Positions 1-64,000 are shown, numbered from the stretch's first letter. The stretch: DNA of 64,000 bases from an uncultured Acidobacteriota bacterium (GCA_963805975.1 CAWDVR010000005.1:64001-128000); one strand, 5' to 3'. Notes: generated from the letters alone by a model not told the origin. Numbers and translations are program-made.

Positions 1-282
1 GCCGTCGAGCCGCGGGGCAACGGCTCACACGTCCGCCTCGCGATCACGGAGCAGACCTACTGGGTGCGCTGGAACGCGGTCGTGGTGCTGCTCCTCGCCG
101 CGGCCGGCGGTGTCGTCTGCGGGCTCTGGCCCTTCCTGCCCCGGCTCCTGCCCTGGGCGCCCTTCGGCGCGGTGCTCGCTCTCCTGGGCTGGTTCCTGGT
201 GGTCTCGAGGCTGGTGACCAACAGCCCGGGGGAGTTTCTCGACACCATGGCGGAGCTCTCGCAGGAAGAGGCGCCGGCCTGA
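1..282 (+). CDS. 3' part of a hypothetical membrane protein (5'-truncated by window edge)
   Basis: Frame 1 is open from base 1 to TGA 280-282. It encodes two hydrophobic stretches (NAVVVLLLAAAGGVVCGLW; FGAVLALLGWFLVVS). Confidence 0.6.
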   Translation, partial: AVEPRGNGSHVRLAITEQTYWVRWNAVVVLLLAAAGGVVCGLWPFLPRLLPWAPFGAVLALLGWFLVVSRLVTNSPGEFLDTMAELSQEEAPA

Positions 283-285
283 AAT

Positions 286-314
286 TTGAGCGCGCCCCTC
301 GGTGTTGCTAAGCT
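286..314 (+). promoter_or_regulatory. sigma70-type promoter of ssrA
   Basis: TTGAGC (286-291), 17-bp spacer, extended -10 TGcTAAGCT (306-314), upstream of the tmRNA. Confidence 0.6.
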
Positions 315-378
315 GCGGCCGTAAGGCTGGCCCACAAGGCTGACTAGGTCCGGCTCGACAGGTTCTTTCACAATCGAT

Positions 379-737
379 GGGGGCGTACCGGTTTCGACGG
401 GGAACAGGCGGGGCGAAGGCTGCGTGTCGAGTTTCGGCTCGTAACAACCGAAACCAAAGCACAACTGCCAACGACAACTTGGCCCTCGCGGCTTAAGAAC
501 TAAGCGGCGACGTGCCGCCGCGAAGTGTGATTCGCGGCTTGCGGCGGCATGCAACCCTACGCGAATCAGAGGACGTGGATCGCTCCGCGCCACGTCCTGA
601 CACCTAGCGGAGATAGCTGTGGCAGCGGGTGCCTTCTTCCCCGCGGCCGACGGCGAAACTAAAGAAGAAGGCTACACATGTAGACGCTTTCGTGACGCGT
701 TTCTCGGACGTGGGTTCAATTCCCACCGCCTCCACCA
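379..737 (+). ncRNA. ssrA: tmRNA (transfer-messenger RNA), tag peptide ANDNLALAA* at 467-496
   Basis: 5' GGGGGCG pairs with CGCCTCC-ACCA (727-737) including a G3:U pair. Also present: GGTTTCGAC D-loop-like motif, T-arm GTGGGTTCAATTCCCAC, and an internal ORF ending in LAA-stop. Confidence 0.97.
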
Positions 738-1786
738 CCCTTCACCAACAAGCTCTTCTCATAGGGCGGCAGGAGCACGCCGGCCTCGGTGACGATCGCC
801 GCGATCAGCTCGTGCGGCGTGACGTCGAAGGCGAGGTTCAGAGCGCGCGCGCCTTCCGGCGTGATCCTGCGGCCGGCGAGCCGCGTGACCTCCTCTTCCG
901 CACGCTCCTCGATCGGGATCTCGGCGCCGCTCGCCGTCGCGAGATCCACCGTCGACAGCGGTGCCGCCACGTAGAACGGAATGCCGTGCCGGGCGGCGAG
1001 CACCGCCACCGTGTAAGTGCCGATCTTGTTCGCGGTGTCGCCGTTGGCGGCGATACGATCCGCGCCCACCACCACCCGATCCACCCTCCCGGCTGCCATC
1101 AGTGCCCCGGCGCTCGAGTCCGTGATCACCTGGAAGGGCACGCCCAGCCGCTGGAGCTCCCAGGCCGTCAAGCGCGCACCCTGGAGCAGCGGGCGCGTCT
1201 CGTCCACCCACACGTGGGCCACGGCACCGCGCCGCCAGGCGGCGTGGATCACGCCGAGAGCGGTGCCGATGCCGGCGGTGGCGAGCGCGCCGGTGTTGCA
1301 GTGGGTGAGCACGCGGTCGCCGCTCGCGAACAGCCGGGCGCCGTGCTCGCCGAGGGCGCGGTTGGCTGTCACGTCCTGGCGGTGGAGATCCTCGGCCCAG
1401 GCGAGGAGCGCCGCCCGCGTCGCCGCGACGCCTTCGCTTCGAGCCGCCTCGAAGACCGCGCGCCCGCGGTCGAGCGCCCAGCGGAGGTTGACAGCGGTGG
1501 GCCGCGTCGCGGCGAGCAGCGCCGCCCCCGCCTCGAAGCGCGCCTCGAGATCCTCGCTGCCGCCGGCCCCGGACACCGCCAGCACCAGGCCGTAGGCCGC
1601 CGCCACGCCGATCGCCGGCGCTCCGCGCACCGCCAGGCGACGGATCGCAGCGCCCACCTGCTCCGGATCTCGGCAAGAGATCCAGACCTCCTCGGCCGGC
1701 AGAAGGGTCTGGTCGAGCAGCCGCAGGGCGCCGTCGCGCCAGACGAGGGGTGAGAGCTCGGCGGCGGAATCGGTGGCCGTGCTCAT
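716..1786 (-). CDS. mtnA: S-methyl-5-thioribose-1-phosphate isomerase
   Basis: Motifs LDQTLLP, VRGAPAIG, TRPTAVNL, HCNTGALAT, ETRPLLQGARLTAWEL, GADRIAANGDTANKIGTY. Start taken at ATG 1786 (GTG 1822 is an alternative). Confidence 0.93.
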   Translation of the reverse strand: MSTATDSAAELSPLVWRDGALRLLDQTLLPAEEVWISCRDPEQVGAAIRRLAVRGAPAIGVAAAYGLVLAVSGAGGSEDLEARFEAGAALLAATRPTAVNLRWALDRGRAVFEAARSEGVAATRAALLAWAEDLHRQDVTANRALGEHGARLFASGDRVLTHCNTGALATAGIGTALGVIHAAWRRGAVAHVWVDETRPLLQGARLTAWELQRLGVPFQVITDSSAGALMAAGRVDRVVVGADRIAANGDTANKIGTYTVAVLAARHGIPFYVAAPLSTVDLATASGAEIPIEERAEEEVTRLAGRRITPEGARALNLAFDVTPHELIAAIVTEAGVLLPPYEKSLLVKGGGGGGN

Positions 1787-1872
1787 GGGACTGGGCTCAT
1801 CAGGGACACCTCCCGGAGACACCCCATGCTACGGCAAGCTAGAATCCGCCGGTTCATCTTGAGGGAGGACGC

Positions 1873-3033
1873 GTGAAAGGAAACCCCAGCCGCATGCGCT
1901 TCGCGACCCGTGCCATCCATGCCGGCCAGCCGCCGGAGGCGGTCACCGGGTCGGTGGCGACACCTATTTTTCAGACCTCGACCTACGTCCAGCCGGAGTT
2001 CGGGCGCCACACCGGCTACGAGTACGCACGCGTCCAGAACCCGACCCGCGAGGCGCTGGAGGCCAACGTCGCCTCGCTCGAGGGCGGCGCCTCCGGCCAC
2101 GCCTTCGCCTCCGGCATGGCCGCCACCTCGGCGATCCTCACCCTGGTCGGCAGCGGCCAGCGGGTGGTGGCCTCGCGCACCGTCTACGGCGGCACCTACC
2201 GCTACTTCACGCGCGTCCTCGACCGCACGGGGATCGACTTCGTGTGGGTGGACACGACCGACCTCGCCGCGGTCGAGGCGGCGACCACCGACGCCACCCG
2301 CCTGGTCTTCGTCGAGACCCCCACCAACCCGCTGATGGAGGTCACCGACCTCGCCGCCGTCGCCGAGATCGCCCACCGCCGCGGCGCGCTCCTGGTGGTC
2401 GACAACACTTTCATGAGCCCCTTCTACCAGCGGCCGATCGAGCTCGGCGCGGACCTGGTCATGCACTCGGCCACCAAGTTCCTCAACGGTCACAGCGACT
2501 CGGTCGGCGGACTGGCGGTCGCGGCCCGCGCCGAGGAAGGGGAGTGGCTCAAGTTCGTGCAGAAGTCGGCCGGCGCCATCCTCGGGCCGTTCGACTGCTT
2601 CTTGGTGATGCGCGGCATCAAGACCCTCGCGGTGCGCATGCCGCGGCACGAGGAGAACGCGCGCGCCTTGGCCGAGTACCTCGCCCGCCATCCCAAGGTG
2701 AAGCGGGTGCTCTATCCGGGACTCGCCAGCCATCCCGGGCACGAGATCCACAAGCGCCAGGCCACGGGCTTCGGCGCCGTGATCACCTTCGACCTCGGCA
2801 ACCTCGAGGCCGTGGGCGCATTCCTGAACCGGCTGGAGCTGCTCTATCTGGCGGAGAGCCTGGGCGGCGTCGAGACGCTGATCTCGCACCCGGCCTCGAT
2901 GACGCACGCTTCCGTGCCGCCCGAGCAGAGGGCGGTCTCCGGCATCACGGACGGCCTGGTGCGGGTGTCGGTGGGGATCGAGGAGATCGACGACTTGATC
3001 GCGGACGTCGAGCAGGCGCTGGCCTATTCGTAG
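1873..3033 (+). CDS. PLP-dependent cystathionine gamma-lyase/gamma-synthase family protein
   Basis: PIFQTSTY, YARVQNPTR, ETPTNP, VDNTF, HSATKFLNGHSD (PLP lysine), AESLGGVETL. SD GGGAGG precedes the GTG. Confidence 0.92.
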   Translation: MKGNPSRMRFATRAIHAGQPPEAVTGSVATPIFQTSTYVQPEFGRHTGYEYARVQNPTREALEANVASLEGGASGHAFASGMAATSAILTLVGSGQRVVASRTVYGGTYRYFTRVLDRTGIDFVWVDTTDLAAVEAATTDATRLVFVETPTNPLMEVTDLAAVAEIAHRRGALLVVDNTFMSPFYQRPIELGADLVMHSATKFLNGHSDSVGGLAVAARAEEGEWLKFVQKSAGAILGPFDCFLVMRGIKTLAVRMPRHEENARALAEYLARHPKVKRVLYPGLASHPGHEIHKRQATGFGAVITFDLGNLEAVGAFLNRLELLYLAESLGGVETLISHPASMTHASVPPEQRAVSGITDGLVRVSVGIEEIDDLIADVEQALAYS

Positions 3034-3395
3034 GCCAGCTCTTCCTCGTCTTCGTCGTCCTCGTCGTCGAACTGGGCGTCCTTGTCCACACAGTCCTCGA
3101 TCCAGCCGAGGAAGCTCTTGTCGCCCTTGGCCACACTGAAGGAGAGGATCTCGGGAAGCTCGTAGCTGTGCAGCTCGCGGATCGTGGCGGCGACCGCCTC
3201 GAACTCCGACTCCGCGGTCTTCACCACCAGCATGAGCTCATGGTCCTTGCAGATCTTGCCCTTCCAGCGGTAGATCGAGCGCACGGCCGGCAGCACATTG
3301 ACGCAGGCCGCCTGCCGGCGTGCCACTAGCTCGCGCGCGATCGAATAGGCCTGATCCTCGTTGCCGACGGTGGTGACCACACAGATCGCGCGCAT
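3024..3395 (-). CDS. cutA: divalent-cation tolerance protein CutA with acidic tail
   Basis: AACVNV, SIYRWKG, HSYELPEI motifs. Confidence 0.92.
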   Translation of the reverse strand: MRAICVVTTVGNEDQAYSIARELVARRQAACVNVLPAVRSIYRWKGKICKDHELMLVVKTAESEFEAVAATIRELHSYELPEILSFSVAKGDKSFLGWIEDCVDKDAQFDDEDDEDEEELAYE

Positions 3396-3435
3396 CGCTC
3401 GACGTTACTCCAGGCCGCGAGGGCAGTCAAACTCT

Positions 3436-4038
3436 CTACTTTCGCCGCCATCTCTCTTCCTCGCGGTCGTAGACCAGGATGCGCACGCGGCCCGTGCGGT
3501 TGACAACCCGCACCGCCACGAGCTCTTCGCGCCGGTCGGTCAGGTAGACCGTGCCGGGCGTGGCCGTGCCGAGGTTCGAGAACGAAGCGATGTCCGACTG
3601 GTTGAAGCGGATGGGATCGTCCAGACGGGTGAGCCGCCGGTGCGGGTCGCTGGGATCGACGGGGGCCGGTGGTGGCGGGAAGCCGAAGCCAACGCCGGGG
3701 CCGAGCGCCGAGAGGCGCCGCGGCAGGCCGATCGCCGGGTCGGTGCCGGCGGCGATGTCGGCGGAGAGCACGCCGTCCCCGTCGCCGTCCTGGTAGAGAG
3801 TGAAGGTGACGCTCTCGTCCGCCGCGGTACGGAACTTGATCCCGACGTTGGCGCTCATCCTGACCGCCGTGTGTCGCGCGAGCTGTAGCGCCCCGGCGAG
3901 CTCCGAGGCGCCGAGCAGCACGCGCTGCTCTGCCGTGCTGCCGAACAGGTTCGGCACCGTGAGGGCCGCGGCGAGGCCGAGGATGGCGACGACAATAGTG
4001 AGCTCGGTGAACTGAAAACCCTGTTGGTGGTGTCTCAT
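3436..4038 (-). CDS. FimT/GspH-like minor type IV pilin
   Basis: Class III signal QQG|FQFTE followed by a hydrophobic helix, and a C-terminal TGRVR motif. Confidence 0.8.
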   Translation of the reverse strand: MRHHQQGFQFTELTIVVAILGLAAALTVPNLFGSTAEQRVLLGASELAGALQLARHTAVRMSANVGIKFRTAADESVTFTLYQDGDGDGVLSADIAAGTDPAIGLPRRLSALGPGVGFGFPPPPAPVDPSDPHRRLTRLDDPIRFNQSDIASFSNLGTATPGTVYLTDRREELVAVRVVNRTGRVRILVYDREEERWRRK

Positions 4039-4069
4039 GGCGGAGAGCTCCGTGGGAGGGAGGGCGAGG

Positions 4070-4101
4070 CGAGGTGGCGAGGACCGCTCCTCGCCACCTC
4101 G
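4070..4101. repeat. perfect 14-bp stem hairpin between comEA and the pilin gene
   Basis: CGAGGTGGCGAGGA-ccgc-TCCTCGCCACCTCG. There is no U-tract, so it is an mRNA-stabilising or attenuating hairpin rather than a classical terminator. Confidence 0.7.
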
Positions 4102-4115
4102 AGCTCGCGCGCTGC

Positions 4116-4457
4116 CTAGCCCTCGGCTTGCCCCTCCGTCTTGCGGGTGGCGCGGACCTTCACGGTCAGGGTGGTGGGGCCGGAGACCGTCACGTAGGGA
4201 GCGATCAGCTCGAAAGTCTTCTCGCCGATGCCACGCACCAGCATCAGCTCCTCGGGCTTCTTGAACTGGCCGCTCTTCTCGCGGTGCTCGATGATGCGCA
4301 GTGCCACCGCCGGGCCGACCCGCGGCAGGAGGGCGAGCTGCTCGCCGCTCGCGGTGTTCAAGTTGACCTTCCCGGAGTCGGCCGCCATCGCGGGCAGCGA
4401 AAGGATGGCGAGCGAGAGGGCGACAAGAGCGGCGACGAAACGGTGCGAGTGCTTCAT
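4116..4457 (-). CDS. comEA: ComEA-family periplasmic helix-hairpin-helix DNA-binding protein
   Basis: Signal peptide, then KVNLNTASGEQLALLPRVGP..A.RIIEHREKSGQFKKPEELMLVRGIGEKTF. SD AAGGAG. Confidence 0.9.
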   Translation of the reverse strand: MKHSHRFVAALVALSLAILSLPAMAADSGKVNLNTASGEQLALLPRVGPAVALRIIEHREKSGQFKKPEELMLVRGIGEKTFELIAPYVTVSGPTTLTVKVRATRKTEGQAEG

Positions 4458-4616
4458 GGTTTTCTCCTTGATCTGGGTCGAACAGTGGGTTTGGGTTTTT
4501 CGATCGAACAGTGGGCCCCGAAGGGCCCGGGTTCCTTACCGTCTTTCCTGTTGTCGATTGGGCCGTGTCTGCTGCGCCACCTCCTTTCTCCGGTTGACGT
4601 TCGGCAGACCCCTAGT

Positions 4617-4632
4617 CCAAAGCCGGTGCCAG
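4617..4632 (-). promoter_or_regulatory. candidate sigma54 (-24/-12) promoter for comEA-fimT
   Basis: Minus strand CTGGCACCGGCTTTGG versus consensus TGGCACG-N4-TTGC (GC at -12 replaced by GG). An adjacent AT-rich IHF-like and palindromic stretch lies at 4640-4673. Confidence 0.4.
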
Positions 4633-4707
4633 GCGTGCCAGATAGAGCTAACTATCTGAGGAGAAACGACTTGCCGGGTCTTTCACGGCAGAGGGTTCCA
4701 GCGGCGA

Positions 4708-4824
4708 TGTCAAGCGATTGCGCGCTCGACCGCCGCCAGAGGGCGCGGCAAGGCGAGAAAACGGGCTGGGAGAGAGCTGAGGGCGGAGGGAAAGAAATTT
4801 TGACGAGCGCGCAATCCCTTGACA
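4708..4824. repeat. 21-bp inverted repeat (20/21 identical) enclosing 75 bp
   Basis: TGTCAAGCGATTGCGCGCTCG (4708-4728) and CGAGCGCGCAATCCCTTGACA (4804-4824). Confidence 0.8.
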
Positions 4825-4883
4825 CCCGCCAGGGACGCACGCCCCTAGGCGGGTTCTCGGGGGCTGAGGTACATTACGCGCCC

Positions 4884-5591
4884 ATGGACGAGGGCAAGGG
4901 GAAGGTTCGCGAGACGATCGAGGCGCTGTTGATCGCCGTGATCTTCCTGCGCTTCGCCAACACCTTCGTCGCCCAGACCTTCTACATCCCGAGCGGCTCG
5001 ATGGAGGAGACGCTACAGGTGGGCGACCATCTGTTCGTCAACCGTTTCATCTTCGGCCAGGAGGGCTTTCTCGGCGACAATCCGCTGGTTCCTGCCCGGG
5101 CGGTACAACGTGGTGACGTGGTGGTCTTCCGCTCGGTCGAGGATCCGACCGTGGACGTGGTCAAGCGCTGCGTCGGTCTGCCGGGCGACAAGGTACGGAT
5201 CGAGGACAAACAGCTCTACCTGAACGGGCAGCGTGTGGACGACGACGCCTATGCGATCCACAAGCTGGCGGGCGAGCAGGGGGGCCAGTCCCAGCTCCAG
5301 ATCAGAGCCTACGTCCGCAGGCGCGACAACTTCGGGCCGGTCGAGGTGCCCGGCGGCCATTACTTCTGCATGGGCGACAACCGCGACAACTCCCACGACT
5401 CGCGATTTTGGGGCTTCCTGCCGGCGCACCTCATCAAGGGGCGCGCCTTCTTCGTCTACTGGTCGTACGGCGGCGGCACGCCGGACGGCAGGTGGCGCGG
5501 TTGGGGCCCCAAGCTCGCACAGCTCGGCCGCACGGCCGCTGGTTTCTTCACCAAGACGCGCTGGGATCGAACCTTCCTCCTGGTCCGTTGA
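4884..5591 (+). CDS. lepB: signal peptidase I
   Basis: IPSGSMEETL (catalytic Ser), VKRCVGLPGD (Lys), GDNRDNSHDSRFWG. Start set at ATG 4884 within the longer ORF. Confidence 0.93.
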   Translation: MDEGKGKVRETIEALLIAVIFLRFANTFVAQTFYIPSGSMEETLQVGDHLFVNRFIFGQEGFLGDNPLVPARAVQRGDVVVFRSVEDPTVDVVKRCVGLPGDKVRIEDKQLYLNGQRVDDDAYAIHKLAGEQGGQSQLQIRAYVRRRDNFGPVEVPGGHYFCMGDNRDNSHDSRFWGFLPAHLIKGRAFFVYWSYGGGTPDGRWRGWGPKLAQLGRTAAGFFTKTRWDRTFLLVR

Positions 5592-6241
5592 TGGCTCCGC
5601 CGGGAGGTGCCGGCGCGGGCGGGGCGGGGCGCCGGGTGCTGCCGGTCCTCCTGACCGCGTTGGTGCTGGCCGTTTTTACCCGCACTTTCGTACTGCAGGG
5701 CTTTCGCATTCCGAGCTCCTCGATGGCGCCGGGTCTCCTGGCCGGCGACCACGTTCTAGTCGACAAATTCATCTTCGGCGCCTCGGCTTCTGCGCTCGCC
5801 GCGCGGCTCCTCCCCTTGCGGCCGATCCGGCGCGGCGACGTGGTGGTCTTCAAGCTCCCGGCCGAGCCGCGGCGCGCCTTCGTCAAGCGCTGTGTGGGGC
5901 TGCCCGGCGACACGATCGAGATCCGCGACCGGCTGCTGTGGCTGAACGGCCGGCCGGTGGACGAGAGGGGCTATCTCTCGCCCGCGAGCGGAGCTCCGCC
6001 CGGCGACCGCCGGCGGCCGCGCGACGACTTCGGCCCGCTGACCGTGCCTCTGCGCCAGTACTTCTGCCTGGGTGACAACCGGAACGACTCGGACGACTCG
6101 CGGTTCTTCGGCACGGTGCCGGCGAGCTACGTCCAGGGCCGGGTGGTGCTGGTCTACGCGTCGGTTGCGACCGGGGAGAGGGGCCGGCATGGCCTCTTCA
6201 CCCGCCTCCGCTGGCAGCGGATCGGAAGGCTGGTGCGCTGA
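5591..6241 (+). CDS. lepB: signal peptidase I, second tandem paralogue
   Basis: IPSSSMAPGL, VKRCVGLPGD, GDNRNDSDDSRFFG. The ATG overlaps the upstream TGA (TGATG). Confidence 0.88.
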   Translation: MAPPGGAGAGGAGRRVLPVLLTALVLAVFTRTFVLQGFRIPSSSMAPGLLAGDHVLVDKFIFGASASALAARLLPLRPIRRGDVVVFKLPAEPRRAFVKRCVGLPGDTIEIRDRLLWLNGRPVDERGYLSPASGAPPGDRRRPRDDFGPLTVPLRQYFCLGDNRNDSDDSRFFGTVPASYVQGRVVLVYASVATGERGRHGLFTRLRWQRIGRLVR

Positions 6242-6290
6242 GGGCACGGCGGCGGTAGACTAAGGGCTCTTGATCCGAGGAGGTCCGGCG

Positions 6291-6659
6291 ATGCGCAGTC
6301 GATCTGGCCAGCGAGGCGATGGCAATGTGGGTTGCTTCTTCTGGTTGCTGGTCCTGGTCGTCGTCGGCATGATTCTGTGGAAGGCGGTGCCGGTCAAGAT
6401 CGCGACCGCGGAGCTCTACGACTACTCCCTCGAGCTCACCAAGTTCAGCGCCAAGGCTTCGCAGGAAGAGCTCCGGCGCCGCATTCTCGAGAAGGCCAAG
6501 GAGCTGAACCTGCCGCTCAACCCCAAGCAGGTCGAGATCGTGAAGAGCAGGGAACGGATCCGCATCCACCTGAACTACATGGTTCCCCTCGACTTCCCGG
6601 GCTACACCTACGAATGGAAGATCGAGGACGAGATCGACCGCCCGATCTTCTACATCTAG
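6291..6659 (+). CDS. DUF4845-like small membrane-anchored protein
   Basis: N-terminal QRG-x then a TM helix and a small soluble domain. SD GAGGAGG. This family is typically found next to lepB. Confidence 0.6.
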   Translation: MRSRSGQRGDGNVGCFFWLLVLVVVGMILWKAVPVKIATAELYDYSLELTKFSAKASQEELRRRILEKAKELNLPLNPKQVEIVKSRERIRIHLNYMVPLDFPGYTYEWKIEDEIDRPIFYI

Positions 6660-6684
6660 CGCCGGGCGAGCTCCGGGCCGATCC

Positions 6685-8439
6685 GTGACGCTCCTCGGGC
6701 GCTGGCGGGTCCCCAACGGCTGGCTGATCGCCGCCGCCTGCTTCGCGCCGGGGGCGATCCTCGGCCTGCTCTTCGCTCAGCTCCTCTTCTTCCTCAACCC
6801 GCACCTGCCGCTCGCGGCACCGACCATCGCGCGGGCGATGGTCGCCTACGGCGGGACCGGGGGCCTGGCTAGCCTCCTGCTCCTGGCTGCCGCGAGCGGT
6901 GGCCGGCGGCGGCGGGCGGCGAGGCTCCTGCCCTGGGCGCTCACGGTGGCGCTGGTGCTGGCGGCGGTGCTGGGATGGGTGCTGCCCTCGTACTTCGCCT
7001 ACTACCTACCTCCCGGCATCAACGAGCGGCTGATCAAGGCCGCGTTGTGGATCACGGCGGCGGCGGTCGTCTGCTTCTACACGGCGCTGCTCCATGCCAT
7101 CTACCGGCGGCGCTACGGCACGAACAGCCGGGTAGGCTTGGTGCTCTGCGCCTTGGTTTCCGTCCTCGCCATGGCGGAGCGCAGGGGAGCCTTTCCCCCG
7201 TCTGCCGAGACGACCTACCGGCCGACGCTCCTGGAGCACGGGGAGAGCCCGCCGCGCCTGCTGGTGATCGGCCTCGACGGCGCCACGCTCGACGCCGTGC
7301 TGCCGCTGGCCGAGCAGGGCCTGCTCCCCTTCTTCGCGCGGTTGCTCGAAGGCGGCAGCCACGGGCACCTGGCCTCGCTGGCGCCGACCCGCTCCGGGGC
7401 CGTATGGACCACGCTCGCAACCGGCAAGCTGCCCTATCGGCACGGGGTGGTGGCGAGCCGGGTGTTTCCGCAGCCCGCCCTGGGCCGGGGAGTCGAGCTC
7501 AAGCTGGTGCCGCCGTTGCCCCCGTTCTACGACTGGGCCCGGCTGGGGGTCTTCGGTCGGCTGGCCGACGGCGGCGAGCGGCGGGTGCTGGCGCTGTGGG
7601 AGATGTCGAGCCGCCTCGGCCTCGACACCGCGCTGGTCTCCTGGCCGGTGAGCAGCCCTCTTTCGGCGGAGCTCTCCGCCGGGGTCTCGGATCGCTTCTT
7701 CTCGCGGAGCCGCTTGGCCGAGGCCCTGCGGCCGGAGGACGCGCGGCCGCTCGCCCTGGGCCTGCGGGCCAGAGAGGAGGCCGAGCGAGGCAAGGAAGGC
7801 ATGACGGCGGTCGATCCGCGATTTGCGGTCGAGGTCGGGCAGGCGCTGGCCGGCGACCGGCTCCGGCTCGAGATCGCGGCCTGGACCCTGGCCGAAGAGC
7901 CGACCAAGGAGGCCGTCTTCCTCGTGCTGCCGGGGCTGCGCACGGTTTCGGCGCGCACCTTCGGCGGCTACAGCGCGGTCGAGTTCGAAGGCATTCAGCG
8001 CTCGCCGTACCTCGAAGCCGCCAGAGCTCTCGAGGCTTACTACGCTCAGCTCGATGCGCTGCTCGCGGCGTTCTGGCAGGAGCACGGCGAGGGTGCACTG
8101 CTCGCCGTCGTCTCGGCGTTCGGCACCGAGCCGGCTGCCGGCTGGCAGCGGGTGCGCGCCGAGCTCTCCGAGAGCAAGTCGCTCTCCGGCTACTTCTCGG
8201 GCGCTCCGGACGGCGTGCTGATTCTCTATGGCGAGGACGTTCGCTCCGGCGGCCGGCTGGAGAACGCGCGGCTGGTGGACGTCGTGCCGACGCTCCTCTA
8301 CGGGTTGGGCTTCCCGGTGCCCGGAGACCTCGACGGCCAAGTGCTTCGAGACGCCTTCACGCCCGACTTTCTGGCCCGCCATCCCCTGACCTTCGTATCT
8401 TCCTACGAAGCCCTCTCGGGGCCAGGCCCAAGCGATTGA
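6685..8439 (+). CDS. membrane-anchored alkaline phosphatase/nucleotide pyrophosphatase superfamily protein
   Basis: About 5 N-terminal TM helices, then LLVIGLDGAT, WTTLATG, DVVPTLLYGLG..P..LDG. Confidence 0.8.
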   Translation: MTLLGRWRVPNGWLIAAACFAPGAILGLLFAQLLFFLNPHLPLAAPTIARAMVAYGGTGGLASLLLLAAASGGRRRRAARLLPWALTVALVLAAVLGWVLPSYFAYYLPPGINERLIKAALWITAAAVVCFYTALLHAIYRRRYGTNSRVGLVLCALVSVLAMAERRGAFPPSAETTYRPTLLEHGESPPRLLVIGLDGATLDAVLPLAEQGLLPFFARLLEGGSHGHLASLAPTRSGAVWTTLATGKLPYRHGVVASRVFPQPALGRGVELKLVPPLPPFYDWARLGVFGRLADGGERRVLALWEMSSRLGLDTALVSWPVSSPLSAELSAGVSDRFFSRSRLAEALRPEDARPLALGLRAREEAERGKEGMTAVDPRFAVEVGQALAGDRLRLEIAAWTLAEEPTKEAVFLVLPGLRTVSARTFGGYSAVEFEGIQRSPYLEAARALEAYYAQLDALLAAFWQEHGEGALLAVVSAFGTEPAAGWQRVRAELSESKSLSGYFSGAPDGVLILYGEDVRSGGRLENARLVDVVPTLLYGLGFPVPGDLDGQVLRDAFTPDFLARHPLTFVSSYEALSGPGPSD

Positions 8440-8450
8440 TTCTAAAGATC

Positions 8451-8843
8451 TTATCGGTTTCTGTCGGCGATCCTCGTCACTTCGGCACCGTCCCCGGAAC
8501 CGACCTGCATGGTGCAGCGTCCCTCGAACTGCGCCCCGTTCTCGATCACCAGCGCCGGGGTGAGGATCTCCGCGTAGACCTTGCCCGTGGGAGCGATCTG
8601 CACCTTGCGCTCCGCCTGGATCGTGCCGCGCACGGTGCCGGCGACGAAGACCTCGCCGGCGCGGATCTCGCCCTCGACCTCCCCCGCCTCGCCGATGATC
8701 AGGCTGCCATGGGAGGTCACGATGCCGTCGACCCGGCCCTCCACCCGGAAGCTGGTCTCGAACTTGAGCTCGCCCGCGAGATGGCTTCCGCGGTCGACGA
8801 AGCCGTTGAGCTCGCCGCCGGAGCTGTCCGACTTGAACTTCAT
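8451..8843 (-). CDS. bactofilin (polymer-forming cytoskeletal protein)
   Basis: Beta-helix repeats: LAGELKF..SFRVEGRVDG.V...GSLIIGEAGEVEGEI.A..V.VAGTVRGTI.A...V.I...G.V...I.TP.LVIENGAQFEG. Confidence 0.9.
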   Translation of the reverse strand: MKFKSDSSGGELNGFVDRGSHLAGELKFETSFRVEGRVDGIVTSHGSLIIGEAGEVEGEIRAGEVFVAGTVRGTIQAERKVQIAPTGKVYAEILTPALVIENGAQFEGRCTMQVGSGDGAEVTRIADRNR

Positions 8844-8847
8844 GCTC

Positions 8848-9696
8848 TCAACCTTTCTCCATCAGGCGGTCGTAGAGCCTCATCAGCTCTTCCTCCGAGT
8901 GAAAGCGGATGCGGATCTCGCCTCCCCGCCGGCGGCGCTGAATCTCCACCTTGGTCATCAGGCGCTGGGTGAGCTTCTCCTGGGCGGCGGCGGTGTGGGC
9001 GTCGGGAAGGGCTCGCAGCCGTTTCGGGCGCGCGGGCCTCGCGGCCGGGCCGGCGGCCATCTCCTCGAGCTGCCGCGCGGTGAGCCCTTCCTCCACCGCC
9101 CGCTGCGCCAGCCGGACCTGGGCCTCCGGGTCGTCGATCGCGAGCAGCGGCCGGGCCTGGCCCGCCGTCAACCGGCCCTCGCGCAGCAGATCCTGCACCT
9201 CGGCCTGGAGCTTGAGCAGGCGCAAGGCGTTGGCGATCGTGGCGCGGGTCTTTCCGACCTTGAGGCCGATGTCCTCCTGCGAGAGCTGGAAGTCGTCCCG
9301 CAGCATGCGGTACGCCTCGGCCTCTTCGAGCGGGTTGAGGTCGGCGCGCTGGAGGTTCTCGACCAGGGCGAGCTCCAGGAGCTCGCGGTCGCTCTCCACG
9401 CGCCGGACGACGACCGGCACCTCGGCGAGGCCGGCGCGCCGCGCCGCGCGCCAGCGGCGCTCGCCGGCCACGATGGTGTAGTGGCCGTCCGCGTCCGCGG
9501 TGACCACGATCGGCTGCACGACGCCCTGGGCGCGGATCGACTCCGTCAGCTCGGCCAAGTCCGGCTCGGCAAAGTGGCTCCGCGGCTGGCGGCGGTTGGG
9601 CTTCAGCAGGTCGATCGACAGGCTGTTGACCGCCGCCTGCGGCTCGCCGAGGAGCGCGTCGAGCCCACGGCCGAGGCCGCGCTTCTTGGTCGTCAT
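8848..9696 (-). CDS. parB: chromosome partitioning CTPase ParB/Spo0J
   Basis: N-terminal KKRGLGRGLDALL, QPR, GVVQPIVV, IVAGERRWRAA, ENLQRADLNPLEEA, and an HTH. The start ATG 9696 overlaps the parA stop. Confidence 0.95.
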   Translation of the reverse strand: MTTKKRGLGRGLDALLGEPQAAVNSLSIDLLKPNRRQPRSHFAEPDLAELTESIRAQGVVQPIVVTADADGHYTIVAGERRWRAARRAGLAEVPVVVRRVESDRELLELALVENLQRADLNPLEEAEAYRMLRDDFQLSQEDIGLKVGKTRATIANALRLLKLQAEVQDLLREGRLTAGQARPLLAIDDPEAQVRLAQRAVEEGLTARQLEEMAAGPAARPARPKRLRALPDAHTAAAQEKLTQRLMTKVEIQRRRRGGEIRIRFHSEEELMRLYDRLMEKG

Positions 9697-10451
9697 GCCG
9701 CACGCCCCAGGATCTCGCGGCCGAGGGCGAGGTAGGCCTCGGCCCCTCGGCACTTGATGTCGTATTGGATCACCGGCTTGCCGTGGCTCGGAGCTTCCGC
9801 CAGGCGGACGTTTCTGGGGACGATGGTCTTGAACACCTTGTCTCCGAAGTGGCGGCGGATCTCGTCGACGATGTCGCGCGACAGGTTCGTGCGGTCGTCG
9901 TACATGGTGAGCAGGATGCCGGTGATGGTGAGCCGCGGGTTGAGCCCGCTCTGCACCCGCCGCACGGTCGAGACCAGCTCGCTCACGCCCTCGAGCGCGA
10001 AGTACTCGCATTGCAGCGGCACCACCACCCCGTCGGCGGCGGAGAGCGCGCCCACCGTCAGATGGCCCAGCGAAGGCGGGCAGTCCAGCAGGATGTAGTC
10101 GTAGCGCCCGACCACCGACTCGAGGGCGTTCTTCAGGCGCTGCTCCCAGCCCGGATTGCCCACGAACTCCACCTCGACGCCCACCAGGTCGCGATCGGCC
10201 GGAACGAGGTCGAGGTTGGGAAAGACGGTCGCGCGGGCCACGGACTCGAGCGTGCAATCCCCCGACAGCGCGTGGTAGAGGTTCTGGGGTCCGGCCTTCT
10301 CGCCGAGGCCGCGCGTGGCGTTGCCCTGGGGGTCTCCGTCCACCAGCAGCACCTTGCGCTCGAACGCCGCGAGGGCTGCACCCAGGTTGATGGCGGTCGT
10401 GGTCTTGCCGACCCCGCCCTTCTGATTGGCCACTGCCAGAATGGTTCCCAT
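9693..10451 (-). CDS. parA: chromosome partitioning ATPase ParA/Soj
   Basis: ANQKGGVGKTTT, DPQGNAT, DCPPSLG, PLQCEYFALEG, RNVRLAEAPSHG. Confidence 0.97.
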   Translation of the reverse strand: MGTILAVANQKGGVGKTTTAINLGAALAAFERKVLLVDGDPQGNATRGLGEKAGPQNLYHALSGDCTLESVARATVFPNLDLVPADRDLVGVEVEFVGNPGWEQRLKNALESVVGRYDYILLDCPPSLGHLTVGALSAADGVVVPLQCEYFALEGVSELVSTVRRVQSGLNPRLTITGILLTMYDDRTNLSRDIVDEIRRHFGDKVFKTIVPRNVRLAEAPSHGKPVIQYDIKCRGAEAYLALGREILGRAA

Positions 10452-10464
10452 CCCGTCGTCCGCC

Positions 10465-11109
10465 TCAGTTCGTTCTTCGGCGCAGTTCCACGATACGTCG
10501 CCGGCTGGAGCCAGGGATACGGACCTCCGTTCCCAGTTCGAAGCCCTGCGGAGGCTCTGGCGCCTCCTCTCCCACCCAGAAGAGCATGCGGCCGTCGCGG
10601 GAGAGACGCTCTCCGAGAGCGGAGAGCAGCTCGGCAGGGAGCTTGAGCGCCCGCGCGGTCACGAGGTCGATCGTCGGCGCGAGATCGGCGGGCAGCGAGG
10701 TGCCGACTCTAACATTGAGGCATCGACAGTCCAACGCCGCCTTACGGGCGGCGGCCTCGAGAAAAGCCCACTTGCGCTGCCGAGCTTCGATCAAAGTCAC
10801 TCGCGCTCCGGGCAGGGCCGCGGCGAGCACCAGCCCCGGAAAGCCGGCGCCGCTGCCCAGGTCGACGATCTCCCGGCACGCCGGCTGGACGAGGGGCAAG
10901 GCGGCCAGGGACTCCCCGTAGTGCCGTGCCAAGACTTCGTCGATCGTGCCGGGACCGATGAGTGACAACGAGCGATTCCAGCGTCTCAGTTCCTGGTAGT
11001 GAGCATGGAGTGCTTCGAGAGCCTGGCCGCTCAACGAGACCGGGCTCGAAGCCGAGATCTGACGGGCGAAGGGGCGGAGATCGAGATCTGGAAGATCGTG
11101 ACGGGGCAT
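10465..11109 (-). CDS. rsmG: 16S rRNA m7G527 methyltransferase
   Basis: WNRSLSL, RHYGESL, DLGSGAGFPG, LIEARQRKWAFL, TARA. Canonical position upstream of parA. Start set at ATG 11109. Confidence 0.88.
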   Translation of the reverse strand: MPRHDLPDLDLRPFARQISASSPVSLSGQALEALHAHYQELRRWNRSLSLIGPGTIDEVLARHYGESLAALPLVQPACREIVDLGSGAGFPGLVLAAALPGARVTLIEARQRKWAFLEAAARKAALDCRCLNVRVGTSLPADLAPTIDLVTARALKLPAELLSALGERLSRDGRMLFWVGEEAPEPPQGFELGTEVRIPGSSRRRIVELRRRTN

Positions 11110-11173
11110 TTGAGGATCGACCGAAGCCAACGCTATTACAAAAGCTCGACAAGAGGCAGCTCGACAAGAGGGA

Positions 11174-11202
11174 CGTTTCACGCGAAACTCCACGGTGAAA
11201 CA
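11174..11202. promoter_or_regulatory. parS-like site plus extra half-site (copy 1)
   Basis: CGTTTCACGCGAAACT (11174-11189) versus consensus TGTTTCACGTGAAACA, followed by GTGAAACA at 11195-11202. Confidence 0.75.
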
Positions 11203-11230
11203 GCGCTCGATCCGGAGTCCTCGGCGTGCA

Positions 11231-11259
11231 CGTTTCACGGGAAACCCTACGGTGAAACA
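11231..11259. promoter_or_regulatory. parS-like site plus extra half-site (copy 2)
   Basis: CGTTTCACGGGAAACC (11231-11246) followed by GTGAAACA at 11252-11259. It lies 57 bp from copy 1. Confidence 0.75.
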
Positions 11260-11599
11260 ACCCCAGAACCCGGCGGACCTCTCCCTCTTCGACGCCGGAT
11301 TCTTCATTGGCATCCTGGTTGGAGAGGGGCATTTCGGTGGAGATGGGAAGCAACCGCAGCTCACCCTGCGGATGCACGTGGATCACGAGCCGCTGTTTCG
11401 CTGGCTCGAAAGAACCTTCCCCGGCGGAAAGCTCTACGGCCCCTACGATCACGGCGGCCGGCACTACTTTCAGTGGATGGCCCGCGGCGCCTATCTGAAG
11501 GAGGTCTTGGTGCCGCTGCTCGACCAGCACCTCACTCCCGACCTCGACGCCAAGGCGTGCTCCCGCTACCGGGAGATGAAGGAGAAGTACCGCCTCTGA
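11252..11599 (+). CDS. free-standing single-motif LAGLIDADG-fold protein
   Basis: FFIGILVGEGHF matches the LAGLIDADG helix. Downstream QLTLRM..HEPLFRWLERTFPGGKLY and YFQWMARG.YLKEVLVPLLDQH follow the alpha-beta-beta-alpha-beta-beta-alpha pattern. GTG start at 11252 (or 11195). Confidence 0.75.
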   Translation: MKQPQNPADLSLFDAGFFIGILVGEGHFGGDGKQPQLTLRMHVDHEPLFRWLERTFPGGKLYGPYDHGGRHYFQWMARGAYLKEVLVPLLDQHLTPDLDAKACSRYREMKEKYRL

Positions 11600-12541
11600 C
11601 TAGGTGTTGGTGCTCAAGAGGTTGTTCACCCTGGAGAGGGGTGGTAGTCCGCCCAAGGCGGAATGGGGTCGATGTTGATTGTAGAAGTGGAGCCATCTGG
11701 GCAGCATCTGGGTTCGGTCCAAGGAGCTCGGGTAGGGGCGGCCGTAGGCCCATTCTCGCAAGGCGGTTTGGATGAAGCGTTCGGCCTTGCCGTTGGTTCG
11801 AGGTCGATAGGGCCGGGTGCGGCTGTGGCGTAGTCCTGCTTGTTGGCAGTTTCGGGCGAAGAGGTGAGAGCGGTAGGCCGAGCCGTTGTCGGTGAGCAGA
11901 CGTCGGATCGGTACGCCGAGCTGGTCAAACCAGGCTACAGAGCGCTGTAGGAAAGAGGCTGTGGTTTCGGCCCGTTCATCGGGCAGGATCTCGACGTAGG
12001 CGAGTCGGCTGAAATCGTCGATGGCGACGTGGGCAAACTCCCAGCCCACTCCCCGAGCGCGCTTGTTGCGTTGGCCGGTGATGCGATGGCCGATTCCGTC
12101 GATCTTGCCGAGTTTCTTGATGTCGAGGTGCAGCAGGTCGCCAGGAGCCTCCCGCTCATAGCGCACCACAGGGACTGGGGGTTCCAGGTCGCGGAGCCGC
12201 GACAGGCCGTGCCGCCGAAGGATACGGCCTATGGTAGCTCGCGACAGACCCAGAGATCGGGCCAGGGCCAGAGCGCACAGACGGTGCTTCCGGCGTAGAT
12301 CCAAGACCTTCTGCTCTTGCAAGGCCGGCAGACGATGAGGCGAGCGGCAGGGGCGCGAGGAGCGATCCAGGAGGCCGGCTTCGCCCTCGAGACGGTAGCG
12401 CTGGAGCCACTTGGCTACCGTACGCACCGACAGGCCGAGGGCTTCTGCCGCCTGACGGCGGCTCCAGCCCTCGGCCTCCACCCGCTCAATCAGCAGGGCT
12501 CGACTTTCGGGGGTCGTTTTTGCTCTTCTATGGATGTTCAC
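11600..12541 (-). CDS. IS481-family DDE transposase
   Basis: HLDIKKLG (D), LTDNGSAY (D), PRTNGKAERF (E), YN..RPHSAL. The stop codon is supplied by the target CTAG. Confidence 0.95.
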   Translation of the reverse strand: MNIHRRAKTTPESRALLIERVEAEGWSRRQAAEALGLSVRTVAKWLQRYRLEGEAGLLDRSSRPCRSPHRLPALQEQKVLDLRRKHRLCALALARSLGLSRATIGRILRRHGLSRLRDLEPPVPVVRYEREAPGDLLHLDIKKLGKIDGIGHRITGQRNKRARGVGWEFAHVAIDDFSRLAYVEILPDERAETTASFLQRSVAWFDQLGVPIRRLLTDNGSAYRSHLFARNCQQAGLRHSRTRPYRPRTNGKAERFIQTALREWAYGRPYPSSLDRTQMLPRWLHFYNQHRPHSALGGLPPLSRVNNLLSTNT

Positions 12542-12626
12542 CCGGGGAGCCTCCGTGGGATGCCAGGTCTTCGACAAACCCAGCTTCCCACAGCTGCCCG
12601 GGTGAACAACCTCCTGAGCACTCACA
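11605..12626 (-). mobile_element. IS481-family insertion sequence (1022 bp)
   Basis: 27-bp imperfect terminal IRs TGTTGGTGCTCAAGAGGTTGTTCACCC / TGTGAGTGCTCAGGAGGTTGTTCACCC. A 6-bp target duplication ACTAGG lies at 11599-11604 and 12627-12632 (NCTAGN target). Confidence 0.95.
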
Positions 12627-12627
12627 A

Positions 12628-13488
12628 CTAGGCCGGAAGGACGGTGACCCGCTTGAAGTACCCGTCGCCCTCGCTCTCCGTCCGCACGCCAGGCTGATCG
12701 GCCAGGGTGAGGTGGACGATGCGGCGCTCCGCGGGGCTCATGGCCTGGAGGCGGACCGGCTGGCGGGTGTCGCGCACCGACGCGGCGGTCTCCAGGGCCA
12801 GGCGGAGAAGCTCCTGCTCGTGACTCTCGCGAAAGCCGTCGGTATCCACGTGGCAGTGCAGGCTCTCGCCTTCGACGCGCGCCAGCACGCGCTGGAGCAG
12901 GTGCTCGATGGCGCGCAGCAGCTCCGCCTCGTCGTCGAGCAGCAGCTCGCGGTCCGGGCCCGAGAGGTTGATCCGTACCTCCCCACCCTCCATCCGCACG
13001 TCGTACACGAGCTCCAGGCCGGCCAGGCGAAGGACGAGCTCGAGCGTGCTGCGGGTCCGACCGACGATCGCGGCCGGGGTATCGGCCGAGGGCGAGGGAG
13101 GAGGCTCGCTCGCCACGGGGGGCGCAGGGGGGACGGTCGGGTACGCCGGAGTGAGGCGCGGTGCCTCGCGAGGAGGAGGTGCCGCCTGCCGCGGGGCCGC
13201 CGGGGCGGGGAAAGGCTCCTGCTCGCCCGCGCGAGGGAGTGCGGCGCCTGGCGCCGTGGGAGGTAGAGCAGCTTTGGGAGTCTCGGCCGCCGCCGGGGCC
13301 TGCTGCTTGCCCGGGCTCGCGGGATCGATGTCGAGCACCACGCGCCGCGGGAACCGCAAGAAGCCGTGACGCTTCTCCACCAGGCGATACGCGATGCTCC
13401 CCGGCTCCATCCGGTGGTAGCGCGCCGCCAGCACCAGCGCCTGCTCGATCGAGTTGCCTGCGAAAAACCGTCGCTTGCGAACGTTCAT
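12628..13488 (-). CDS. jag: Jag/EloR/KhpB RNA-binding protein (Jag_N - linker - KH - R3H)
   Basis: N-terminal FAGNSIEQAL...KRHGFL and C-terminal R3H MSPAERRIVH...TESEGDG..KRV. Located downstream of yidC. Confidence 0.88.
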   Translation of the reverse strand: MNVRKRRFFAGNSIEQALVLAARYHRMEPGSIAYRLVEKRHGFLRFPRRVVLDIDPASPGKQQAPAAAETPKAALPPTAPGAALPRAGEQEPFPAPAAPRQAAPPPREAPRLTPAYPTVPPAPPVASEPPPSPSADTPAAIVGRTRSTLELVLRLAGLELVYDVRMEGGEVRINLSGPDRELLLDDEAELLRAIEHLLQRVLARVEGESLHCHVDTDGFRESHEQELLRLALETAASVRDTRQPVRLQAMSPAERRIVHLTLADQPGVRTESEGDGYFKRVTVLPA

Positions 13489-13496
13489 TCCTCGCC

Positions 13497-15221
13497 TCAG
13501 GTCGCCTTGACCGCTCCGGCCTTGCCCGCCGCGGAGAGCGGCCGCTTCTTCAGCCGGTTGTAGACCGTCTGCTGGATGATCGAGAGCACGTTGTTGGTCA
13601 GCCAGTAGAGAACCAGGCCGCTGGGAAAGCCCACGAAGAGGACGGTGAAGACCAGCGGCATGGCCATCATCATCTTCCGCTGCGCCGGGTTGCCGATGGC
13701 CGGCATCATCATCTGCTGCGCGAACTGCGTCGCTCCCATGACGATGGGCAACACGTAGTACGGGTCGTGAGCCGAGAGGTCGTGGATCCACAGGATCCAG
13801 GGCGCATGCCGCAGCTCCACCGAGGCGGGCAGGATGTTGTAGAAGGCGATGAACACGGGAAGCTGCATGAGGATCGGCAGGCAGCCGCCCATGGGGTTGA
13901 CGCCCTCGCTCTTGTAGAGGGCCATCATCTCTTCGTTCATCTTGCGCTGCGTCTCGAGGTTCGGTCGCCCCTGCTTGTCCTTCATCTTGCCGGCGTACTT
14001 GCTCCGCACCACCTGCATCTTGGGGTTCAGCCCCTGCATCTTCGCGGCCGAGACCATGCTGGTGTGGGTGAGCGGCAGGAGCACGATCTTGATCAGCGTG
14101 GTCATCAGCACGATCGCCCAGCCGTAATTGCTGACCACGTTGTGGTAGATCCACTGCAGGCCGAACATCAGGGGCAGGGCGAGGAAGCGGAACCAGCCGA
14201 GCTCGATCGTGCGGTCGAGATCCTGGCCGAGCTGAGCGAGGCGGGCGTATTGCTTGGCTCCGAAGTAGGCCGCGGCCTCGAGGCGCTCCGCCTCCGGCTC
14301 GAGGAGGACCAGGAAGTCCCGCTTGAGCCCCTTCTGGTCCTTGCTCAGTTGGGATTCCGGCGGCAAGGGGCTGTAGCGCGCCACACCGGTGGCCTGATCC
14401 GGCTGGACGAGCACCGGCAGGAGACGCATCTGCTGCAGCGGTGTCGACGGCAGGAGGACCGAGAGGAAGTAGTTGTCGTCGAGACCGACCCAGGAGAGGC
14501 CGCCGCCCGGCAACGTCGTCGGCTCCTCGGCCTTCCCCGCATCCAGGCGCTCCACCTCGCCGTTCGCGCGGTAGACCGCGCGGCGTACGGCGAGCTTCGC
14601 CGAGGATTCCTCGCTCGAAGGGTTGCCGAGCCCCGGGCCCAGGAGCAGGCTCCAGTTGCCAACCCGCACAGCCTGCACCGAGACGTCGAACTGGCCGCCC
14701 TCGCCGAAGGAGAAGCGCTTCTCGACCTCACCGGCCGGTCCCCGGTAGCGGAAGGTGAGCGCCTTCGCGGCAGCGTCCTCTTCCACGACGAACAGGGCGT
14801 CGTTGACGGCCAGGGACTTGCCGTCCGCGCCGGTGAGTGCAAAGGGGTACGGCCCGTCCGCCCGCGCTCGAACCAGGTCGAGCACCTCGCCGGTGCCGGT
14901 GGTGTGCTCCTTCAACTGGAATGAGACGAGCTGCGCGCCGCGGTTGGTGAACTCGGCCACGGCGGTCACCGTCTCGAGGCGGAACCGCTGCTCGTCACCA
15001 GCCGTCACCACCGGCGAGGAAGCCTCGATCTCGGGGCCTGCCGGCACGATTTGCTCGCTGGCGGCGGCCGGGGCGTCGCTTGCCGGGGCCGGCGATGTGC
15101 CCGTGACCTCCGCCGGCGCTGTCGCTCCGGGTTGGGTTTTTTTCGGCGCCAGAAAGCGCCCCCAGAGCAGGAGCACGGCGATCGACAGCACCACGGCGAG
15201 GAGCAACCGGCGATTTTCCAC
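13497..15221 (-). CDS. yidC: membrane protein insertase YidC
   Basis: NYGWAIVLMT, NPMGGCLPILMQLPVF, WIHDLS..DPYYVLP, PSGLVLYWLTNN. Confidence 0.96.
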   Translation of the reverse strand: MENRRLLLAVVLSIAVLLLWGRFLAPKKTQPGATAPAEVTGTSPAPASDAPAAASEQIVPAGPEIEASSPVVTAGDEQRFRLETVTAVAEFTNRGAQLVSFQLKEHTTGTGEVLDLVRARADGPYPFALTGADGKSLAVNDALFVVEEDAAAKALTFRYRGPAGEVEKRFSFGEGGQFDVSVQAVRVGNWSLLLGPGLGNPSSEESSAKLAVRRAVYRANGEVERLDAGKAEEPTTLPGGGLSWVGLDDNYFLSVLLPSTPLQQMRLLPVLVQPDQATGVARYSPLPPESQLSKDQKGLKRDFLVLLEPEAERLEAAAYFGAKQYARLAQLGQDLDRTIELGWFRFLALPLMFGLQWIYHNVVSNYGWAIVLMTTLIKIVLLPLTHTSMVSAAKMQGLNPKMQVVRSKYAGKMKDKQGRPNLETQRKMNEEMMALYKSEGVNPMGGCLPILMQLPVFIAFYNILPASVELRHAPWILWIHDLSAHDPYYVLPIVMGATQFAQQMMMPAIGNPAQRKMMMAMPLVFTVLFVGFPSGLVLYWLTNNVLSIIQQTVYNRLKKRPLSAAGKAGAVKAT

Positions 15222-15260
15222 GACTGGGATCTTCCTCTTACGAATTACGAATGAATGGGA

Positions 15261-15467
15261 TCAGGGTACGTCGATACCGCCGGGGTGGAAGGGATGACAA
15301 CGCAGGAGCCGGCCCACCGCCATCACCCCGCCGCGCATCGCGCCGTGCTTACGGATGGCGAGGCTCGCGTATTCGGAGCAGCTCGGCGCAAAGCGGCAGG
15401 CGCGCGGCAGGAGCGGTGACAGCCAACGCTTGTAGAGGGCCAGCATTTCGCGTAGGAGTCGGCTCAT
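15261..15467 (-). CDS. yidD: membrane protein insertion efficiency factor
   Basis: YKRWLSP...[16 protein letters not shown]...G.....[13 protein letters not shown]. Confidence 0.93.
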
Positions 15468-15871
15468 CGCTCGGCCCGCGAGCCGGGAAGCAGCCTCGTC
15501 AATACTGTTGCCAGCTCGGTCGAGATCTCGGCAAAACGCCCCTTGGCCGAGGTCGGCTTGAGGTGGACGACCACGTCGACTCCCGGCAAGCGGCTGCGCT
15601 CGCTCCAACGGCGATAGATCTCGCGCACCCGGCGCTTCAAGAGCTGGCGCACCACGGCACCTCCGACCTTGCGGCTGGCCGTGATGCCGAGACGCGGGTG
15701 CGGAAGCTGGTTGGGTGCGAAGTGCAGGGTCAGTAAAGAACCGTGCAGGCGGCGCCCCCGCTGGTAGCACCTCTGATAGTCGACCCGGCGCCGCAATCTG
15801 TGCTCCGGGGCCAGGCCCTCGCTGCCGCGGACGGCGGCAACCGACGGCTCCGGCCCGAGCGCATCAGACAC
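15464..15871 (-). CDS. rnpA: ribonuclease P protein component
   Basis: [30 protein letters not shown]. The GTG start overlaps the end of rpmH. Confidence 0.9.
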
Positions 15872-15998
15872 TGAGCCGCTTGCGGCCCTTGCGGCGGCGG
15901 GCGGAGAGCACCGCGCGGCCTTGGCGGGTACGCATGCGGACGAGGAAGCCATGGGTCCGCTTGCGCCGGCGGTTGTTCGGCTGAAAAGTTCTCTTCAC
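15864..15998 (-). CDS. rpmH: 50S ribosomal protein L34 (44 aa, below the ORF-track cutoff)
   Basis: Manual translation: [44 protein letters not shown]. Confidence 0.97.
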
Positions 15999-16134
15999 GG
16001 TCGTCTGCCTTCTATACTCGAGGTCATCGGGGTGCTCGCGGGCAAGCCTCAGGCTGCCGCACGACGCGGGTCGCGAACGAATCTCGTAGGTTATTCGAGT
16101 ACGGTCCTGGGGTCAAACACCTCCCTCCCCGAAG

Positions 16135-17295
16135 ATGCCGCCGCCGCTCCGCCTGCGGGCCACGTCTTGGTTCGGCGATGCCGTCCTGGCGATGGCGGGG
16201 GTGCCCGCCCCGGGGCGCCTGCCGCCGCCCGCACCGGGTCCGCCCCACCCTCCCCGCTCGCTCGCCGAGCTCTGGACCGCAATCCGGGTCATTCCGCGCG
16301 CCGGCTCCGCGCTCGGCGGTTTGCGCGCCACCCTGAGCGCAGTGCGCGGAGACCTCCTCCGGAAGCAGCTCGACCAGCGGCCCGGCTTTGCCGGCCGCGG
16401 CTCGCCGCCACCCGGCTTCGGCGAGATCGACGGCATCGAGGTCGAGCCGGGCCGTTCGCCTCTCCATGCCTGGATCCATCCGCCCGCGGCCGGCCGGCCG
16501 GTTCTGTTCGTGTTGCACGGCCTCTACGACAGCCGGCAGAGCGGCTACGTCCTCCGCACCGCCGAATGGCTGGCCGGCCTCGGCTTCGGTGTCGTGGCGC
16601 CGGACCTCCGCTGGCACGGCAGGCTTTTCGGCGCCGAGCACATGCCGACTCTCGGCCTCCTCGAAGCCCGGGACCTCATCGCCTGGAGCCGCTTCCTCCA
16701 CGCCCGGCATCCCGGCCACCCGCAGGGCCTCCTGGGTTTCTCGCTGAGCACCCTAGCTGCGGCTCACGCCCTGGCTTCGCCGGAGGCCGCGACCCTGTTC
16801 GCGAGCGGCGGGGTGCTGGTCTCGCCGCCGGGTCCGCTCGCCCAGGCCCTGGACCTTCTCGACAAGGTTTCCCTCTTCGCCCATCCCCCGGGCTCCGGTG
16901 TGGTGCCGTTTCTCTTTCGCCGGCTCCTGGTCGAGCGCATGGAACGGCTGGGGCTGGGGAGAGCCGAGCACCGTCCCTTCGCGGCTCTCCTGGCAGAGGT
17001 CGGTCGACGACGGCCGCTAGGGGCGTTGCTCACGCCCGCCGAGCTCCTGGCCGAGGCCGATCACCTGCCGGCGCTCGCGCGTGCCCGCCGGCCGCTCCTG
17101 CTGCTGTGCTCGGAGGACGACCCCATCTTTCCCGCGCCGGCGCCCGTACAGCTCGCGGAGGCAGCGGCCGGCAACGAGCGCGTGCTCGTCCTGCCCTCAC
17201 CCTCTGGCGGCCACCTGGGGCAGCTCGCACTCCATTCGCAGTGGTTCGCCGACGTAGTCGCCCTGTTCGCGACCCACTCGGCCACGCTCGAGTGA
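16135..17295 (+). CDS. alpha/beta-fold hydrolase (YheT-like)
   Basis: VLHGL, DLRWHG, GFSLS nucleophile elbow, SEDDP acid, GGH histidine. Confidence 0.75.
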   Translation: MPPPLRLRATSWFGDAVLAMAGVPAPGRLPPPAPGPPHPPRSLAELWTAIRVIPRAGSALGGLRATLSAVRGDLLRKQLDQRPGFAGRGSPPPGFGEIDGIEVEPGRSPLHAWIHPPAAGRPVLFVLHGLYDSRQSGYVLRTAEWLAGLGFGVVAPDLRWHGRLFGAEHMPTLGLLEARDLIAWSRFLHARHPGHPQGLLGFSLSTLAAAHALASPEAATLFASGGVLVSPPGPLAQALDLLDKVSLFAHPPGSGVVPFLFRRLLVERMERLGLGRAEHRPFAALLAEVGRRRPLGALLTPAELLAEADHLPALARARRPLLLLCSEDDPIFPAPAPVQLAEAAAGNERVLVLPSPSGGHLGQLALHSQWFADVVALFATHSATLE

Positions 17296-17332
17296 GGTGA
17301 AGCTGTCGGGGGGACTTCGGTGCAGGGGGAAA

Positions 17333-17423
<91 letters not shown>

Positions 17424-17438
17424 AGGTCTGGCAAGCAT

Positions 17439-17528
<90 letters not shown>

Positions 17529-17544
17529 ACGGACTTCTCAAAGA

Positions 17545-18042
17545 TCAAGGCCGGCTAGCAGGCGCACCGCTCGCGCGGCGCCTCAGGGCGGCAAAAAACT
17601 CTTTCAACAAGGCCCCGCACGGCTCGGCGAGAACCCCGCCCTCGACTGCGAGGCAGTGATTCAAGCGCGGATCGCGAACCAGATCGCCCAAGGTGCCGCA
17701 AAAACCGGCCTTGGGGTCGCTCGCGCCGAACACCAGGCGTCCAACCCTGCTGTTGACCAGCGCCCCCGCGCACATGGCGCAGGGCTCGAGAGTGACGTAC
17801 ATCGTCGTTCCCTCGAGCCGCCAGCCACCGATCGCCGCCGCCGCCTGTCGGATGGCGATCAGCTCTGCGTGAGCCAGCGGATCCCGGTCCAGCTCCCGCC
17901 GGTTGTGCCCGCGGCCGATCACCTGGCCGCCGCTTACGATCACGGCACCGACGGGTACCTCGCCCAGCGCCGCGGCACGCACCGCCTCCGCCAGAGCGAG
18001 GCCCATCCAATCACGGTCCTCGTCCACTGACGGCGGCAGCAT
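17545..18042 (-). CDS. tadA: tRNA adenosine(34) deaminase
   Basis: EVPVGAV, HAE, TLEPCAMCAGA, DPKAG. Confidence 0.95.
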   Translation of the reverse strand: MLPPSVDEDRDWMGLALAEAVRAAALGEVPVGAVIVSGGQVIGRGHNRRELDRDPLAHAELIAIRQAAAAIGGWRLEGTTMYVTLEPCAMCAGALVNSRVGRLVFGASDPKAGFCGTLGDLVRDPRLNHCLAVEGGVLAEPCGALLKEFFAALRRRASGAPASRP

Positions 18043-18095
18043 GATGCTCCCGCTTTCGCGGGCCGCCGATCATACCGGAAGGCCAGGGAGAAGGT

Positions 18096-18119
18096 AAAAC
18101 GGCGGCTCGGGCCGCCGTT
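18096..18119 (-). terminator. intrinsic terminator downstream of the S8 peptidase gene
   Basis: Minus strand AACGGCGGC-CCGA-GCCGCCGTT-TT. Confidence 0.7.
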
Positions 18120-18183
18120 GGGTAACTACCGAGGAGGAGGAAGTGGCGGCCCGCGCTCCCCTGCGCGCCGCCACTCGGGAGGG

Positions 18184-21100
18184 CTACGGCACCGTCAAGG
18201 TCCAGGCCGAGGTGTTGCCGGTCTCGAAGCCGTCGCTGAATACCGAGTCGAGGCAGGACTGCACGGCCACCTCGTCGATGTACCAGCCTTCGTGGTCGAC
18301 CGAGCTGTCGGTGGCGTGACGGAAGCGCAGGTTCACGGTCTGGCCGGCGAAGGCGGACAGGTCCGCGATCACCTTCGTCCAGTCCTGCGGGTCACCGCAC
18401 CAGACGGTCTGGCTGGCGAGCGGGTTCGAGAAGGTGGTGGAGACCGGCCCGTCGTACGGATCGACCAGGATCTCCGTCTGCAGGCGCGTGTAGTTCACGC
18501 CGTCGGTCGAGATGTCGATCACCGCGGCGTCGAAGCAGCCGGAGGGGGGCTGGTCCTCGATTGTCTGGTGCTGCCAGAAGACCAGGCTGATGGGCTGCCC
18601 GGCAGCCGGCGGCAGAGTGATCGCCGGGCTGTGCGCGCGCTGGTCGGAGACCTCGTCCGGGCTGCTCGCGTGGTACGAGACCGTGCCGGCGTGGGCCCGC
18701 GCGGTGGAGGTGGCCCAGGTGTCGCCCGTGCCGTGGTGCGTCCAGCCCGTGGCACCCGACTCGAAGCTCTCGAAGTAGTGGACGGTGGGCGTGAGACCGA
18801 TCTGGCAGTCGCCCGGCGCCGGGATGGTGGTGAAGGTGAAGGTCGCCGAGTTGGAGCTCGTGCCGCAGGCGTTGGTGGCCCGCACGCGCCAGAAGTAGAC
18901 CGTGTTGGTGTTGAGCGGCGACGCCAGGGTGGCGGAGGTGCCGGCAATGCCGCTCACCGTGGCCACGATGCTCGTGAAGCCGCTGTCGGTCGCCACCTCG
19001 AGCGTGTAGGTGTCGGCCTGCGTGGCGGCCGACCAGGTGAAGTTCGGCGAGGCCGCGACGTTCACGGCGCCGTTCGCCGGCGCAGTGAGGGTGGGAGTGC
19101 CGGGGGTCGCGGTGTAGAGCTCCAGCCCCACGTTCCGGCTCTGGGTGATAGCGCCCGAGACCCCGTCGATCTGCAACGTGTAGGTGCCGGGGGTGCCGGA
19201 GCCGGTGTTGCCGATGGTCAGCGTGCTGGTGCCGGGCGGCGTCACCGGGTTGGTCGAGAAGAGCGTCGTGGTGCCGGCCGGGTTGCCGCTCACCGACAGG
19301 GTCACGGGGTCCGTGAAGCCCAGGATCGAACCGATGGTCAGGTTGTAGACCGCGTTGGTGGGCGCGCAGATCTCGAGCGCCGTGGGGGCCACCTGCAACG
19401 TGAAGGTGGGCTCCTCGACGCAGTTGAAGCAGACGATGGCGAAGTCCTGATCCGTCGCGTCACCGCTTCCCGGCACGCCGTCGCCGGCGATGTTCGCCGC
19501 CGTGACCGTGATCTCGATCGCGCCCGAGGCCCCGGGCTGGACGAAGATCGCCTCGTAGTTGTTCAGGCTGTCCGACAGGCCGCCGCTCACGCTCCACTGG
19601 GAGGAGAAGACGTTGCCGTGGTACGAGGTGCCGGCCACCGTGGCGTCGAGGTTCAGGTTGTTGACCTGCGGGCTGGTGCCGATGGCGCCGGCCTGGTCGG
19701 TGTACACCAGGGCGATCCGCACCGGCTTGGTGTTGTCGGCCACCGCGCCGCTCCAGGTCCAGGTCTCGCCGGTGGCGCCGAAGACCTCGCTCTGGTCGAG
19801 TATGTACTTCGGCGTGTCGTCGAACATCAGGCCCATGTTGGGCATGCCGTAGCCCTGGACGTTCGAGGGCAGGGTGTCGTTGGCCGCGGTGCCCGTCAGA
19901 TAGGTGGGATGGGCAAGCAGGTAGGCCTTGGTCATCGCCGGGCTGGGAGCCGTGCCGAGCCCGTTGACCTGGTCGTTGTCGAGCCACCAGTGGACGAGCG
20001 AGGCGAGGCCGGCCACGGCCGGGGTCGAATGGCTGGTGCCGGAGGAGGCCGCGAACACGGTCTGGGAGCCCGGCCGGAACTGGTCGCAGACCCCGCTGCC
20101 GTTGTAGCTCGCGTTGGTGCTGGCGGTGCCTTGGATGTGGGTGCCGGGGGCGATCACTTCCGGCTTCTTGCGGTTGCCGGGGGCCGGGCCGCGGCTCGAG
20201 AAGCTGATCACGTCCATGACGTTGTTGGCGCCCGTGGGGCCGATGCCGCAGCCGTCGGTCCAGCTTCCGCTCTCGTCGCTCGGGCGGTTGTTCTCGGAGG
20301 CGCCGACGGTGATCATGTTCTTGCCGTTGCCCGGCGAGCCGATGGTGCCCGCCCCGGGGCCGGAGTTGCCGGCCGAGAAGACGATGGTCAACTGCTGGTT
20401 GCCGCCGGCCGTCAGGTCGGCGTCGCGGATGCCGACGTCGTAAGCCTGCGAGGAATCGTCATAGGTTCCGGCGCAGCCCGAGCAGCCCCAGGAGTTGGTG
20501 TTGATGCGGGCGCCGTTCAACCAGATCGAGCGGATCATCCCGGTGTCCGTGCCGCCGCAGGCGCTCTCGTCAAAGCCCGGTCCGAAGACGCGGGTGCCGG
20601 CGATGCGGCCGAACGGGTTGACGCCCATGCCGCGCTGATAGCCGTCGGGATCACGGAACGGGAAGCCGCTCCGGGTGTCGTAGCCGCCCACGATCGAGGT
20701 GTTGATGTGGCCGTGCCCGTCCGGGCCCGCGCCATTGGCGGCGGCGGTGCAGTTGGCGACGTAGGCGAGGCGCGTCGGGTTGCTCGTGCTGCCGCCTTCG
20801 TGGAAGGTCGGGTCCAGGGAGTTGACGAGGCCGTTGCCGATGCCGTCGTCCGTGATGTCGACGATCGGATAGTCCGCCTGCGCGGTGGAGAAGCCGAGGC
20901 CGGTCAGGAACGCGAGGTAGCCCGGGCTGGTCGCGCCGCCGCCGGTGATGGCGCCGGCCATGACCTGGTTCTGCATCTCGTCGTTGAGCTCACGCGGGAG
21001 GCGCTCGCCGATCCAGGAGATGGCGCCGAGCCGGGAGAGCGCCTGGAGGTCGCCGGCGCGGACCTCGGCCACTATGTTCTGGTACTCGAGGATCGCGGTC

Positions 21101-21816
21101 CAGGCGGAGAGGCGGCGCTGCGTCAGCTCGACGATCGCCGCCTCCGTGGTCTGCTGGCCCTGGTGACGGACCATCTGGATGGTCACCGGGATGACCTCGT
21201 CCGGGTTGAAGGTGCGGTCTTTGGTCTCGAAGCGGGCCCGGATCGTCGGGCTGAGCTTGAGGTACGGCGGCAAGGTGGCGCTCCACTGCAGCACGTCGCC
21301 GGCTGCGGCCAGATTGGCGAGCGCCGCCCGGCCCGCGTCGTCGGCCCACACCAGATAGCCCTGGTTGGCCACGTAGTGAATCGGCCGGGCGCCGGTGGCC
21401 CGCACCTCGTCCAGCCACTGGTCCTTGATCGGCCCCACGAACTGGATGATCTGGAGGGCGCCACCGTGCGCCGGCTCGGCCGCGAAGGCGCTCGGCACCG
21501 AGAGGCGATCACGGAGGGGCTCGAAGGTCCGTGCATCGAAGAGGATCCGCTCGTCCAGCACGGAGACCGCGCTCCGCGCCGCGGGCGGCAGCGCCCGCAA
21601 CGAGGTCTCGGGAACGCGGTAGAGCCCGAAGGCGCCGTAGTCGTGCAGCAGCGCGGCGCCCGCGGCCGTCTCCAGGGTCCGCGGCGGAGCGATCACTTTC
21701 ACCGTGCCTGCCGGGGCCGCGGTCGCTGGAGATCCGGCCGCCAGGCACAAGGTGGCGGCAACGAGAACCGATTGTTGCATTCTAAGAATGCATGAACTTC
21801 TGTTTCCGCTTGGCAT
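18184..21816 (-). CDS. secreted multidomain S8 (subtilase, KP-43-like) serine peptidase with Ig/Fn3-like and jelly-roll C-terminal domains
   Basis: Signal peptide and catalytic DITDDG / GHGH / SGTSHSTP, plus FSAGNSG and FSSRGP. Ends VFSDGFETGNTSAWTLTVP. Start uncertain (21840/21816/21780). Confidence 0.9.
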   Translation of the reverse strand: MPSGNRSSCILRMQQSVLVAATLCLAAGSPATAAPAGTVKVIAPPRTLETAAGAALLHDYGAFGLYRVPETSLRALPPAARSAVSVLDERILFDARTFEPLRDRLSVPSAFAAEPAHGGALQIIQFVGPIKDQWLDEVRATGARPIHYVANQGYLVWADDAGRAALANLAAAGDVLQWSATLPPYLKLSPTIRARFETKDRTFNPDEVIPVTIQMVRHQGQQTTEAAIVELTQRRLSAWTAILEYQNIVAEVRAGDLQALSRLGAISWIGERLPRELNDEMQNQVMAGAITGGGATSPGYLAFLTGLGFSTAQADYPIVDITDDGIGNGLVNSLDPTFHEGGSTSNPTRLAYVANCTAAANGAGPDGHGHINTSIVGGYDTRSGFPFRDPDGYQRGMGVNPFGRIAGTRVFGPGFDESACGGTDTGMIRSIWLNGARINTNSWGCSGCAGTYDDSSQAYDVGIRDADLTAGGNQQLTIVFSAGNSGPGAGTIGSPGNGKNMITVGASENNRPSDESGSWTDGCGIGPTGANNVMDVISFSSRGPAPGNRKKPEVIAPGTHIQGTASTNASYNGSGVCDQFRPGSQTVFAASSGTSHSTPAVAGLASLVHWWLDNDQVNGLGTAPSPAMTKAYLLAHPTYLTGTAANDTLPSNVQGYGMPNMGLMFDDTPKYILDQSEVFGATGETWTWSGAVADNTKPVRIALVYTDQAGAIGTSPQVNNLNLDATVAGTSYHGNVFSSQWSVSGGLSDSLNNYEAIFVQPGASGAIEITVTAANIAGDGVPGSGDATDQDFAIVCFNCVEEPTFTLQVAPTALEICAPTNAVYNLTIGSILGFTDPVTLSVSGNPAGTTTLFSTNPVTPPGTSTLTIGNTGSGTPGTYTLQIDGVSGAITQSRNVGLELYTATPGTPTLTAPANGAVNVAASPNFTWSAATQADTYTLEVATDSGFTSIVATVSGIAGTSATLASPLNTNTVYFWRVRATNACGTSSNSATFTFTTIPAPGDCQIGLTPTVHYFESFESGATGWTHHGTGDTWATSTARAHAGTVSYHASSPDEVSDQRAHSPAITLPPAAGQPISLVFWQHQTIEDQPPSGCFDAAVIDISTDGVNYTRLQTEILVDPYDGPVSTTFSNPLASQTVWCGDPQDWTKVIADLSAFAGQTVNLRFRHATDSSVDHEGWYIDEVAVQSCLDSVFSDGFETGNTSAWTLTVP

Positions 21817-21927
21817 GGTGCGTACCCCCATTCCCGTCACTGCGGGCGGCCATTTTTACAGATGCAGAAAAGGCTCCCCATCATAGTGGAGTGCTCAGCG
21901 GCCTGGAAGCCCCGGAGCCCGGTCCGC

Positions 21928-21956
21928 TTTACATACCCTCCCGGGCCGCATAGCAT
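21928..21956 (+). promoter_or_regulatory. sigma70-type promoter of ffs-dnaX
   Basis: TTTACA (21928-21933), 17 bp, TAGCAT (21951-21956). Confidence 0.65.
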
Positions 21957-21974
21957 CGAGCGTCGGCAGTGGCA

Positions 21975-22086
21975 GACGAAGGGTTCGGGTCCTGTGCATC
22001 GGCCGATTCCGAACCTCGTCAGGCCCGGAAGGGAGCAGCGATAAGGTCTCCGGCCGAGTGCCGCAGGGAAGCCGGAACCCTTCGTC
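21975..22086 (+). ncRNA. ffs: signal recognition particle RNA (4.5S)
   Basis: Domain IV core TCAGGCCCGGAAGGGAGCAGC, terminal stem GACGAAGGGTTC/GAACCCTTCGTC, directly upstream of dnaX. Confidence 0.93.
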
Positions 22087-22105
22087 CGCTACTGTCCACG
22101 CATCC

Positions 22106-23872
22106 ATGGCCTATCAGGTGCTCGCCCGCAAGTGGCGGCCGCAGGATTTCTCTTCCTTAGTCGGCCAGGCCCCGATCGTCACCGCGCTGACCAACGCGCT
22201 CCGCGAGGGACGGATCGCTCAGGCCTATCTCTTCTCGGGGATTCGTGGGGTCGGCAAGACCTCGACCGCCCGCCTGCTGGCCAAGGCGCTCAACTGCGAG
22301 CAAGGGCCGACCGGAACGCCTTGTAACGAATGTGTCCCCTGCCGCGAGATCACCCGCGGCAGCGACCTCGACGTGCTCGAGGTCGACGCCGCCACCTACT
22401 CCAAGGTCGAGCAGGTCCGCGAGCTCACCGAGAGCCTGCGCTACGGCCCGGCCCGGGACCGCTTCAAGGTGCTGATCCTGGACGAGGTCCACCGCCTGTC
22501 GCGGCAGGCGTTCGACGCGCTGCTCAAGATCGTCGAGGAGCCGCCGCCGCACGTGGTGTTCATCTTCGCCACCACGGAGAGCGAGGCGGTCCCGGCGACC
22601 ATCCTCTCGCGCTGCCAGGAGTTTCGCTTCCGGCGGGTGACGGCCCAAGACCTGACCGCCCACCTGAAGGAGATCGCGCGGTCCGAGTCGATCACTGCCA
22701 GCGACGCGGCGCTGCGCCTGATCGCCCGCGCCGGTGAAGGCAGCGTGCGCGACTCGGTCGCCCTCCTCGACCAGCTCGCCACCTTCGGCTCCGGCACCAT
22801 TCGCGACGACGACGCGGCCCGCCTCGCCGGGGGGCTCGACGCCGCGCTCTTCCTCAGCCTGCTCGAGGGCATCCTGGCGGGCGATGCCGCGGCGGTCTCG
22901 ACCATCGCCGCCCGCGTCGAGGACGAGGGCTGGGACCCGCGCCACGTCTACCCGCAGTTCCTTTCCTTTTGCCGCGATGCCTTGCATCTCGCGACCGGCG
23001 GTGGAGCGGAACGGGTCGACCTGCCGGTCGACGACGCCGCGGCGCTCGCCAAGCTCGGCCGCGGCGCCGGCTACGAGAACCTGCTGCGCCTGCTGCAACT
23101 GCTGCTGGCCTCGGAAGAGTCGGTACGCCGCAGCGAGGCCTCGGCCATCGCGCTCGAGATCGCCTGGCTGCGGGCAGCCGAGCTGCCCAAGCTGATGCGC
23201 GTCGAAGAGCTGCTCGCGGGAGGGGGACTGTCGGGGGCGAGAGCTCCGACAGCGGCGCCTCCCCGGCCGACCGCACCTGCCCGCCCGGCGTCCGCCCCGG
23301 CAGCTTCTGCCCCGGCGCCTCCGCCGCCCGCCCGTGCGCCCTCACCGCCGCCCACGCCGGCGCCGCCCACACCGGTCGAGCCATCTTCCCGCCAACCTGA
23401 GGCCTCCAGGGAGCCCGCGGTCAGCGACCCGAGCGCGAGCGCGCGTCCCGCCGCCGACCCTCTCACCGCGTTCCTGGAAGAGGTGAGGACCCACCGCCAG
23501 CCGCTCGCGGCGCACCTCGAGGCCGCCGAGCGCCTGGCCTTCGAGGGCGGCGAGCTGCTCGTATACTTGCCGGCCGGCAAGGAAGGCGAAGTCTTGAAGC
23601 GCGCTCTCGAGCGGCCCGGCAACCGCTCGGCGCTGGACGAGGCGGTGGTCCGTGTGGGCGGCGCCGAGGCGCGCTGGCGGGCGCTTCCGGGCAGCGGGAC
23701 CGCCGCCTCGCCGCGCCCCGAGGCGCGTCGCGCCGAGACGCCGGATGACGAGGCAGGACAGGCGAAGGCGCTCGCCGAGGTGGGGCAACTGCGCATCCTC
23801 GACGACCTGGAGGATGCCTTCGGTCCCACCAAGGTAACGATCAGGCCCCGCGACGAGGGGCAGGAGGAATAG
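22106..23872 (+). CDS. dnaX: DNA polymerase III subunit gamma/tau
   Basis: MAYQVLARKWRPQ, GIRGVGKT, Zn-finger C..PCNEC..C, DEVH, LLKIVEEPP, SRCQ, and a Pro/Ala-rich linker. Confidence 0.96.
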   Translation: MAYQVLARKWRPQDFSSLVGQAPIVTALTNALREGRIAQAYLFSGIRGVGKTSTARLLAKALNCEQGPTGTPCNECVPCREITRGSDLDVLEVDAATYSKVEQVRELTESLRYGPARDRFKVLILDEVHRLSRQAFDALLKIVEEPPPHVVFIFATTESEAVPATILSRCQEFRFRRVTAQDLTAHLKEIARSESITASDAALRLIARAGEGSVRDSVALLDQLATFGSGTIRDDDAARLAGGLDAALFLSLLEGILAGDAAAVSTIAARVEDEGWDPRHVYPQFLSFCRDALHLATGGGAERVDLPVDDAAALAKLGRGAGYENLLRLLQLLLASEESVRRSEASAIALEIAWLRAAELPKLMRVEELLAGGGLSGARAPTAAPPRPTAPARPASAPAASAPAPPPPARAPSPPPTPAPPTPVEPSSRQPEASREPAVSDPSASARPAADPLTAFLEEVRTHRQPLAAHLEAAERLAFEGGELLVYLPAGKEGEVLKRALERPGNRSALDEAVVRVGGAEARWRALPGSGTAASPRPEARRAETPDDEAGQAKALAEVGQLRILDDLEDAFGPTKVTIRPRDEGQEE

Positions 23873-24169
23873 ATGAGCTCGATCCGCCAACTGATGAAGC
23901 AGGCGCAGCAGATGCAGGAAAAGCTGCAACGCGAGCTCGCCGATCTGATCGTCGAGGCCACGGTCGGCGGCGGCATGGTCACGGTGAAGATGAGCGGCCA
24001 CAAGCAGGTGGTGGCGGTGAAGATCGACCCCGAGGTCATGGACCCCAAAGACCCCTCGATGCTCGAGGATCTGATCGTCGCCGCGGTCAACGAGGCCGGC
24101 CGCAAGGTGGAGGAGACCATGCGCGGCCGCGTCGGCTCGCTCGCCTCGGGTCTGCCGATCTCCTTCTGA
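23873..24169 (+). CDS. ybaB: YbaB/EbfC nucleoid-associated protein
   Basis: MKQAQQMQ, GGGMVTV, LEDLIVAAVNEA. Lies between dnaX and recR. Confidence 0.95.
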   Translation: MSSIRQLMKQAQQMQEKLQRELADLIVEATVGGGMVTVKMSGHKQVVAVKIDPEVMDPKDPSMLEDLIVAAVNEAGRKVEETMRGRVGSLASGLPISF

Positions 24170-24182
24170 CCACCCGCCCTCG

Positions 24183-24767
24183 ATGTCCGATCCTCTTGCC
24201 CGGCTGATCGGCGAGCTCGCGCGGCTGCCGGGCATCGGTCCGAAGACGGCCTCGCGCCTCTCCCACCACCTGCTCAAGGTGCCGGCGAACGAGGCGCGCT
24301 CGCTGGCCGAGGCCATCGTCGAGGTCAAAGAAAAGCTCTTCCACTGCTCGCGCTGCAACGCGATCACCGCCATCGATCCCTGCCGCCACTGCCGCGACCC
24401 GGGGCGCCGGCAGGACCAGATCTGCGTCGTCGAGGAGCCCTTCAACATCGAGCCCATCGAGCGCACGGGCGAGTATCATGGGCTCTATCACGTGCTCCTG
24501 GGAGCTCTCTCTCCGCACCGCGGCGTGGGGCCGGACCGTCTGGCGATCGACGGCCTCCTCACCCGGCTCGACGGCGTCCTGGAGGTCATCGTCGCCACCA
24601 ACCCCAATGTCGAGGGCGAAGCCACGGCCCTCTACCTCGCCCGGCTGCTCAAGGCGCGCGGTGTCAGAACCACCCGCCTCGCCTTCGGCATGCCGGTCGG
24701 GGGCGACATCGAGTACACCGACGAGGTCACGCTCGGGCGGTCGCTCGCCGGCCGCCGCGAGATCTAG
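24183..24767 (+). CDS. recR: recombination mediator RecR
   Basis: LPGIGPKTA, C4 zinc finger, ICVVE, YHVL.G.LSP, ATNPNVEGEATA. Confidence 0.96.
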   Translation: MSDPLARLIGELARLPGIGPKTASRLSHHLLKVPANEARSLAEAIVEVKEKLFHCSRCNAITAIDPCRHCRDPGRRQDQICVVEEPFNIEPIERTGEYHGLYHVLLGALSPHRGVGPDRLAIDGLLTRLDGVLEVIVATNPNVEGEATALYLARLLKARGVRTTRLAFGMPVGGDIEYTDEVTLGRSLAGRREI

Positions 24768-24773
24768 CTGCCG

Positions 24774-26120
24774 ATGCCCGGCCTCGCCGAAACCGCCTCG
24801 CCGGCCAGGCGAGCCACGTTGCGGCGCGGAGACCTGCCGCCGCGCGTAGTCGAGGCGCCCCCCGGCCGCGAGTCGCGTGCGCTCTCCCGCCTCCTGGCGC
24901 AGTACGAAGCTCCGTCCGTGAACACGCTGGCCGGCGAACCGACCATTCTGTGGGCCGAGGCGCGCGGCGCCAACGTGCTCGACGTCGACGGCAACGTCTA
25001 TGTCGACCTGACTTCCGGCTTCGGCGTCGCCTCGGTCGGCCATCGCAACCCGCGGGTAGTCGCGGCCGTGCGGCGGCAGAGCGGCCTGCTGCTGCACGGC
25101 ATGGGGGACGTGGCCGCCCATCCGGCGCGGGTGGAGCTCGCGGCGGCCCTCTGCCGGCTGGCACCGGTGGACGAGCCGCGGGTCTTCTTCGCCGCCTCGG
25201 GCGCCGACGCCGTCGAGGTCGCCCTCAAGACCGCGGTGCTGGCGACCGGGCGGACAGGGATCCTGGCTTTCGATCCCGGATACCACGGCCTGACCCTGGG
25301 AGCGCTCGGCGTCACCTCGCGGGAGGAGTTCCGGCGGCCCTTTGCCGCCCTTCTCGCCGCGCGGGTGGAGCGCCTGCCGTTCGGCTGCCCGCTCGCGACC
25401 CTGGAGCAGGCCTTGCGGCGTTCGACGCCGGCCTGTGTGATCGTCGAGCCGGTGGTGGGGCGTGAGGGGGTCATCCTGCCGCCGGCCGGCTGGCTCTCGG
25501 GCCTGGCCGAGGCCTGCCGCCGGCACGGGGCCCTGCTCGTCGCCGACGAGATCCTGACCGGCTTCGGCCGCACGGGCCGCTGGTTTGCGGTCGACGAGGA
25601 AGGCGTGCGGCCGGACCTCCTGTGCTGCGGCAAGGCGCTCGGCGGCGGGCTGCCGCTCGCCGCGGTGATCGGCCGCCGCGAGCTGATGGACGCCTGGCGG
25701 CGGCGGGGCGAGGCCCTCCACACCTCGACCTTCCTCGCCCACCCCCTGGCCTGCGCCGCGGCCCTCGCCACCCTCCGGTTCATGGTCCGCCAGCGGCTCC
25801 TGGAGCGCCTGCCGCCCCTGGCCGCGGCGCTCGGCGAGCGCCTGGCGGCCTGGAAGCGGGACTTTCCCGGGGTCGCCGCCGTTCGCGGGCGGGGCCTGCT
25901 GTGGGGCGTGGAGCTGAGATCGAGGCGCCTGGCTCAAGACTGGGCGAAGGAGTGCCGGTCCCGCGGAGTGCTGATGCTCGCCGGTGGCCCGCGAGGAAAC
26001 GTGGCCCAGCTCTGCCCGCCGCTGGTGATCACGCGCGCCCAGCTCGCCGCCGCTCTCGCCGTGCTGGAGGACGCCCTCGCGGCCGTCGCACGGCGGCCGC
26101 GGCGAGGAGGGCTGCGATGA
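24774..26120 (+). CDS. class III PLP aminotransferase (GabT/ArgD-like)
   Basis: DVDGN.YVD, SGADAVE.ALK, YHG.T, EPVVG..G, DEILTGFGRTG, GKALGGG.P. Confidence 0.9.
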   Translation: MPGLAETASPARRATLRRGDLPPRVVEAPPGRESRALSRLLAQYEAPSVNTLAGEPTILWAEARGANVLDVDGNVYVDLTSGFGVASVGHRNPRVVAAVRRQSGLLLHGMGDVAAHPARVELAAALCRLAPVDEPRVFFAASGADAVEVALKTAVLATGRTGILAFDPGYHGLTLGALGVTSREEFRRPFAALLAARVERLPFGCPLATLEQALRRSTPACVIVEPVVGREGVILPPAGWLSGLAEACRRHGALLVADEILTGFGRTGRWFAVDEEGVRPDLLCCGKALGGGLPLAAVIGRRELMDAWRRRGEALHTSTFLAHPLACAAALATLRFMVRQRLLERLPPLAAALGERLAAWKRDFPGVAAVRGRGLLWGVELRSRRLAQDWAKECRSRGVLMLAGGPRGNVAQLCPPLVITRAQLAAALAVLEDALAAVARRPRRGGLR

Positions 26121-27040
26121 AGACCGCCGGCGCCGCCAGCGCGAGCGGGCTCGGTGTCGTGGTAGTCCACTACGGTGACCCGGCACCGACCCTCGCCTGC
26201 CTGGCCTCGGTGGCCGCCGACCCCTCGCCCGTGGCGCGCACGATGGTGGTGGTCGACAACTCGGCGAACCTTGCTCGCGGCGCGCTGCCGGCCGAGGTCG
26301 CCGTCCTCTCCTGCCCCGACAACCCCGGCTTCGGCGCCGCCGCCAACCGCGGCGCCCGCCTGCTGGCCGAGCGCGGCACGCTCGCCGGCTATGTCCTGCT
26401 GAACGGCGACGTGGAGCTCCTGCCGGGCTTCCTGGCGGCGGCGGCGGCGGCTTTCACCGCGGGGGCGGGGGCGGCGGGCGGGCCGCTCTATCTCGATCAC
26501 GAGGGCGGTGCGCTGTGGTACGCCGGCGGCCGCATCGACCGCTTCACCGGCACCGTGCGCCAGAAGCGCACCACCGAGGAGGCCGTCCGGGCGAAAGAGG
26601 TGACCTTCATCCCGGGCACGGCGATCGCGGTGTCGGCGCCCGCCTGGGAGGCGGCCGGGGGGTTCGATCCCCTCTTCTTCCTCTACAACGAGGACGTGGA
26701 CCTCTGTCTGCGGCTGGTGCGGGCCGGTTTTCGCTTGCGTTTCGAGCCCGGGATGCGCGCCGTCCACCGCGTGGGCGGCGCCACCGGCTCGCGCGGTCGC
26801 TCGGCGCTCTACCTCGAGCACCTCACCCGCACCCGCCTGCTGCCCTATCCTTCGCGCAGCCATCGGCTCTGGCTCGCCCTCCTGCACACCGGCTGGGTGG
26901 GCTGGCGCGCCGGCGCCCTGCTGGTGCGGCGCGGACGCGCCGGCCGGCCCCTCCTGGCTGCCCTGCTGCGCGGCCACCGCGACGCCCTGGCGAGCGTCTG
27001 GAGCCGCCGCCTGCCAGCCAAGGAAGAACCTTCGCGGTGA
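26117..27040 (+). CDS. GT2 glycosyltransferase
   Basis: VVVVHY, VVVDNS, NPGFGAAANRG, LNGD, GGFDPLFFLYNEDVDLCLR. ATGA overlap with the upstream gene. Confidence 0.88.
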   Translation: MKTAGAASASGLGVVVVHYGDPAPTLACLASVAADPSPVARTMVVVDNSANLARGALPAEVAVLSCPDNPGFGAAANRGARLLAERGTLAGYVLLNGDVELLPGFLAAAAAAFTAGAGAAGGPLYLDHEGGALWYAGGRIDRFTGTVRQKRTTEEAVRAKEVTFIPGTAIAVSAPAWEAAGGFDPLFFLYNEDVDLCLRLVRAGFRLRFEPGMRAVHRVGGATGSRGRSALYLEHLTRTRLLPYPSRSHRLWLALLHTGWVGWRAGALLVRRGRAGRPLLAALLRGHRDALASVWSRRLPAKEEPSR

Positions 27041-27606
27041 GCGTCCCCGAGCCCTTCAAGATCGCCTTCGTGGGCAGCCACGGCGTGGGCAAGACGACGC
27101 TCTGCTACGGGCTCGCGGCGCGGCTCAAGGCGCGCGACCACTCCTGCGAGCTGGTACACGAGATCGCCCGCCGCTGCCCGTTGCCGATCAACCTGGAGAC
27201 CACCGCCGCGGCCCAGGGCTGGATCCTGCACACCCAGGTCGCCGAGGAGCTGGTGGCAGGCGCCCGCTACCGGATCGTGCTCTGCGACCGGAGCGTGCTC
27301 GACAACTACGTCTACCTGCTGCTCGCCTCCGGTGCCGACCCCACGCTCGAGGCCCTGGTGGACGCCTGGGTTCTGACCTACGGCCTGCTGGTCGAGGTGC
27401 CGATCCTCGACCGCCCCTCACCGGACGGCGTGCGCGCCGCCGACCCGGCGTTCCAGCGCGCGGTCGCGGACCGCCTGCGGCGCGAGATCGATCGCCGCTC
27501 TCTCGCCACCCTGCGCCTGGACCCGGCGGACCGCAGCGGCTGGCTCGACCGTGTGGAGAGCGCCGCTCTCGAGCTGCTCGCCCCGCCGCAGCTTTCCCTG
27601 ATCTAG
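27037..27606 (+). CDS. P-loop nucleotide kinase-like ATPase (AAA_28/NadR-C-like)
   Basis: IAFVGSHGVGKTTL, E.AR, CDRSVLDNYVY, DGVR. GTGA overlap with the upstream gene. Confidence 0.8.
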   Translation: MSVPEPFKIAFVGSHGVGKTTLCYGLAARLKARDHSCELVHEIARRCPLPINLETTAAAQGWILHTQVAEELVAGARYRIVLCDRSVLDNYVYLLLASGADPTLEALVDAWVLTYGLLVEVPILDRPSPDGVRAADPAFQRAVADRLRREIDRRSLATLRLDPADRSGWLDRVESAALELLAPPQLSLI

Positions 27607-27640
27607 AATTCCCGGGTTTCTGGTACCCCCGATCCTCGCC

Positions 27641-28639
27641 ATGGACGTCGCCGCCACCCTGACGCGCTCCGCCGCGTTCTCGCACCTGACCGAGGCCGAG
27701 CTCGCGGCCCTGGCACCCCGGCTCGCAGTCGAGCGGATCGCTGCCGGCTCCGTCATCGTGCGCCAGGACGACGCCACGCACGACGCCTACCTGCTGGCCG
27801 AGGGCGGCGTGCGGATCGAGCGCGAGACGCCGTTCGGCCGCTATGTCCTGGCCGAGCTTCCGGCCGGCGGCCTCTTCGGCGAGGCGAGCTTCGTCGACGC
27901 CAAGGGCCGTTCGGGGGACGTGCTCGCCACCGTCGACAGCGCGCTGGTGGTGTTCAACCACCAGGCTCTCGACCCGTTCCTGGAAGAGGACGACCGGCTG
28001 AGCCTCGCCCTCTACTGGGCCTTCTGGAAGAGCCTTTCCGAGAAGCTGCGGCGGGCCAACCAGCACCTGGTGGAGTTCTTCACCGAGCCTTCCGGCCGGC
28101 CGGCACCGGTGGCCGGTGACGACCGCAGCCCCACGGGCCAGTTCCAGGTCGGCATCGCGGCCAAGAAGCTGCTCTTCGAGGAGCAGACGCTCTCCCCGAT
28201 GGAGATCAACTTTCTGACCTCGCTCTCCAAGGCCAAGCAGCTCGAGCCCGGGGAGGTGATCTTCCGTGAGGGCGAGCCCGGCGACCGCATGTACGTGGTG
28301 CTCGAAGGCCGAGTGATGATCAGCAAGCACATTCCCGGGGTGGGGGAAGAGGCGCTCGCCTTCCTCGAGCGGGGCGACTACTTCGGGGAGATGGCGCTGA
28401 TCGAGAACCTGCCGCGCTCGGCCGAGGCCAAGGCCCACGCCGGGTCGGCGGTGGTGCTGTCGATCCCCCGCGACGTGGTGGCGGGAGTGCTCGACATCCG
28501 CAAGGTCTCCTCGCTGCGCCTGCTCAAGCTGCTGTGCTCGCTGATCGCCAAGCGCCTGCGGGAGATCGACGAGAAGATCGTCGGCTGGTTCATGCTCGCC
28601 GGCGGCGGGGCCGGGGCCGGCCGGCCCCCGGGCCGTTGA
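27641..28639 (+). CDS. tandem cyclic-nucleotide-binding domain protein (no HTH)
   Basis: Two cNMP domains: FGEASFVD..GRSGDV and FGEMALIE..PRSAEA. Confidence 0.85.
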   Translation: MDVAATLTRSAAFSHLTEAELAALAPRLAVERIAAGSVIVRQDDATHDAYLLAEGGVRIERETPFGRYVLAELPAGGLFGEASFVDAKGRSGDVLATVDSALVVFNHQALDPFLEEDDRLSLALYWAFWKSLSEKLRRANQHLVEFFTEPSGRPAPVAGDDRSPTGQFQVGIAAKKLLFEEQTLSPMEINFLTSLSKAKQLEPGEVIFREGEPGDRMYVVLEGRVMISKHIPGVGEEALAFLERGDYFGEMALIENLPRSAEAKAHAGSAVVLSIPRDVVAGVLDIRKVSSLRLLKLLCSLIAKRLREIDEKIVGWFMLAGGGAGAGRPPGR

Positions 28640-29738
28640 TCGGCGGGCCGCTAGCCGCCGCGGCGCGGAGTGCCTTGCCCACCAGCGACGAGAGCGGGAG
28701 CGCCTCCCGCTCCCGGGCGTCGAACCAGCCCGCCTCGACGTTATCCTCGACGACCCCCGTGCCCGCGAGGCACGCGGACACTACCTGCGCCTCGATGTCG
28801 CGATGGGTGATGCCGTGCCGAACCGTCGCCAGCTCGCGCCCGATCTGCCAGGCTCCGCCATAGCGCGCGGTGAGCCCCGCCGCGGCGCGGGACTCTGGCC
28901 CGGCCCCCTCCTCCCCCTCTTCCTCGATCTCCACCCACGGCAGCTCCCAGGTACCGGCCAGCAGGGCCGAATCCTCGGGCCGCCTGAAGAGCAGCGCCCG
29001 GCCTTCCTCTTCGACCAGCGCCACCAGCAGCTTGACCCGGGTCGCGGCGCGCCGGCGGCGCGCCGGCGGAAAGCGCTCCGGATCGCCGGCGGCGAGAGCC
29101 GCGCAGCCGTCGGCCAAGGGGCAGAGCAGGCAACGGGGGCGTTGCGGGAGGCAGAGCGTCGCCCCGAGCTCCATCAGTGCCTGGTTCGAGTCCCCGGGGC
29201 GCGCGGCGTCGAGGAGAGTGGCGGCGGTGGCGCGCAGGCGCTGACGGGCACGCGCCGTCTTGGGGTCTTCTTCGAGCGCCAGCAGACGGCCGACCACGCG
29301 TTCGACGTTACCGTCCACTACCGGCTCCACCACGGCAAAGGCGATCGAGGCCACGGCCGCGGCGGTATAGGGGCCGATGCCGGGCAAGGCTTCTAGACCC
29401 GCCACCGTGCGCGGGAACGCGCCCTGCTCGACGATCAGCCGCGCGGCGGCGTGCATCTGGCGGGCGCGGCGGTAGTAGCCGAGGCCCGACCACGAGGCCA
29501 GGACCTCGTCGATCTCTGCCTTCGCCAGCGCTTCGACGGCGGGAAAGCGGGCCAGAAACCGCTCGAAGTAGGGGATGACGGTCTCGACCCGGGTCTGCTG
29601 GAGCATGATCTCCGAGACCCAGATGCGATAGGGGTCCTGGCTTCGACGCCAGGGAAGGTCCCGGCGGTGCCGGTCATACCAGGCGAGAAGGAGAGGGGCG
29701 AGAGGGCCGGGGACCAGCAGATCTTGCCGGCAGCTCAT
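28590..29738 (-). CDS. mutY: A/G-specific adenine glycosylase
   Basis: RDLPWR, WVSEIMLQQT, GLGYYRRAR, LPGIGPYTAAA, VDGNV.RV, [4Fe-4S] motif CLPQRPRCLLCPLADGC. The 3' end overlaps the convergent cNMP gene. Confidence 0.95.
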   Translation of the reverse strand: MSCRQDLLVPGPLAPLLLAWYDRHRRDLPWRRSQDPYRIWVSEIMLQQTRVETVIPYFERFLARFPAVEALAKAEIDEVLASWSGLGYYRRARQMHAAARLIVEQGAFPRTVAGLEALPGIGPYTAAAVASIAFAVVEPVVDGNVERVVGRLLALEEDPKTARARQRLRATAATLLDAARPGDSNQALMELGATLCLPQRPRCLLCPLADGCAALAAGDPERFPPARRRRAATRVKLLVALVEEEGRALLFRRPEDSALLAGTWELPWVEIEEEGEEGAGPESRAAAGLTARYGGAWQIGRELATVRHGITHRDIEAQVVSACLAGTGVVEDNVEAGWFDAREREALPLSSLVGKALRAAAASGPPINGPGAGRPRPRRRRA

Positions 29739-30039
29739 GCCGGATTGAGTATAGGGCCAATCTGGCATGCGTTTCCGGCACAGGCCAAGACTGCCCTCTG
29801 CCGTCAGGAGGGGTTAGATCAGGGAATCTTTGGCTGAAAAGGGAAAATCCCCCTTCTGGAGGGGGAAATACGGGGGGAGGTCCCGTCGAAGGTGGGCTGG
29901 TTTGAGGATTTACCCCTGTTGCATAGGGGATTTTGGCTGGATCGTAGAGGGGAGGCTTTAGGCCTCGATGTAGGTGAGAAGTTGGGTGGTGGGGTGGAAC
30001 CTCCCTCGTATCGTTGTTAACAGGTCGTTAACGCTTCTG

Positions 30040-30055
30040 CGTTCCACGTGAAGCA
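30040..30055. promoter_or_regulatory. parS site near oriC
   Basis: CGTTCCACGTGAAGCA versus consensus TGTTNCACGTGAAACA. Confidence 0.7.
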
Positions 30056-30140
30056 AGCGACGTGCCAGGCTCGATGGAGGGCAGATCCAGGGCGGCCAGG
30101 TAGGGTTACCACGGCGAGCGCGAAAACTTTGTTTGGAGGC

Positions 30141-30169
30141 TTGAACGGCGCGGGGGCTGCTGGTATCAT
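30141..30169 (+). promoter_or_regulatory. dnaA promoter
   Basis: TTGAAC, 17 bp, extended -10 TGgTATCAT. Confidence 0.65.
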
Positions 30170-30226
30170 CCCTCTTCTCGCCGGCAAAGCAGTCCCAGCC
30201 TGGCTCCAAAGGGAAAAGTGTAAGGG

Positions 30227-30258
30227 TTTTCCGCAGGTTGTGGAAAAGGTGTGGAAAA
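30227..30258. promoter_or_regulatory. cluster of three DnaA boxes in the dnaA leader (oriC part 1 / autoregulation)
   Basis: TTTTCCGCA (30227-30235), TGTGGAAAA (30239-30247), TGTGGAAAA (30250-30258). Confidence 0.8.
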
Positions 30259-30304
30259 TCGCGTCTCTTGCCGTTTCCGTGAATCCTGAATCGAGCCGCC
30301 GACC

Positions 30305-31585
30305 ATGACCTCAGCCTGGCCACAGCTCGAAAGCGCTCTGCGGGCCAAGCTGGGCGCGGATGAGTTCGCCACCTGGTTCGGCAATCTCAAGGTGCGCTCC
30401 GACGAGAACGGCCGGCTCGTCCTCCAGGCGCCCAACAAGCGGGTGCTGCACACTCTCGAGACCAGCTATCGGCCGCTCGTCGATCGCGCCATCGCAGGGC
30501 TCGGCGGCAGGCCGCTCGAGGTTCTCTTCACGGTCGACGCCGACAAGCCGGCAGCGCAGACCCGTGGCGCTGCCCAGTTCAACCCGCGCTACCTGTTCGC
30601 CAACTTCGTCGTCGGCTCCTCCAACCAGTTCGCACACGCCGCGGCGCGCGCCGTGGCGGAGAAGCCCTCTCACAGCTACAACCCGCTCTTTCTCTACGGC
30701 GGTGTCGGCCTCGGCAAGACGCATCTGCTGCACGCCGTCGGCCACGAGATCCTGCGCCTGCACCCGCACCTCGAGGTGCGCTATCTGGCGGCCGAGCAGT
30801 TCGTCAACGAGCTCATCAACTCGATCCGCTTCGACCGCATGCCGGTCTTCCGCGAGCGCTACCGCAACATCGACGTGCTGCTGGTCGACGACATCCAGTT
30901 CCTCGCCAACAAGGAGCGCACTCAAGAGGAGTTCTTCCACACCTTCAACACCCTGTACACCAGCCAGAAGCAGATCATCCTCTCCTCGGATTCCTCGCCG
31001 CGTGACATCCAGACCCTGGAGGAGCGGCTGCGCAGCCGCTTCGAGTGGGGCCTGATCACCGACATCCAGCCCCCGGAGCTCGAGACCAAGGTGGCGATCC
31101 TGCGCCGCAAGGCCGACCTCGAGGGGACGACCCTGCCCGACGATGTCGCCCTCTTCATCGCCCGCCAGGTGCGCTCCTCGATCCGCGAGCTCGAAGGCCT
31201 GCTCAACCGGGTGGTCGCCTTCGCCTCGCTGACCGGCAAGCAGTTGACCGTCGACCTCGCCAAGGAGACGCTCAAGGACATCGTCTGGCAGGCCGGGCCC
31301 CGCTTCACCGGCGCCGACATCATCAAGCACGTGGCCCGCCACTACGGGCTCAAGGTCAGCGAGATCAAGAGCCGCAACAACGCCAAGCCGATCTCCTTCC
31401 CCCGCCACGTGGCCATGTACCTGTGCCGCCGGCTCACCGAGCTCTCGCTGCCCGAGATCGGCAAGCAGTTCAACAACAAGCATCACTCGACGGTCAAGTA
31501 CTCGATCGACAAGATCGAGGAGCTGCGGACCAAAGACGAGGATCTGGACCGTACCCTGCGCCAGCTCGCCGAGCATTTCTCCTGA
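30305..31585 (+). CDS. dnaA: chromosomal replication initiator DnaA
   Basis: FVVGSSNQFA, YNPLFLYGGVGLGKTHL, DDIQF, QEEFFHTFN, RLRSRFEWGL, and domain IV. Confidence 0.98.
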   Translation: MTSAWPQLESALRAKLGADEFATWFGNLKVRSDENGRLVLQAPNKRVLHTLETSYRPLVDRAIAGLGGRPLEVLFTVDADKPAAQTRGAAQFNPRYLFANFVVGSSNQFAHAAARAVAEKPSHSYNPLFLYGGVGLGKTHLLHAVGHEILRLHPHLEVRYLAAEQFVNELINSIRFDRMPVFRERYRNIDVLLVDDIQFLANKERTQEEFFHTFNTLYTSQKQIILSSDSSPRDIQTLEERLRSRFEWGLITDIQPPELETKVAILRRKADLEGTTLPDDVALFIARQVRSSIRELEGLLNRVVAFASLTGKQLTVDLAKETLKDIVWQAGPRFTGADIIKHVARHYGLKVSEIKSRNNAKPISFPRHVAMYLCRRLTELSLPEIGKQFNNKHHSTVKYSIDKIEELRTKDEDLDRTLRQLAEHFS

Positions 31586-31836
31586 GCCCGAGTCGCGCCC
31601 GGAAAATCCTCCGGAAAGCCTGTCGAAAAGCTGTTCTTCAGCTTGCGGATAGTCTTCACCTCGGAGCTTTCCGCAACCGCTCCGCAGCCCCTCCACAGGC
31701 GAAACCCGCGTTCTGCGGAGAAGACTAAGCTCTTGCCGGCGCAGCCACTTGGGAGGTTTCTCCCGCTTTCCGCAGCGCCTTCTACGACGGCTTCTGTGGT
31801 GTTATATTTCAAACTCTTTTCGGGAGAGGGGAGACG
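31586..31836. other. oriC (dnaA-dnaN intergenic): DnaA boxes, DnaA-trio-like tract and AT-rich unwinding element
   Basis: Degenerate boxes at 31621, 31644, 31667, 31689, 31714 and 31766. The last box is followed by GCGCC-TTC TAC GAC GGC TTC and GTTATATTTCAAACTCTTTT. Confidence 0.8.
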
Positions 31837-32958
31837 ATGGAGATCCGACTGAACCGCGCCGACTTCTTGACCGAGCTCGGTCCGATGCAGGGCATCGTCG
31901 AGCGCAAGACGACCATTCCGGCGCTGGCTCACATCCTGCTCACGGCCAAGGACGATCGCCTCACCCTCTCCGGTACCGACCTGGACGTCTCGCTCACCTC
32001 CTGGTGCCCGGGCGAGGTGGTGCGCGCCGGCAGGGTGGCGGTGCAGGCCAAGAAGCTGGTCGAGATCATCCGCGCCGTCGAGGGCGAGGAAGTGCTGCTC
32101 TCCGAGGAGGAGCCGCAAACGCTTTCCATCCGCGCCCGCGCTTCGCGGTTCAAGATTCGGGGTATGAACCCGGAGGACTTTCCCACCCTGCCGCAGGTCG
32201 CGGAAGGGGTGACCTTCGAGATGTCCTCACCCGAGTTCCGCCGCATGATCGCCAAGGTGCTGTTCGCGGTCTCGGCCGAGGAATCGCGGTTCCAGTTGAA
32301 CGGCGCCTTGATGAAGGTGAAAGAGAAGTCGCTCGAGATGGTGGCGACCGACGGCCACCGCCTGGCGCTGGTCGAGAACGTGGCCGCCAAGGCCTCCGAG
32401 GGCCAGGATCAGGACGGAGCGCCGCGGGATGGCGTGCTGGTGCCGCGCAAGGCGCTGCAGGAGCTGCTGCGCTTCGAGGGCGACAGCGCCCTCGCCTACC
32501 GCCACGGCCAGCATCACCTTTCCTTCCGTGTCGGCCGGCGCGAGCTGGTGTGCCGCATCCTCGAGGGCTCGTTCCCGGACTACGAGCGGGTGATCGCCAA
32601 GGAGAACCCGCACGCGGCCTCGTTCGAGCGCCGCCAGTTGATGGATGCCGTGCGCCGTGTGGCGCTCCTGACCGGAGACCGTGCGCGCTCGGTGCGCCTC
32701 CACTTCGAGACCGACCAACTGACGATCTCGGCCGCCAACCCCGACTTGGGCGAGGCCGTCGAGGAGCTCGCCTGTGAGTACGCCGGGGACGAGATCAAGC
32801 TCGGCATGAACCCGGACTACCTGACGGAGTTCCTGACCGCGGTCGAGACCGACCGCGTCCGCCTGCAGTTGAAGGACGAGAACACGCAGGCCGTGGGCTA
32901 TCCGCTCGACGGTCCGGACGAGCGCTACCTCTGCGTCATCATGCCGATGCGGATCTAG
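31837..32958 (+). CDS. dnaN: DNA polymerase III beta sliding clamp
   Basis: TIPAL, GTDLD, ATDGHRLA, FPDYERVI, VIMPMRI. Confidence 0.97.
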   Translation: MEIRLNRADFLTELGPMQGIVERKTTIPALAHILLTAKDDRLTLSGTDLDVSLTSWCPGEVVRAGRVAVQAKKLVEIIRAVEGEEVLLSEEEPQTLSIRARASRFKIRGMNPEDFPTLPQVAEGVTFEMSSPEFRRMIAKVLFAVSAEESRFQLNGALMKVKEKSLEMVATDGHRLALVENVAAKASEGQDQDGAPRDGVLVPRKALQELLRFEGDSALAYRHGQHHLSFRVGRRELVCRILEGSFPDYERVIAKENPHAASFERRQLMDAVRRVALLTGDRARSVRLHFETDQLTISAANPDLGEAVEELACEYAGDEIKLGMNPDYLTEFLTAVETDRVRLQLKDENTQAVGYPLDGPDERYLCVIMPMRI

Positions 32959-32976
32959 GGAGCGTCCCGGCCCCGT

Positions 32977-34038
32977 TTGCTCGCCACCCTCTCTCTACGC
33001 AACTTCCGCAACCTCGATCCGCTCGACTTGGAGCTCGGGCCGGGGAGCCATCTCCTCTTGGGCGAGAACGGCGCCGGCAAGACCAGCCTGCTCGAGGCGA
33101 TCTACGTGCTCTCGACCACCAAGAGCTTCCGCGCCGCCCAGCTCGCCGACTGCCGGCGCCATGGCGAGGATGACTTCACCCTGAGCGGCGAGGTGGCGGG
33201 CGAGGTGAGGACGGCGCTCGAGGTCTCGTGGTGGCGGGGTGAGCGCCGGCGTGCCGTCAACGGCAAGCAGGCGAGCCTCGCCGATCACCTGGCGGTGCAA
33301 CCGCTGGTGGTGTGGTCGGCGGCCGACGCCGAGGCGCTTTCCGGCGAGCCACGCCTGCGCCGACGGCTGCTCGACCGCGGTGTCGTGAGCCTCAAGCCGG
33401 CCACTCTCGCGGCGCTCGCCCGCTACCGCCACGCGCTGGTGCAGAAGCGGAGCGCCCTCCTCTCCCAGGGCGCCGATCTCGCGGCCTGGGACCAGATCCT
33501 GGCGCAGGCGGCGGCGGAGATCATCGCGCTCCGGCGGCGCTACTTCGAGCGCCTCGCGGTAGCTGCCGCGGAGGTGATCGCGGCCTCCGGCCTGCCGCTG
33601 GCCGCGGTCGAGCTGGTCTACCGGCCCTCGCCCGCCGCCGGCGCCGAGGGCGAGGCCGCCGTGATGGCGGCCCTGGAGCGGGCCCGCGCCGAAGAGCGGC
33701 GTCGAGGCCTGGCCCTGGTCGGGCCGCACCGCGACGACCTCGAGATTCGCCTGGGCGGCCATCCCGTGCGGCGGGTGGCGTCGGCGGGCGAGCGCCGCGC
33801 CCTGGGGCTGATGCTCGCGGCTGCCCACGGAAGGGTGCTCGAGGAGTCGGGCCGGCCGCCGGTCTACCTGCTCGACGATGCCGACGCCGAGCTCTCCCGC
33901 GACACGTTGCGGAGCGTCTGGAGAGCCTTTGGGGGAGACCGACAGGCCGTGGTCACATCGAGCCGCCCCGCGGCCTGGAAAGACCTCTCGCTGGGCCGCC
34001 GGTGGCAGGTCTCCGGCGGCCGTTTGGAGGCCTCCTGA
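32977..34038 (+). CDS. recF: DNA replication/repair protein RecF
   Basis: NFRN, GENGAGKTSLLEAI, RRRLLD, GPHRDDL, SAGERR, LLDD. TTG start. Confidence 0.92.
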   Translation: MLATLSLRNFRNLDPLDLELGPGSHLLLGENGAGKTSLLEAIYVLSTTKSFRAAQLADCRRHGEDDFTLSGEVAGEVRTALEVSWWRGERRRAVNGKQASLADHLAVQPLVVWSAADAEALSGEPRLRRRLLDRGVVSLKPATLAALARYRHALVQKRSALLSQGADLAAWDQILAQAAAEIIALRRRYFERLAVAAAEVIAASGLPLAAVELVYRPSPAAGAEGEAAVMAALERARAEERRRGLALVGPHRDDLEIRLGGHPVRRVASAGERRALGLMLAAAHGRVLEESGRPPVYLLDDADAELSRDTLRSVWRAFGGDRQAVVTSSRPAAWKDLSLGRRWQVSGGRLEAS

Positions 34039-34081
34039 GAAGGCCCCGGCCGGTGCCCACAAAGCCTTTGTTTTTAGATAG

Positions 34082-36628
<2,547 letters not shown>

Positions 36629-36632
36629 GAGC

Positions 36633-36657
36633 CGCGGCGGGGAGCGCTCCCGCCGCG
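36633..36657. repeat. GC-rich palindrome between gyrB and gyrA
   Basis: CGCGGCGGGGAGC/GCTCCCGCCGCG (one bulge). Confidence 0.55.
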
Positions 36658-36713
36658 AGCGCCGGCCGGCCGCCGGCACAACGCAGTGAGAACCGAGGAA
36701 AGACGAAAAACGG

Positions 36714-39251
<2,538 letters not shown>

Positions 39252-39264
39252 GAGGAAAACAACG

Positions 39265-39924
39265 ATGGACTTTTTTCTCGACACCGCAGAGATGGACGAG
39301 ATCAAGACCGGCCTCGAGTGGGGGATGGTCGACGGCATCACCACCAACCCCAGTCTGATCGCCAAGGCCGGCAGGCCCTACCTCGCCACCGTGCGCGAAG
39401 TGGCAGAGCTGGTGGGCGATCGCCCGGTCTCCGGCGAGGTGCTGGCCACGGACTACGAGGGCATCCTCGCCCAGGGCCGCAGGCTCGCCGGTCTGGCGCC
39501 CAACGTGGTGGTCAAGGTGCCTCTCCTGCCCACCGGGCTCCGCGCCGTCGGCACCTTCCGGGAGGAGGGCATCAAGACCAACGTCACCCTCTGCTTCTCC
39601 GCCAACCAGGCTCTCCTCGCCGCCAAGGCCGGTGCCACCTACATCTCGCCCTTTGTCGGCCGCCTGGACGACGTCGGCCACGACGGAATGCAGTTGATCG
39701 AGGAGATCGTCACGCTGTACCAGAACTACGGCTTCGAGACCCGGGTGCTGGTGGCCTCCGTGCGCTCCCCCACCCACGTCACCCGCGCGGCGGTCCTGGG
39801 AGCCGACGTCGCCACCATCCCGTTCAAGGTGCTGGCCCAGCTCTACAAGCACCCGCTCTCGGACGCCGGCCTCGACCTCTTCCTCTCCGACTGGAAGAAG
39901 ACGGGAAAGGGCTTCGAAGATTAG
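39265..39924 (+). CDS. tal: transaldolase (small TalC/FSA-family type)
   Basis: [16 protein letters not shown] (Schiff-base Lys), [15 protein letters not shown] (Phe) and SGEV (Glu) favour transaldolase over FSA. Confidence 0.9.
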
Positions 39925-39973
39925 CCAGCCGGTCATTCCCGGGTTCTACCGTCTGGCCTGGGGTTTCTACCTG

Positions 39974-40480
39974 GTGCTCGCCATCGTCGGCGGCGTCTGG
40001 GTGAGCGCCCGCGAGGGCAGCCTCGCCGCCGCGCTCTTCCTCGATCCGCAGCGCTGGTGGCTCGACCTGGCCGCGGGGATATCGGCCGGCGCCGTGCTCC
40101 TGGGGGTGTGGCGTCTGCTCAAGGCTCTTCTGCCGGCGGGCGACATCCTCGAGCAGCACTTCGCCGGCCTCCTCGCCGGCCTGGAGCCCGGCCACGCGGT
40201 GGCGCTCGCCGGGCTCTCGGGCTTCGCCGAGGAGCTCTTCTTCCGCGGCGCCGTCCAGGGCCAGTGGGGCCTCCTCGCCGGGAGCCTCCTTTTCGGCCTG
40301 CTGCACACCGGGCCCGGAGCGCCCTTCCGCCTCTGGACCCTCTTCGCCACCCTCGCCGGCCTCACCCTCGGGGGCCTCGCCTTGTGGAGCGGTAACCTTC
40401 TGGCTCCGATCGTCGCCCATTTCGTTCTCAACGCGGTGAACCTCCGCCGTCTGGCCGGGGCGGAGCACGGCACCGCCTGA
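39974..40480 (+). CDS. CPBP/Abi-family intramembrane glutamic endopeptidase (true start may be further upstream)
   Basis: AEELFFRG, FGLLH, AHFVLN motifs. Confidence 0.85.
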   Translation: MLAIVGGVWVSAREGSLAAALFLDPQRWWLDLAAGISAGAVLLGVWRLLKALLPAGDILEQHFAGLLAGLEPGHAVALAGLSGFAEELFFRGAVQGQWGLLAGSLLFGLLHTGPGAPFRLWTLFATLAGLTLGGLALWSGNLLAPIVAHFVLNAVNLRRLAGAEHGTA

Positions 40481-40580
40481 GGCTCGCCGCGCCCAGCGCT
40501 CTGCTAGACTGACGCCCCCCGGCGCGCTAGCGCAGGTGCGTATGGACGCACAAGCTTACGGGAGGCATGGGAGGGTTCGG

Positions 40581-41978
40581 ATGGCGACGGCTACAGAAGA
40601 CGTGCTCGCGCGCATCGACCGCGAGAAGGCCGGTTATCTCGAGGAGCTCAAGGAGTACCTGCGGATCCCGTCGATCTCGACCGATCCGGCGTATGCGGGC
40701 GAGGTGCGGCGGGCGAGCGACTTCGTGCTCGAGCGCATGAAAGAGGCCGGCCTCACCGCCGAGCGGATCGAGACCGCCGGTCACCCGCTGATCTACGCCG
40801 AATGGCTCGGCGCCCCCGGCAAGCCGACCCTCCTCTTCTACGGCCACTACGACGTGCAGCCGGCCGATCCGTTGGAGCTGTGGAAACACCCTCCCTTCGA
40901 GCCCACGGTCGAGGGTGACCTGCTCTTCGCCCGCGGCGCCACGGATGACAAGGGCCAGTCCTACGCCCACGTGAAAGCCGTCGCCGCCATGCTCGCCGAG
41001 CGCGGCGCCCTGCCGGTCAACGTCAAGTTCCTGCTCGAGGGCGAGGAAGAAGCCGGCGGCGCGGCGATCGACATCTTCGTCAAGGAGGATGCCGGAAGGC
41101 GTCTGGCGTGCGACTTGGTGGTGGTCTCCGACAGCTCGATGTACGCGCCTGGCCAGCCCTCGCTCCTCTACGGCTTGAAGGGCCTCTGCTACATGGAGCT
41201 CAAGGTCACGGGCCCGAACCGCGACCTCCATTCCGGCACCTTCGGCGGCGCGGTCGCCAACCCCGCGAACGCGCTCTGCCAGATCATCGCCCGGCTCCGC
41301 GACCCGGAGACCGGCCGCATCCAGATCCCCGGCTTCTACGAAGACGCGCGCACCCTCGAGTCCTGGGAGCGCGAGGAGTTCGCCCGCCTGCCCTTCGACG
41401 AGGAGGAGTACAAGCACGGCCTCGGCATCGAGGCGGTCTTCGGCGAGGAGTACTACACCACCCTCGAGCGGAGCTGGGCACGGCCCACCTGCGACGTCAA
41501 TGGCATCTACGGCGGCTACCAGGGCGCCGGCGCCAAGACCGTGCTGCCCTCGTGGGCCGGCGCCAAGGTCTCCATGCGCCTGGTCCCGGACCAGACCCCG
41601 GCCAAGATCGCCGAGCGCTTCACCCGCTTCGTTCAAGAGGTGAAGCCACCCGGCGTCACCGTCGAGGTGCAGTATCTCCACGGCGCCGAGGCGGTGCTGA
41701 TCGACACCAGCGGCCCGCTGGTCGACGCCGCGATGCAGGCCCTCGAGGACGTCTGGGGCAAGCGCCCGGTGCGGGTGCGCGAGGGGGGCTCGATCCCCAT
41801 CGTCTCCACCTTCGGCCGCGTGCTCAGGGTGCCGGTGGCGCTGATGGGCTTCGGGCTTTCCGACGACAATCTCCATTCGCCGAACGAGAAGTTCAACCTG
41901 AGCCACTTCTACAACGGGGTTCGCACGGTGGCCCGCCTGCTCGATCTGGCGGCGGAGGAGAGTGCGGGAAGAGCATGA
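40581..41978 (+). CDS. M20 family dipeptidase
   Basis: YGHYDVQP, RGATDDKG, EGEEE, DLHSG, GGSIP, HSPNE. Confidence 0.92.
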   Translation: MATATEDVLARIDREKAGYLEELKEYLRIPSISTDPAYAGEVRRASDFVLERMKEAGLTAERIETAGHPLIYAEWLGAPGKPTLLFYGHYDVQPADPLELWKHPPFEPTVEGDLLFARGATDDKGQSYAHVKAVAAMLAERGALPVNVKFLLEGEEEAGGAAIDIFVKEDAGRRLACDLVVVSDSSMYAPGQPSLLYGLKGLCYMELKVTGPNRDLHSGTFGGAVANPANALCQIIARLRDPETGRIQIPGFYEDARTLESWEREEFARLPFDEEEYKHGLGIEAVFGEEYYTTLERSWARPTCDVNGIYGGYQGAGAKTVLPSWAGAKVSMRLVPDQTPAKIAERFTRFVQEVKPPGVTVEVQYLHGAEAVLIDTSGPLVDAAMQALEDVWGKRPVRVREGGSIPIVSTFGRVLRVPVALMGFGLSDDNLHSPNEKFNLSHFYNGVRTVARLLDLAAEESAGRA

Positions 41979-42541
41979 GCACCAGGGATAGCTACGAGCG
42001 AGAGATCAAGTTCAGAGACGTCGAGCATGCGCGGCTCCGAGACCGATTGATGGACCTCGAGGCCGAGCGCCGCGCGCCCGCCTCCTTCGAGGACAACTGG
42101 CTGCTCGACAAGGACCGCGAGCTCGAGTCCGCCGACTGCCTGCTGCGCCTGCGGATCGACGGCCGCGGCGCCGCGCTGACCTTCAAGGGGCCGGCCCACT
42201 TCGAGGGCCGCATGAAGCTGCGCGAGGAGCACGAGACCGCGGTCGACAACCCCGAGGCGGCCCGTACTCTCCTCGAGCGGCTGGGCTTCAACGCCGTGCG
42301 CCGCTACCAGAAAGTGCGCGAGGAGTGGCAGATCGGAGGGGTGACCATCGCCCTCGACCACACGCCGATCGGCGACTTCGCGGAGTTCGAGGGGGAGGGG
42401 GCGGACACCGTGGCGCGGCGCTGCGGCTTCGACCTCGACAAGGCCGAGCGGCGGACCTACATGCGCCTCTACGACGAGTACTTCCGCGAGCACCCGGACG
42501 CCCCGCCGGACATGGTGTTCCCCGAAGAGGCCCCGCGCTAG
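41975..42541 (+). CDS. CYTH-domain protein (class IV adenylate cyclase-like)
   Basis: EREIKF, LLRLR, LTFKGP, REE.ET, YQKVRE, F.E.EG. Confidence 0.88.
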   Translation: MSTRDSYEREIKFRDVEHARLRDRLMDLEAERRAPASFEDNWLLDKDRELESADCLLRLRIDGRGAALTFKGPAHFEGRMKLREEHETAVDNPEAARTLLERLGFNAVRRYQKVREEWQIGGVTIALDHTPIGDFAEFEGEGADTVARRCGFDLDKAERRTYMRLYDEYFREHPDAPPDMVFPEEAPR

Positions 42542-42559
42542 GCGCCAGGACCCTGCATC

Positions 42560-43549
42560 GTGGCGGCCTCCCGCCTGCGCGCGCTCGTTCTGGCTGCCGG
42601 CCTGGGCACCCGCCTCCGGCCGCTGACGCTCGAGGTTCCCAAGCCGTTGCTGCCGGTCCTCGGGCGGCCGCTCGTCGCCTCGACGCTCGACCGCCTGGCG
42701 GCGCTCGGCTGCGAGCTCACGGCGCTCAACCTGCACCACCTGGGGGAGTCGATCCCCGCGGCGCTCGGCAGCGCCTACCGCGGCATGTCGCTCGTCTACT
42801 CTCGCGAGCCCGAGATCCTGGGCACTCTCGGGGCGCTGGCGCCGCTCGCGGAGCAGCTTTGCGAAGCGGAGGTCGTGCTGATCGTCAACGGCGACAGCCT
42901 CTGCGAGTGGCCGCTCGCGGAGCTCGCGACCGACCATCGGGAGAGCGGCGCCGCGGCCACTCTCCTGCTGTCGGAGAGCGCGGACCCCGCGGCCTTCGGC
43001 GGTGGGGTGGGCCTCACCGCGGACGGGCGGATCGTCAGCTTCCGGCCGGGGGGCACGGAACGGGAGCCGCCGGCACGACGCCTGGTCTTTGCCGGCGCCC
43101 ACGCCCTCTCGCCGGCGCTCCTCTCCCGGGCGCCGTCCCGTCCCGCCGACATCGTGCGCGAGCTCTACGAGCCGCTCCTCGCCGAGGGCGGCCTGATCCG
43201 CGGCCTGCCCACCGCCCGGAGCTGGCACGACCTCGGCACGCCGCGCCGCTACCTCGAGGCGGTGCTCGGCCGGCTCGAAGCGGAGCGCGAGCGCCAGTGG
43301 GTCGCGGCCGACGCCCGGGTCGAGAGCTCGGCGTATCTAGAGAGAAGCGTGGTCGAGACCGGCGCCACGGTAGAAGCCGGCGCCCGGCTCTCCCGCTCGC
43401 TCGTCCTGCCGGGGGCCCGCGTGGGCCGCGGCGCGCGGGTCGCCGGCTCGATCCTCGGCTTCGGCGTCGAGGTGCCGGCGGGCGCCACCGTCGAGGACGA
43501 GCTGCTGGCCGGCCGCGGCGAGGCCCTCGACCGCCGCCCGATCGGCTGA
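42560..43549 (+). CDS. NDP-sugar pyrophosphorylase-family nucleotidyltransferase
   Basis: LAAGLGTRLRPLT...PKPL, E.LGT.G, NGD, W.DLGT, and a C-terminal hexapeptide repeat region. Confidence 0.88.
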   Translation: MAASRLRALVLAAGLGTRLRPLTLEVPKPLLPVLGRPLVASTLDRLAALGCELTALNLHHLGESIPAALGSAYRGMSLVYSREPEILGTLGALAPLAEQLCEAEVVLIVNGDSLCEWPLAELATDHRESGAAATLLLSESADPAAFGGGVGLTADGRIVSFRPGGTEREPPARRLVFAGAHALSPALLSRAPSRPADIVRELYEPLLAEGGLIRGLPTARSWHDLGTPRRYLEAVLGRLEAERERQWVAADARVESSAYLERSVVETGATVEAGARLSRSLVLPGARVGRGARVAGSILGFGVEVPAGATVEDELLAGRGEALDRRPIG

Positions 43550-43600
43550 GATAGGATTCGCGGGTCCGTAGCCGCCACAAGACCCCCCGAGAGATCGACC

Positions 43601-44272
43601 GTGCCAGGCCGCCCCTTCGACCTTCTGGTCTTCGACTGGGACGGCACGCTGATGGACTCCGTGGCCTCGATCGTCGGCTGCATGCAGCAGGCGGCGTTCG
43701 ACCTCGGGCTCCCTCCCGTGGACGAGGCGACGGCCCGCCACACCATAGGCATGGACCTGCGCCAGGCGATGCGGGACCTCGGCTTCGCGGGTGACGAGCT
43801 GCTCTGGGACCGGCTCGTCGAGCGCTACCGCCACCACTGGACGACGACTTTCCACGACCGCCACCAGCTCTTCGACGGCGTCGCCGCGATGCTCGACGCG
43901 TTGGCCGACCGCGGCTACCTGCTGGCGGTCGCCACCGGCAAGAGCCGCCGCGGCCTCGACCGCGACCTCGCGTCGACCGGCCTGGCCCACCGCTTCCAGG
44001 CCACGCGCACGGCCGACGAGGCCAGCTCCAAGCCCCATCCGCAGATGCTCTTCGATCTGCTGGGGAAGCTCGGCGTGCCGGCGCACGGCGCGCTGGTCAT
44101 CGGCGATACGACCTTCGACCTCGACATGGCCACCAACGCCGGCTCTCCCGCGGTGGCGATCGCGAGCGGCTCGCACCCGGTCGCCGAGCTTTGCCAGGCA
44201 CGGCCCCTCGCCTGTCTCGACCACATCAGTCACCTCCTGCCCTGGCTGGAAGAACGGAGCCTCGCACCATGA
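43601..44272 (+). CDS. HAD-IA family hydrolase (phosphoglycolate phosphatase-like)
   Basis: FDWDGTLMDS, VATGK, SKPHP, IGDT.FD. Confidence 0.9.
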   Translation: MPGRPFDLLVFDWDGTLMDSVASIVGCMQQAAFDLGLPPVDEATARHTIGMDLRQAMRDLGFAGDELLWDRLVERYRHHWTTTFHDRHQLFDGVAAMLDALADRGYLLAVATGKSRRGLDRDLASTGLAHRFQATRTADEASSKPHPQMLFDLLGKLGVPAHGALVIGDTTFDLDMATNAGSPAVAIASGSHPVAELCQARPLACLDHISHLLPWLEERSLAP

Positions 44273-45378
44273 GCACTCAGGACGACCTGACCGCAAGCCT
44301 GGCGCGCTGGGACGGCATCGGCATCGTGGTTCGCCACGACCCGGCGACCGGCGCCTGGATCTTCATCGCGCTCCACGACGACACGCTGGGGCCGCCGACC
44401 GGCGGTACGCGCATGAAGGTCTATTCCTCGCCCGGCCAAGCGCTCGAGGACGCCAAGCGCCTGGCCGCGGGCATGACCGCGAAGTTCGCGGCGATCGAGT
44501 TTCCGTTCGGCGGCGCCAAGGCGGTGCTCGCGGTGCCGCGACCGCTCGTGGGCGCGGAGCGCCGCGGCCTGCTCGCCCGCTACGGCCGCCTCATCGCCGC
44601 GCTCCACGGCGGCTTCGGCACCGGCCCGGACCTCGGCACCACGGCCGAGGACATGCAGGAGATCGCCGCCGCCGCCGGCCCCTACGTCCACGGCTTCGAC
44701 CCCGCGACCGGCCGGCTGACCAACGCCGGCCCCTATACGGCGCGCGGCGTCTTCGCCGCCATCCTCGCCGCTCTGAGGCACCGCTTCGGCAGCGACGAGC
44801 TGGCCGGCCGCAGGATCCTGATCGAGGGCGTGGGGGCGGTGGGCGTGCCGCTCGCCCGCCAGCTCGCCGCCGGCGGCGCCGAGCTGCTGCTGGCCGACCT
44901 CGATCGCGCCGCCGCCGACCGGCTGGCGGGCGAGACCGGCGGCCGGGTGATCGCCACCGAGGCCGTCTCGGGCACGGCGTGCGACGTGTACGCGCCCTGC
45001 GCGGTGGGCGCCACGCTCAGCGCCCGCACCATCCCGCTCCTCGCCTGCGCCATCGTCGCCGGCTCGGCCAACAACCAGCTCGAGGAGGAAGCCGACGCCC
45101 TCCGCCTGCACGCGCGCGGCATCCTCTACGCTCCCGACTACGTGGCCAACGCCGGCGGCGCCATCGGCTTCGGCATGCTCGGCCGCGGCGCATCGGAAAC
45201 CGAGATCGAGGCGCGCCTGGCCGGGGTCGGTGACAGCCTGACGGAGATCTTCGCCGAGGCGGCAGAGCGCCAGGAGACGCCGCTCCTGGCGGCGGCGCGC
45301 CGGGTCGAGCGGGTGCTGGCCCAGGCACGGGCGAAGCGTGAAGCGCGGGCCGAGCAGGAGGCGCCGGTGGCCGTGTGA
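44269..45378 (+). CDS. Glu/Leu/Phe/Val dehydrogenase (leucine dehydrogenase-like)
   Basis: LGP..GGTR, MTAK, GGAKAV, GVGAVG, PCAVG, GSANNQL, PDYVANAGG. Confidence 0.9.
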   Translation: MSTQDDLTASLARWDGIGIVVRHDPATGAWIFIALHDDTLGPPTGGTRMKVYSSPGQALEDAKRLAAGMTAKFAAIEFPFGGAKAVLAVPRPLVGAERRGLLARYGRLIAALHGGFGTGPDLGTTAEDMQEIAAAAGPYVHGFDPATGRLTNAGPYTARGVFAAILAALRHRFGSDELAGRRILIEGVGAVGVPLARQLAAGGAELLLADLDRAAADRLAGETGGRVIATEAVSGTACDVYAPCAVGATLSARTIPLLACAIVAGSANNQLEEEADALRLHARGILYAPDYVANAGGAIGFGMLGRGASETEIEARLAGVGDSLTEIFAEAAERQETPLLAAARRVERVLAQARAKREARAEQEAPVAV

Positions 45379-45382
45379 GCGC

Positions 45383-45904
45383 TCAGCCCGCGCGCACGAT
45401 GCCGTAGACGAGAAGGTCCAGAACCGCGCCGTTCTTGACCGCGGCGCGGAGCATCCGCCCCTCGTAGCGGTAGCCGGCCTTTTCCAGCACCCGAGCCGAG
45501 GCCGGGTTGGTGTCGAAGACCCAGGCGCCGAGGCGCAGCAGATCGAAGCTCTCGAAGGCGTAGGCGGTCATCGCCGCCACGGCGCGAGTGGCGATGCCGC
45601 GGCCCCAGAACGGCTCGCCCAGCCAGTAGCCGATCTCGGCGCTCTTGCGGTGGATGTCCTCGCCCGGGATGATGCCGATGCCGCCGATCGCCTCCGTCGC
45701 GGAGGCAATGGCGAAGTTCACGATCGGCTCTTTCTGGTCGCTGGCGCGGTCGACCCACTCGCGCGCGGCGGCCGGCGTGTAGGGATGGGGAAAGCGGTCC
45801 CGCAGGTTGGCCGCCACCCGCGGATCGTTGGCGTACTTCACCAGCGCCGGCTCGTCCCCCCGCCGCCAGGCGCGAAGGCAGTGATCGCCGAAGGGGATTT
45901 CCAT
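45383..45904 (-). CDS. RimJ/RimL-type GNAT N-acetyltransferase
   Basis: LRDRFPHPYT, AEIGYWLGEPFWGRGIAT, NPASARVLEKAGY. Confidence 0.9.
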   Translation of the reverse strand: MEIPFGDHCLRAWRRGDEPALVKYANDPRVAANLRDRFPHPYTPAAAREWVDRASDQKEPIVNFAIASATEAIGGIGIIPGEDIHRKSAEIGYWLGEPFWGRGIATRAVAAMTAYAFESFDLLRLGAWVFDTNPASARVLEKAGYRYEGRMLRAAVKNGAVLDLLVYGIVRAG

Positions 45905-45906
45905 TC

Positions 45907-47103
45907 TCACTCCGCGAGCGCGCCGAACACTTCTCCTACCTGCTCCCAGCCGACGCGCATCAGGAAGGTGTTGTTGCGGCCGTAGGACTTGCTGCCGAGG
46001 ATGAAGAAGCCGGGCTCGGGGTTGGCGAGCGTGTCCGCGCCGTGGCTGGTTTGCGCCAGGCAGTCGCCGCCATCTGCTGCGCCCAGGAGCGCGGCCGAGA
46101 GCTTCATGGGCGCGGCGAAGGCGTAGCACTCGTGGACCTGGAGCTGGCGGTAGAGGGAGGAGTCGCCGACCGAGCCGGTCAGCGAGAGGACGCGGTCCAC
46201 CACCACCGTGGAGGTGCCGCCCTCCGCGAGGCGCAGCGTCACCCGGATCTTGTCTCCCTCGCGCTCCAGGCTCTCGACGGCCGCGGAGCGGTGCATCTCG
46301 ACGGCGGGCGAGGCACCCGCCACGAGCTCCCCGGAGCGTCGCGCGAGACCCGCGCGCTCGGGGAGCGGATCGTCCTCCGCCGTGCCCCGGCACGGGTCGC
46401 CTTCGCGCACCGCCCACACGACGCGGGTGCCCGGCTCCCGGGTCGCCAGCTCCGCCAGGTCGCGCGCCGCGGTCTGCGCCGAGTGGCCGGCTCCGGCCAG
46501 GAGGACGGTCCTGCCCGCGAAGTCGCCGGCCTCTCGCGACAGGTCCGGGATGCGGCGGCCGATCCGCTCGCCGAGGCTCGTCTCGCCGGGGGCCGGGATG
46601 CCGCCGTCGCCCAAGCTGTTGGGCACGCCGTAGGAGCCCGTGCAATCGAGAACGACATCGGCCTCCTCGATCTGCTCCCGGCCGTCCCGCTCGATCAGCA
46701 GCCGGAACGGGCGCCGTGCCCGCTCGGGCGAGGAGATCTCCTCGTGCTTCAAGAGCCCCCGTCTGCCGATGCCCAGGACGCGCGACGAGAACCGGAGGTG
46801 GGGCGCGATCTGCGGCAAAGCGGCGATCGCTTCGAGCAGCTCGCGGCGCAGCTCGGCGCCGGTCGGGCAGAGGTCTCCGTCCGGCACTTCGCGCCCGGCG
46901 GCCTCGAGCGCCCGGCGGGCGCGCGGCGAGACGTTCATCGACCAGGGCGTGAACAGCCGCACGTGTCCCCAGTCGGCGACGTGGACGGCGATCTCCGGGG
47001 CCGCCTCGTAGACGGCGAAGGAGTAGCCCGCCTCGGCGGCGGCGAGGGCGGCTTCGAGGCCGGTCGGGCCGGAGCCCAGGATGGCGACGTGGCGGACATT
47101 CAT
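45907..47103 (-). CDS. FAD/NAD(P)-dependent oxidoreductase (flavin monooxygenase-like)
   Basis: GSGPTG, WGHVRLFTPW, GAGHSA, LQVHECY, EPGFFILGSKSYGR..TFL...G.EQV. Start ATG 47103 within the longer ORF. Confidence 0.85.
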   Translation of the reverse strand: MNVRHVAILGSGPTGLEAALAAAEAGYSFAVYEAAPEIAVHVADWGHVRLFTPWSMNVSPRARRALEAAGREVPDGDLCPTGAELRRELLEAIAALPQIAPHLRFSSRVLGIGRRGLLKHEEISSPERARRPFRLLIERDGREQIEEADVVLDCTGSYGVPNSLGDGGIPAPGETSLGERIGRRIPDLSREAGDFAGRTVLLAGAGHSAQTAARDLAELATREPGTRVVWAVREGDPCRGTAEDDPLPERAGLARRSGELVAGASPAVEMHRSAAVESLEREGDKIRVTLRLAEGGTSTVVVDRVLSLTGSVGDSSLYRQLQVHECYAFAAPMKLSAALLGAADGGDCLAQTSHGADTLANPEPGFFILGSKSYGRNNTFLMRVGWEQVGEVFGALAE

Positions 47104-47131
47104 CACCGGCTCTCCAGTTCGAGCAGGAAGT

Positions 47132-48139
47132 CTAGAACTTCGACGCCGCCCGTTCCTTGGGCGGCAGGATCTCGAGGCAGGTGGTCCACCAGCCGGTCTC
47201 GACGGTCTCGATGAACTCCGCCGGCAGCCCTTCGCTCGCCATCTCGGCGGCAAGGGCCTGGTGATCGTAGACCAACGGCTCGAGCGCGACCCGCAGGCCG
47301 CCCGCGCCGGCATCGAGCACGGCGTACCAGACCTCGGTACGCCCGTCGTTGGCCGGCCGGCCGAGCGCTCCCACGTTGACCACGTCGGCGCCCGAGGGCA
47401 GGCGCCGGTGCCAGTGGAGCCCGGTGTGGGTGCAGAGGATGCCATGGCAGCGGCCCTGCGCCACCAGCCCTTCCAGGAAGGCGACCGGCGAGGTCGAGCG
47501 GAACAGGAACTCGTTGACCCGGCGGGGCGAGCCGTGCACCAGGAGCAGCTCGCGGTCCCCCACCCGCACGCGGCGCCGCCCGGGGAGCGTGCCCATGAAG
47601 GCCTTGAAATCGGGCGCCGTGTGGCGCTCGGTGTAGCCGTAGGAGAGGGCCGCGAAGTGATTGTCGCGCGGGTCGGTGTAGCCGCAGGCGCAGTCGGTGG
47701 CGCCGGAGGCGAGGGACGCCTCGTAGTTGCCCTGGATCGACAGCACCCCGCCCTGTTCGAGGAGCGGCCGGACCCTGTTCGGATGCGGGCCGAACCCGCC
47801 GAAGTCCCCCAGGCAGTAGACGGCCTCGGCCTCGAGCCGCGACGCTGCTTCGAGCAGCGCCGCGAGCGCGTGGTGGTTGTTGTAGATACCGCCGAAGACC
47901 ACGATCCGCCTGTACGGCCCCTCGACCTCGACGCCGTCGTCGCTCGGGACCAGGAAGCGGCTGGTGGCCCCGAGGCGCTCGTCCAGCGAGAGAGTGTGCC
48001 CGGCCTGGGCGGCGGCGTGCCGAAACTCGGCGAGCGGCACCAGGCGCTCGCCCCAGGTGGCGAGGCCCCGGTGCGCGCTGAGCTTGGCGCGCGCCCGGCG
48101 CGCCGTCTCGTCGTGGTCCCCCGGGGTCCGAGTCGACAT
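47132..48139 (-). CDS. calcineurin-like metallophosphoesterase-fold protein with degenerate metal motifs
   Basis: FGGIYNN, CLGD..GFGP, QGNYE, DCACGY, HGSP, CTHTG, NVG..GRP.ND, WWTTCLE. Confidence 0.8.
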   Translation of the reverse strand: MSTRTPGDHDETARRARAKLSAHRGLATWGERLVPLAEFRHAAAQAGHTLSLDERLGATSRFLVPSDDGVEVEGPYRRIVVFGGIYNNHHALAALLEAASRLEAEAVYCLGDFGGFGPHPNRVRPLLEQGGVLSIQGNYEASLASGATDCACGYTDPRDNHFAALSYGYTERHTAPDFKAFMGTLPGRRRVRVGDRELLLVHGSPRRVNEFLFRSTSPVAFLEGLVAQGRCHGILCTHTGLHWHRRLPSGADVVNVGALGRPANDGRTEVWYAVLDAGAGGLRVALEPLVYDHQALAAEMASEGLPAEFIETVETGWWTTCLEILPPKERAASKF

Positions 48140-48143
48140 CGCT

Positions 48144-49046
48144 CTAGGTCCGGCAGGAGACGCCGTAGACGTGGCAGGTCCAACAAGCGGCATGCCGCAG
48201 TGGGAAGGGGCCGAGCGTATCGGCCAGGGCCTCGCCCATGCGGCCCTCGGGCTCGTTGACCAGGATCGGGCACACCCACACGCCCTGGTCCGTCACCATG
48301 CGGCAGGAAGAGCACTGGAGATGGTCCCAGCTTCCGTCCGCCCCGCTGCCTGAAAAGGCGTCGGCCTCCGTGAGACGCTGCCAGCCCTCGTAGGCACCCG
48401 CGCGCTCGGCCTCGGCGCCGAGGCGGAACACCGGCAGGAGCTTGAGGCGCGGCTTCTCGAGGCCGAGGCTTCGCAGCAGCTCGAAGAACCGCTCGCGGCC
48501 CGCCGGCGAGGCGTTCTCCGCATGCACCTCGGTGACGGTGAGGACCGGGTTCAGGCCCGCGGCCGCCAGGTTCGCGACCCCTTGCAGGACGCGCGCGAAG
48601 GTCCCCTCGCCGCGGATCGGGTCGTTGCTCTCCGGCGTCAACCCGTCGAGCGAAACGCGCAGGTCGAGCGAGTATTCGGCGGCCTCGGCCAGGGCCGCCA
48701 GGCGGCGGCAGCGCGCCGGATCGAGCAGCAGCCCGTTGGTGAGCACGCTGGCCGGGCCCACCGCCAGGGTGGCTTCGAGGATGGTTTCCATCTGCGGGTT
48801 GAGGAAGGGCTCGCCGCCCGTGAAGTAGTACTCCTTGACACCCAGGGCCACGGCCTCGGCGAGGTAGCGCTCGACCTCCGCCAGGCTCATCAGCTCGTGG
48901 GTATGGTTGGTGGGCGAGCAGGAGATGAAGCAGTGGGTGCAGGCCAGGTTGCACACCGTGCCGCCGACTTGGAACCACAGCGTGTCGAGCGCGCGCAACT
49001 GCACCGCCGGGACGATGTCGGGAGCGCTGGCAGGGCTGGGCGGCAT
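48144..49046 (-). CDS. radical SAM protein (ArsS-like N-terminus) with Cys-rich C-terminus
   Basis: LDTLWFQVGGTVCNLACTHC, FTGGEP, LTNG, SLDG, and C-terminal CSSC..VCP..CWTC...SC. Confidence 0.88.
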   Translation of the reverse strand: MPPSPASAPDIVPAVQLRALDTLWFQVGGTVCNLACTHCFISCSPTNHTHELMSLAEVERYLAEAVALGVKEYYFTGGEPFLNPQMETILEATLAVGPASVLTNGLLLDPARCRRLAALAEAAEYSLDLRVSLDGLTPESNDPIRGEGTFARVLQGVANLAAAGLNPVLTVTEVHAENASPAGRERFFELLRSLGLEKPRLKLLPVFRLGAEAERAGAYEGWQRLTEADAFSGSGADGSWDHLQCSSCRMVTDQGVWVCPILVNEPEGRMGEALADTLGPFPLRHAACWTCHVYGVSCRT

Positions 49047-49148
49047 GGCAGGCTGGGCGCGCGAGCTGGGATCGGCGAAGTATACGAGGCGGCTCGACGG
49101 AGAGATCACGCCGCCGGACCCCCGCTGCCGCCGCGCTATCATGCGCCC

Positions 49149-49568
49149 GTGTTCCGCTACCTCGTGCTCTCGATCACTCTCCTGGTGCTGGCGATGGCGG
49201 CCTTCGCCTTCACGCTCGACGCTCTGGGCCAGCTGCCGCACACCGCCGAAGTGGACCTCTCGTTCGGGGTCGGCCACCTGCCGCCCAAGACCGTGCTCGG
49301 GATCTGGCTGCTGGAAGCGGCGGGGTTGTCGGCGCTCCTGCTCCTCGTGCAGGGGCGCATGGCTGCCTGGTGGCTCGACGGGCTGATGGCCGGCTGGGTG
49401 GCGTGGGTGTTCCGCGGCCCGCTCCTGGTGCTCACCGCGACCGGCGCCGCGGGCCTCGACCCCGCCCCCTTCTGGGCCATGGCCTGGCGCTGGCTGGTGC
49501 TCTACAGCCTGTGCGGCATCCTCGCCGCCGCGGTGGCGAGGGGCGGCAGGCTGGAGCGACCGCCTTGA
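49149..49568 (+). CDS. hypothetical 4-TM membrane protein heading the PKS cluster
   Basis: Hydrophobic ORF from GTG 49149. Its stop overlaps the TTG start of the PKS. Confidence 0.65.
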   Translation: MFRYLVLSITLLVLAMAAFAFTLDALGQLPHTAEVDLSFGVGHLPPKTVLGIWLLEAAGLSALLLLVQGRMAAWWLDGLMAGWVAWVFRGPLLVLTATGAAGLDPAPFWAMAWRWLVLYSLCGILAAAVARGGRLERPP

Positions 49569-50629
49569 GGATCGCCGCCGTCGGGAAGGCCTTGCCCCCG
49601 CACTACTACGGCCAGGACGAGCTCCTGGCGGCCCTTCGAGACCGCTGGGCCGACCGCCACTTCAACCTGGCCCGACTCGACAGCCTGCACAAGAACGTGC
49701 TCGTCGGCGGCCGGCACCTGGCGCTGCCGATCGACGAGTACGACCGCCTGGCGACTTTCGGCGACGCCAACGATGCGTGGATCCGTGTCGCCCAGGAGGT
49801 GGGCGAGGCGGCGGTGCGGGACGGTCTCGCCGCCGCGGGCCTTGCGACCGGCGACGTGTCGGCGCTCTTCTTCGTCACCGTCACCGGGGTGGCGACGCCG
49901 TCGATCGACGCCCGGCTGATGAACCGGCTGGCACTGCGCTCCGACGTCAAGAGAAACCCGATCTTCGGTCTGGGCTGCGTGGCCGGCGCGGCCGGGATCG
50001 CGCGCGCGGCCGACTACGTGAAAGCCTACCCGCGGGAGGTCGCGGTGCTGCTCTCGGTGGAGCTCTGCTCGCTCACCCTGCAGCGCGAGGACCTGTCGAT
50101 CCCCAACCTCATCGCCTCGGGGCTCTTCGGCGACGGCGCCGCGGCCGTGGTGGTGACCGGTGCCGAGCGCGAAGACGGCCGCTCGGCGCTGCCCGGGCCA
50201 CGGATCGTCGCCACGCGCTCGATCTTCTACCCGGACTCCGAGCGCGTCATGGGCTGGGACATCTCCGAGCGCGGCTTCAAGATCGTGCTCGACGCGAGCG
50301 TGCCCGAGGTGGCGCGGGACCACCTGCGCGCCGACGTGGACGGCTTCCTCACGGATCACGGCCTGAGCCGCGCAGACATCGCCTCCTGGGTCGCCCATCC
50401 GGGCGGGCCCAAGGTGCTCGAGGCCATGGCCGAAGCCCTCGAGCTGCCGCCGGGAGCGCTCGACGTCACCTGGCGGAGCCTGCGCGAAGTGGGGAACCTG
50501 TCCTCGACCTCGGTGCTCCTGGTGCTCAAGGACACGATAGAGCACCACCGCCCGCCCCCCGGCAGCCTCGGCCTCCTCATGGCCATGGGCCCGGGCTTCT
50601 GCTCGGAGCTGGTGCTGCTCGAGTGGTGA
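49565..50629 (+). CDS. type III polyketide synthase (SrsA/BpsA/FtpA-like)
   Basis: Catalytic triad GLGCVAG, AHPGGPK, GNLSS, plus LFGDGAAA and MGPGF. TTG start at 49565. Confidence 0.93.
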   Translation: MRIAAVGKALPPHYYGQDELLAALRDRWADRHFNLARLDSLHKNVLVGGRHLALPIDEYDRLATFGDANDAWIRVAQEVGEAAVRDGLAAAGLATGDVSALFFVTVTGVATPSIDARLMNRLALRSDVKRNPIFGLGCVAGAAGIARAADYVKAYPREVAVLLSVELCSLTLQREDLSIPNLIASGLFGDGAAAVVVTGAEREDGRSALPGPRIVATRSIFYPDSERVMGWDISERGFKIVLDASVPEVARDHLRADVDGFLTDHGLSRADIASWVAHPGGPKVLEAMAEALELPPGALDVTWRSLREVGNLSSTSVLLVLKDTIEHHRPPPGSLGLLMAMGPGFCSELVLLEW

Positions 50630-50736
50630 GGGGCGTGGTGCTCCTCCGCGAAGGGCGGTGCTCGCGGAGTCCCGGTGCGGCGCCACCCGCGCCCAAGGCG
50701 GCGGGGAGGAAAAGGGGGGTTTGCTAGAGTCCCCGC

Positions 50737-51333
50737 GTGAGCGAGCTCGGTGGGTTCTCCACCCAAGGCCTCTATCTCGGGCTGATGCTCGTCGTCGCTG
50801 TCGAGCGGATCGTCGAGCTCTTCATCTCGCGTCGTCACGAGCGGGCGCTGCTGGCCAAGGGCGGGCGTGAGGCCGGGACCGCGCACTACCCGCTGATGGT
50901 CGTCTTCCACACCCTCTTCCTCTTCGCCGCTCCGCTCGAGGTCTTCACGTTGGGGCGGCCGTTCGTGCCGGCGCTGGGATTTCCGATGCTGGCACTCCTC
51001 GCGGGGAGCATGGCGCTCCGCTACTGGGTGATCGCCACCCTGGGCGAGCGCTGGACCACGCGCGTGCTGGTGCTGCCCGGCGCGCCGCCGGTCACCGGCG
51101 GGCCGTACCGCCTCGTGCGCCACCCCAACTACCTGGCCGTGGTGGTGGAGATGTTCGCGCTGCCGCTGGTGCACACGGCGTGGCTGACGGCCGTGGTCGC
51201 CAGCCTCGGCAACGCCGCGATCCTCGCGCTCCGCATCCGCGCCGAGGAAGCGGCGCTCGCCGCGGCCGGAGGCTACGGCTCCGCCTTCTCGGGGCGCCCG
51301 CGGTTCGTTCCTTTTCTCCGCGGGAGGGAGTGA
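50737..51333 (+). CDS. isoprenylcysteine carboxyl methyltransferase-family protein (SrsB/BpsB-like)
   Basis: ER..EL..SRRH, HY..MV..H, LG.RWTTRV, GPYR.VRHPNY, RIRAEE. Confidence 0.92.
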   Translation: MSELGGFSTQGLYLGLMLVVAVERIVELFISRRHERALLAKGGREAGTAHYPLMVVFHTLFLFAAPLEVFTLGRPFVPALGFPMLALLAGSMALRYWVIATLGERWTTRVLVLPGAPPVTGGPYRLVRHPNYLAVVVEMFALPLVHTAWLTAVVASLGNAAILALRIRAEEAALAAAGGYGSAFSGRPRFVPFLRGRE

Positions 51334-51337
51334 GGCC

Positions 51338-51583
51338 ATGGAGGAGAAGGAGATCCTGGCCGGGGTGGCGGCCGTCGCCCGCGAGCACCTGGCGTGGACC
51401 GGGCCGCTGGCGCCCGAGATGCGGCTGATCGAGGATCTCGCGCTCGACTCGCTGCGCCTGCTGACGCTGGCCGTCGAGGTGGAGAACCGCTTCCGCATCT
51501 GCCTCGACGAGATGGACGAGGCGGCGATCACGACGGTGGGCGACCTGGTGGCGGCGGTGCGGAGGAAGCTCGTTGCCGGCTGA
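51338..51583 (+). CDS. acyl carrier protein
   Basis: DLALDSL phosphopantetheine motif and TVGDLV. Confidence 0.92.
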   Translation: MEEKEILAGVAAVAREHLAWTGPLAPEMRLIEDLALDSLRLLTLAVEVENRFRICLDEMDEAAITTVGDLVAAVRRKLVAG

Positions 51584-53354
51584 GGGCCGGGAGACCGTCA
51601 CCTCGACCCTCGTCTGGGCGGCCGGGCAAGGGCGCGGCGGCCTGCGGTTCGTCGCGCGGGACGAGAGCGCCCGCTTCCTCCCCTGGTCCGAGATGCACCA
51701 GCGCGCGCGGTCGGTGGCCGGCTCGCTCGAGGCCCTGGGCGTCACGCCCGGCGAGCGGGTGGCGATCCTCTTCCCCACCGGCCCCGAGTTCTTCGACGCG
51801 TTCTTCGGCACCCTGCTCGCCGGCGGCGTGCCGGTGCCGCTCTACCCGCCCGTGCGCCTCGGCCGGCTGGCCGAGTACCACCGCCAGACGGCGGCGATGA
51901 TCGGGGCGGCCGGCGCCCGCCTGGTGCTCGCCGACGGCCGGGTGAAGCGGCTGCTCGGGGAAACCATGGCCGCCGCCCGCCCGGCCCTGGGCTGCCGGCG
52001 GCTCGACGAGCTGCCGGCCGGTGTGTTCCGTGCGGTCGAGGTCGGCGCCGACGATCTCGGCCTGGTGCAGTTCTCCTCCGGCACCACGGTCGATCCCAAG
52101 CCGGTGGCCCTCACCCACCGGGCGCTGATGGCGCAGGTTTCGGCCCTGAACGGCCTCTGGCCGGAGCAGAGCGAGGAAGTTCCGACCGGCACCTCGTGGC
52201 TGCCGCTCTACCACGACATGGGGCTGATCGGCTGCATCCTGCCGGCGCTGGCGCTGCCCTCGGAGATGACCCTGATCGGCCCGGAAGTCTTCGTCAGCCG
52301 GCCGGCGATCTGGCTGCGCACCATCAGCCGCTACCGCAGCACGATCTCGCCGGCCCCCAACTTCGCCTATGGCCTCTGTGTGGCCAAGATCACGGACGAG
52401 GAGCTCGCGGGCGTCGACCTATCGAGCTGGCGCGTGGCCCTGAACGGCGCCGAGGCCGTGGCGCCCACGGTGCTGCGGGCCTTCGTCGAGCGCTTCGCGC
52501 CCTACGGCTTCGCCGCCGAGGCCCTGACCCCGGTCTACGGCCTTTCCGAGGCCGCCCTCGCCGTGACCTTCTCGGCCCTCGGCCGGCCGTTCGCGAGCCG
52601 CCGCTTCGCCCGCGAGCCGCTGGCCGCCGAGGGCCGGGCCGAGGAGACGGCGGACGGAGCCGAGATCGTCTCGGTGGGCCGGCCGCTGCCGGGGTTCGCC
52701 CTGCGCATCGTGGACGAGCGGGGTGGGAACCTTCCAGAGGGCCGGGTCGGGCGCCTGCTGATCTCCGGCCCGTCGCTGATGCAGGGCTACCTGGGGCGGC
52801 CCGAGGCCACCGCCCAGGTGCTCTCCGGCGGCTGGCTCGACACCGGCGACCTCGGGTTCCTCTCCGGCGGCGAGCTCTACCTCACCGGGCGCGCCAAGGA
52901 CCTGATCGTGCTCCGTGGCCGGAACTACGCACCGGAGGGCATCGAGCACGCCGTTTCCGCGTTGCCAGGCACCCGCACCGGCTGCGCGGTGGCCGTCTCC
53001 TGGTTGCCCGAGGGCGCGGCCGGCGAGAGGCTCGCCGTGTTCCTCGAGACGGCGCGCGAAGCTGGAACGGCGGCGCGTGCGGCGCTGGTCGAAGCAGCGT
53101 CGCGGGCAGTGCTCGCCGCCACCGGCCTCGCGGTCGACGAGGTGATCGTGCTCGCCCCCGGCACCTTGCCGCGTACCTCCTCCGGAAAGCTCCGGCGCGC
53201 CGAGACCCTGCGGCGGCACCTCGCGGGCGAGCTCGAGCCGCCGGAGCCGGTCACGCCCCTGCGGCTCGCGGGCGCCGTGGTCCGGTCGAGCTTCGCCTAC
53301 GCCCGCGCTCGATTTTCCTGGGCTCGCCTCCTCCGGGGCGCCGGCAGTGCCTGA
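51573..53354 (+). CDS. fatty acyl-AMP ligase (FAAL)
   Basis: QFSSGTT.DPK, SWLPLYHDMGLIG, PNFAY, NGAE, YGLSEA, TGDLG, GRAKD..V.RGRN, LPRTSSGKLRR. Confidence 0.92.
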   Translation: MPAEGRETVTSTLVWAAGQGRGGLRFVARDESARFLPWSEMHQRARSVAGSLEALGVTPGERVAILFPTGPEFFDAFFGTLLAGGVPVPLYPPVRLGRLAEYHRQTAAMIGAAGARLVLADGRVKRLLGETMAAARPALGCRRLDELPAGVFRAVEVGADDLGLVQFSSGTTVDPKPVALTHRALMAQVSALNGLWPEQSEEVPTGTSWLPLYHDMGLIGCILPALALPSEMTLIGPEVFVSRPAIWLRTISRYRSTISPAPNFAYGLCVAKITDEELAGVDLSSWRVALNGAEAVAPTVLRAFVERFAPYGFAAEALTPVYGLSEAALAVTFSALGRPFASRRFAREPLAAEGRAEETADGAEIVSVGRPLPGFALRIVDERGGNLPEGRVGRLLISGPSLMQGYLGRPEATAQVLSGGWLDTGDLGFLSGGELYLTGRAKDLIVLRGRNYAPEGIEHAVSALPGTRTGCAVAVSWLPEGAAGERLAVFLETAREAGTAARAALVEAASRAVLAATGLAVDEVIVLAPGTLPRTSSGKLRRAETLRRHLAGELEPPEPVTPLRLAGAVVRSSFAYARARFSWARLLRGAGSA

Positions 53355-54480
53355 GGTGGCCCAGGTTCTGGTGGTGGGTGGCGGGCCGGCGGGGCTCGCC
53401 ACCGCCATCGCGGCCCGGCAGGCGGGCCTGGGGCGCGTCCTGGTGCTCGACGGCCGCCGGCCGCCGATCGACAAGGCCTGCGGCGAGGGCCTGATGCCGG
53501 ACGGGCTCGAGCGATTGAAAGGCCTGGGTGTCCCCACCGACCGGCTCGGCGGCGCTTCCTTCCGCGGCATCCGCTACCTCGAGGACGGCGCCGTGGCCGA
53601 GGGCCGTTTCCCGCGCGGCGCGGGCCTTGGGCTGCGGCGCACGGCGCTGCACGAGGCGCTGGTGAAGCGGGCGGAGGAAGCGGGGGTCGAGCTCGAGTGG
53701 GGCGTCAAGGTCACCGGGCTGGGCACCGCCGGCCGCAGCGGCGAGGTCGAGACCGACCGCGGGCCCCGCTCGGCGCGCTGGGTCGTCGCGGCCGACGGGC
53801 TCCACTCGCGGCTGCGGAGCTGGGCCGGCCTCGAGCGACCGGCGGCGCCTGGCCTCGCGCGGCGCCGCTTCGGTGTACGGCGCCACTTCCGGCTCGCGCC
53901 GTGGGCGGACGTGGTCGAGGTCTACTGGGCGAACGGCGCCGAGGCCTACGTCACGCCCGTGGCCTCGGACGAGGTGGGGGTCGCCCTGCTGTGGAGCGGC
54001 GGCACGGCGCGCTTCGACGAGCTCCTGGCGCGCTTCCCGGCGCTCGCAGCCCGGCTCGACGGCGCTCTGGCGGCTTCCCGCGACCGCGGCGCCGGGCCGC
54101 TCCTCCAGCGCGTCCGGCGCGTGACGCAGGGCCAGCTCGCGCTGGTAGGCGACGCCTCGGGCTACGTGGACGCGATCACCGGCGAGGGCCTGTCGCTCGC
54201 CTTCCACCAGGCGCAGGCCCTGGCGGAGGCCCTGGCCGCCGGTGACCTCCGGGCCTACGAGCGCGCACACCGCCGGATCGCCCGTCTGCCGGATGGCATG
54301 ACGCGCCTGATGCTCGCCATCGAGCGCCGCCCGCGGCTGCGCCGCCGCGTGATCCGCGCCCTCGCCGCCGAGCCCGCCCTCTTCTCGCGCCTCCTCGCTG
54401 TCCACACCCGAGCGTTGCCGCTCCGGGGGTTGGGTTTGCCGAACGTGCTGCGGTTGGCATGGCGTTTGGCAGGAGTATGA
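53347..54480 (+). CDS. FAD-dependent oxidoreductase/monooxygenase (SrsC-like)
   Basis: GGGPAG, DKACGEGLMP, ADGLHS, GDASGYVDAITGEG. Confidence 0.9.
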   Translation: MPEVAQVLVVGGGPAGLATAIAARQAGLGRVLVLDGRRPPIDKACGEGLMPDGLERLKGLGVPTDRLGGASFRGIRYLEDGAVAEGRFPRGAGLGLRRTALHEALVKRAEEAGVELEWGVKVTGLGTAGRSGEVETDRGPRSARWVVAADGLHSRLRSWAGLERPAAPGLARRRFGVRRHFRLAPWADVVEVYWANGAEAYVTPVASDEVGVALLWSGGTARFDELLARFPALAARLDGALAASRDRGAGPLLQRVRRVTQGQLALVGDASGYVDAITGEGLSLAFHQAQALAEALAAGDLRAYERAHRRIARLPDGMTRLMLAIERRPRLRRRVIRALAAEPALFSRLLAVHTRALPLRGLGLPNVLRLAWRLAGV

Positions 54481-54527
54481 GAGACCACGGACCGCTACAA
54501 TCCGTCGTCCTTCAGTGGAGGCGCCTC

Positions 54528-55118
54528 ATGCACTCTCGTCGCGAGAATTTTTCCGGTAAACGATTCCTTCTCCCTCTCTCGATTCTCCTTCTCACCCTCT
54601 CCGCCGCCGCCCAGGAGCGGACGGTGACTCTCGATCCGGCGAAGACCAAGATCTCCTTCTCGCTCGGTGCGGTGATGCACACGGTGCACGGCACGATGAA
54701 GCTCGCGAGTGGCGAGGTGCGCTTCGACCCGGCGACGGGGGCCGCCTCGGGGCGGGTGGTGGTGGATGCCCGGAGCGCGGACACGGCCAACAAGGGCCGC
54801 GACGCGGACATGCACGCCAAAGTGCTCGAAACCGGCAAGTTCCCGCAGTTCGTGCTCGATCTGACGCGGGTCGAGGGCCGGCTCGCGGCGAGCGGCGCCT
54901 CGAAGCTCACCCTCCACGGCAAGCTCGCGATCCACGGCGCGACGCACGAGGTCGCCTGGCCGGCCGAGGTGGCGGTCGACGGCGAAACGGTGCGGGTGAA
55001 GACGAGCTTCGAGATCCCTTACGTGGCCTGGGGGATGAAGGACCCCGGCGGCGTCCTGCTGCGGGTGGACAAGGCCGTGATGGTCGCCGTCGAGGGAACC
55101 GGCAAGATCTCGTCGTAG
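54528..55118 (+). CDS. YceI-family lipid/polyprenyl-binding periplasmic protein
   Basis: Signal peptide, LDP..T.I.F, T.N..RD..M, GKL.IHG.TH. SD GGAGG before ATG 54528. Confidence 0.85.
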   Translation: MHSRRENFSGKRFLLPLSILLLTLSAAAQERTVTLDPAKTKISFSLGAVMHTVHGTMKLASGEVRFDPATGAASGRVVVDARSADTANKGRDADMHAKVLETGKFPQFVLDLTRVEGRLAASGASKLTLHGKLAIHGATHEVAWPAEVAVDGETVRVKTSFEIPYVAWGMKDPGGVLLRVDKAVMVAVEGTGKISS

Positions 55119-55142
55119 CCGGCGGCTCCGCTCTTCTCTTTC

Positions 55143-57380
55143 ATGCACACGCGCGCGCTTCGCCTGCTCCGCTGGCTCCTCGCCCACCGGCGGGCGGTGC
55201 TCGCCGGGTTCGCCATCGCCGTCACCGCCATGGTGCCGGGGGTGCTCCGCCTCGAAACCGACAACTCGCCCGAGGTCTTCTACCTGGAGGACAGCCCGGC
55301 GCTCGCCAGCTACCGCGCCCTGCGCCAGGACTTCGGGAGCGACGAGGTGGTGCGCATCGTGGCGCTGGGCGGAGGCCTGTGGACGGCCGACGGCCTCACT
55401 TGGCTGGCCCGCGTCGAGGAGGGAGCGAAGCGACTGCCCGGCGTCGAGGCGGCGAGCGGGCTCGCCGGCCGCCACCGCTGGTCGCTCCCCGTCTGGCCGC
55501 CCGCCGATCCGGAGGCGTTCCGCCGCCGGGCGTTGGACGATCTTCTCGACCGCGAGCTGGGTCTGATCGACGAGCAGGGCGAGGCGGCGACCGTCATCGC
55601 CGTGCTCACGGCCGGCTCGCCGCACGAGACGCGGCAGGTCCTCGGCGCGCTGCGCGCGCTCGTGGCTTCACCGCCGGCGGGCGTCACCACCCGCCTGGTG
55701 GGCGTGGCGGTGGTGGACGAGGCGCTCGACGGCTCCTCGCGCGAGATCCCGCAGCGGTTCTTCCCGCTCCTGGTGCTGTTCACGCTGGTGGTCCTGGCGC
55801 TCACCTTCCGCGATGCCCTCTGCGTCGCCGTGCCCCTCACCTTCGTGGGGGCCTGCGAGGTCGTGACCCTGGGCGCGATGGGCTACCTGGGCGTCAGGCT
55901 CAACCTGGTGATGGCGGTGCTGCCGCCCCTTGCCTTCGTCATCGGGCTGGCCACCGCGGTGCACGTGCTGGTGCGCTACCGCGAGCTCCTGGGCGAGGGG
56001 CTGGCGCCGGAGGAGGCCGCGCTCGAGACCTACCGCGACAAGGCCTGGGCGGTGCTGTGGACCGGGGTGATGACCGGCGTGGGCTTCGGCTCGCTGGCTT
56101 TCTCTCCGGTGCGGCCCGTCGCCGCGCTGGGGATCTGGTCCACCGTGGGCGTCGCCGTGCTCACCCTGGCGGCGTTCACGCTCTACCCCCTGCTCCTGGC
56201 CGCGTGGGTGGGCACCCACTGGAAAGGCACGCGACCGATCGAGACCCTGGCCCGGCGGGCCGGCCGCCGCTGGGCGGAAGGGGCGGCGCGCCGGCGCCAG
56301 CCGCTCCTTGCGGTGACGGCGCTCGTCGCCCTCGCGGCCTTGGTCGGCCTGCCGCGTCTCGAGATCGAGAGCAACGTGCTGACCTATCTTGCCGCCGACC
56401 ACCCGGTTCGCCGGTCGATGGCCGACCTCGAAGGCCGCGGCATCGGCCCGGCGGCGGTGGAGCTGGTGCTCACCCTGCCCGGGGAGATCGAGAGCGCGAG
56501 CTTCCGCTCACCCCAGGCGCTGGTCCAGCTCTCGGCTCTCGCGGCCCGGCTACGGCAGGAGCCGCTCGTGCTCTCGGTGGTCGGTGCCGGTGATGTCGCG
56601 GTGGCGGCGCGGAGCACGGCGGCGGAGGTGGTGGGTGGACCGTTCGTGACCGGCTCGCTCGTCGCCGGGGCGATCGAGGAAGCGATGGCGCCCTTCGTCA
56701 CCGCCGACGGCAAGCGGACACGCCTGTCGCTCTTCGTGCCCACCACCGGCTTCGATCGCCTCGATCCGCTGATCAGGACCGCACTGGAGAAGGCGCGCGA
56801 GGCCTTCCCGCAGGCCGAGGCCGAGGTCACGGGCCAGCACCCGCTGCTCCTCGAGACCCAGCGCCACCTGCTCTCGACCCTCACCAGCTCGCTCGCCGGC
56901 ACGCTGATCTGCGTGGTGCTGATCCTGGCGCTCCTGGTGGGGGACCGGCGCCTGGCGCTCCTCGCCCTGGTGCCCAACGTCTGGCCGGTGCTCGGCGTCC
57001 TGGGCGCCATGGGCTGGCTCGGCGTGCCGATCGACGTCGCCACCGTGATGGTGGCTTCGATCGTCCTCGGTCTGGCCGATCACACCGTGCACACTCTCGG
57101 GCACTTCCGCGAGCTGGCGCCGAAGGTCGGGCGCCTCGAGGCCGTGGCCTCGACGCTCGAGCACACGGCGGGTGCCTACGTGTTGACCGGCGTGATGCTG
57201 GTCGCGGGCTTCGGGGTCTGCGCGCTGTCGAGCTTCGCGCCCATCGCGCGCTTCGGCCTGCTGTCGGCGGCGGGGCTCGCCCTGGCGGTGGTCGGCGACC
57301 TCTTCCTGGTGCCGGCGCTGCTGGGCGCCCCTCACCCCAGCCCTCTCCCCGCTGACGCGGGGCGAGGGGGCCGGAGCTGA
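55143..57380 (+). CDS. MMPL/RND-family lipid transporter
   Basis: Two repeats of TM + periplasmic domain + 5 TM, with SIVLGLADHTVH and TGVMTGVGFGSL. Confidence 0.85.
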   Translation: MHTRALRLLRWLLAHRRAVLAGFAIAVTAMVPGVLRLETDNSPEVFYLEDSPALASYRALRQDFGSDEVVRIVALGGGLWTADGLTWLARVEEGAKRLPGVEAASGLAGRHRWSLPVWPPADPEAFRRRALDDLLDRELGLIDEQGEAATVIAVLTAGSPHETRQVLGALRALVASPPAGVTTRLVGVAVVDEALDGSSREIPQRFFPLLVLFTLVVLALTFRDALCVAVPLTFVGACEVVTLGAMGYLGVRLNLVMAVLPPLAFVIGLATAVHVLVRYRELLGEGLAPEEAALETYRDKAWAVLWTGVMTGVGFGSLAFSPVRPVAALGIWSTVGVAVLTLAAFTLYPLLLAAWVGTHWKGTRPIETLARRAGRRWAEGAARRRQPLLAVTALVALAALVGLPRLEIESNVLTYLAADHPVRRSMADLEGRGIGPAAVELVLTLPGEIESASFRSPQALVQLSALAARLRQEPLVLSVVGAGDVAVAARSTAAEVVGGPFVTGSLVAGAIEEAMAPFVTADGKRTRLSLFVPTTGFDRLDPLIRTALEKAREAFPQAEAEVTGQHPLLLETQRHLLSTLTSSLAGTLICVVLILALLVGDRRLALLALVPNVWPVLGVLGAMGWLGVPIDVATVMVASIVLGLADHTVHTLGHFRELAPKVGRLEAVASTLEHTAGAYVLTGVMLVAGFGVCALSSFAPIARFGLLSAAGLALAVVGDLFLVPALLGAPHPSPLPADAGRGGRS
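57328..57371 (+). repeat. REP-like palindromic element embedded in the 3' end of the MMPL gene
   Basis: CCCCTCACCCCAGCCCTCTCCCCGC-tgac-GCGGGGCGAGGGGG, the common CCCTCACCC..CCCTCTCCC..GGGAGAGGG repeat type. Confidence 0.65.
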
Positions 57381-57383
57381 ATC

Positions 57384-60203
57384 CTAATTGTTGACGACCG
57401 TGGTCCAGGCGGTGAGGTCGCCGGTCTCGAAGCCGTTCGCGAAGACCCCGGCGGCGCCCGGCACGATGGTCAGGTTGGCCGAGCCGGCGATGCCAGGGCA
57501 GCCGCCGCCCACCGAGGTCGCCGTCAGCGTGCGCAGGCCGTCCGTCGAGTAGACGACGGTGATCGAGGCGCCGGTGGCCGGCCCCACGATCAGCCCGTGG
57601 TTGACGTCGCCGATGTTCCAGAGATACGAGGTGGGCTGCGGCGTGCAGTTGCTGGCGCTGGCCGAGACCACGATCTCGAGGCCCACCTCGCCCTGGCCCG
57701 GTGTCGCCACGTCGATGTCCGGCAGGCCGCCGTCGCCGACGAAGATCAGCTCGTCGTGGGTGAAGACGTCCTCGACGCTCGCCCGGCGGACGCGGAGCTT
57801 CGGATGGTAGGTGCCTTCCTCCTCGTAGGTGTGGCTGCCCACCGGCGAGGTGTGACCGAGATCCTCGAAGGTGCCGTCGCCGTCCCAGTCGTAGTCCCAG
57901 AAGTCGGGCGAGCCGGAGGAGGAGTCGAGGAAGGTGATCACCTGGTCGACGTCGGCGAAGCAGCCGACGCCGGTGCAGAAGAGGCCGTCCTGCGAGAAGC
58001 CCGCCACCAGCGGCGTGGTGTTGGGGACCGACACCTCGGTCTCCTGGCTGGTGATCGCTCCCTGCTGGCAGTTGCGGATCGCAACCGTCACCGTGTAGTC
58101 GCCCTCGTCGTCGTAGGTGTGGGACGGCCGCGGCCCGTTGACCGGGTCGGAGGTCCACACCGGCGTGGTGCCGTCGCCGAAGTCCCAGCGCCACTCGGTG
58201 GCGCCCGCGCTCTGGATGCGGAACTGCACCAGGCCGCTGCCGAAGGGCGGCCCGTTGAGAGTCTCCGGCGCGTCGCCGGGCGAGGTGAAGTCGAGCGCCG
58301 GCAGGCCGGCGAGCACCAGCGACGGGCTGGTGGCGCTGTCCGAGCCGCTGGCGTTCGACACCGTGACCGTGGCGGTGTAGGTGCCGGCGGCGGCCGCGGC
58401 CGTGCTCCACACGAACGGGTTGACGTTGCCGCCGGAGGCGACCAGGGTGCCGCCCGAGGTGCGCACCTGCCAGGCATGGGTGATGGGGGCGAGCCCGGTC
58501 ACCCCGAGCGCCTGGAAGGAGACGTTCTGGCAGACCAGGGCAGGGTTGGGCGTTACCGAGACGGTGCCCACTTGCGCCGCCGGCTCGAGCACGGTGAGCT
58601 GCTGCGAGGCCGGGCTCGAAGGTCCCTGGGCATTGGTGGCGACGAGAGTGACCGTCTTCGTCCCCAGCGAGTTGAAGACCACGCCCGCGGGGTTCTTCAC
58701 CGTCGAGCTCGCCGGCGTGGCACCGGCGAAGGTCCAGGCCCACTGGGTGGGAACACCGGTCGACTGGTCCGTGAAGTTGATCGGCTCGCCGCGGTAGACC
58801 TGCGACGGGCTGTAGGTGAAAGCGGCGGCCGGCGGGCCGCCGGAGGTCAGCTCGTGGATATCGAAGATGGAGTAGGCGGCGCGGTAGAAGTACTTGCCCG
58901 CGAACTTCCCCACCCGTGCGTTGACGAAGTTGAAGCCGGTGGGGTTGCGGCGGTAGTACCAGCCCCAGTAGCCGGTCTGCGTGCCGCCGACCAAGCCGGT
59001 GGGCGGCGTGACGTCGAAGGCCGCGGACGGCGTCGAGACGTCGTACAGCCACTCGTTCTGAAGGCCGGTGCCGCAACGGTCGTCCGAGCCGAAGAAGAGG
59101 AAGTCGCGACCGCTGCCCACCGAGTCGGTGACGATGTACTCGCTGGCCGATCCGGGCAGGCTGCTGCGCGTCCACACCGGCGTCGGCGGGGTAGCGGGGC
59201 ACGACGCCCCCGCGATGCAGCTCACGTCGTAGATGCGGGCCTGGGTGGTATTGCCGGCCGTCACCACCCGGGTCGCCAGGTAGTAGTTGGAGCCCTTCCG
59301 CCACAGCGCGACACCGTGCACGAAGTCGCTGGGCAGCCAGGAGGCCATGAGCTGCGGGCTCGACGGATTCCCGACCTTCCAGATCTCGAGGCCGCGGCCG
59401 AAGAGGCCCGAGGAGGCCGCCACCCAATGCTGGCTGCCCGAGGCGTCGCCGGCGCCGTCCAGGTAGCTGAAGCCCGCGCGGGTGCCCAGGCGGCCGAGAT
59501 ACACACCGCAGCCCGTCTGGCCCGGAGTCTCTTCCGTGCAGATGCCCGTCAGGTTGGCCGCCGCCGTCATGTTGTAGGCGAGGAGCCCCGAGGTCTTGGT
59601 GGCCAGAAAGGCGTAGTCGGTGCTGCCGATCCGGGCTGCGTAGACCTGGGGTGCCTCTTTCCCCACGTCGGCGTAGCGGCCCGGGTTCATGTCGGTCTTG
59701 TTGGTGGTGTTGAAGATCGACAGGCCGCCGTCGCCGGCGAGAGCCACCGCCAGCACGTTGTCGTTGCCGTTGGGGGCGTCCAGGTCGCGCACCGGGTCCG
59801 AGACGTGCGGATCGCTCACCCAGTGGGGGAACTTGGTGCGCCCGTAGACCTTCACCCGCACCGGCTGCGCCGGGGTGGTGCGCGCGTCCCAGATCTGCAG
59901 GCCGTGGTTGATGCCGGCGAAGATCCAGCCGTTCTCGCTGTCGATCGACATCCAGTGCGGCTCGTTCTCGCCGGGAAAGTCGTCGAACTCGTCGAAGTCG
60001 GTGTTGTCTCGTTGGGCGGCGAGCTGGCCTATGTCGGTCGGCTTGAGCTCGCCCCACAGCGCCGACGGCACGCCGAAGGCCGGGGCGCGGCAGGTCAGGA
60101 ACTGGCAGGTCAGGTCCGTGCTGCACTGGGCGGCTGCCGGAGCGGTGGAATGAGCCGAAACGAGGAGCAGAATCCCGGCAGCCAGCGGAAGGCGCGAGCT
60201 CAT
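57384..60203 (-). CDS. large secreted protein: beta-propeller-like N-terminus plus multiple PKD/Ig domains
   Basis: Signal peptide and PKD signatures (FTDQSTG..WAWTF, WRWDFGDG, HTY...G.Y, WDYDWDGDG). Ends VFANGFETGDLTAWTTVVNN. Confidence 0.85.
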   Translation of the reverse strand: MSSRLPLAAGILLLVSAHSTAPAAAQCSTDLTCQFLTCRAPAFGVPSALWGELKPTDIGQLAAQRDNTDFDEFDDFPGENEPHWMSIDSENGWIFAGINHGLQIWDARTTPAQPVRVKVYGRTKFPHWVSDPHVSDPVRDLDAPNGNDNVLAVALAGDGGLSIFNTTNKTDMNPGRYADVGKEAPQVYAARIGSTDYAFLATKTSGLLAYNMTAAANLTGICTEETPGQTGCGVYLGRLGTRAGFSYLDGAGDASGSQHWVAASSGLFGRGLEIWKVGNPSSPQLMASWLPSDFVHGVALWRKGSNYYLATRVVTAGNTTQARIYDVSCIAGASCPATPPTPVWTRSSLPGSASEYIVTDSVGSGRDFLFFGSDDRCGTGLQNEWLYDVSTPSAAFDVTPPTGLVGGTQTGYWGWYYRRNPTGFNFVNARVGKFAGKYFYRAAYSIFDIHELTSGGPPAAAFTYSPSQVYRGEPINFTDQSTGVPTQWAWTFAGATPASSTVKNPAGVVFNSLGTKTVTLVATNAQGPSSPASQQLTVLEPAAQVGTVSVTPNPALVCQNVSFQALGVTGLAPITHAWQVRTSGGTLVASGGNVNPFVWSTAAAAAGTYTATVTVSNASGSDSATSPSLVLAGLPALDFTSPGDAPETLNGPPFGSGLVQFRIQSAGATEWRWDFGDGTTPVWTSDPVNGPRPSHTYDDEGDYTVTVAIRNCQQGAITSQETEVSVPNTTPLVAGFSQDGLFCTGVGCFADVDQVITFLDSSSGSPDFWDYDWDGDGTFEDLGHTSPVGSHTYEEEGTYHPKLRVRRASVEDVFTHDELIFVGDGGLPDIDVATPGQGEVGLEIVVSASASNCTPQPTSYLWNIGDVNHGLIVGPATGASITVVYSTDGLRTLTATSVGGGCPGIAGSANLTIVPGAAGVFANGFETGDLTAWTTVVNN

Positions 60204-60550
60204 GTAAGATCCCTCTTGGGAAGAAATGCGGTATCACCCTATCTCTGGCCAGCTTTTTATGCAACTGCCAGGACAGAGACAGGGCTCCCGCCCCGTGGTC
60301 GGGTTGGCGTGTCGCGCGTCTGCAAGCGTGAGACCACCCGTCAGGCCTCCCCACAAAGGAAAAAAATGAACCACCAACGACCTCTTATGTCCCTGACCGA
60401 ACGAAAGATCGGCCGAATTGGGCATTCCGGCCTTGCTGGGATGACATTTCGCGTCACCGGGCGTGCCCAAAATTTGTGCTTGTCGAGAGTGGCATCGGGC
60501 TTCCCTCCGCTCGGTGGCGGGCCTGATCCTTGCGACAATCCGAATCGAAA

Positions 60551-62176
60551 ATGAAGAAGCGCGGCTTTACCAAGACCCCGGCTCACTCCTGGCAGCCGTT
60601 CCGGGCCGTCGAGCGGCCGGTGCGGGTCTTCTCCTCGCACGCCGAGCACTCGCTGGCCCTGGCCTACGCCAACAGCTACCACGTGGGGATGTCGAGCCTC
60701 GGCTTCCAGCGTGTCTACGAGCTGGTCCACGACCGGCCCGGCTGGGCGGCGGAGCGCTTCTTCACGGACGGTAGCGGAGAGCCGCTGTCGGTCGAGCTCG
60801 GGACCCCGCTCTCCTCCTTCGGCGCCGTCGCCTTCTCGGTCTCCTTCGAGGAGGACTACGTCCACCTGCTCCAGATGCTCGACCGCGCCCGCATCCCGCT
60901 GCGGCGCGGCGACCGCGGTCCCTGGCACCCGCTGGTCGTGATGGGCGGCTCCTGCGCCGCGATCAACCCGCTGGCGATGGCCGAGTTCGTGGATGTCTTC
61001 ACCCTCGGAGCGGCGGAGAACGTGCTGCCCACCCTGCTCGAGGCGCTCGAGGAGGAGGGAGAGCGCGAGGCGGTGCTCGAGCGGCTGGCGGCGGAACCCG
61101 GCTTTTTCGTGCCGGCCCACCACCGGCCCGAGGAGGAAGGCTTCGCGGGCAAGCTCGAGAAGCGCGAGCTCACCGCCGAGCAGTTCCGGCTCCCGGGCCA
61201 TCTGCCCACCACCGCGATCGTCACTCCGCGGACGGAGTTCAACGACAAGTTCCTGATCGAGATGTCGCGCGGCTGCCCGGAGAAGTGCAAGTACTGCTGG
61301 GCCACCTTCGGCATGGGCACCTTCCGGTGGCACCCGAGCGAGTACATCCTGGCGGCGCTCGAGCGGGCTCGGCCGGTGACCGACCAACTGGGCTTCCTCG
61401 CCACCGCGGTCGGCGATCACCCGGAGATCGAGCGCATCCTCACCGAGGCCAACCGCCTGGGGTTCCGCAGCTCGGTGTCCTCGATCCGTATTCCCGCGGT
61501 GACCCCTGGCGTGCTCGCGGCGCTCCATGCGTCGGGCGACCGCTCGATCACCCTGGCTCCCGAGACCGGCAACGACGCTCTCCGCGCCCGCATGGGCAAG
61601 CCGATCACCAACGCCACTATCCTCGAGAGGGTGCGCCTCATCTTCGAGCACGGTTTCACCCAGCTCAAGCTCTACTTCCTGATCGGCTTGCCGGGTGAGA
61701 CCCTGGCGGACGTCGGGTCGATCCTCGAGCTGGCGGCCGAGGCGCGGGGCATCATGCTCGAGCGGGCGGCGAAGACCGGGGTCATCGGCCACGTCCACCT
61801 CGGCACCAACATCCTGGTGCCCAAGCCCTACACGCCCTGGCAGCGCGAGCCGATGGACGGGGAGAAGAGCCTCGCCGAGAAGATCTCGCTCTTGAAGCGC
61901 GGTGTGGCGCGGATGCCGAACGTGTCGCTGGGCTCGATGTCGATCCGCCAGGCGGTCTGGCAGACCTACATCACCAAGGCCGGCAGCGATGCCGGAGAAG
62001 CCCTGGTGCGAGCCGCCCGCGGCCAGCACCTGGCCTCCCTGCTGCGCGAGCTTGAGCCCCAGATCCGCCCGGTGGTCTTCGATCGCATCGAGGGCGAGTG
62101 CCGCTGGCACTTCATGCGCCAGAGGAACACCAACCTGCCGGAGGTGGACAGCCTGGCGAGGATGGTGGTGGGCTAG
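60551..62176 (+). CDS. radical SAM protein (Elp3/MiaB-like superfamily, uncharacterised)
   Basis: Y.N.Y.VGMSSLGFQ, EMSRGCPEKCKYC, TLAPETG, LKLYFLIGLPGET, VPKPYTPWQ. Confidence 0.88.
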   Translation: MKKRGFTKTPAHSWQPFRAVERPVRVFSSHAEHSLALAYANSYHVGMSSLGFQRVYELVHDRPGWAAERFFTDGSGEPLSVELGTPLSSFGAVAFSVSFEEDYVHLLQMLDRARIPLRRGDRGPWHPLVVMGGSCAAINPLAMAEFVDVFTLGAAENVLPTLLEALEEEGEREAVLERLAAEPGFFVPAHHRPEEEGFAGKLEKRELTAEQFRLPGHLPTTAIVTPRTEFNDKFLIEMSRGCPEKCKYCWATFGMGTFRWHPSEYILAALERARPVTDQLGFLATAVGDHPEIERILTEANRLGFRSSVSSIRIPAVTPGVLAALHASGDRSITLAPETGNDALRARMGKPITNATILERVRLIFEHGFTQLKLYFLIGLPGETLADVGSILELAAEARGIMLERAAKTGVIGHVHLGTNILVPKPYTPWQREPMDGEKSLAEKISLLKRGVARMPNVSLGSMSIRQAVWQTYITKAGSDAGEALVRAARGQHLASLLRELEPQIRPVVFDRIEGECRWHFMRQRNTNLPEVDSLARMVVG

Positions 62177-62577
62177 GGCGCGATCAGGTCTAGCCGTGGG
62201 AAGTAGGTCTTGTACCTCTCCCCGTCTCGGGTCAGCAGTCGATAGCCGCGTACGGCGGCGTGAGCGCCGATAAAAAAGTCCGGCAGAGGCGCGGTTCGAG
62301 TTCCTCCCAAGCGGCGGTAGCGCAAGTGGCACTTGCCGGCCAGGAAAGCTGCGTCCCAGGGAAGCTCCTCGCGCACGTAGTAGTCGGCTGGCAGCACGGC
62401 ATCGAGATCGGCGATGTTCTCGAATTTCACCGACACCTCGGCGTAGATGATCGGGTTCAAGACCAGCCTGGTTTCTCCGGCGAAACGCTCCAGAATCGAC
62501 GCAGACCACCGCCCCCAGACCGGGTCATCGGTGAACACATCGAGCAGGACGTTGCTGTCGACGACGACCGGGGTCAA
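62173..62577 (-). CDS. vapC: VapC PIN-domain toxin
   Basis: VDSNVLLD, IIYAE, PDFFIGAHA, LLTRD...Y.TYFP. Confidence 0.92.
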   Translation of the reverse strand: MTPVVVDSNVLLDVFTDDPVWGRWSASILERFAGETRLVLNPIIYAEVSVKFENIADLDAVLPADYYVREELPWDAAFLAGKCHLRYRRLGGTRTAPLPDFFIGAHAAVRGYRLLTRDGERYKTYFPRLDLIAP

Positions 62578-62807
62578 TCCTCACCCCGGGTGAGGGCCAT
62601 GATCTCGTCGGTGGTCAAGCCGCCCTTGGCTCGGCCCCGCATGAGCTCGATCAGCCGCTGCCCACGGCCAAGGGCTGGGGCTTGCGCCCTCTTGATGCGG
62701 ACCGTGTTGCCATCCACCTCGAATTCGACCTCTGTGTGAGGTAGCAAGCCCGTCTTCTCGCGGACCTCGATGGGAAGAGTGACCTGACCCTTGGACGTGA
62801 TTCGCAT
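62574..62807 (-). CDS. vapB: AbrB/MazE-type antitoxin
   Basis: MRITSKGQVTLP..VR, overlapping the vapC start. Confidence 0.9.
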   Translation of the reverse strand: MRITSKGQVTLPIEVREKTGLLPHTEVEFEVDGNTVRIKRAQAPALGRGQRLIELMRGRAKGGLTTDEIMALTRGED

Positions 62808-62819
62808 TCACCCTCGCCG

Positions 62820-62832
62820 GTAAGAGTCTTAC
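62820..62832. promoter_or_regulatory. palindromic operator of vapBC
   Basis: GTAAGA-G-TCTTAC just upstream of vapB. Related TCTTA/TAAGA half-sites occur at 62842-62876. Confidence 0.65.
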
Positions 62833-62877
62833 AGGGCCGATTCTTACTCGGCTCATAAGAAAGATCAAGGTAAGAGG

Positions 62878-62962
62878 TGGTGCCGAAGACCGGACTCGAA
62901 CCGGTACGGATTGCTCCACACGGCCCTCAACCGTGCGCGTCTACCAATTCCGCCACTTCGGC
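62878..62962 (-). tRNA. tRNA-Leu (GAG)
   Basis: GCCGAAGTGGCGGAATTGGTAGACGCG.ACGGTT-GAG-GGCCGT, variable arm, GGTTCGAGTCC, CCA. Canonical secG-leu order. Confidence 0.97.
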
Positions 62963-63048
62963 GTGGAGGCGAGGCAAGTTTAGCAGCGGTCCGGCGGGCG
63001 GTGGAGCGCGGCCGGACCTTGGAAAGAACCGTTCCTGCGACCGGCTGG

Positions 63049-63543
63049 CTAGGTGCCGGCCGGTGTCCCAGCCGGTGCTTCGGCCGGCGCTTGCGTTGCT
63101 GCGTTGCCCGCCGCCGCTCCAGGAGGGGCCACGGTGCCGGCGGGAGGCGGTTCGGTGCCCTCGCCGCTCGTGGGGGCGGGAGCCGTGGTCCCGGCGGCCG
63201 GTGGTGCCGAGCCGTTCGGGGGCGTGCTGTCGGGTGTCGTGCCGGGCGTCAGCGGTGCCGACTGGGTGACGGGCGGCTCGATGCCGGTCGTCACCGAGGA
63301 ACCGGTGAGCCGGCCCTTCATGATCTGGATGGTCAGCGTGGTGAGCGTGAAGAGCACGAAACCGCCCACCGTCAGCTTGTGCAGGAGCGTGGCCGCGCCG
63401 CGGGCGCCGAATGCCGCCTGCGTGCTGCCGCCGCCGAACACCGAGAGGTCGGCGCCCTTGCCCTGCTGCAGGAGCACGACCAGGATCAGGAACAGCGACA
63501 CCAGGATGTGCACGAAATACATGATGTAGAGAATGGCGCTCAC
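63049..63543 (-). CDS. secG: preprotein translocase subunit SecG with long Pro/Ala/Thr tail
   Basis: [19 protein letters not shown].....FGARGA...L.K.T. Confidence 0.93.
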
Positions 63544-63570
63544 GACGGGTACAGACCTCCGAGACGGTTC

Positions 63571-64000
63571 TTACCGCCGGTACTGGGCGGCGGAAATGCG
63601 AATCATAGCCAGAAACTTCGCCGGGTCAAGGCTCGCGCCGCCCACCAGGAAGCCGTCCACGTCCGATTGGGCGATCAGCTCGGCCGCGTTTTCGGGGTTG
63701 GCGGACCCGCCGTAGAGGATGCGAACCCACTGCGAATCCTCGCCCAGGATGTCGGTCAGGAGGCTGCGCAGGAAGGCGTGCGCCTGCTGGGCGATCTCCG
63801 GCGTGGCCACCTCGCCGGTGCCGATCGCCCACACCGGCTCGTAGGCCAGGGCCAGCTCGCCGGGGTCGTCCGGCAGGGCGGAGGAGAGCTGACGCTCCAG
63901 CACCTCCAGGGTGCGGCCCGCCTGCCTCTCGTCTTTCGTCTCGCCCAGGCAGAGGATGGGGGTGAGGCCGTGCTGCATCGCGGCCTCCACCTTGGCGGCG
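63571..64000 (-). CDS. tpiA: triosephosphate isomerase (5'-truncated by window edge)
   Basis: PILCLGE, AYEPVWAIGTG, LYGGS, DGFLVGGASL. Confidence 0.95.
   Translation of the reverse strand, partial: AAKVEAAMQHGLTPILCLGETKDERQAGRTLEVLERQLSSALPDDPGELALAYEPVWAIGTGEVATPEIAQQAHAFLRSLLTDILGEDSQWVRILYGGSANPENAAELIAQSDVDGFLVGGASLDPAKFLAMIRISAAQYRR

Follow-up and report, generated by a model that had tools for sequence, protein, structure and literature searches.

Results

Two secreted proteins in the window share a C-terminal tail

The window is a 64,000-nucleotide stretch of DNA from an uncultured Acidobacteriota bacterium, whose genome (G000; 5.36 Mb, 70% GC, 96% complete) was searched as a whole. 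The minus strand of the window encodes an S8 peptidase and a PKD-repeat protein, both of which have signal-peptide-like N-termini and both of which end in a short tail, as a preliminary description of this DNA had reported. The features are:

18184..21840, minus strand: secreted S8 peptidase (P0003) with an InhA-like MAM domain (PF00082, PF20773), tailed cargo
18184..18249, minus strand: putative C-terminal donor tail of the S8 peptidase, core V-F-S-D-G-F-E-T-G-N-T-S-A-W-T-L-T-V-P-stop (translation, regular expression, HMM)
18253..18786, minus strand: internal MAM-like jelly-roll domain of the S8 peptidase, with its own first strand
57384..60203, minus strand: secreted PKD-repeat protein (P0004), tailed cargo (translation, family scan)
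57384..57449, minus strand: putative C-terminal donor tail of the PKD-repeat protein (translation, regular expression, HMM)

The peptidase terminates in DSVFSDGFETGNTSAWTLTVP and the PKD protein in GVFANGFETGDLTAWTTVVNN, each followed by the stop codon. The internal jelly roll of the peptidase starts with YFESFESGATGW, as claimed earlier, and because it has this first strand of its own, the MAM-like domain is complete and needs no tail in cis. A headless version of this MAM-like domain was not found in G000.

Paralogues and orthologues of the PKD protein carry other C-terminal modules where the window protein has the tail; in the paralogue at G000:C5:537976-542916, the slot is filled by a different module of ~470 aa. 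The surrounding locus (G000:C5:533559-544186, L004; also L005-L013) is conserved in several genomes of the order and encodes an ABC-2 permease, a repeat protein, a conserved secreted protein of ~440 aa, the giant PKD paralogue, an ABC ATPase and glycosyltransferases. The ~440-aa protein has no NCBIfam match, metatranscriptome contigs from relatives give its gene heavy cover, and it is a candidate S-layer protein with its own glycosylation locus. The ~470-aa module and this neighbour were considered as a tail receptor and rejected, since the locus also occurs in a tail-negative genome (G013).

The tail is a repeated, position-fixed C-terminal motif

The regular expression first suggested for the motif, with three residues between G and W, returned no matches; four residues are required. 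With the corrected expression F.[DN][GS]FE[ST]G.{3,4}W, a search of all six frames of G000 gave 38 matches, so that the motif is not confined to the two window proteins, and all 38 lie within 30 residues of the end of the open frame (chance probability ~1e-23, on all frames). A tail HMM found 46 matches of at least 17 bits, all ending 0-5 residues before the stop, and the next-best match scored 9.9 bits, leaving a clear gap. The G000 consensus is [ILV]-F-x-D-G-F-E-[ST]-G-[DN]-T-S-A-W-[TS]-x-[VT]-V-P-stop, in which F, F, E and W are invariant in 44/44 tails and the first Phe is exactly 18 residues upstream of the stop in 34/45. In 20 regions picked around matches in 13 other genomes, the tail was likewise C-terminal in 46 of 46 matches. 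Most of the named records with the tail among the 80 loci listed carry the label Thermoanaerobaculia, Holophagae or Acidobacteriota, which makes G000 a likely member of Thermoanaerobaculia.

The tail is acidic (median net charge -3), and none of 43 carriers has a predicted helix after the signal peptide, in agreement with the earlier statement that it is not a transmembrane helix followed by a basic cluster. A few of the G000 matches are short fragments resembling frameshifted genes. Four tails (L022, L025, L044, L046) bear an extension, ...W-T-x-C-x-G-x-C-P-P, that is probably closed by a disulfide. Some tails end already at the Trp (G016) or at the Glu, which implies either that a second strand is dispensable or that other readers exist.

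Tailed proteins are mostly unrelated to one another

After removal of the tail, 44 carriers fall into 35 unrelated sequence clusters. Pfam matches on them comprise five S8 peptidases, an M14 peptidase, a trypsin-like peptidase, two nucleases, a di-haem peroxidase, GSDH, galactose-oxidase-like, five FG-GAP, CAP, DUF11, PKD and others, and the carriers are thus typical secreted enzymes and adhesins. The tail itself is covered by no Pfam family on the 44 carriers and by no NCBIfam family on the two window proteins. By a loose signal-peptide heuristic, 36 of 43 called carriers pass, compared with 1060 of 3407 genes, and three of the seven that fail have a visible signal peptide; the tail is therefore enriched on exported proteins.

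The tail occupies a slot that homologues fill with other modules. Among the 120 best homologues of a tailed endonuclease, it terminates 18, PF13860 or PF18962 (FlgD/T9SS) is present on four, and seven have dockerin-like repeats (by regular expression) at the C-terminus, while the rest include proteins ending in further modules. Recurrent modules in this slot of cargo homologues (P0179-P0260; L012, L013) include ones ending in ...HLxxDVxGYxD and ...DTxAFxTC, for which no Pfam family was listed on those proteins. A short-motif search for a tail receptor found nothing, the neighbours listed for tailed genes include no recurrent partner, and only 3 of 43 tailed genes lie near glycan genes. We consider the tail highly likely to be a functional address tag.

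The tail corresponds to the missing start of a headless jelly-roll protein

Matches to the motif in viral contigs are of two main kinds: 43 of 62 stand at the start of a long open frame, 17 are C-terminal tails and two are intermediate. Forty-one of the long viral domains were trimmed by 16 residues at the N-terminus, and G000 was searched with what remained. The top match was P0005, a protein of 213 aa encoded outside the window (G000:C6:244914-245555), with a match that is weak on its own (E 0.1 with the profile, 0.001 with two single queries). Its similarity to the domain begins directly behind the signal peptide, and in all of its relatives the signal peptide is likewise followed at once by the domain body. 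Headless copies start ~23 columns later than intact ones (alignment A3); intact copies, found in the order and elsewhere, have an F-x-D-G-F-E...W head ~23 columns upstream, and the head consensus of 111 intact domains equals the tail over the first 13 positions. At the level of sequence, these alignments establish that an intact ConA-like jelly-roll domain begins with the ~20 residues that form the tail, and that G000 encodes one signal-peptide protein, P0005, made of the same domain minus the tail-equivalent residues. The earlier remark that the tail resembles the first strand of a jelly roll therefore stands, but the parent is not the peptidase's own MAM-like domain; it is a related, unnamed ConA/polysaccharide-lyase-like jelly roll.

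This domain is named by neither Pfam nor NCBIfam, and a search of 1.84 billion representatives assigned 4263 clusters to its family at E 0.001. The best 150 of the 4263 include 11 short headless proteins; the other 139 are mostly of the intact type, and in 77 of these the last domain lies within 30 residues of the C-terminus. AlphaFold models of both forms are confident jelly rolls (pLDDT 93.5 headless, 91.4 intact), and the intact one gains two strands at the N-terminus. Despite low identity, the two models are similar in fold to PL20/PL7/PL14 lyases (TM to the PL20 lyase 2zzj 0.60 headless and 0.67 intact), and the head region is weakly similar to CBM22 and CBM16. A search for a close solved relative found none (best E 0.002).

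We inspected headless copies, hereafter catchers, in 49 genomes, usually one per genome. None of those inspected had a tail or head of its own, and none formed a tandem headless scaffold. V6, G14, V33, G167 and D183 do not vary across 30 headless sequences. The net charge of catchers is acidic (median -6), and three Arg positions are enriched relative to intact domains. P0005 itself is free-standing, with neither lipobox nor membrane helix. Two catchers (L254 in G365, L303 in G145) contain a Cys-containing insertion of ~75 residues behind the second strand. One genome (G400) with 138 tail matches and two headless copies also encodes large proteins that end in two or three tandem intact domains (L314, L319, L322, L324, L325). 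In metatranscriptome data (two small-share runs, contigs only), a 742-nt contig in X2 spans the catcher gene with 34 differences at a depth of 27, whereas most catcher-gene neighbours have little cover; this places the catcher gene in an RNA library, but it is at most a weak hint and gives no ranking of expression.

The tail is predicted to dock into the catcher

Modelling of the tail against candidate partners had been suggested, and P0005 provided one. The complex of the window S8 tail (32 residues, alignment A1) with mature P0005 (alignment A2) was predicted with a score of 0.82, against 0.00 for the best of three controls; the score mark for complexes is reached by 116 of 157 solved pairs and by 2 of 215 mismatched pairs. 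At least 94% of the contacts recur between runs, and the partner pLDDT is 77. In the predicted complex, tail residues 14-19 (VFSDGF) run along the last strand of the catcher (183-188), residues 27-31 (WTLTV) run along catcher residues 32-35, and tail F19 contacts V6, G18 and D183. Four of the five invariant catcher columns lie at or beside this interface: 6, 33 and 183 are listed contacts and 14 flanks the listed 15-19. Tail and catcher are two halves of one domain, and the pair may reach its score for this reason, which would speak for likeness rather than for binding in the cell. Taking this together with the other evidence, we hold it to be very likely that the tail binds the headless protein.

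The tail Glu and catcher Asp183 are both invariant, and they are adjacent in a model that lacks calcium. According to the available text of PMC2954218, BT2081, CBM11 and CBM16 hold a structural calcium through an N-terminal carbonyl and Glu, two loop carbonyls and a C-terminal Asp. By analogy, the tail Glu and catcher Asp183 may share a structural calcium, in which case pairing would restore a predicted site that the split divides between two chains.

Tail and catcher are distributed together across genomes

Phylogenetic profiling for co-occurring genes was another suggestion of the preliminary description, and here it was applied to the tail and the domain. The class sample contained 161 genomes, 25 positive and 136 negative for the motif by the tail profile. 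As a single query, P0005 matched 18 genomes, all within the 25. The domain profile matched 24, namely 23 of the 25 positives and one of the 136 negatives, and this one negative holds an intact domain. On inspection, a headless copy was present in 22 of the 25 positives, and none was found in the 136 negatives. In G353, both motif matches are the heads of intact domains; G254 has a single phage-type tail (G254:C65:3999-4067); and in G397 (13 tail matches, 93% complete) a headless copy was not found.

In the order sample of 151 genomes, the tail profile matched 97 and the body profile 95. Both were present in 93 genomes and neither in 52, leaving six discordant, four with only the tail and two with only the body; related genomes are not independent in these counts, and part of the co-occurrence arises by construction, because both profiles recognise an intact domain. 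Within families, the tail and body splits run in parallel (f8, 2/28 and 2/28; f4, 18/23 and 17/23; f10, 5/7 and 5/7; f17, 11/21 and 10/21). Two of the tail-only genomes have one match each (G017, G412), while G445 and G477, fragmented assemblies that are 91-93% complete, gave no domain-body match despite 31 and 25 tail matches. A further genome, G018, was entered as having both: it has 135 tail matches in 150 contigs (97% complete) and only a degenerate intact domain, and a search with three profiles found no headless copy. We regard it as a real exception to the pairing. The degenerate domain of G018 lies in a secreted protein of 460 aa (L516, G018:C1) that reads as having a cohesin-like start and a DUF11-like middle, and the product of the next gene has a dockerin-like motif.

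In the phylum sample, three genomes outside the class have the domain, intact in G174 and G022 and of ambiguous form in G133. The domain was not found in G401, which has one tail match, or in G402, whose listed matches are all on one contig. NCBI labels that place the tail outside the class were given no weight as evidence.

Many catchers are fused to SLH repeats or lie in glycan loci

C-terminal SLH repeats are present on 16 of the 49 inspected catchers (13 above the Pfam cut-off, one below it and two by sequence reading), a count that is not a frequency because the last 18 loci were partly chosen for long frames. One other fusion is to a dockerin and one to FG-GAP repeats. Genes of glycan type (glycosyltransferase, sulfotransferase, sulfatase-fold, flippase, ligase) lie within three genes of the catcher at 17 of 20 loci, with 115 of 118 neighbours scanned, as against 7.5% of genes in G000, the one genome used as background. 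None of these scanned neighbours is a chaperone, usher or sortase. G000 has no SLH domain, and there the P0005 gene heads a capsule-like locus. Simple electrostatic binding of the catcher to a sulfated glycan is not favoured, given the acidity of catchers. SLH fusions and gene context together suggest that tailed proteins are tethered to the envelope.

Phages, short tails and other phyla

The 17 tails among the 62 viral matches (L047-L108) are on phage-type proteins, as is the single tail of G254, and phages may use the catcher of their host. A shorter tail, ...IFxDGF[ED]-stop, caps secreted proteins in metagenomes (75 frames, 80 loci; L372-L451). Ten of its clusters were looked up: three bear the label Lysobacterales, Rhodanobacteraceae or Lysobacteraceae, and a fourth that of Vicinamibacteria. 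No catcher was found in the flanks of the 80 loci. In the Atlas, two Pseudomonadota clusters of 238 and 255 aa adjoin P0005 (0.96), which is a lead only; a search there with the tail alone gave uninformative scores below 0.9.

Discussion

A split jelly roll as the likely basis of the tag

We favour a reading in which the tag completes a separate headless catcher by donor-strand complementation, likely tethering the cargo to the envelope, and we put its probability at roughly 70%. Some 45 exported proteins with the tail would leave by Sec export before pairing. The first strand of the tail (V-F-x-D-G-F) would then pair with the last strand of the catcher and the second (W-T-L-T-V) with its YVQD strand, as modelled, and a calcium shared by the tail Glu and Asp183 could lock the pair by analogy with related folds; such pairing would require neither cleavage nor a covalent bond. 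In many genomes, fused SLH domains would keep the catcher at the envelope, and a free-standing one, as in G000, may be kept there because it binds, or is modified with, the surface glycan that neighbouring genes produce. The preliminary description had proposed a strand-complementing sorting or anchoring tail that docks onto a surface scaffold or an outer-membrane translocon. Copy number, position, cargo, headless partner and predicted complex all fit the strand-complementing tail, and surface display is a likely consequence, but the partner found is a soluble or SLH-fused protein and not an outer-membrane translocon. The fullest version of our reading, a jelly roll divided in evolution into a portable 20-residue tag, on as many as 140 secreted proteins in a genome, and one envelope-held catcher, calcium-locked and sortase-free, used in Thermoanaerobaculia, present in a short form in Lysobacterales and borrowed by phages for displaying proteins of their own on the host, has in our estimate somewhat better than even odds.

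The headless protein could instead bind the tail only in passing, as a chaperone or shuttle that is recycled in the periplasm after delivering cargo to an outer-membrane exit (a type II secretion system, for example), and would then be no lasting anchor. One headless gene for up to 140 cargo genes would suit a recycled carrier, as would the soluble G000 copy with no anchor domain; G000 has a T2SS-like cluster (G000:C5:325879-336657) whose genes read as GspF/E-like, secretin and pseudopilins, and SLH could fix a chaperone to the periplasmic wall. Yet in the 20 loci examined the catcher gene lies in a glycan context and not beside secretion genes, and a fold that is completed by a strand and a shared calcium usually comes apart slowly. 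Moreover, intact domains often sit at the extreme C-terminus of cargo-like proteins (the 77 of 139 above; also G145, G353 and G400), suggesting that the completed domain itself does the job. We regard a shuttle as unlikely.

Completion might alternatively assemble a carbohydrate-binding module in trans and so direct the enzymes to a polysaccharide or biofilm matrix outside the cell, not to the cell itself. The lyase-like fold, the weak N-terminal similarity to CBM22 and CBM16 and the intact copies in phage-type proteins are all compatible with such a module, but the SLH and dockerin fusions indicate the cell's own envelope, and the cargo nucleases, peptidases and peroxidases share no substrate, leaving this possibility improbable. 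It is also distinctly improbable that the main reader is another component, such as an outer-membrane protein or the S-layer, with the headless protein accessory or secondary: G018, with its 135 tails, and the short tails on Lysobacterales-labelled proteins, for which no catcher was found, would fit such a reader, but the tight co-distribution, the exact complementarity of the absent segment and the catcher-sized Pseudomonadota clusters near P0005 (again a lead only) argue against it. That the tail folds back in cis on the last domain, or is an inert remnant of truncated domains, can draw on its resemblance to the first strands of common jelly rolls, but is largely refuted, and highly improbable, given 35 unrelated protein types, four invariant residues, a fixed distance to the stop and a peptidase jelly roll that already owns a first strand.

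Relation to known systems

In cellulosome-type cohesin-dockerin and SLH systems, an envelope-anchored adaptor captures many secreted enzymes non-covalently, and the SLH fusions and the one dockerin fused to catchers recall this arrangement. Unlike a dockerin, which is folded, the tail consists of 20 residues that belong to the fold of the receptor itself, with one site per catcher; scans found no dockerin on 44 carriers and no cohesin on catchers. In T9SS, the signal is a folded domain, at least ~70 residues long, that PorU cleaves. This signal shares with the tail a C-terminal position and Sec-exported cargo of similar kinds, and FlgD/T9SS domains occupy the slot in homologues, but PF18962 had no match on the 44 carriers, and NCBIfam T9SS models had none on P0003, P0004 or their tails.

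LPXTG, PEP-CTERM, GlyGly-CTERM and MYXO-CTERM are described as tripartite C-terminal sorting signals in the available text of Haft (bioRxiv 10.1101/2023.06.07.544157). Of the sorting-signal attributes listed in that text, the tail shows 1-3 and 6-8 and lacks 4-5 (helix and basic cluster). Like tripartite signals, it is C-terminal, has many copies per genome with an invariant motif on unrelated signal-peptide cargo, is swapped for other signals in homologues and has a single-copy, co-distributed partner. That partner, however, is a soluble headless domain and not a membrane protease or transpeptidase, and cleavage is not implied.

Chaperone-usher pili, archaeal cannulae, which use chaperone-free donor-strand complementation with calcium (available text of bioRxiv 10.1101/2024.12.30.630787), and WxL/Elr pilus tip adhesins, which join a constant attachment module to a variable payload (available text of bioRxiv 10.64898/2026.10.17.759780), all have one chain's strand complete another's fold, as alignment and prediction suggest here. 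A pilus subunit, however, carries both groove and donor strand and polymerises, whereas the inspected catchers lack a strand to donate and thus form no polymer. Here the donor strand sits at the C-terminus of dozens of unlinked enzymes as a tag, the fold that it would complete is a jelly roll without a name, and the scanned neighbours of 20 catchers include no usher, chaperone or sortase. The gingipain ABM1/2 motifs are short motifs proposed to join secreted surface domains non-covalently (PMC5266723); in the available text they lie inside the polyproteins of a few paralogues, whereas the tail is terminal, genome-wide and has a dedicated free partner. Other ConA-like jelly rolls (PL20 2zzj, CBM16 2zew, CBM22 4xup, BT2081) are alike in fold and in the likely Glu/Asp calcium site, but they are single-chain and ~10-13% identical to the domain, which no family model covers. 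We conclude that the system resembles donor-strand complementation in its working and cohesin-dockerin or sorting signals in its service, but departs from each in defining features. A literature search, which most subscription papers and bioRxiv supplements lay outside, found no curated family or paper on the motif or the system.

Significance

If our reading is true, a signal that is read by completing the fold of a free partner represents a different principle of envelope display, and the survival of intact, SLH-fused and free headless forms keeps the origin of the split in view. Neither tail nor catcher is large or hard to express, so that the claim is testable without culturing the organism, and the two could become a calcium-switchable tag/catcher reagent. 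For the organism, a split jelly roll would explain how an abundant, barely cultured Acidobacteriota class retains dozens of peptidases, nucleases and glycan-active enzymes, and loss of the single catcher gene should then release all of the tailed enzymes.
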